Source: Octopus sinensis
Taxonomy: Eukaryota
Assembly: GCF_006345805.1 (NCBI RefSeq)
Contig: NW_021836555.1
Span: 1-23,678 of the forward strand
Direction of reading: 5' to 3'
DNA length: 23,678 bases
Shown one piece after another: positions 1-23,678 of this stretch. Position numbers and translations under genes: made by a program. A model generated the notes under the pieces. It had not been told where the DNA came from, ran no database searches, and was given only the letters and a program-made list of their open reading frames with translations. How positions within the stretch are numbered: the stretch's first letter is position 1; every line of letters begins with the position of its first letter.

Positions 1-192
1 ATGGTAATATTGTTGAATAAAATATTTTAGGAAATTGCAAAATTCAGAGCTGCTCGTATTGAATATAGCAATTTATATATGGAAGAGTGTAGATTAATCA
101 ATTATTCTAATTAAAAATTACATTTGAATTATCTTTTAAAAATGGCTTACCCAAAAGTATATTAATTTTAACAGCGTGGTTACTCACACTTT

Positions 193-340
193 GTGATGTC
201 TGGGTTTAAGGGTTACGTCAGAAATATTAACGAATACAATCAAATTAAGGAAACGTTAATCGGGATATTCCCGGAGGATATGAATGCTCGAAGCAAACAC
301 CGGTTGGTCAAAAAGGCTTCCAATTTTTGTCAAAAATGTC
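193..340 (+). pseudogene. N-terminal fragment of a Ginger/Gypsy-like integrase (transposase) gene
   Basis: GYVRNINEYNQIKETL...RLVKKASNF aligns by eye with the N-termini at 1143 (CFVKNISEYHTIVNIL...KLTKKSTKF) and 2247 (CFVQDQIEYNELKKIL...RLIKKAESS); truncated before the zinc finger. Confidence 0.7.
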
Positions 341-376
341 TGAAGAATCGTCAGCAGAAACATCATTTAATTTCGA

Positions 377-643
377 GTTAGGGTTACGTTAGGGTTTGAG
401 TTAAGGTTAGGGTTAGATTTTGAATATTTATGTTGTCACTCTGCCAACGTTAGGGTTTGGGTTAAGGTTAGGGTTTGATTTTGAATATTTATGTTGTCAC
501 TTGCCAACGTTAGGGTTTGGGTTAAGGTTAGGGTTAGATTTTGAATATATTTATGTTGTCACTTGCCAACGTTAGGGTTAGATTTTGAATATATTTATGT
601 TGTCACTTGCCAACGTTAGGGTTTGGGTTAAGGTTAGAGTTAA
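377..643 (+). repeat. ~60-bp tandem repeat (about 4.5 units, one shortened) containing TTAGGG-like motifs
   Basis: Unit GTTAGGGTTTGGGTTAAGGTTAGGGTTAGATTTTGAATATTTATGTTGTCACTTGCCAAC repeats with small indels. Confidence 0.9.
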
Positions 644-885
644 AGATGTTACAAACTTGGAAAAAAATTTGATGTAAATTATAATTTGCTAATGTTGCAA
701 TTTATATTATCAAAAATAAAAATAATTCACATTATAATTTGCTAATGTTGTAAATAATTTTACTATTTTAAAGCAAGCATGGTTCAAATATAAAACATCA
801 TTTTCTCAAAAATTTAAAGTTCAATCATTAGTTTGTATCGTTTGCCTTTATATTATTTGGCCTTTTAGTAAATATTTGCTATGTA

Positions 886-945
886 GTTGCCATGGAAACA
901 CGTAAAGGCCAGGTTGCCCATAGGGGTCTGATCACCCATGTGACA
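886..945. mobile_element. Putative right terminal inverted repeat of a Ginger-like element
   Basis: GC-richer block ending ...CCCATGTGACA (reverse complement starts TGTCAC), like the TGTC termini at 973 and 23151. It lies downstream of the integrase fragment at 193; the partner TIR is not seen. Confidence 0.4.
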
Positions 946-972
946 TATATAATATATAAAATCTATCTAATA

Positions 973-2168
973 TGTCGCGTCCCATGGTGGTTACGCATCC
1001 CATGCTGGCTACATGTCACCTGTCAATCAATCATTTTTACGAGGTCATTGGCTGTCAGATGTCATAATTAATGTGTGGTTTAATCATTCGTTACTCGTGT
1101 GGGCATATTTAATATTTTTAGCGTTATTATTCAATTTTCAACATGTCCTCTTTAAAATGTTTTCCCCTGTATATGTAATAATAGGTTTTGTAAAAAATAT
1201 CTCAGAATATCATACTATAGTCAATATTTTAAATGGCCAACCTGTACAGACATCTTCAAGACAAATAAAATATAAATTAACTAAAAAATCCACTAAATTT
1301 ATTGTCATTGATGAATGCTTATACCTCAAAGACGAAAGATTTCAAAAGCACAAACTAGTTATATGCATGGATAATGAGAGTGAGATGCAAACTATTGCAG
1401 ATTCTATTCACCGGAATAGCCATTCTGGAATTCGTAAACTGCAACAGGAATGTTTACACTCTTATTTTACAATAAAGCGTAAAATTATCGAACGAGTCGT
1501 CAAAGAGTGCTCAATATGCAAGTTTTCCATTCCACTTAAAGTATAAAATAAAAAACTTATATAGCAGGTTTCAGATTCTAAGTACCATGTGATTGCCAAA
1601 AGACCAAATGAACGATTCAAAGAAAGTGAGTGTTTGGATGATTTTTATCATGTATCATCAGAGGATATGGATGTAGAAAATATTTTAGATGTTTCAGGTA
1701 AATTTTGAATAACATATGCTAGACAACTTGATGCTAGTGATTTTATATTGAATTTTTTTCCACCTAATTTAAATTCACCATATTTTAAACGCATGAATAA
1801 AAAAATGAATGTTCATCAATCGAAATACGATTTTTCAATTGGGAGCGGAGTATTTTAGTGAATAATTGTTAGGTTAGAGTTCTAAAGGATTTTGGGACAA
1901 ATCCTTCCCTAAGGCTAAACCGATTTGAATCCCCATATGGAGAACCTGCTGAAGTTGTTCAAATTTTGTCAAACAATCGACTAGAGGTCTATTTTATTAT
2001 TATTTTATTTAACAGATTAAAACAAGTTCCGGGAAGTCTAAAATAGTTAATATGAATCAAGTTAAAAAATTAATTATTAAATTTGACAGTCACCATGACA
2101 GGCATTATTATTTATTGACAGGTGACATGTAACCACCATGGGATGGGTAGCTCGTGTGGGACGCGACA
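973..2168 (+). mobile_element. Internally deleted Ginger2/TDD-like DNA transposon with both ends
   Basis: Imperfect ~55-bp TIRs (TGTCGCGTCCCA...CATCCCATG...TACATGTCACCTGTCAAT at 973-1027; reverse complement at 2114-2168), TGT...ACA termini, identical 5-bp flanks TAATA at 968-972 and 2169-2173, and an integrase-like gene inside. Confidence 0.88.
1143..2075 (+). pseudogene. Intron-containing Ginger-like integrase gene lacking the DDE core
   Basis: ATG at 1143. Candidate introns at 1159-1184, 1541-1567, 1698-1722, 1850-1872 and 1987-2015. The spliced product has an H2C2 zinc finger (HRNSHSG...CSIC) and a Gypsy-integrase-like C-terminus (FSIGSG-VRVLKD...YGEPAEVVQIL). The core after RPNERF is missing and there is one frameshift near 1723. 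Confidence 0.8.
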
Positions 2169-2246
2169 TAATATAATTTAAGCAGCGTACCAGAATCATA
2201 TAACATTTTTAATCCCGTTTTACGCTTACTTCGTTTTGTTGAAACC

Positions 2247-3370
2247 ATGGCACAATCAAATCAAAGATGCTTCGTTCAAGATCAGATTGAATATAACGAA
2301 TTAAAGAAAATCCTCGAAGGGGAGATTCCACAGATAAACGACAGATTCCGCAAACGAAGGCTAATTAAGAAAGCTGAATCTTCTGTGCTTATTCAGGAGC
2401 ACATATATCTAACGGATGCAAACATCAAGAAACTACATGGATGATACTGAACAGATGAAAATGCTTACCGAACAAATTCAAGAGATTAATCATTGTGGGC
2501 ACAACGCACTGGAAAATCTCTGCAAAGAACGATTTTTTATTATTAAAAGAGAAATCATTCGTGACGTTGTTACAAAATGTGATGTTTGCCGTTTTTCTAC
2601 ACCACTTAAACAATCTGATTCTGAGTTTTATGTTATTGCCGATAGACCTAACAGGAGATTTCAAATCGACTTAATAGATCCTAAAAGGTACCTATTTTAA
2701 TGAAGTTATTTAATAGATTTAAGAATAATGATTCTTTTACGTGGTTATTAACAGTAATTGATGTGTATAATCTGACAAAACATCATTCGACAGGTGCTAT
2801 AAATAAAAGTATAATATTGAAACTCCATTTATGAGATATCGTGGAATACCTGGATTTAATCAAGTCGTTAATTATTCTCAAGTTGGTGACAACAGAGACG
2901 ATAGTTGGATTCAAAATTTAAAATGTTTTCAGATGTTTTAGATACTAATGAAGAACCAGAAGTCGGTACAGTAATTTTGGAGAAAAATGAATCAATAGAT
3001 TTGCCAAGTAATGTTTTATTTATAAATCATACTAGACGAGGAACAAGAAAAATCTTTTGATTTTAATTTAGTACCGATAAATTTAGATTCTCGTTATTTC
3101 AAAAGAATGAACAAAAGAATGTATGTTCATCGTTCTAAGTACGATCTTGAAGTAGGAGATAATTATACATTATTTTTTTACTTATAAAGACAAGAATTCT
3201 GAAGGATTATGGGACAAATCCATCTCTCAGACTAGAGAAATTTGAAAGTTCATATTCTTCGCCTGTGAAAATTATTGAAAAATTATCTAATAATTTTGTC
3301 ATGATATATAACAGTGAAGGATTTCATATAAAAATACACTCTCAAAGATTAAAAAAGATGATAAAATTTT
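2247..3370 (+). pseudogene. Second, divergent Ginger-like integrase pseudogene
   Basis: NHCGH...CDVC zinc finger, RFQIDLID, intron 2688-2716, then FTWLLTVIDVY fused to NLTKHHSTG (core deleted). The C-terminus YFKRMNKRMYVHRSKYDLEVGD...KDYGTNPSLRL is homologous to 1780-1930. Contains frameshifts. Confidence 0.8.
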
Positions 3371-3479
3371 TCGTATTTAAAAAAAATAAAAACATGTCTA
3401 ACTAATCGGTAATTAGATAAGCAAGGCACGCTAACACACAGTAACTAGCACGTCATTTATTTGTTAAACAAATCCTATT

Positions 3480-3940
3480 CTTAACGCTAACACCAATGAT
3501 TTCATAACCCAATAAATCCCGAACACTATACCAAGAATCTTCCTAAACTAATCCCTAACCATATCAAATCTCTAAACTTATTCTATTCCCTAACTCTGGC
3601 CAGTCTCTATCCCTGACCATATCTGAGCCATATCCAACCCGAAATCAGATCCCTAACACTAATTCCTATCTCTATCCCAATGTCTGTCCTTAGCCCTATT
3701 CTTATTGCCAAACTTAAATGTATTTCCGACCCTAACTTTACTATTTTTCAATGTTTTTAAATTTTCGATCATTTAAAATATTTATAAGATAATAAGGATC
3801 TCTAACTTTAACACTAATTCCTATCCCTATTCCAAAGTCTGTTTTTAGCCCTATTCTTATTGTCAAACTTAAATGTATTTCCGACCCTAACTTTACTATT
3901 TTTTAATGTTTTTAAATTTTCAATCATTTAAAATATTTAT
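3480..3940 (+). repeat. Degenerate (CCCTAA)n-like hexamer array with a ~155-bp-period duplication (about 3654-3786 and 3809-3940)
   Basis: 6-nt periodic CCCTAA/CCTATC/CTAAAC variants; TAACACTAATTCCTAT...CATTTAAAATATTTAT occurs twice. Confidence 0.7.
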
Positions 3941-4099
3941 TCGGTAGTTTCATCCTTTCGAAAGCTCAAAAGGTACTCTTCCCTCATAAATCGGTTCTAC
4001 TTGGTGCCGGTCTCAGTCGAAACCAAACATTTATTGATAAAAAAGAAACTAATTAACTAAGTAATTTTTCTAATTCCAGAGCCTTCGAAGTGAGCATAA

Positions 4100-4980
4100 T
4101 TTCATCTTGTAGTTTCATCCTATCGGCGTGGTTTGCAGCCGAAGTAAGGTTCGCAGCGGAAGAATCGATCCTCGCTTTGAGAAGGTATCCACAACGGTAA
4201 CATCCCATACGAGGGCTATTGTCATCCCGTCAGGCTTTTTGCCGTCTCCCCGATCGAGTCCGACCGGATCGAGGAGGCACGAATGGCCCGTCGATTCGAG
4301 ACCGGCCTTCACGATTTTATTGAGGACCTTGTGTCTGTGTTCCCTGCCTGCGCTCGTCTTGCAGGAAAGTGGGTGCAGTCCCTTTTCGTCAACGCCTCGC
4401 CCCATCTGCAGCGGTGTTTTGTGCAAACATCCAGGCCGAGTCGGTGAGCGACTCCGATGGGTATAGCAGCATCATCTAGCAACGTCCCGATACTGGAGAA
4501 AGGGAGAGCATTCAGCCAGCTGCCAGAGTGAGGGGCGGATGCCGCACGAAGGCATACCAGGCGGTGTTGGTCAAGGTTTGCAAAGAGCTCAGACACACGC
4601 GCTCGGCATGCGATAGTGTCCCAGGTACGTTGGGAGGAGAAATCTCCAGGCCTCTCAGAAAAGGAGCGATCCCAGGTAGTAAGCCAATCCGACAAAGCAC
4701 CGTTCAGGCAAGATTCGAAAGGTTTGAGTAGGATCTCCAAGGCCAAGTTGTTGCACATCGAAATGGAGGATAGATATGCCAGGAGTATCAAAGCACTTGC
4801 AGTTGCCTTAGACAAAGATACACAGCTCAGGTGGAAATGGGCATCACAGAGGATGCAGTGGATCCCCCGTTTGCGGGGGTTTGACACAAGTCACGAGTCG
4901 TGACTCACGACTGACATACTGTCGGGGAGCGAGTGAACTGTTCAGGTTTCTTCAGAGTTCGAGTTTCTTCTGAGTTCGTT
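4100..4980 (-). mobile_element. CRE-like non-LTR retrotransposon remnant A (partial PHD finger fused to the RLE region, RT absent)
   Basis: IHCILCDAHFHLSC (PHD) joined to SQRTWD...HSGSWLNALP...CRW...HPLSC...RH...KPDG...LVWDVTVVDT, the CCHC plus PD-(D/E)xK-type region of RLE LINEs. Confidence 0.8.
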
Positions 4981-5206
4981 TTATAAATTGCCGTCGTAGA
5001 TAAAATATTAAACTTGTATAAAGTTTTAAACTACTTAATGAGTGCCTTCATGGATGAGGTCACTATTTGAAAATCAGATCAACAAATATTTGTAATTGAT
5101 TAAATTAAACTTAGTTAAACAAAACCAACAAAAAAGTTAAAAAAAACAAGAAATAAGAAAAGTTATTTTTTAAGTAGCCAATCTATAGTGAAGACTGGAG
5201 GATCTT

Positions 5207-5734
5207 CTAAAATATAATTTTATTTTCGTCAAAAATACCGTTTTTGTCATCTTTCTTATATTCTTTATCATTTTTGTGATCTCCGCCGCATCTTTCTTGA
5301 TCTTTTTTTTGGTTTTGAAGTGCAATTGGTTTTTTGTTGCCACTCTCTTTTGGGATTTCCGAATTCTTCATAAAAGCTGTATATGTCCGTTTTTTATTAA
5401 CGACATCTGATAAAATAATTGTTATATAAATCAAACAATGTATGTGGCAGTCATCAGTTATGATACAGTTTGGTAGTGTTATATAATTGCTTCTTGGATC
5501 ATCCCATTCACGTATAACTTGTCTCTCGATATCTATAATTTTATTCCAACGTTCGCGTCTGATGTCATCATTTATTGTATTTGAATTGTCCCATTCTCTG
5601 CACAGAGATTGTCTTGGTTCATTTCTTTGTCTTTGAGTCTCATTCTTGCTACTCCAGTGAATGTCTGACCTCCCATCAGTTTTACATCGACATGGAATTC
5701 TCATGCAGGTACATTTTTGTTTATCTTCAGGCAT
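5207..5734 (-). CDS. Orphan 175-aa ORF of unknown function (Cys-rich N-terminus, charged C-terminus)
   Basis: Uninterrupted ATG-to-TAG ORF in otherwise stop-rich DNA, with a possible in-frame 30-nt GT-AG intron at 5407-5436; no domain recognised. Confidence 0.4.
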   Translation of the reverse strand: MPEDKQKCTCMRIPCRCKTDGRSDIHWSSKNETQRQRNEPRQSLCREWDNSNTINDDIRRERWNKIIDIERQVIREWDDPRSNYITLPNCIITDDCHIHCLIYITIILSDVVNKKRTYTAFMKNSEIPKESGNKKPIALQNQKKDQERCGGDHKNDKEYKKDDKNGIFDENKIIF

Positions 5735-6099
5735 ATTTGATCGTTAACGTGTAAATAACATCGACTGTATTCATAGTCGATTTGGGACGTTTCGGCTTAA
5801 TAAAATTAGAAAATCAAAAAAATTTACAGCATTGACGCGTAATTTATTATTACAATAGTAAGAAAATATATCTTATTACTAATATTTGTTAAATATATTA
5901 TTAGTAAAAAAAGAATCCCGAAACAGTACTTCTTTTGCATAACACAAATTCTTGAGTTTAGCCATTTCCTCAATGGCTTGTAAGAGACTATTGACTGAGT
6001 CTTTAAATAACAAATTCAAATTACCTTATTTTGTGAAATCGCAGTAGTTCTTTTATATTTAGACTACCGAAAACTAGCAAATTTTGCACGAAAACTTGT

Positions 6100-7210
6100 C
6101 TTGCTGTCTGGTCTCATTGATGGATATGTGCTATGTGTCAAAAATACAAAAATGTTTTTAAAATTCTAGGAGTGGACATGTCCAGTGCGTTTGACACTGT
6201 CAATAGGAAATCGTTGTTGAACGTTTTTGGGAGTTTTCTTGAAGATAGCACTAGGCTTGTCCGTTTCCTACTTTCTAATACCGAATTAACTGTACGGGTT
6301 GAAAACGAGTTATCAAATCCTTTAGGGACAACAATTGGAACACCTCAAGAGGACTCTCTATCTCCGGTTCTATTCATTGTATATCTGGAGGCAGCACTGA
6401 GAGATCTCAGAACAAAGTACGAAGGATCGATGCCGATGGAAATTATATATGCAGACGACAAAGACTTTGTGTCAGAAAATGATCAGGAACTTGCATCTGT
6501 TTTGGAGAAAATTCCGGACAAATTTGAGAGATGGTGTACATTAATCAAGAAAAGACTGAACACGTAAAAATCACAGAGGAATCGAAATATATTGATGGAA
6601 GTTGGAGGAAAAAAAGAAATTGAGATCATTACTTGGTGATAGTGAGGACATGATGTACCGGAGAGTTTGGGCCTCTGCAATGTACAAGAAAATTAAAAAG
6701 ATATGGAATCATCAAAATTTCAAAAATAAACCTCAAGCTAAAGCTTTACAACGCATATATAAAACTAGTACTCATGTACAACTTAGGTACCTGGGATGTC
6801 ATAGAGGCAGAGTTAGATAAAATGGACACGTTTCACCAAAAACAACTACGCAATCTACTGGGCCTAGGATGGTCAAAAAAGATTCCTAGCAGAAAATTAT
6901 ACGCTATGACACGATCGGTGTTAATAAGCATCGATATTATAGAATCAAGATGGAGGGTGTTTTGACACGTACTTAGGATGGACGTAAACACACCAGCAAA
7001 CACGATAATAAATGATTACTTTAACAATAACAACAAAACAGCGTTCAGAGGAAGGCCCAGGGTCACTCTCCCTGTTGCACTAAACAAGGATCTCAACGGA
7101 ATTGGAAGAAAACTTGGATGTGCTGACGACCTTGAAGACCTACGAGTATATGCTCAAAGCAGACCTTGATGGAGACGCCTGGTGAACAAGATTTCTGAAC
7201 GTGTGGCACA
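6100..7210 (+). mobile_element. 3' fragment of a non-LTR retrotransposon RT gene (RTE-group-like), frameshifted
   Basis: RT motifs VDMSSAFD, GTPQEDSLSPVLF, YADD, then LRSLLGDSED, YNLGTW...QLRNLLG, RW...HVLRM and RGRPRVTL. Confidence 0.8.
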
Positions 7211-7611
7211 AACGGGACCTTAGCTAATTTAACATTTCTTTGGTTCTGTGTACGTGCTATTAATAATAATCCATGACTGCATGTGTCGAGCAATCGAACA
7301 GTTTACACTAGATCCTGGCTCGATTCCAGAGTGATTATGTACTGGGGTCACTTATTTGATCCCTAAAGTAGATAACCCTTCCGCTCCGACAGATTATTGT
7401 CTAATAACCTGTATGCCCAACCTGTACAAATTGATGACCAAGGTGGTGGCTACTGAGGTCAGAAATTTCGTGGAGGTGAATGGGATTCTGTCCGAGAACC
7501 AGTTAGGTACTCGGCGGGATTGCCAGGAAGCTAAGGACCAGGCACTGATCAACAAATGCCTCGCGAGAGCCCACAGAAACTTTCTGCATTTTGATTAAAA
7601 TGAACAACGCG

Positions 7612-7846
7612 AATGTCCTCGACATTCATGATGAGGTCCATTAAAACCTTCAAGGCAAAAATCTCACGTATTAAGAATATCCTTGATGAAAACGACAGCG
7701 AGAATATTAACAATGATGAACTCCCAATTATTCGCGATAAAGAAATTCAATTCATCCTATGTTTTTCTCTTTAAAATTAAATGCATATATCATTATCGAC
7801 CATGAATCAAAATTAAAGCTATTATCATATTTGACTTTGACAGAAT
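7612..7846 (+). repeat. Dispersed 235-bp repeat, copy 1 (copy 2 at 13016-13249)
   Basis: AATGTCCTCGACATTCATG...GACTTTGACAGAAT is near-identical at both sites. Confidence 0.9.
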
Positions 7847-7861
7847 AAGTCGAGGACATCG

Positions 7862-7939
7862 TATTGCCAATTTGAAGTTTGTGTGCACACACAGACAGAC
7901 AGACAGACAGACACACACCATACCATTTTATTATTAAGA
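7862..7939 (-). mobile_element. Helitron-like 5' end with (GTCT)n microsatellite
   Basis: Minus strand begins TCTTAATAATAAAA exactly where the RT reading frame stops (7940), followed by (GTCT)n. This resembles non-autonomous Helitron 5' ends; no CTRR 3' end was seen. Confidence 0.4.
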
Positions 7940-8496
7940 CGAAGGCAACTTGAGCTTTCGCAGACACTCAACGAGGTAGGCATGATCAACCGAGTCATAT
8001 GCTTTCTTCACATCCACCCACATCGACGAGCTGCCGAGCTAGTGGTTTATAAAATTTGTTGCAACTGTGATGGACAGGTGGAACGTGCATCTACACTACA
8101 ACAAATGCGATATAGGCGAAGTTAAGCTAGAGAGGGGCATTTTACAGGGCGACAGCATGTCGCCACTGCAGTTTGTCCTCTGCCTAGAACCGCTGAGTAA
8201 AGTCCTCACTGCCTAATTCGAACAAATGTTGATCGAACATGAAGGAGGGTGTTTTAGCACCAACCATCTCATGTTCATAGACGACATTAAGCTGTTCGCT
8301 CGGTCTTCAGAGATCCTGACGTTTAGTCAGCGAAAGGCGCTGGACTGCACCTTCTGAAGGTCTACAGTGCCAGAGAAGAGGAGGAAGAAGGCGAGGAGGT
8401 GCGTGGAGTTCCACTCTCTGCTCACTTCAAAGGCTCTGGACTTAGTTAGAAAAATGACTTAGTTAATTAGTTTCTTTTTTAATGCAAACAATACAT

Positions 8497-9030
8497 TGCC
8501 AGATGTCATATTTATTGTAGTTTTTTATCATGCGTCACTCTTAGGGGAGATATTTAATATTTTTTAGCGTTATTCAGAATTTTCAACATGTCCTCTCTAA
8601 AATATTTTGCCTATATAAAATATCAATTTATCAGAATATCAATTTATCGTGAGTATCTTAAATGAGAACATGTACAGAAATCCCAATGAAAATAAAAAAT
8701 ATAACTAAAAATTCTACCAAATTTATTGTTATCGATGACCGCTGATACTTCAAAGACAAAAGATTTCAAAAGCACAAGCTAGTTATTTGCATTGATAATG
8801 AGAGTGAAATGAAAAAATATTGCAGATTCTATTCATCGAAATATACTTTCTGGATCTTTACACTCTGTAAAAAATTTATTAACTTGTTTACACTCTTATT
8901 TTACAGTAAAGCGGAAAATTAAGAACGATTTATCAAAGAATGCTCAATTTGCAATTTTTCTATAGCACTTAAAGTATAAAATTAATAAATTTAATTTAGG
9001 TTTCCGATTTTAATTCTATGTGATTCCCAA
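8497..9030 (+). pseudogene. Degenerate 5' copy of the Ginger-like element at 973-2168
   Basis: Clear nucleotide similarity to about 1053-1600 (e.g. AAAGATTTCAAAAGCACAA, GATAATGAGAGTGA, CACTTAAAGTATAAAAT); same intron position (8974-8999). Confidence 0.85.
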
Positions 9031-9149
9031 ATTTGATAATTAATTTTGTTGCTATTCATAATTAGTTTAGTTGTTTATTGTTTTGTTATATAATCACAGT
9101 TTTTGAATTTTTATTTTCTGTTTAAAATTGGTTAAATATATTGTCGATT

Positions 9150-9900
9150 TCCAGAAGTTCTTATAATATAGGATATTCTGTAATTGAATTGGTTTTATTT
9201 TGACAATAATTTAATCTTTTTTTCACTTTCAACATTTATATCTTTTCATTTTTTACTATTTAATCTCTCAACTCTACTATTTTATTTTTTATGGATATTT
9301 GATTGGATTGAGGTCTGGTAATTTACTTGGCCATTTTAAAACATTAATTTTTTTCCTTATTAACCATTCAGTCGCTGCGATGCTGGAATGTCAATTGTTG
9401 GTCAAATTCAATTTATCGACCGAACGAAACAGGCATTGTTTCAGGATTTTCAATATTTGAGCATATTCATTATTCCATCTATTACAAATAAATACCCAAC
9501 AGCATGATACTTCAATGAAAAACTTCCTCCCCAGTGGTTTATGATAGGTATGGTGAATTTTTGGTTATTTTCCTGATCGAATTTACGCCAAATCGAAGGC
9601 GACAAGTTCAGTCCTAAAAGTTGTAGTTTTAAATTCTTCCGATCATAAAATATTGTTTATGAATTCATTTTCTTTATTTAAAAGATATTTGGAATATTTA
9701 ATTTGTGTAGAGGTGTGTATTTTTTTAATAACGGAACAAAATTATCATTATATTTGAAAAAAACTTGTCATCCTCCATATCATTGACAAAATTATTTTGA
9801 TTAACTTTGTATGTAGAGGGGTTTTTTACTCGATTACGTTTTTCTGATTTTAAAAAAACACGTAAAACTTTGACTAAATGAAATAAAAAAAAATTAACGA
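9150..9900 (-). pseudogene. Tc1-family transposase fragment
   Basis: Minus-strand translation gives IWRK...HWGGS...LFVIDGIMN...INVLKWPSKLPDLNPI (cf. the Tc1 WPxxSPDLNPIE motif), with many stops and frameshifts; boundaries approximate. Confidence 0.75.
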
Positions 9901-10132
9901 GAACAAAAGAAATTATTTAATCATTTAAATAAGAAGAGTAACCCCATGTCATCGCTATTAAATGAGGATTGCATTTTAATTTCAAATCATCGTTGTCAAG
10001 TCTGCATGGTTTCTTTGAGTATTGAATTGCTCACAGTAGACTGTCGGCAAATCCATAGCCAGGCCCCCTTTAATCACCTCAAATTGTTTAAATCCCAATT
10101 CTTTTATTTTTGAAGATTTATTCAATAATATA

Positions 10133-10350
10133 CAGTGGGTCAAATTAGTCTTGGGACACTTGTTTATTTTTAATAAAATTTTATTTTCAATAACATAACT
10201 GTTTTTATTTAAGTTCTCCCAAAAGTGTAAAAGCACCCCTAGTTTTTGTTACATTATTTAAAAAATTACAAAGTTAGTTCAAATTATAGAAAATTTTTTA
10301 TTTATATTCAAGAGCTAGAATATCAAGTGCCAATTAGTTTTAGGACAAGT
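10133..10350 (+). mobile_element. Solo Tc1-like terminal repeat with IR/DR structure
   Basis: TA followed by CAGTGGGTCAAATTAGTCTTGGGACAC, with a similar inner repeat GTGCCAATTAGTTTTAGGACAA about 190 bp downstream. Confidence 0.5.
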
Positions 10351-10549
10351 AAGGTGCGAAACTGTGCCTACCGAATATGTTTGAGAATCCAGTTAATCGC
10401 TGACACGAAATGTCACCATTTCTTACTTATATTTGAGGCGATTTTTTAGCCTACAAAATAAAAAATTTAACATAAAATTTAACTTTATGAACCTAAAAAC
10501 TAAAAAAATTAACCCCAAAATTTAACTTAATAACCAAAAACTAAAAATG

Positions 10550-11095
10550 TTTTCCGGAAGCTTTCCGCTAAGCTTCTCTGTCATGCCATAGTCCCTTGTT
10601 TGTCTCCAAACTTTCTGTCCGCTCAACTTGGTGTCGGCGTTTCCAATGGTTGCGAGGCCGCAGCTTATTCTGATCGTGACCTGTTAGAATCTTCCGAGGA
10701 GTTTATCATGGTCAAACTGGACGTATCTAATGCTTTTAACTCCATCAGACAGGATCACTTACTGGAGTGCTGCCGCAAAATGGCTCCTTCCGCATACTCC
10801 CTCGTACATCTCGCTTACGCATCCCCAAGCATATTTATGTTTGACGACGTTCCGATCACCTCGTCTACTGGGGTCCAGCAAGGCGATCCCCTGGGTCTTG
10901 TGCTTTTCGCCCTAGACGTTAATGGCATCGCCCATTCTGTCCGGTCACATTTTATCATTCGGTACCTGGACGACGGCACCATTTGTAGTCCTCTTGAGGT
11001 CGTTTTCGACGACCGCCGGTTTATCCTCCTATCACTCTCGGCTATTGCCTATCTATCAACGCAAAAAAATCTGAAATCGCGAACATCGGCTTTCA
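10550..11095 (+). mobile_element. CRE-like non-LTR reverse transcriptase fragment
   Basis: QLGVGVSNGCEAA, KLDVSNAFNSI, GVQQGDPLG and YLDDG. Confidence 0.85.
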
Positions 11096-11165
11096 ACATA
11101 GTTTATTCTTTGATCATTTTAATATATGTGAATTTTAAATCATTTTAATTGCGGCAGCAGATATA

Positions 11166-12592
11166 CAGTAAAACCTCTGGTGCTCGCCACCTCTGTTACT
11201 CGCCACCTCTATTGCTCGCCACATATTTTCCAAAAAATTAAAAATTTCTAGTAAATTTTGATAAATATTCTATTGCTCGCCATTTTCTAAATCTCGCCAT
11301 TAATTTTTTAAAATATTTTTTTTGGTTAAACTATTTTTTATATTAAAATATTTCAACCATGCTAAATTCAACATGCGTAAGAGCACAAGATTGTCTTTTA
11401 ATGAAAAACGTCGCATTATTGGGTACATGGAGGAGAACAAAAATCTCACGATGGACCGTATAGCTTAAATTTTTTCTTCTGTTTTAAAGAAAAAAATATC
11501 TCGAAGGGCTGTAAACGATTTTAGACTTAGAAAAGAGAAAATACTGTCTACTGATCCTATTTTCTCCAATAAGAAGAGATTATCTAACTTAACTTATTCT
11601 GTTATTGACACCGAACTATTAACTTGGATGGAATACATTGAGCTGCAGTTGATCAGAAACAAGAAATTGATCTCTGCAAAGATTCAACAATATAATGCTG
11701 AAAACATTTATAACGCTGATGAAACTGGGATTTTTTTTACAAATCTATCCAGTCAAAAAGTGTTTGTCAGAAGGTTCGATATGGACATAAAATCCTTAAA
11801 GAACGGTTTAATTTTTATTTATTTTTTTAGATTTTCTTTGTTGCTATGCTCAAATATGACTGGGACAAACAAAAAAATTCCACTTATGATTGGAAAGTTC
11901 CAGAAACCTCGCTGCTTTAAAAATTTTAAAGTCTAAAATTTTGTCGATTACTGTCATTCACCAAAAGCATGGATGACAAGTAAAATTTTTAACGAATGGC
12001 TTTTAACATGGGATAGGCATCTAAAAAAACAAAAAATTCTTTTAGTTGTGGATCGATGCCCATCCCATAAACTTTACGCTGATTTAGAGTCAATTGAAGT
12101 TTTTTACCTACCTTCGAAGACTACAACAATTCTACAACCAATGGATCAAGGAATCATTAGATCCTTCAAAGGACATTTTAATAAACTTAAATTTGAGTTT
12201 ATGTTAGAAAAATTTGAAAATGGAGAAAATCCACTGGAAGCTCAAACATAATTAACTTTAAAAGACGGTCCTCTTTTTGCATATTTTACCTGGAAAAAAG
12301 TAACGACCAAAACAAGTACAAATTGTTTCGGACATTCAAAATGGATCGAATGTGAAAATCAACTCGAAAGACCAACTGTTGAAATTGATAATTTTTAGTT
12401 AATTTTTTCTTTTTAATTTCTTTCGATTCTCTTTGTTTCTTTGCTCAAATATGACTTGGAAGGCTCACTTAGAAAAGTATCGAAAACCGAGATGTTTTCA
12501 AAATTTATTGATTATTTCCATTGCTCGCCAAATTCTATTGCTCGCCATTTTTTCTTCGGTCCCGAAAATGGCGAGCACCAGAGGTTTTACTG
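11166..12592 (+). mobile_element. Tigger/pogo DNA transposon, defective
   Basis: Perfect 24-bp TIRs CAGTAAAACCTCTGGTGCTCGCCA (11166-11189, 12569-12592), TA on both flanks, and subterminal CTCGCCA repeats. Transposase remnants include an HTH-like start RLSFNEKRRII, YNADETG, CSNMTG, KPRCFK, WMT, LLVVD and LQPMDQGII; stops, a frameshift and a deletion. Confidence 0.95.
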
Positions 12593-12699
12593 TATGTGAA
12601 TTGATCATTTTAATTATGTTTAAAATATCATTTTTGAAGCTTTTTGTATATGTATTTTTAATAAATTTGTTGCCATTTCCAAATCCTAACTTTCAAATT

Positions 12700-13015
12700 T
12701 TGTAATAATATTTGCAATAGCGACATTATTTGGAAACCTGGATTGTTAGAATAGCTTTGGATATTCAAATTAGATATCCATTATCCGCGAATGATTCAAA
12801 AATATTTTGAATTCCGATCAGATTTTCTCAATAGTATGTAGCGGCCTTATGCCAGGAACCCCATCTTGTCAAATGAAATGGTGATGTTTCTGTCTTTGAA
12901 TATTAATTTTCTTCTATTGTTCCTGATAATTGCAGCTTGTACAGTAGCTATCATTGAATCAATTCCAATTAAGATTCTCTGAATTTCTCACAGCAATTGT
13001 ATAATAGATGAAGTT
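12700..13015 (-). pseudogene. hAT-like transposase fragment
   Basis: Minus-strand LYNCCEKFR...IDSMIATV...RRKLIF...LTRWGSWHKAATYY*ENL resembles the TRW motif region of hAT-like transposases. Confidence 0.55.
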
Positions 13016-13249
13016 AATGTCCTCGACATTCATGATGAGGTCCATTAAAACCTTCGAGGCAAAAATCTCACGTATTAAGAATATCCTTGATGAAAACGAC
13101 AGCGAGAATATTAACACTGATGAACTCCTAATTATTCGCGAGAAAGAAATTCAATTCATCCTATGTTTTTCTCTTTAAAATTAAATGCATATATCATTAT
13201 CGACATGAATCAAAATTAAAGCTATTATCATATTTGACTTTGACAGAAT
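13016..13249 (+). repeat. Dispersed 235-bp repeat, copy 2
   Basis: Near-identical to 7612-7846. Confidence 0.9.
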
Positions 13250-13264
13250 GTGCAATTACAGATT

Positions 13265-13467
13265 GCACGACTTTGAATAGAGTGTGCAATTAACAGATTT
13301 TGAAAAACAACTTTGATGTTGAAACCACATTAGCACAATCATTAACACAATTACCACCAATTGACGCACGACCTTGAATAGAGTGTGCAATTAACAGATT
13401 TTGAAAAACACTTTGATAGTTGAAACCACATTAGCATAATCATTAACACAATTTACCACCAATTGAC
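13265..13467 (+). repeat. Tandem duplication, 2 x ~101 bp
   Basis: GCACGAC(T/C)TTGAATAGAGTGTG...CCACCAATTGAC occurs twice head to tail. Confidence 0.9.
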
Positions 13468-13511
13468 AGCGCCATCAGAAGAATTTGCGTAAAAATATTA
13501 ACTATTTACTT

Positions 13512-13724
13512 GAGTTTTTCGTAAAGCTAGAATTTATTTTCGTTATGCCTCTTTTCCTAAACTTTTTTATTATTCAAAAATAATTTTTTCAATAGATAAC
13601 CGAAGGAGGGAAGACGACCTTAGAAAAAGAGTTTTTCGTAAAGATAGAATTTATTTTCTGTATGCCTCTTTTTCCAAATATTTTTTATTATTCAAAAAAT
13701 TTTTTAAATAGATAACCAAAGGAG
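13512..13724 (+). repeat. Tandem duplication, ~117-bp period
   Basis: GAGTTTTTCGTAAAG...ATAGATAACC..AGGAG starts at 13512 and 13629. Confidence 0.85.
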
Positions 13725-13778
13725 AAACGAAACTGAAGAAAAAACGGTCAGAATAAGGTAATTAATTAAATCTTTTTT

Positions 13779-13940
13779 GCCGCCGCATCTCTGCCTGCCG
13801 CATCTCTGCCTGCCGCATCTCTGCCTGCCGCATCTCTGCCTGCCGCATCTCTGCCTGCCGCATCTCTGCCTGCCGCATCTTCGCCTACCGCATCTTCGCC
13901 TACCGCATTTCCGCCCGCCGCATCTCCCCGCATCTCCCCC
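13779..13940 (+). repeat. GC-rich 15-bp minisatellite (GCCGCATCTCTGCCT)n, about 10 units
   Basis: Read directly from the sequence; units diverge towards the right end. Confidence 0.95.
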
Positions 13941-14220
13941 AAATAAAAAAAGAAAAAAACGAAATTACAAAGAAACACGAAAAAATCAAATATAAAAAGT
14001 TAAAAAATAAAAAAAAAGAAAATAAAGCACAAAAAAAAGAAAATAAAACAAAAAAAAAGAAAATAAAACACAAAAAAAGAAAAAAAATTTAAAAAATAAA
14101 AAAAAATTAAAAAATAAAAAAAAATTAAAAAATATAAAAAATTAAAAAATAAAAAAAATTAAAAATTAAATAAAAACACAATAAAAATCAAAAAATAAAA
14201 AAAAACTAAAAAATAAAAAC
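13941..14220 (+). repeat. A-rich low-complexity tract
   Basis: Runs of AAAAAT/AAAAGAAAAT. Confidence 0.9.
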
Positions 14221-14344
14221 GGGCTATATTAGCTCCGCTAAATGATGAGGTACTTAATATAAATTTAGATTTATTAATCAAAATCCCATTAACCAACGTG
14301 CGTTGTTGTTGTTGTTTTTAAACGCTTCTCGATCTGTGTGAAAT

Positions 14345-15298
14345 ATATGACAAACTCTGAAGAAAATCGAACTATGAAAAAACCTGAACAGTTCACTCGC
14401 TCCCCGACAGTATGTCAGTCGTGCCTCGTGTCAAACCCCCGCAAACGGGGAATCCACTGCGCCCTCTGCAATGCCCATTTCCACCTGAGCTGTGTATCTT
14501 TGTCTAAGGCGACTGCAAGTGCCTTGGGCGCATGGCACTGTGCCCGCTGCCTCTTCAACTCAAAGGGCGCTGGGCCAAATCGGCGACCCTCTCGTACTAC
14601 TACCCGCCACAATCTCTCGACTGAAGAATTTATTCTTTCCCTGTCTTTGCTTCGTGGCACAAGAGACATCCCTCTCCGCATTCCCAAACAAGCCCGCCTG
14701 ACGGCCGCTTCCTGCCTCGAAAAAATTATCTCAGAAGCACTCAGTTCCGAAGAAGACCTCCCGTGGTTCCGTATCTTCCTGTTTGCTTGATTCGGCCCTC
14801 GCTCTTTGAAAACGCATTTCTCTGAAGTCCCTTCCGATGTCTTTTCTCAGCGAGACTGGGACAAAATTCTTTGCCGTCGATCTTCAACTGACTTGGACCC
14901 ACTCCTCGTCCAACACAGACTGGCTTGTTTCTGTTCCGCCTGTCAGCCATACTCAGGCTCCTGGCTGAATGTGCTCCTTTCTCCGCTTTTGGATACTGTC
15001 CTCGATAGGCATTCACTCCGTTTGGGTATCTGTAATTGCCTTGGACTCCCTGTCTGCAGACTTCACCCATGTCGTTGTGGGGATAAAGTTGACACCTTTG
15101 GGCTACATCCTCTGTCTTGTCGAATGAGCGCTGGCCGATTTCCTCGACACACTGAAATTAACAATCTAATTCACAAAGCTCTGGAAAGAGCTGGTTTCCC
15201 TTCTATTCTGGAACCGACGGGCCTTGTTTTTGAAGATGCAAAACGTCCAGACGGCTGTACGCTTTTCGCTTTTGAATCCGGGAAGCAGCTCGTTTTGG
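14345..15298 (+). mobile_element. CRE-like non-LTR remnant B (complete PHD finger plus RLE region, RT absent)
   Basis: CQSC...IHCALCNAHFHLSC...WHCARC (C4HC3) and RIPKQARLTAA, then SQRDWD...SGSWL...CRCG...HPLSC...RH...KRPDG. Confidence 0.85.
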
Positions 15299-15400
15299 AA
15301 AAAAATAAACTTAATTGAATTCAAAATGACTGACAATATTAAATGTTATTTAATTTTTTAAATAATTCATTTAAAACCAAATATTAATGAAGTCAACAAA

Positions 15401-16055
15401 CTAATAAATTCTCCCAGCGAGACGGAGGGAACAGCTGTTGCCACGCATGACAGCCAGCAGGATCCTCTGAATGAGGAAAGTAAATTCCCTAGGGTCCTTG
15501 GACCGCGAAGAACAAAGATGTCCCAATTTCTTTAGGAAGTGAGGGTCCCGGAGCCAAAGACGCCGGAAGTCTCGACAACGATTGGCCAAAACCAAAAGTC
15601 ATCCATCAAAGACTGATATTTCCGGCCTTCGTCGAAAGCTCAGCTTATTAGCACGAGACCCAGCAAGAGAGGCCGATTCGTTGATGAAAGACTTGAGAAG
15701 GTATCCACACAAGTGGAATCCCAGACCAAAGGTCTCCCAGAATAAAACGAGAACAACGTAGAGCCGTCCGGCCTTTTCCCGTCACCACGGTCGAGACCCT
15801 TAGGCTCAAGGACAGAAGGTAGCCGGCCTTTTCGAGTGAGTCGAGAATGATTCTGTTAATCGCCGAATGCGTGGAATACGACCGCGCTTTTCTTGCAGGA
15901 GAGGGCATGGAGCCCGTATACGTCCATAGTAGATCCGCACCGGCAGGGGTGGGGACTACAGATCGGAAGTCCGAGGCGGAGGCAAATGCCAAACGGAGGG
16001 CGTCGGAGTCAAGACAGGTGTCCAATGGGTCGAAGGAAGGCAGTTAAGCCAAGAG
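15401..16055 (-). mobile_element. CRE-like non-LTR 3' fragment C (RLE to stop codon)
   Basis: Across frames: HPCRCG...GLHALSC, RPDG...[15 protein letters not shown] and QRILLAVMRGN; tail-to-tail with remnant B. Confidence 0.85.
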
Positions 16056-19000
16056 CCAGAAATGCGGTTGGCGAAATTGTTCGAAATTTTTTAAATGTTC
16101 GAAATTTATCGAATTAATTGAAATAATTATCACGTGTTATTCATGTTTTTTTTTCTTTTGTTGTGCTTCTGCTTGTAAATTTTATTTATTTATTTATTTA
16201 CCCCCGGCCCCTTCAATTGAAGGAAGCCGGTGGCTAACAAGAACGTTAGGCCAATGTCGGACGCTCCCAAAGATCCCCGATCGTGATCCGGTGTTCCGAG
16301 GAAGTAGAAGGCGGGCCTGGACAGGAGAAAAGGTCGTTGAGGGAATAGGAAGGGGTTATTTCACCAAGACCGATTTTCATGCGATAATCGTGTAGGCCGT
16401 ATGGTGGCCACAGCGGAGACGAGCCAAGTTCACTCGGGCTTCTCTTGAGAGGGAGGATTCGATCTTATTAATTGGCGGCGGAAGGCGTCCCAGAAGCTTG
16501 TTTATTCCAAGACATCTGATTGCCCTCGTAGCCACCAGGTCGTGAATCCCCTTCTGGTTAATGTCCGGAGGGGATCGTATAAGCTTGCGGACTTTGTCCG
16601 CGAGGGTCGAAACTATTCTCCTGTTGTTAGTGGAGTGCCAGAGGAAGTAGCCAGGGTGATTTAGGGTTCGGCATTTGTCAAGAAATTGCAGCCCGAGCAT
16701 TTCAAAATGGTCACTGATTGGAAGGATTTTCGATTCCCAATGTAGGTGGTCGGTAGGTGTCGTTTTTAGACAGCCGGTAATAATTCGTAATGCTGAGTTT
16801 TGAGTTCTCTGAAGTTTTTCAAGGTTTGTATTAGATAAGCAGGAACCCCAAGCAGGGATGGCGTAGTTCATAGTTGTTCTAATAAACTGCTTGTATACAG
16901 TTTTTAGACTTTCCTTATCCTGCCCAAATGAAGTCCCCGCAATAGCTCGGAGCACATTGAGTTTTTTCTGGGATTTTCCACAGATATATGAAACATGTTT
17001 CGAGAAGGACAAACAGCAATCAAATATCAGACCCAAGATTTTGGGGGTTTTTCAACTGGGAGTGGAGTGTTTGTCTAGGAATAGTTTAGGCTCTAAGTTG
17101 AACTGACGGCGGTCAGTTGTGAATAGCGTAACAGATGATTTGGAAGGAGAAGGTTGAAGAAGATTGCATTTCAGCAGCCAGGACGAAAGAGTGTTCATGT
17201 GTTCCTGCAGAAATCCAGAAGCGGTGATTATGTTTTGGTGGCGGGAGGCAAAAATTAAGTCATCAGCGTAGGAGAGAGTAGAGTATTATTGTTCGTCGGG
17301 ATATTTGACAGATGTAAGTTAAATAAGGCAGGTGAAAGGACCGAGCCTTGGGGAACTCCCGTTAGGCAAGTATTTGTAGCGTGAGTAAGAAGACATGATT
17401 GTGGTGCGACCAAGACGCCCAGAGAGAAAGAGAGTAGCCATGACTTATTTGGTGGGGGAATTCCGTATCGGTTATTTTCCTACACAGAACGTGTCTTGAC
17501 GTTCTGTCAAATGCCTTTTCAATGTCGATGGATGCAATAATTGTTCTTTGAGGTGGCTTATGATTGTTAAAACCCATCCGCAATGAATTGTGTCAGTTTT
17601 TGAAAGATGGGTGGAAGTGGAATGCAAAGAACGAAAGCCATGTTGAGATTCAGCAAATGGGAGGAAAGGTTTTATGATGCTCAATACAACTCGCTCTCTC
17701 TGTTATTTTTGAAACCACTGAGATCAAAGAGATAGGTCGAAAAGAGGAGGGGTCAGATCACGATTTGGCTTTGGGATAGGGATGATGGTAGATTTTCTTC
17801 TTCCAAGCATAGGAACCAGACCATGGTTGATCGAGTATTCGATTAATTGGTCAGAGCCAGAAAGCCATTAGGACCCAGATTTTTTAGGTGGTGGATGGCA
17901 AGGCCATCAGGACCTCTGGCGTTAGAATTCCGCGAGTTAACACAAGTTGCCTGGTAAATGATTCTGGGATGTTAATATAGTCAGTAGAATTGTCATTTGA
18001 CTTATAATGTGATTTTCTTACGAAACGAGATCCTTTGGGGTAGGAAGGTGACTGATTTTTGCATAATGGCGAATTAAGATGTTGGCTTGATCCTGGAAAG
18101 ATAGGACAGATTTTTGGTCGAGATACCGGTGGCATGTGAGAGGGGACATGTTTGCCTCGTGTGAATTTTCTTGAGGGTTCTCCAGAAAGCACGGGATCCA
18201 GTATTGGGGTTATTGAAGTGATAAAATCATTCCATTCGTCAGTTTTATGTTTCTTGATTAATTCGTCAATTTGTTTGTTGATTTCTGCTAGAGATTCTCA
18301 TTTCCATTGATAGAAGTCGTCGATTTGATCCTCCTTCGTTTTTTGAATAGTTCAATGATAGGTGGGGGGAAGTGGAGGCCGTGATTCGGATGAAGCCGCG
18401 GGAATAAATTTTTTGTCCGCAGAAAGAAGTGTACTAGTAAAGAAAGCAACGGCAGCGTCAAATGATTGAATGGAGGAGCAAGAAAAATTACTGAATATAC
18501 GTTCAGTTTCACTCCTGAACGAGTCCCATTTCCCACGTTTGTAGTTAATGTAGGTCTTCGTAATTCTCTTCTTACAGGGTGATGGTTTATTTGATTAGAA
18601 TAGGATTGTGGTCCGTTGGTAGGTCGTACAGAACTGTCCATTTGGCGTCGAGGGCGATGTTTGGGGAACATAAGGTAATGTCAGGAGAAGTGTTTGAATC
18701 TCCAGGTCGCATTGCACAGCGGGTGTGTAGAAGAGGGTTGTTTAGAGTGATCAATTCTTCCGCATCCGTTGTGATTGGCTGGCCACGTTTGTCAGTTTTG
18801 TTTGTGGATAACCAGAGAGGATGGTGGGCGTTGAAGTCGCCACATAGAATACAGTTTTCAATTGAAAAAAGAGGCAGTAAGTTCGGTGTATAATTGGGAG
18901 CACATGACGAAATCGGGGGATATATGTGTTAACAACAGAGTAACATATCTTGTTAATGTTAATTTGAATAGATGAAATTTCGGTAAATCGATCATTAGTT

Positions 19001-19269
19001 AAGAGAGATTCAATGTTGGCAGTTGAGTCTGCAAAGGGAATGGCCTCGTGAATGAGTAATGAGACCACCGCCAGGCTTTCCAGACTGGCGGTCACGACGA
19101 ATGGTGGAATATCCCTTAAAACGGGGGGTTTGGGATTTTGGAGTAAGTTTGGTCTCTTGAATAAGAGCTATATCAATAGAGTTCGTGTGTAAAAGTAGCG
19201 TAGGTCATTGCATTTCTTGGAAATCCCGTTGATGTTCAATTGAAGGATGGTTAGTGTTCTAATAGGCTC

Positions 19270-19293
19270 AGGTCCAGGGTTTTGTTCCACATC
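19270..19293 (-). other. 2A-like ribosome-skipping motif DVEQNPGP
   Basis: CGDVEQNPGP matches D(V/I)ExNPGP and sits in frame just upstream of the APE domain. Confidence 0.85.
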
Positions 19294-19394
19294 TCCACAC
19301 CGATCAACAATAGAGTCAGGGAACGTAAGCTTGGCGCTCGTCCCGTAGCCACTACCAACCAAACGTTGACAGGTTGGTTGGCAAGGGGGAAAAT

Positions 19395-19465
19395 TGGTTC
19401 TGTTTGTTACTGATGTGAAATCAGCATCCAATCGTCTCCACGAGAAGGTGAACCACATGACGATC
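19395..19465 (-). ncRNA. HDV-like self-cleaving ribozyme at the LINE 5' end
   Basis: GAUCGUC AUG UGGUUC ACC UUCUCGU GGA GACGAUU GG A UGCUGAU UUCAC AUCAGUA A C AAACA GAACCA. P1 is 7 bp with a G-U first pair, P2 6 bp, P3 2 of 3 bp, and P4 7 bp. Confidence 0.8.
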
Positions 19466-19959
19466 TGTAAATTTTATTTCATTTTTTCTTGCTATTAATG
19501 TTTTATTGTTTAATATTTTTGATTATTTATTTGTTTGAAATTATTTAATTTGACTACTGGTAAAATATCTTGGATAAAGTTTATTTTGCAAGCGAATTTA
19601 TATTCACTTTATCAATTAATTAATCTCCATTCATAAGAACTTTTTACATTAAATTTTTCTATTGTCTATTTGGATTTTTCAGTATTTCTATCTTTTTTCC
19701 ACTATTTTATTGATTATTTTTATAGTTGTAGCATCAATTCGAATTAATAATTCCTCTAGCACCTTGTTGTATAGTGCCAAATCAGGGAATTATTATTCAT
19801 TTTATTTCATTTTTGGTAATTTCACTTTTATTTCCAAAGACAGAAGCGAGTTTTTTTAATTCATAGATTGATTTCTTTTTTCCAAATTTGGAATTAAAAT
19901 AAGTAGCAATGAGCGGCTAACCTCCTTTGGGGACTCGTTTAAGACTCTGATTTGAAAAA

Positions 19960-20340
19960 TGAGTATACAGGCTTGTTATAAAAAGTACACTACTTTTTCG
20001 AGAATTTCCAGCCACTTTTTTCATCTGTGTCTATCCTTTTGGAGAGTTTTCGGGTGGTGGTTTGATTAAACGTTCTACAATCCCCTGTGTACGGGGATTG
20101 TTTTTCTCTTCCATGTATCTGAACTACATTGAACTCTTCGTATAGATTTTTCAGAATTTGGAACTTAAAAATATGACTTTTTTTGACCTTATAATTAGAA
20201 AATATGACGTTATGGCCAGATAAATTGAGCAATCTATCTTTGGCACATTTCCATAAACCAAATCAGAAAACGCACTATCACTGTTAATAATGTTTATCAG
20301 GATTTATGAATGCCTTCAAATCGACTTCCTTTTATACGAA
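19960..20340 (-). pseudogene. Integrase catalytic-core (rve) fragment, Ginger/Gypsy-like
   Basis: Across frameshifts: LKNLYEEFNVVQIHGR...PRTQGIVER.NQT...KWLEILEKVVYFYN. Confidence 0.7.
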
Positions 20341-20414
20341 AAGACTTGAGATAGCAATAAATATACTAATAATGAATGTGGTGTGTTTATAGCGTCCGGG
20401 GTGATGATCTACAT

Positions 20415-22576
20415 CAGGGTCACCAAACTTTTTGCACTCGCGGGCCGGATTGACCCCAACACAATGAACGCGGGCCGGAGCACGTGCATAGGATTATAAT
20501 TTTACTAGAAATTCATAAGTGTGTTTTTTACAATAAAAACTAATTTAACAAAATAAAGTAAACAAAAAAAATTTTAATGAAGCTATGGAACTGTGATCTT
20601 TTTTTGATAAGTTCATCAATTTGGTTTTAAATTGCTGCATCCTATCATGAGAATTGATTTTAAGTGTCCGTCAGTCAATCTTGCACGATGGGCAGACTTA
20701 ACAATATTTCATCCTCGAAAACGTTTGCTCACATTGGTAAGTTGTGCCAAATATAAATCATCTTTATCGCGCAAATTCTTTAGTCTCGGAACTCATCATC
20801 CTTGAGATATTCGTAGAACTCAGCGAGTTTGGTCCGTCTGTGACAATCTTTGAGCTGTTCATTTGATTGTAAGTCAATAACTTCTAATTGTAATTCATGT
20901 TGAACATTTTCAACATACAAGAAAATGGATTTCGAACAAAAATATATCGCTTTCATTTTGTCAAGTTCAGAAAACTTATGTAAAAAATGATGTTTTAATT
21001 CTTTGATAATTCCAATTTGGAAAGTAATGTCGATCGCATTACAGTTTGCCTCACAAAAACTTTTAAAACAAGAAAAGGTGAAAACTGACGTACTCCAAGT
21101 TGTGACTCGAATAACATCAATTTTTGTCGAAATGCTTTAATTATCCTGTAGAAATCACAAATTAAGTTTTCCTTCCTTGTAATTTCAGATTTAGCTCATT
21201 CATGTGAGTTGTAACATCAACCAAAAATGATAATTTTGATAGCCAAGCAAGATCTGATAATTCGGGATAATAGTTATTTTTACTGGTTAGAAAAATATCA
21301 ATCTCACTTCGGAGTTTATAAAATCTATTTAATACATTACCACAGCTAAGCCATCTAACTGCAGTGTAATATGGTAAGTCAAAATATTCAGATCCAAAAT
21401 CGTCAAGTAAAACTTTAAACTGACGGTGATTAAGTGAGCTCCCTCGAACAAAGTTTATTATGCGAATACTGGATTCAACACACATGAAATATTAAGAGCC
21501 TTCGCACATAGTGCGTGCTGATGAAGGATGCAATGAATGAACAAAGTGTTTGAAATATATAATTCCTCCAATTTATTAGTTATTTGCCCAACTAGACCCT
21601 TTTTAGAACCAGCCATATTCTTTGCCCCGTCAATCGTAACACAACTCAGTTTTCTCCCATTCAAGGTTATAGTCACTTATAGTTTGTTCCAATTCATCAA
21701 AAAATCTTTTCCAGTGGTTGTTCCATGATAGAACAAACAGATGCCAGTTCTTCAGTTATGGAAATATTCTCATCAACTCCACGAATAAAAATAAGAAGTT
21801 GCGATGTTCCCGAAATGTCAACTGACTCATCCATGCAAGAGAATACCACAACATATTACTTGTCTTTTCACAAATTTGTAAATATATATTTTTTCCAAGC
21901 TCTTCAGTTCTCCGTGATACAGAACTCGCCGACAAACTTATTCCATCAAATAAGGAAGAATTTAGTGGGCCACAAACATTAACTGCTTCAATAATGCAAT
22001 TTTTGATATACATCCCATCACTAAAGGGTTTCCCGTGTTGTGAAATAATTTTCGTTATCTCGTATCCAGCTCTTGTTACATTTTCATTATTTTCAAAATT
22101 TTTTTTTATAAGGCCTTGTTGAATTTGTAAAGTGCGTTTCAGTGATTCAACTTTATCCTCACGTAGCTTTCCAGTGTACTTGGAATATATCGAGCATGAT
22201 TCTTTTCATAATGACGTCGAATGTTATACTCCTTCATAACAGAGAGATGTTCGTGGCATATTAAACAATAAGCTTTCTGCTTTAATTCATTCTCTTTCGC
22301 AAAAAAATACTTCAATTCCCATAATTTATTGAATACACGGCATTCGCGGTCAACCTTTCTTTTCATATTAGACATAGCAACAAAGAAAAATTTAACGTTA
22401 ATGCTGATAAGTTTTTTTTCGAATTAAATCTTGCAAAATAGTTTAATTTTTGTAATTAAAGTTTTTATTTAATTAATTATTAAGGTATTAATTGAATATC
22501 TCGAAATAGTGCGCGGGCCGGATAAAATTTGTCGCGGGCCGGATCCGGCCCGCGGGCCTTAGTTTGGTGACGTCTG
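20415..22576 (-). mobile_element. hAT transposon of the Buster/SPIN (GTF2IRD2-like) type, defective
   Basis: TIRs CAGGGTCACCAAAC / CAGACGTCACCAAAC, 8-bp TSD ATCTACAT (20407-20414, 22577-22584) with central TA, and GCGGGCCGGAT subterminal repeats. Transposase remnants (22375 to about 20575): CLIC...NIRRHY, DGAKNMAG, HCILHQHALC, YTAVRWLS and LNLKLQG. Confidence 0.95.
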
Positions 22577-22745
22577 ATCTACATTAATCATCTTTAATCA
22601 TTTGTTTAAACATCTTTGACACGAACGACAAAGATGAATACAAATAAAAAAACAACACAGAGTTCAGAACATAGTAATGGAAGGTATCCTACCAAAACTA
22701 TACATGATCGAACGACGAACGATCAGATTTTATTAACTTAGCAAA

Positions 22746-22820
22746 CGAAAGAGAAGAGTTATTAGAAAAGGTTTTATTTAAACCGAAAGAGAAGAGTTAT
22801 TAGAAAAGGTTTTATTTAAA
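22746..22820 (+). repeat. Tandem duplication, 38-bp period
   Basis: CGAAAGAGAAGAGTTATTAGAAAAGGTTTTATTTAAA occurs twice. Confidence 0.9.
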
Positions 22821-23150
22821 ATCGAGACACCGAAAGCCTCCTCCTTGCTTTCCTTCTTTTCACTTCTCATGCCCTTTGCAATGAGCAGAGGACTTGCGAA
22901 TGTTTGAGTTTGTTCGTCTAGCTTCTGGGGAGATCCTGATCAAGCCGTAGCTTATACGCCAGTTTAATCGCAAAGCGCCTTGTTTTCTCCAGTTTGGTGA
23001 TTATGCGATTTCTCTCTTTATTACTATACATGATCGCGGGCAAAAATCCGGAAATATTATATGTTTTTAATTTTCTAAAAAAATGTATTTGTAACTTTAC
23101 TCTAAATGCTGCAGAATTGTATTTCTAAAAATTTTAAAATTAAATTCTAT

Positions 23151-23678
23151 TGTCGCAGTCCGGAAGCGTTACGGCGCCGGAAGCGTTACGCATGTAAACA
23201 AAAAAAATTAAAAATACGTAAAAAATAATAATTTCATTTGAAAAGAAAAAATATCTATAAATATTAATAAATTATGAATAAATTTTAATCATTTTATCAA
23301 GTGTGTATAATACGCTTAGTGCAAATAACAAAAGAATCCCTACAGAAAATCAAGGAATTTCAAGAAAACCCCAGTGATCTTCTTTCGGAGGATTCATCGT
23401 CTCGGATGAAACGATTTAGGCTAGCAAAATTAGCTATGTCATTTGTTTTTGAAGGCGAAACGCCATTCATTTGGCACAATAATCTAAAATTACGTTTTTT
23501 TGTACGGATGAAACTGAATTGAGACGCAAATTTGTTGAGGTATGTATTTGAATTCAATATCAATAGGCTGAACACAATATTAACTTTGGTAGAGATCGCT
23601 TATTTTCTAAGCTCAGATCACGCTACTATGGAATTACAAGAAACGAAATAATCAAGTCATTTCCCAATGTGTCCTTGT
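23151..23678 (+). mobile_element. Left end of another Ginger-like element, running off the window
   Basis: Starts TGTCGC like 973, with an internal CCGGAAGCGTTACG repeated twice. The ORF has RFRLAKLAMSF and, after a 27-nt intron (23540-23566), AEHNINFGRDRLFSKLRSRYYGITR (integrase zinc-binding region). Confidence 0.7.

Follow-up and report, generated by a model that had tools for sequence, protein, structure and literature searches.

The five short GT...AG segments considered here are very probably spliceosomal micro-introns, predicted in a deleted copy of a 1.85-kb terminal-inverted-repeat (TIR) transposon. This transposon is most likely that of a dicyemid-like parasite assembled together with the 2.7-Gb mollusc, and not one of the mollusc itself. 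The segments lie in one gene within the window, by which we mean the whole stretch of DNA that was analysed (23,678 nt). A preliminary description had listed the five as the introns of this gene, and the coordinates and ends that it gave for each are exact. They are not, however, the whole set. They correspond to introns 1, 2, 6, 7, and 8 of a gene having eight GT-AG introns (26, 27, 29, 28, 27, 25, 24, and 29 nt), and the window copy misses the other three through a 560-nt deletion near 1616-1618. Here, the elements carrying this gene are called family A. All eight introns have GT...AG ends in each of three copies (L003, L006, and L008), as do all five in the window copy.

The window copy occupies 973-2168 (1,196 nt, forward strand), as delimited by alignment with five other copies (L007, L006, L008, L003, and L010). 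It is a non-autonomous internal-deletion derivative of a 1,846-nt TIR DNA transposon, whose ends read TGTCG...CGACA. The left terminal inverted repeat (973-1072, about 100 nt) pairs at about 77% with the right one, which lies on the reverse strand at 2069-2168. Immediately outside are two copies of TAATA, at 968-972 and 2169-2173. Four copies of a second family, family B, elsewhere hold a single TAATA at the corresponding unoccupied site (L022 at 1493-1497, L023, L024, and L021); these empty sites prove both the 5-bp duplication and the ends of the family-A element. The duplication is 5 bp in 5/5 complete family-A copies (TAATA in three, TATTA in two), giving the target TAWTA.

A second locus, L002 on contig C8594, matches the window copy at 99.7% identity over 1,102 nt, shares its 560-nt deletion, and has different flanks; its left end reads TGACG. 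Family-A copies are 97-100% identical, and this same derivative stands at two loci, each with its own TAATA. This implies a transposase that would have been working, and therefore spliced, in the recent past.

Read along the forward strand, the gene begins with exon 1 (1143-1158, MSSLK plus one nucleotide). Intron 1 (1159-1184, 26 nt, phase 1) is present in all aligned copies, is absent from family B and from the database protein P0001, and holds in-frame TAA, TAA, and TAG. Exon 2 (1185-1540) encodes the H2C2 zinc-binding domain (Pfam Integrase_H2C2, E 1.5e-5). Intron 2 (1541-1567, 27 nt, phase 0) was found independently in L003 by protein-guided spliced alignment. Removing these two introns yields MSSLKCFVKN... 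and ...PLKVSDSKYHVIA, as the preliminary description had said. Exon 3, the start of the DDE core, is truncated to 1568-1615 by the deletion, which also took introns 3 and 4 entirely, exons 4 and 5, and intron 5 except for its end, leaving a junction at 1616-1622 that has TTC microhomology at 1616-1618 and contains the last 4 nt of intron 5.

Exon 6 (1623-1697) encodes a variable linker, and is followed by intron 6 (1698-1722, 25 nt, phase 1), which is kept at 25 nt in all 21 assembly copies having exact flanks. A frameshift had been suspected near this intron. It is indeed there, as a private 1-nt deletion (GG>G, between 1729 and 1730, in exon 7 at 1723-1849) of the lineage comprising the window copy and L002; 21 other genomic copies read ACAACTTGGATGC at this site. 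Intron 7 (1850-1872, phase 0) is 23 nt long in the window, as first described. All five full-length copies in the alignment have 24 nt, the window copy having lost one T. Exon 8 (1873-1986) encodes a conserved C-terminal module (KDFGTNPSLRL...ILSNNR) that is colinear with nine relatives. Intron 8 (1987-2015, 29 nt, phase 0) is shared with L051, where it is 27 nt, and is absent from family B and P0001. Exon 9 (2016-2066) is truncated by a 68-nt deletion that took the stop codon. Short direct repeats are seen at some junctions: intron 1 has GTTTT at either end, and intron 7 shows GTTAG|GTTAG.

An alignment of family members, which the preliminary description had proposed as a check, recovers the eight-intron gene. 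Among the seven family-A copies aligned, none is fully intact. The best is L003, in which removal of the eight GT-AG segments leaves 1,290 nt, or 429 codons, with one stop (CGA>TGA). Profile matches then run in order along an integrase, with Integrase_H2C2 in exon 2, rve positions 2-45 in the full exon 3, rve 52-102 in exon 4, and rve_3 17-64 in exon 5. The conceptual 429-aa protein is colinear from end to end with nine uninterrupted database proteins of 401-458 aa, with zero indels relative to these at junctions 1-4, 7, and 8. Intron 4 falls within the motif that surrounds the catalytic E (HPQSQ|GIVERFNQT).

A protein-guided spliced aligner, given P0001 as its sole guide, placed introns 2, 3, 4, 7, and 8 (5/8) at exactly the coordinates derived by hand; the three that it missed are close to the N-terminus or inside the linker, which cannot be aligned. 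Introns 5 and 6 fall in this linker, which is variable in length, so that their borders are backed by the continuity of the reading frame only, beyond the reach of homology. The aligner was purpose-built. An 80-nt maximum intron length gave spurious "introns" of 67-80 nt that bridged indels and duplications; hence, 40 nt was the maximum in the survey of 25 loci described below.

What counts here is reading frame and homology. Within 1143-2066 (924 nt) there are 43 GT..AG candidates of 20-34 nt, so the ends of a segment carry little weight by themselves. The five window segments have 78.5% A+T, versus 68.6% in the exons. In diverged copies (76-90% identity), GT and AG are kept at the same sites, and the intron lengths shift by amounts that are not multiples of three. 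Intron interiors are less conserved than exons in three of four comparisons (identities of 82 versus 90%, 84 versus 89%, 68 versus 82%, and 90 versus 90%), a weak discriminator, given the one comparison without a difference. Family-A introns span 24-29 nt (median 27), at 6.2 introns per kb of coding sequence.

The gene that had been called an uninterrupted paralog at 2247 is indeed uninterrupted at the sites of introns 1 and 2. It belongs to family B (2174-3420, forward strand), a separate family having 46.5% amino acid identity to family A (192/413), and is the host of the family-A insertion. This insertion splits the family-B element, whose first 23 nt or so lie at 945-967. The family-B copy, internally deleted and frameshifted, has introns of its own. 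Intron b1 (2688-2716, 29 nt, phase 2), absent from family A and P0001, is GT-AG in the window and GC-AG in L022, where the aligner mis-called it for that reason. Its position (P0001 residue 148) is occupied in ten other loci of the clade of the B group, at residue 148 in phase 2 in nine, and at residue 147 in phase 0 in L037. In the linker region, b3 (2904-2932, 29 nt; compared with L022 2591-2616) and b4 (3008-3035, 28 nt) are placed by frame logic only. A homologue of b5, equivalent to intron 7 of family A, lies at 3163-3189; comparison with L022 2957-2984 shows its 5' GT mutated to TT.

The window also holds a third, degenerate family-A-like copy (8497-9031, forward strand, 76% identity), in which the homologue of intron 2 (8974-8999) keeps GT...AG around a different interior, just as first noted. 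The suggestion that DNA transposons here are densely colonised by introns holds for the integrase-type superfamily, having eight introns in family A, at least five in family B, and one to four in other families. In the pogo-like element at 11166-12595, no micro-intron could be established. There, a 25-nt GT-AG candidate (11806-11830) does not restore the frame, and a TAA (11934-11936) looks like a plain nonsense change. Rfam and tRNA scans over the 23,678 nt of the window gave no match.

The survey of 25 loci of this superfamily finds about 13 intron positions in three resident lineages, and none of these positions is common to all three, or to any pair. In P0001 residues, clade I has introns at 47, 122, 148, 168, 182, 235, 239, 281, 402, and 440, clade II at 46 and 138, and L031 at 286. 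Certain positions recur within a clade, with differing lengths and sequences. Intron 7 is at residue 402, occupied in phase 0 in nine loci (24-34 nt), of which eight belong to other families; intron 2 is at residue 122, occupied in six loci, five of these holding introns of 21-24 nt. The closest relatives elsewhere lack interruptions. Thus, given positions that are specific to each lineage and nearest relatives that are uninterrupted, the pattern suggests that micro-introns were likely gained repeatedly in the superfamily after it settled in the resident genome. With moderate confidence, we regard the superfamily as one in which the de novo gain of ultra-short spliceosomal introns can be followed live, with three separately settled lineages and about 13 unshared positions.

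These relatives must be read with care. P0001, which its source calls "Gag-Pol polyprotein [Dictyocoela roeselum]", is a microsporidian record having 46-47% identity to families A and B and sister to both. Together with P0005-P0018 (from Logan/JGI), it shares with family A the H2C2+rve architecture and the same C-terminal module. Unlike the interrupted family-A gene, these relatives are single uninterrupted ORFs (about 400-470 aa, on contigs of 1.5-2.5 kb). They are, however, ORF predictions. This means that interrupted relatives would be under-represented among them, which weakens the view that the superfamily was ancestrally intronless.

An alternative therefore holds that the introns are real but ancestral, having been lost by the relatives elsewhere and by the other resident families, with no gain here. 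ORF calling would favor uninterrupted genes under this alternative also, and the named nearest relative comes from the microsporidia, which are known for intron loss. Further, the intron at residue 402 occurs in each of the three sub-clades into which the large resident clade divides, and is therefore old within that clade. The three resident lineages, however, have no position in common. A history of loss alone would require an ancestor having about 13 introns in 1.3 kb, their total loss from every one of the 14 proteins that served as outgroups, and a retention that never overlaps between resident lineages. Positions 235 (in family A) and 239 (in family B) are moreover only 10 nt apart and differ in phase. 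An ancestral origin is accordingly judged unlikely, and repeated gain is the history that we prefer.

The preliminary description held that the host itself splices micro-introns. Host genes on sibling contigs agree with this, although the host is most likely a dicyemid and not the mollusc. HSP70 paralogs on C8703, C8845, and C9082 contain 14 GT-AG introns of 24-65 nt, with 12/14 at 24-31 nt, and removing these restores the conserved HSP70 sequence; one border reads ACG|GTGTGT...TTTTAG|GCC. Comparison of intron lengths, another check that had been proposed, gives a median of 26.5 nt in HSP70, versus 27 nt in the transposons. Family A, with eight introns in 1.29 kb, has a host-like density. C8845 carries both an HSP70 gene and a copy of the element, and contigs of 0.3-1.3 Mb (for example, C8845, C8703, and C7755) join the same element families with micro-intron HSP70 genes. 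The large contigs are different. They carry tandem molluscan haemocyanin units (35/37 matches lie on C5 and C28), and exon matches in their HSP70 genes are roughly 90-1,000 nt apart. The chromosome-scale contigs are those of the 2.7-Gb mollusc; the micro-intron organism is a second animal, assembled along with it.

The host type and the literature make this second animal most likely a dicyemid. Dicyemids are, of course, classic renal parasites of cephalopods, while the hosts of myxobolids are fish and annelids. In animals, introns under 30 bp are reported for dicyemids and myxobolids only (PMC13644364). The median intron of Dicyema is given as 27 bp, and cross-contamination between cephalopod and dicyemid data is documented (both in PMC6543705). 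The possibility that the organism is instead a myxobolid myxozoan, an undescribed symbiont, or another animal or protist having introns under 30 nt draws on the fact that myxobolid introns are equally short (PMC13644364). We consider it improbable. The large genome here is that of a mollusc, the documented contamination involves dicyemids, and GC content and repeat load match D. japonicum, the Dicyema genome being described as 36.7% GC and 49% repeats (PMC6736024). A ciliate host is ruled out by the standard genetic code and the TTAGGG-type repeats.

Much less probable still is that the window contig is mollusc DNA, into which elements passed horizontally from the parasite, bringing parasite-style introns that the mollusc cannot splice. 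The window is, to be sure, a 23.7-kb contig from the assembly of a mollusc, in which it is unplaced; it consists of transposons only and has no housekeeping gene. Among the matches listed, however, the 150 to family A, the 41 to the LINE of the window, and the 100 to the integrase superfamily are confined to contigs with numbers from 126 upwards, with zero on chromosome-scale contigs, and the linkage to micro-intron HSP70 genes on the 0.3-1.3-Mb contigs speaks against it as well. With the second animal as the owner of these contigs, a chromosome-level mollusc assembly carries many contigs of another animal, up to at least 1.3 Mb. These matter for annotating either genome, and for inferring gene transfer between host and parasite.

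Contigs from eight sequencing runs were compared with the introns; no run is recorded as RNA, and the kind of X2 is guessed as "DNA?". One 420-nt contig from X2 spans L007 2544-2994 with 37 gap letters. Its depths per bin, rather than any listed joint, place a 24-nt gap at 2793-2816. This gap is equivalent to intron 6 (L007 2795-2818), since there is an AG before each of its ends. The same contig retains intron 7, whose first G reads A there. It appears, then, to lack exactly intron 6, and could be a DNA copy that lost the intron precisely; among the 21 assembled copies, none lacks it. In six of the eight runs every contig, like the remaining contigs of X2, either retains the introns that it covers or is uninformative, and no listed joint in the contigs of the eight runs matched an intron. 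Two further gaps were set aside. In an X10 organism-B contig, 42 nt around intron 7 are replaced by GAT, which is not a clean excision. In an X5 contig, a 27-nt gap seen in binned depth lies inside exon 2 and is unrelated to introns.

Ciliate internal eliminated sequences (IESs) are similar in size to the window segments, most copies have frameshifts, and short AT-rich GT..AG strings are common (the 43 candidates in 924 nt), but that the segments are IES-type eliminated DNA, or insertions decaying in dead pseudogenes, is most improbable, since taking out the eight segments re-establishes a frame of 429 codons that is colinear with relatives, the same segments occur in conserved housekeeping genes, the boundaries in host and transposon examples are GT/AG without flanking TA rather than TA/TA, and the code is standard with TAG and TAA stops, beside TTAGGG-type repeats.

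With the segments taken as micro-introns, a mechanism can be proposed. The dicyemid U2-type spliceosome is described as using a minimal GTa...AG signal (PMC13644364). The parasite's U2-type spliceosome would process the transposase pre-mRNA, while translation of an unspliced RNA would end within intron 1. The 429-aa H2C2+DDE product of the spliced message would then cut and paste elements at TAWTA sites, and the same protein would also mobilise deletion derivatives, the window copy among them. The introns themselves were likely acquired after the superfamily settled in the resident lineage, to judge from comparison of the sequences.

Reading of raw sequence alone thus picked out the shortest class of animal intron, to which the usual ORF and gene callers are blind. 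Introns are normally scarce in transposase genes. A family that has eight of the host style, beside others whose positions are specific to their lineage, makes a rare and datable test bed for the origin of introns, and does so in a lineage whose introns had been believed only to shorten. If gain is the right reading, a genome famous for intron shrinkage also makes new introns at a high rate, and young transposon families could be used to date and dissect the process. The unshared positions, about 13 in 25 loci of an integrase-type superfamily, are new here. A limited literature search (on Dicyema transposable elements, and on transposase introns and intron gain) found no description of micro-introns in transposon genes; the supplementary repeat tables of PMC6736024 may list these elements. 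The known integrase-type DNA transposons are also extended by a compact Ginger2/TDD-like family of 1.85 kb, whose 5-bp target-site duplication is proven and whose candidate loci run into the thousands (3,824 at first look).

How does family A compare with known transposons? The preliminary description used the label Ginger. As published, Ginger2/TDD elements have TGTNR...YNACA termini, TIRs of 45-297 bp, H2C2 and DDE domains without reverse transcriptase (RT) or YPYY, and a size of 2.75-6.7 kb; their target-site duplications are 5 bp in TDD-4 and TDD-5, and 4 bp, in an RTATAY target, in animal Ginger2 (Bao, Kapitonov and Jurka 2010, PMC2836005). Family A resembles them in its termini (TGTCG...CGACA), its TIRs (about 100 nt at 77%), and its H2C2 and DDE domains without RT. 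In family-A exons and five relatives, Pfam finds only Integrase_H2C2, zf-H2C2, rve, and rve_3, with RT and RNase H absent; YPYY is likewise absent from the 429-aa product. The 5-bp duplication has the value of TDD-4 and TDD-5, unlike the 4 bp of animal Ginger2, and the target (TAWTA in 5/5) is AT-rich and palindromic, but a different word from RTATAY. Family A differs also in being much smaller (1.85 kb versus 2.75-6.7 kb), and in having the conserved C-terminal module KDFD/G.N...K...F.S.Y...ILSNNR...VKK. Where GPY/F would lie, this module shows F-E-S-P-Y / S-F-Y. By features in published descriptions, then, "Ginger2/TDD-like" is a reasonable name.

The label does not extend to Ginger1, which has one to four canonical introns, 4-bp CCGG/CCGT duplications, YPYY, GPY/F, and OTU or Ulp1 domains (PMC2836005). 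Both are integrase-type DNA transposons whose transposase gene has GT-AG introns. Family A, however, has eight, all under 30 nt, versus one to four, and its 5-bp TAWTA duplication, its lack of YPYY, and the lack of extra domains in its 429 aa rule Ginger1 out. A fragment of an LTR retrotransposon is ruled out by the TIRs, the target-site duplication, and the lack of RT.

The introns find their closest likeness in dicyemids and myxobolids. As described in PMC13644364 and PMC6543705, introns there are GT...AG with a frequent GTA start, 20-34 nt long with a median of about 27, numbering roughly five to six per gene, and without a strong polypyrimidine tract; in all of this, those of family A are alike. 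In these accounts, the introns lie in host genes and are seen as shortened ancestral introns at conserved positions (Ogino 2010, by its title, as cited in PMC6543705). Unlike these, the introns of family A interrupt the gene of a transposase, and their positions vary from one sister transposon family to the next.

The preliminary description of this window reported five GT...AG segments of 23-29 nt as micro-introns, and all are confirmed in place: 1159-1184 (intron 1, 26 nt), 1541-1567 (intron 2, 27 nt), 1698-1722 (intron 6, 25 nt), 1850-1872 (intron 7, 23 nt) and 1987-2015 (intron 8, 29 nt). They are 78.5% A+T, versus 68.6% for the exons. GT-AG ends alone are no proof, because 43 GT..AG strings of 20-34 nt lie within 1143-2066. 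The case for introns stands on reading frame and homology.

As for the frame, full-length copies of this transposon (family A) are broken by eight GT-AG segments, of 26, 27, 29, 28, 27, 25, 24 and 29 nt. Removing them from one copy, L003, leaves 1,290 nt and a frame of 429 codons, in which a CGA>TGA change makes the only stop; the other six aligned copies carry private frameshifts. The window copy keeps introns 1, 2, 6, 7 and 8, a deletion having taken introns 3 and 4 together with the greater part of intron 5. The segment at 1698-1722 had been doubted as requiring a nearby frameshift. The frameshift is there, but stems from the private loss of 1 nt between 1729 and 1730, where 21 other copies read ACAACTTGGATGC.

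Relatives were sought with HMMER across the full library (E <= 1e-3), the query being the 149-aa first exon of family B, to which the second element in the window belongs. This returned 113 proteins, 28 of which are 380-620 aa long and match from the N-terminus. The contigs of those looked up measure 1.5-2.5 kb; one relative, whose contig has 1,475 nt, bears the source name "Gag-Pol polyprotein [Dictyocoela roeselum]". A Pfam scan of five found H2C2 and rve domains only. The 429-aa conceptual product aligns end to end with nine relatives, with zero indels at junctions 1-4, 7 and 8; the linker that holds junctions 5 and 6 varies in length and is beyond the reach of this alignment. A purpose-written spliced aligner, with the relative P0001 as sole guide, recovered introns 2, 3, 4, 7 and 8 at exactly the hand-derived coordinates, missing intron 1 (N-terminal edge) and introns 5 and 6 (linker). 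Taken in order, the exons match the integrase profiles Integrase_H2C2, rve 2-45, rve 52-102 and rve_3 17-64, and intron 4 separates HPQSQ from GIVERFNQT.

The gene lies between TIR arms of ~100 nt (77% identity), in an element that matches at least 150 genomic pieces with 97-100% identity and whose full-length copies measure 1,846 nt (L003, L006, L007, L008). Its ends are TGTCG...CGACA, and a 5-nt direct repeat flanks five of five complete copies (TAATA in three, TATTA in two). The window copy is inserted ~24 nt inside the left end of a family-B copy. Four other family-B copies have the uninterrupted site with a single TAATA; the window copy therefore ends at 973 and 2168, and the 5-bp duplication is proven. 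The window copy has a 560-nt internal deletion (TTC microhomology, 1616-1618), found also in a copy on contig C8594 that is 99.7% identical to it, and a further 68-nt deletion near 2066. The flanks of these two deleted copies differ on both sides. This means that the deletion derivative was mobilised which, in turn, needs a working transposase supplied in trans.

No intron-sized joint is listed among the contigs of eight sequencing runs, none on record as RNA. A hint of excision comes from a 420-nt contig of run X2, which covers positions 2544-2994 of L007 with 37 gap letters; its binned depths reproduce 420 nt only if 24 nt are missing at 2793-2816, which after AG ambiguity is intron 6 (2795-2818). 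Intron 7 is retained in this contig, with A as its first base, as is a shortened intron 5. None of 21 assembled copies lacks intron 6. Because X2 counts as a DNA run by guess alone, this contig comes either from a spliced transcript or from a copy that lost the intron precisely; both readings are compatible with an intron.

The "paralog" placed at 2247 is indeed related, but belongs to a separate family, B, with 46.5% protein identity to family A. The two families and P0001 are mutually equidistant in protein identity; a tree makes A and B sisters, with P0001 next (UFBoot/SH-aLRT 94/83 and 100/100). Family B lacks A's introns 1, 2, 3 and 8, its coding sequence being contiguous at those sites, and has its own intron after DLIDLKR (window 2688-2716). 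One family-B intron lies 10 nt from A's intron 4 in a different phase, and one shares the position and phase of A's intron 7. The intron that is GT-AG in the window copy (2688-2716) is GC-AG in a subfamily copy, L022 (2021-2049).

Over 25 loci (24 newly fetched), the P0001-guided aligner (maximum intron 40 nt) called introns of 20-34 nt in alignable regions, at P0001 residues 46, 47, 122, 138, 148, 168, 182, 235, 239, 281, 286, 402 and 440. A quick tree was built from these loci and 14 database proteins, with SH-aLRT as its one support measure; because several copies are partial, some of the absences reflect missing data. It divides the resident loci into three lineages. The first, a clade of 17 loci, is sister to P0001 and has positions 47, 122, 148, 168, 182, 235, 239, 281, 402 and 440; the second comprises six loci that form a clade near the protein P0028 and have positions 46 and 138, together with L048, in which zero introns were called; the third is L031, with position 286. 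L031 belongs to a distant family and has an intact transposase ORF of 418 aa (C12602, 531-1787). It holds a single intron, an in-frame, stop-free GT-AG segment of 24 nt that shows as an 8-residue insertion when compared with five relatives; spliced and unspliced RNA would therefore both stay open. Among these 25 loci, several partial and aligned under guidance, no intron position is common to two resident lineages, and 14 of 14 outgroup proteins are uninterrupted. Parsimony favours repeated intron gain inside this genome, with the caveat that ORF-based databases under-sample interrupted relatives.

Whose genome this is can be asked of the assembly (2.72 Gb, 13,516 contigs), of which the window is one whole 23.7-kb contig. 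The matches listed for family A (150), the window LINE (41) and the integrase superfamily (100, from 3,824 first-look candidates) all lie on contigs numbered at least 126, and none on chromosome-scale contigs. The latter carry tandem molluscan haemocyanin units (35 of 37 PF14830 matches are on C5 and C28), and HSP70 exon matches there are ~90-1,000 nt apart, as estimated from match coordinates. The small contigs hold three HSP70 paralogs, of cytosolic, BiP and mitochondrial type, broken by 14 GT-AG segments (34, 26, 26; 28, 27; and 25, 24, 31, 26, 27, 65, 26, 25, 29 nt), whose removal restores conserved HSP70 sequence. Host genes do have predicted introns of this size. Contig C8845 bears both such an HSP70 gene and a family-A copy, and small-contig genes use the standard code. 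From element and LINE placement, the haemocyanin contigs and the micro-intron HSP70 genes, it follows that the window belongs to a second, micro-intron animal co-assembled with the mollusc.

The account in PMC13644364 reports animal introns below 30 bp, with GTa...AG as their minimal signal, only for dicyemids and myxobolid myxozoans. According to PMC6543705, Dicyema sp. has 4.9-5.3 introns per gene, their median length being 27 bp, and cephalopod DNA is a routine admixture in dicyemid data; PMC6736024 describes D. japonicum as LINE-rich, with 36.7% GC and 49% repeats. The second animal is most probably a dicyemid.

Its many contigs, with numbers between ~126 and 13449 (for example C1794, 1.29 Mb; C7755, 854 kb; C8703, 552 kb), bear integrase-type transposon loci in the thousands, besides LINEs and an HSP70 set of their own. 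The BiP-like HSP70 gene (L018, C8845, ~1000) needs a 1-nt frameshift in an A-run between DSK and AMQKLRRE, unexplained by an intron and likely a homopolymer assembly error. Family-A-like pieces of 85-99% identity occur in public runs of other organisms, X3, X5 and X10 (organism B) and X6-X9 (organism C), with 362 in X7, 35 of them at least 99% alike; other samples therefore also contain family A or the organism that bears it. Intron 1 and the exon after it both begin with GTTTT (window 1159-1190), GTTAG is repeated across the 3' border of intron 7 (1850-1880), and two mitochondrial-type HSP70 introns (L019, ~1690-1775 and ~1860-1890) start GTT(TTT), as does the following exon. Such repeats could be a trace of intron origin, or chance in AT-rich DNA.

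Other repeats also occupy the window. Arrays of ~60-nt and ~155-nt units built on degenerate TTAGGG/CCCTAA motifs (386-667, 3480-3940) flank the nested transposons, the two sides being oppositely oriented. A degenerate pogo/Tigger-like element with ~25-nt TIRs (CAGTAAAACCTCTGGTGCTCGCC...) occupies 11166-12595; no clean micro-intron was established in it. A 15-nt tandem repeat (GCCGCATCTCTGCCT, ~12 units, 13752-13941) adjoins an A-rich tract, and a 190-nt inverted pair (4789-4985 and 14344-14526, 91-92%) lies inside two GC-rich retroelement fragments with a PHD-like Cys/His motif. Very recent retrotransposition in the second animal is indicated by the LINE family at 16300-17400, whose ~30 copies, all of them on small contigs, are 98-99% identical across 1.1 kb.

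The preliminary reading of a micro-intron host with an intron-dense transposon is supported, by the HSP70 segments and by 6.2 introns per kb in family A. Micro-introns have been described before in the likely organism; the novelty lies in predicted micro-introns at this host-like density in a transposase gene, in their lineage-specific positions, pointing to intron gain, and in a second animal's genome inside a chromosome-level mollusc assembly.

Against the characters that PMC2836005 describes for Ginger1, that group was ruled out, the element having no CCGG/CCGT target duplication, no YPYY and no OTU or Ulp1 domain. By the features described in the same source, the element is Ginger2/TDD-like. 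It resembles that group in its TGTNR termini, TIR length, and H2C2 plus DDE without RT, and is unlike it in its size of 1.85 kb. Its target, TAWTA, is AT-rich and palindromic but a different word from the RTATAY of Ginger2; its 5-bp target duplication differs from the 4 bp of animal Ginger2, but is that of TDD-4/5.

Follow-up and report, generated by a model that had tools for sequence, protein, structure and literature searches.

The stretch analysed here, called the window, comprises 23,678 nucleotides of contig NW_021836555.1 of Octopus sinensis. It contains on its reverse strand a full-length copy of a LINE family, designated family A, with an HDV-like fold at the very 5′ end of the element (Table 1). 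Elsewhere in the window, positions 4113–4900, 10534–11148, 14293–15318 and 15648–16043 hold what we take to be remnants of RT elements, marked by PHD-like motifs and by motifs of a restriction-like endonuclease; segments 4789–4985 and 14344–14526 are inverted copies. At 11163–12595 and 20780–22205 lie a perfect inverted repeat of 27 bp that encloses a broken, presumably DDE-type frame, and what is presumably a hAT-like transposase, also broken.

Table 1. The family-A copy of the window and the parts of its 5′ fold (fold nucleotides are counted from the first base of the element, G1).
Feature	Position in window	Strand	Remarks
Full-length LINE copy, family A	16188–19465	−	3278 bp; TSD-bounded
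TSD, 5′ copy	19466–19479	−	14 bp; adjoins G1
TSD, 3′ copy	16174–16187	−	14 bp
Single ORF	16190–19458	−	frameshifted in window copy; 1093 codons open in L041
2A motif GDVEQNPGP	19270–19296	−	end of ~63-residue leader; signature from PMC3708506
APE domain	about 19240–18595	−	approximate transfer of L041 coordinates
RT domain	about 17775–17030	−	approximate transfer of L041 coordinates
(TAAA)n tail	16188–16200	−	also provides stop codon
HDV-like nested double pseudoknot	19395–19465	−	element nt 1–71; descriptor, covariation
P1, 5′ strand	19459–19465	−	pairs with 19430–19436; G1 = predicted 5′ end of cleavage product
J1/2 (AUG)	19456–19458	−	likely ORF start codon
P2, 5′ strand	19450–19455	−	pairs with 19395–19400
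P3 (ACC/GGA) around L3	19437–19449	−	top pair A17-A29 open
L3 (UUCUCGU)	19440–19446	−
P1, 3′ strand	19430–19436	−
GG of P1.1	19428–19429	−	C22-G37, U21-G38
P4 hairpin	19408–19426	−	7 bp; C57U in window copy
J4/2 (CAAACA)	19401–19406	−	6 nt; C60 = C19406, predicted general acid
P2, 3′ strand	19395–19400	−
Predicted hairpin just 3′ of fold	19348–19382	−	MFE and centroid

A DNA search of the same genome gave 40 matches, 30 of which were retained as loci. Among 20 stretches fetched whole, 17 other young copies display 97–98.6% identity with the window copy, and single-base gaps predominate among the differences. Compared with the intact copy L041, 15 other family-A copies carry 3–19 substitutions; the family spans 0–19 substitutions per 3.3 kb. 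L041 and L039 have one uninterrupted frame of about 1094 codons. RNA reads contain extra bases relative to the window at 8 places in 18400–19700; the frameshifts of the window copy are therefore copy-specific deletions or assembly errors.

All matches to the families described here lie on small contigs (C381–C13496) and none on the large contigs C1–C26 of the assembly (G000). Such small contigs have tubulins of their own, in which there is a GT-AG intron of 27 nt, and the element is present in few of the runs with the same species label. According to PMC13644364, animal introns shorter than 30 nt are reported only for myxobolids and a dicyemid. The small contigs with the element are likely those of a co-assembled parasite.

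The family-A ORF codes for APE and RT, and Pfam gave no RNase H match in it at E ≤ 0.1. The best 60 of 108 protein matches all come without RNase H, the RNase-H-bearing ones ranking after them. RT trees, which contain no named Vingi reference, place family A with unnamed RNase-H-less relatives, apart from the RNase-H-bearing ones. With a single ORF, APE and RT and no RNase H, family A is Vingi-type by architecture, named Vingi elements being compared by description only; they are described as single-ORF APE+RT elements of ~3.2 kb that likewise have no RNase H (PMC13708176, PMC5786205). As to the features of the Ingi clade, family A has no RNase H domain and has the N-terminal 2A motif. PMC3708506 reports that no 2A was detected in Vingi, in which family A differs. 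A 2A motif near the N-terminus was observed in 26 of the 60 best RNase-H-less protein matches.

The initial annotation placed an HDV-like ribozyme at the start of the element, and each part that it listed (P1, P2, L3, the GG for P1.1, a 7-bp P4 and C19406) was found in its place. The helices follow the order of the nested double pseudoknot. P1, GAUCGUC/GACGAUU, forms 7 of 7 pairs starting with G1-U36, a G1-Y pair, and P2 forms 6 of 6 in the window copy. U20, C22 and G25 in L3, the C-G pair of P1.1, the C of J4/2 and the A adjoining P2 are all present; the descriptor of PMC6326823 fixes U20, C22, G25, P1.1 and the J4/2 C. The sole difference between the window fold and the family-A majority is C57U, where G-U replaces G-C and P4 is still paired.

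A strict descriptor fails at two points, the top pair of P3 (A-A) and the J4/2 of 6 nt instead of CRRA. Decay or a variant fold had been suggested as possible reasons. Both occur in all family-A copies, except for one with an insertion in J4/2, so decay does not account for them, and the variant fold stands, its features recurring in sister families: J4/2 is 6 nt in all 13 families parsed. Because the strict descriptor fails at P3 and J4/2, the fold is filed as a variant that would work like an HDV ribozyme. The open top P3 pair and two extra J4/2 bases would represent a clade-specific geometry. The active ribozymes described in PMC3774820 include one of jewel wasp R2 whose P3 contains a mismatch, and activity is reported for a theta ribozyme in which J4/2 is longer (PMC10879173). 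C19402 was also considered as the catalytic base and rejected, being present only in family A.

The first base of the element coincides with G1. That G1 directly abuts the 14-bp TSD, as first noticed, is borne out at 19479–19466 and 16187–16174, and the TSD match disappears if the start is shifted one base inward. The family-A flanks number 24 as listed, two of which are one locus, giving 23 distinct flanks; L019 and L023, whose core failed the anchor match, are left out of the count, and duplicated loci are merged. G1 is the first base in 17 of the 23, and the other six are shorter by 1–9 nt. No upstream sequence is common to these flanks, and copies extending further 5′, which would have counted against the fold, are absent among them. 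In 16 distinct young copies the TSD adjoins G1 in eight, is one base off in one, adjoins nt 2 or 5 in two, has a duplicated part of the fold behind it in two, and is unresolved in three. Host flank between TSD and G1 occurs in none of the 16.

Duplicated ribozyme pieces between TSD and element start were observed in L009/L038, L013/L042 and L163, as if the RT had jumped or re-primed at the RNA's 5′ end. Separately, five of the 23 family-A copies (L020, L025, L027, L021 and L022) are short 5′ pieces ending at nt ~157–163, a site equivalent to window 19305–19315 on the reverse strand. Three of these are twin-priming-type inversions with TSDs, the 5′ piece lying head to head with the 3′ part and the junctions falling at nt 1, 2 and 10; L021, flanked by an 8-bp TSD, is a 5′-only insertion. 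This points to an internal site, immediately ahead of the 2A, at which priming is favoured in family A. In family M (L331–L348), about 10 of 12 distinct ribozyme-holding loci have 5′ inversions, with 90–220 nt inverted relative to the 3′ part. A literature search on twin priming together with Vingi found no papers.

Related families were identified by a protein search, after which 60 stretches were fetched, and the set was extended by DNA and pattern searches; resting on such searches, the family list is a lower bound. The related families stand at about 40–55% protein identity. Families A, B, C, L and M keep U20, C22, G25, P1.1, a paired +1 and a J4/2 of the form C-N-A-A-N-A. The C six bases before P2, equivalent to C19406, is kept in all five, which supports its nomination as the candidate catalytic C. 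P1.1 has C22-G37 in common, with G or A as the partner of U21. P1 opens with a G-U pair in A, B, C and L and with an A-U pair in M. At the top of P3, families B, C and M have A-U, L has A-C and A has A-A.

The P1 strands of these families differ, yet within each family P1 is fully paired at 7 of 7, while a combination with the 3′ strand of another family gives 2–7 pairs, mostly 4–5; in strict Watson-Crick pairs the figures are 5–7 versus 1–4. Over 16 rows from 10 families, 91% of the cells pair and the covariation score is 0.273, which none of 500 shuffles reaches; slid controls pair at 30–54%, with relatedness left in the controls. P2 contains three double-sided changes with 100% of its cells paired, and the last A of J4/2 is invariant, in the same 16 rows. 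A2 was not counted since MAFFT misaligned P1 and P4 in it, and covariation in P4 was read by eye. Pairing of P1 and P2 across copies had been proposed as a check, and both helices covary among families.

Eight further families, D to K, lack the catalytic core. They form one clade, with support of 1.0 in a first tree and 99.5/100 in a second, in which re-rooting shifted the labels on the path to the root but the D–K node lies off that path. These families retain 6 of 6 pairs in P2 and the J4/2 adenines; both inner C-G pairs of P3 are retained too, except in J as parsed. The +1 is unpaired and the L3 consensus and the P1.1 C-G are absent in all of them, while the J4/2 C is kept in two of the eight. 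In G and H the top P3 pair is open as well. D–K are predicted to be inactive, because loss of the L3 G alone abolished a Nasonia R2 ribozyme (PMC3774820). L3 is enlarged to 15–22 nt in G, H and J (L099, L126, L102, L101); in family G it forms a small hairpin, and the reading frame of L099 is preserved. The two trees disagree on how the core-less clade branches relative to (A,L,M) and (B,C), and these relative to each other; the direction, a loss, therefore leans on the known active L1Tc/Ingi ribozymes. That the scaffold persisted in a derived clade from which the catalytic core is gone makes it likely that the fold has a second role, independent of cleavage.

The 5′ starts were compared among the families. 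Flanks start at the family's own G1 in 8 of 9 cases for B and 4 of 7 for C. In core-less family D, 10 of 10 flanks share sequence that lies upstream of the +1 register, as do 4–5 of 5 in E; G often has an upstream extension of ~3 nt, and F mostly has none and starts near the same register. The core-intact families M and L keep the whole P1 5′ strand in only 3 of 11 and 1 of 3 flanks, respectively, and these ragged starts run against a tidy rule linking core and start.

A descriptor loosened so as to admit this element matches the window once, at 19465. The same descriptor matches in 9 of 100 block-shuffled windows, so a match anywhere in the window is not significant alone; that a match should fall on the very base which the TSD marks as the first has a chance of about 2e-6 per position. 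Rfam, including its HDV-type families, gave no match at E ≤ 5 or E ≤ 10. Of the HDV-like model search suggested at the outset, the loosened descriptor thus gave a match at the expected base, and Rfam none up to E ≤ 10. The nested folding energy of the window fold has a z of −0.20, pseudoknots being outside the model, and the z-scores give no signal in any of 6 sequences. P1 and P4 appear in the MFE structure and P2 and P4 in the centroid; P1 is A-U rich, and competing helices arise in nested folding. The real support for the fold is its position and the covariation across families, not the fold alone. Both uphold an HDV-like fold with its cleavage register at the first base of the element, cleavage itself being predicted.

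Model R1 (11 rows) recovers families F, G, H and I, absent from it, at E values of 4e-5 to 4e-3. Among metagenome loci of other organisms, the descriptor gave only scattered matches away from element starts in 80 loci, model R1 none in 23 of the 80 (best E 0.57), and a relaxed scan none in 14, few of these contigs reaching a 5′ end. Two sets of matches were discarded. Twenty pattern matches on large contigs have no P1/P2 and are due to chance, and a ~230-nt tandem repeat of five copies in L311 (G000:C8388) matches the core pattern by chance and is not HDV-like.

A feature overlooked at first reading is the AUG in J1/2 (nt 8–10). In L041 it opens 1093 codons, and no other in-frame AUG comes earlier than residue 252; this next in-frame Met lies past the APE motifs at 102 and 209, and NPGP is at residue 61 of the leader. 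Families A, B, D, E, F, I and M all preserve the leader frame as far as the 2A, and in the six besides A, too, the first AUG runs through the 2A. Family F uses an AUG at nt 1 and a different frame across the fold, showing that the conserved fold bases are not maintained by the protein; an L copy has lost the AUG. Because the AUG lies inside the fold, translation would have to start at nt 8–10, and the ribosome would unfold the pseudoknot. The 2A skip would then discard the ribozyme-coded leader and free the enzyme, so that the RNA sequence would be free to serve the fold.

Judged from the sequence comparisons, the fold probably cleaves before G1 and leaves a 5′-OH end shielded by the pseudoknot. 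A transcript would enter from upstream, by host read-through or by initiation a little way upstream that an internal promoter directs, and would be trimmed to G1 with C19406 as the general acid. Every element RNA would thereby obtain an identical 5′ end, and the uncapped 5′-OH would stay buried in the pseudoknot as a substitute for a cap. Shielding of the 5′ end by the fold has been argued for R2 (PMC11331408) and L1Tc (PMC3383444).

A search of sequencing runs listed no RNA run with the element. Raw RNA data contain the element in one of six runs (X12, 171 reads), with both directions alike. The depth is 16 at 19412–19455 and 1.6 at 19456–19499. No pile-up of read ends at the start is seen in X12, and coverage thins over the first 12 nt. 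These reads fit cleavage, a promoter start or DNA carry-over alike. They carry U46A, which shortens P4 to 6 bp.

The initial annotation had concluded that the element needed no promoter of its own. This claim is unsupported: it does not follow, because the 77 nt of L1Tc are promoter and ribozyme and the core-less families still spread, and an internal promoter would account just as well for the precise +1. It is conceivable, if unlikely, that an internal promoter sets the +1, with the fold a slow or secondary trimmer in the manner of Pr77/L1TcRz and the conserved bases partly promoter elements. Pr77 is both promoter and ribozyme (PMC3185411), and its DPE, CGTG at +25–28 (PMC4748587), has a counterpart in CGTG at +24–27 here; however, this CGTG is L3/P3 core sequence and thus not independent, and it is absent in family C and the core-less families. 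Eight core-less families that spread with fairly fixed starts imply that the clade has another route to 5′ ends, and an AUG with 7 nt before it is more readily used when the RNA is capped. Yet a DNA promoter leaves the compensatory changes in P1 and P2 unexplained, and an extra G before G1 is found in 0 of 9 TSD-resolved family-A copies. Such a promoter is, moreover, compatible with an active ribozyme.

That family A no longer cleaves, and that the fold is a structural 5′ module for protection, translation start or RT binding like that of the core-less clade, we consider quite unlikely. The scaffold conserved without a core indicates that structure alone can be selected, R2 templates are helped by the fold with or without cleavage (PMC11331408), and the open top P3 pair is shared with core-less G and H. 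On the other hand, core-intact L has A-C at this pair, the 6-nt J4/2 occurs also in B, C and M with their perfect P3, and family A keeps every catalytic residue and a paired +1, which all eight core-less families are without. A chance resemblance or decayed relic, for which the Rfam result, the ordinary folding energy and the 9 shuffled matches could be cited, is highly improbable and already contradicted by the exact coincidence with the TSD boundary, the fixation in a family with 0–19 substitutions per 3.3 kb, and covariation across families about 45–55% identical in protein.

With cleavage before G1 as the preferred reading, a broader proposal can be made tentatively, as one possibility short of an even chance. 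In this Vingi-type clade a single 70-nt module may combine a self-cleaving 5′ end with the translation start, through the J1/2 AUG and a leader shed by the 2A, and one lineage may have lost catalysis once, with the scaffold persisting across at least eight families.

LINEs with an HDV-like ribozyme at the 5′ end are already known, and family A alone is a new instance. It resembles L1TcRz/Pr77, an HDV-like fold in the first ~70–77 nt with its cleavage register at +1, and L1Tc is likewise an APE-type LINE with an N-terminal 2A. The Pr77 hallmark group comprises L1Tc, ingi, NARTc, RIME and SIDER (PMC3185411, PMC4035085, PMC3383444). The L1Tc primers in PMC3185411 contain GGU before the P1 3′ strand and CUAA near J4/2, like families B, C and M. 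L1Tc has RNase H and its ribozyme in the 5′ UTR (PMC3185411), whereas family A is without RNase H and its leader is 7 nt, the ORF running through the fold. Promoter activity was shown for Pr77; family A is known here from sequence alone. It was also reported that well-folded SIDER1-beta ribozymes are inactive in vitro (PMC4035085). R2 (PMC3774820, PMC11331408) has the same fold and role and tolerates a P3 mismatch, but it is site-specific and RLE-type, with a long J1/2 and cleavage often in the upstream rRNA; family A has dispersed insertions and a J1/2 of 3–4 nt.

PMC5786205 gives six clades with 5′ ribozymes, Vingi not among these, in which family A differs. In the main-text literature searched, no report was found of a Vingi ribozyme, an ORF start in J1/2 or a core-less clade; Ruminski 2011 and Kojima 2011 may list it.

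If the cleavage holds, 5′ ribozymes would extend to an RNase-H-less Vingi-type element, and Vingi is now used in RNA-based gene insertion (PMC13708176). The family would also provide a natural variant geometry, with an open top P3 pair and a 6-nt J4/2, in five covarying versions. The core-less sisters would serve as matched natural pairs, in which a fold kept for cutting can be set against one kept for protecting or translating the RNA. Should the broader proposal be true as well, an HDV ribozyme would have become a 5′ structure without catalysis, and a single genome would contain both its active and its disarmed forms.
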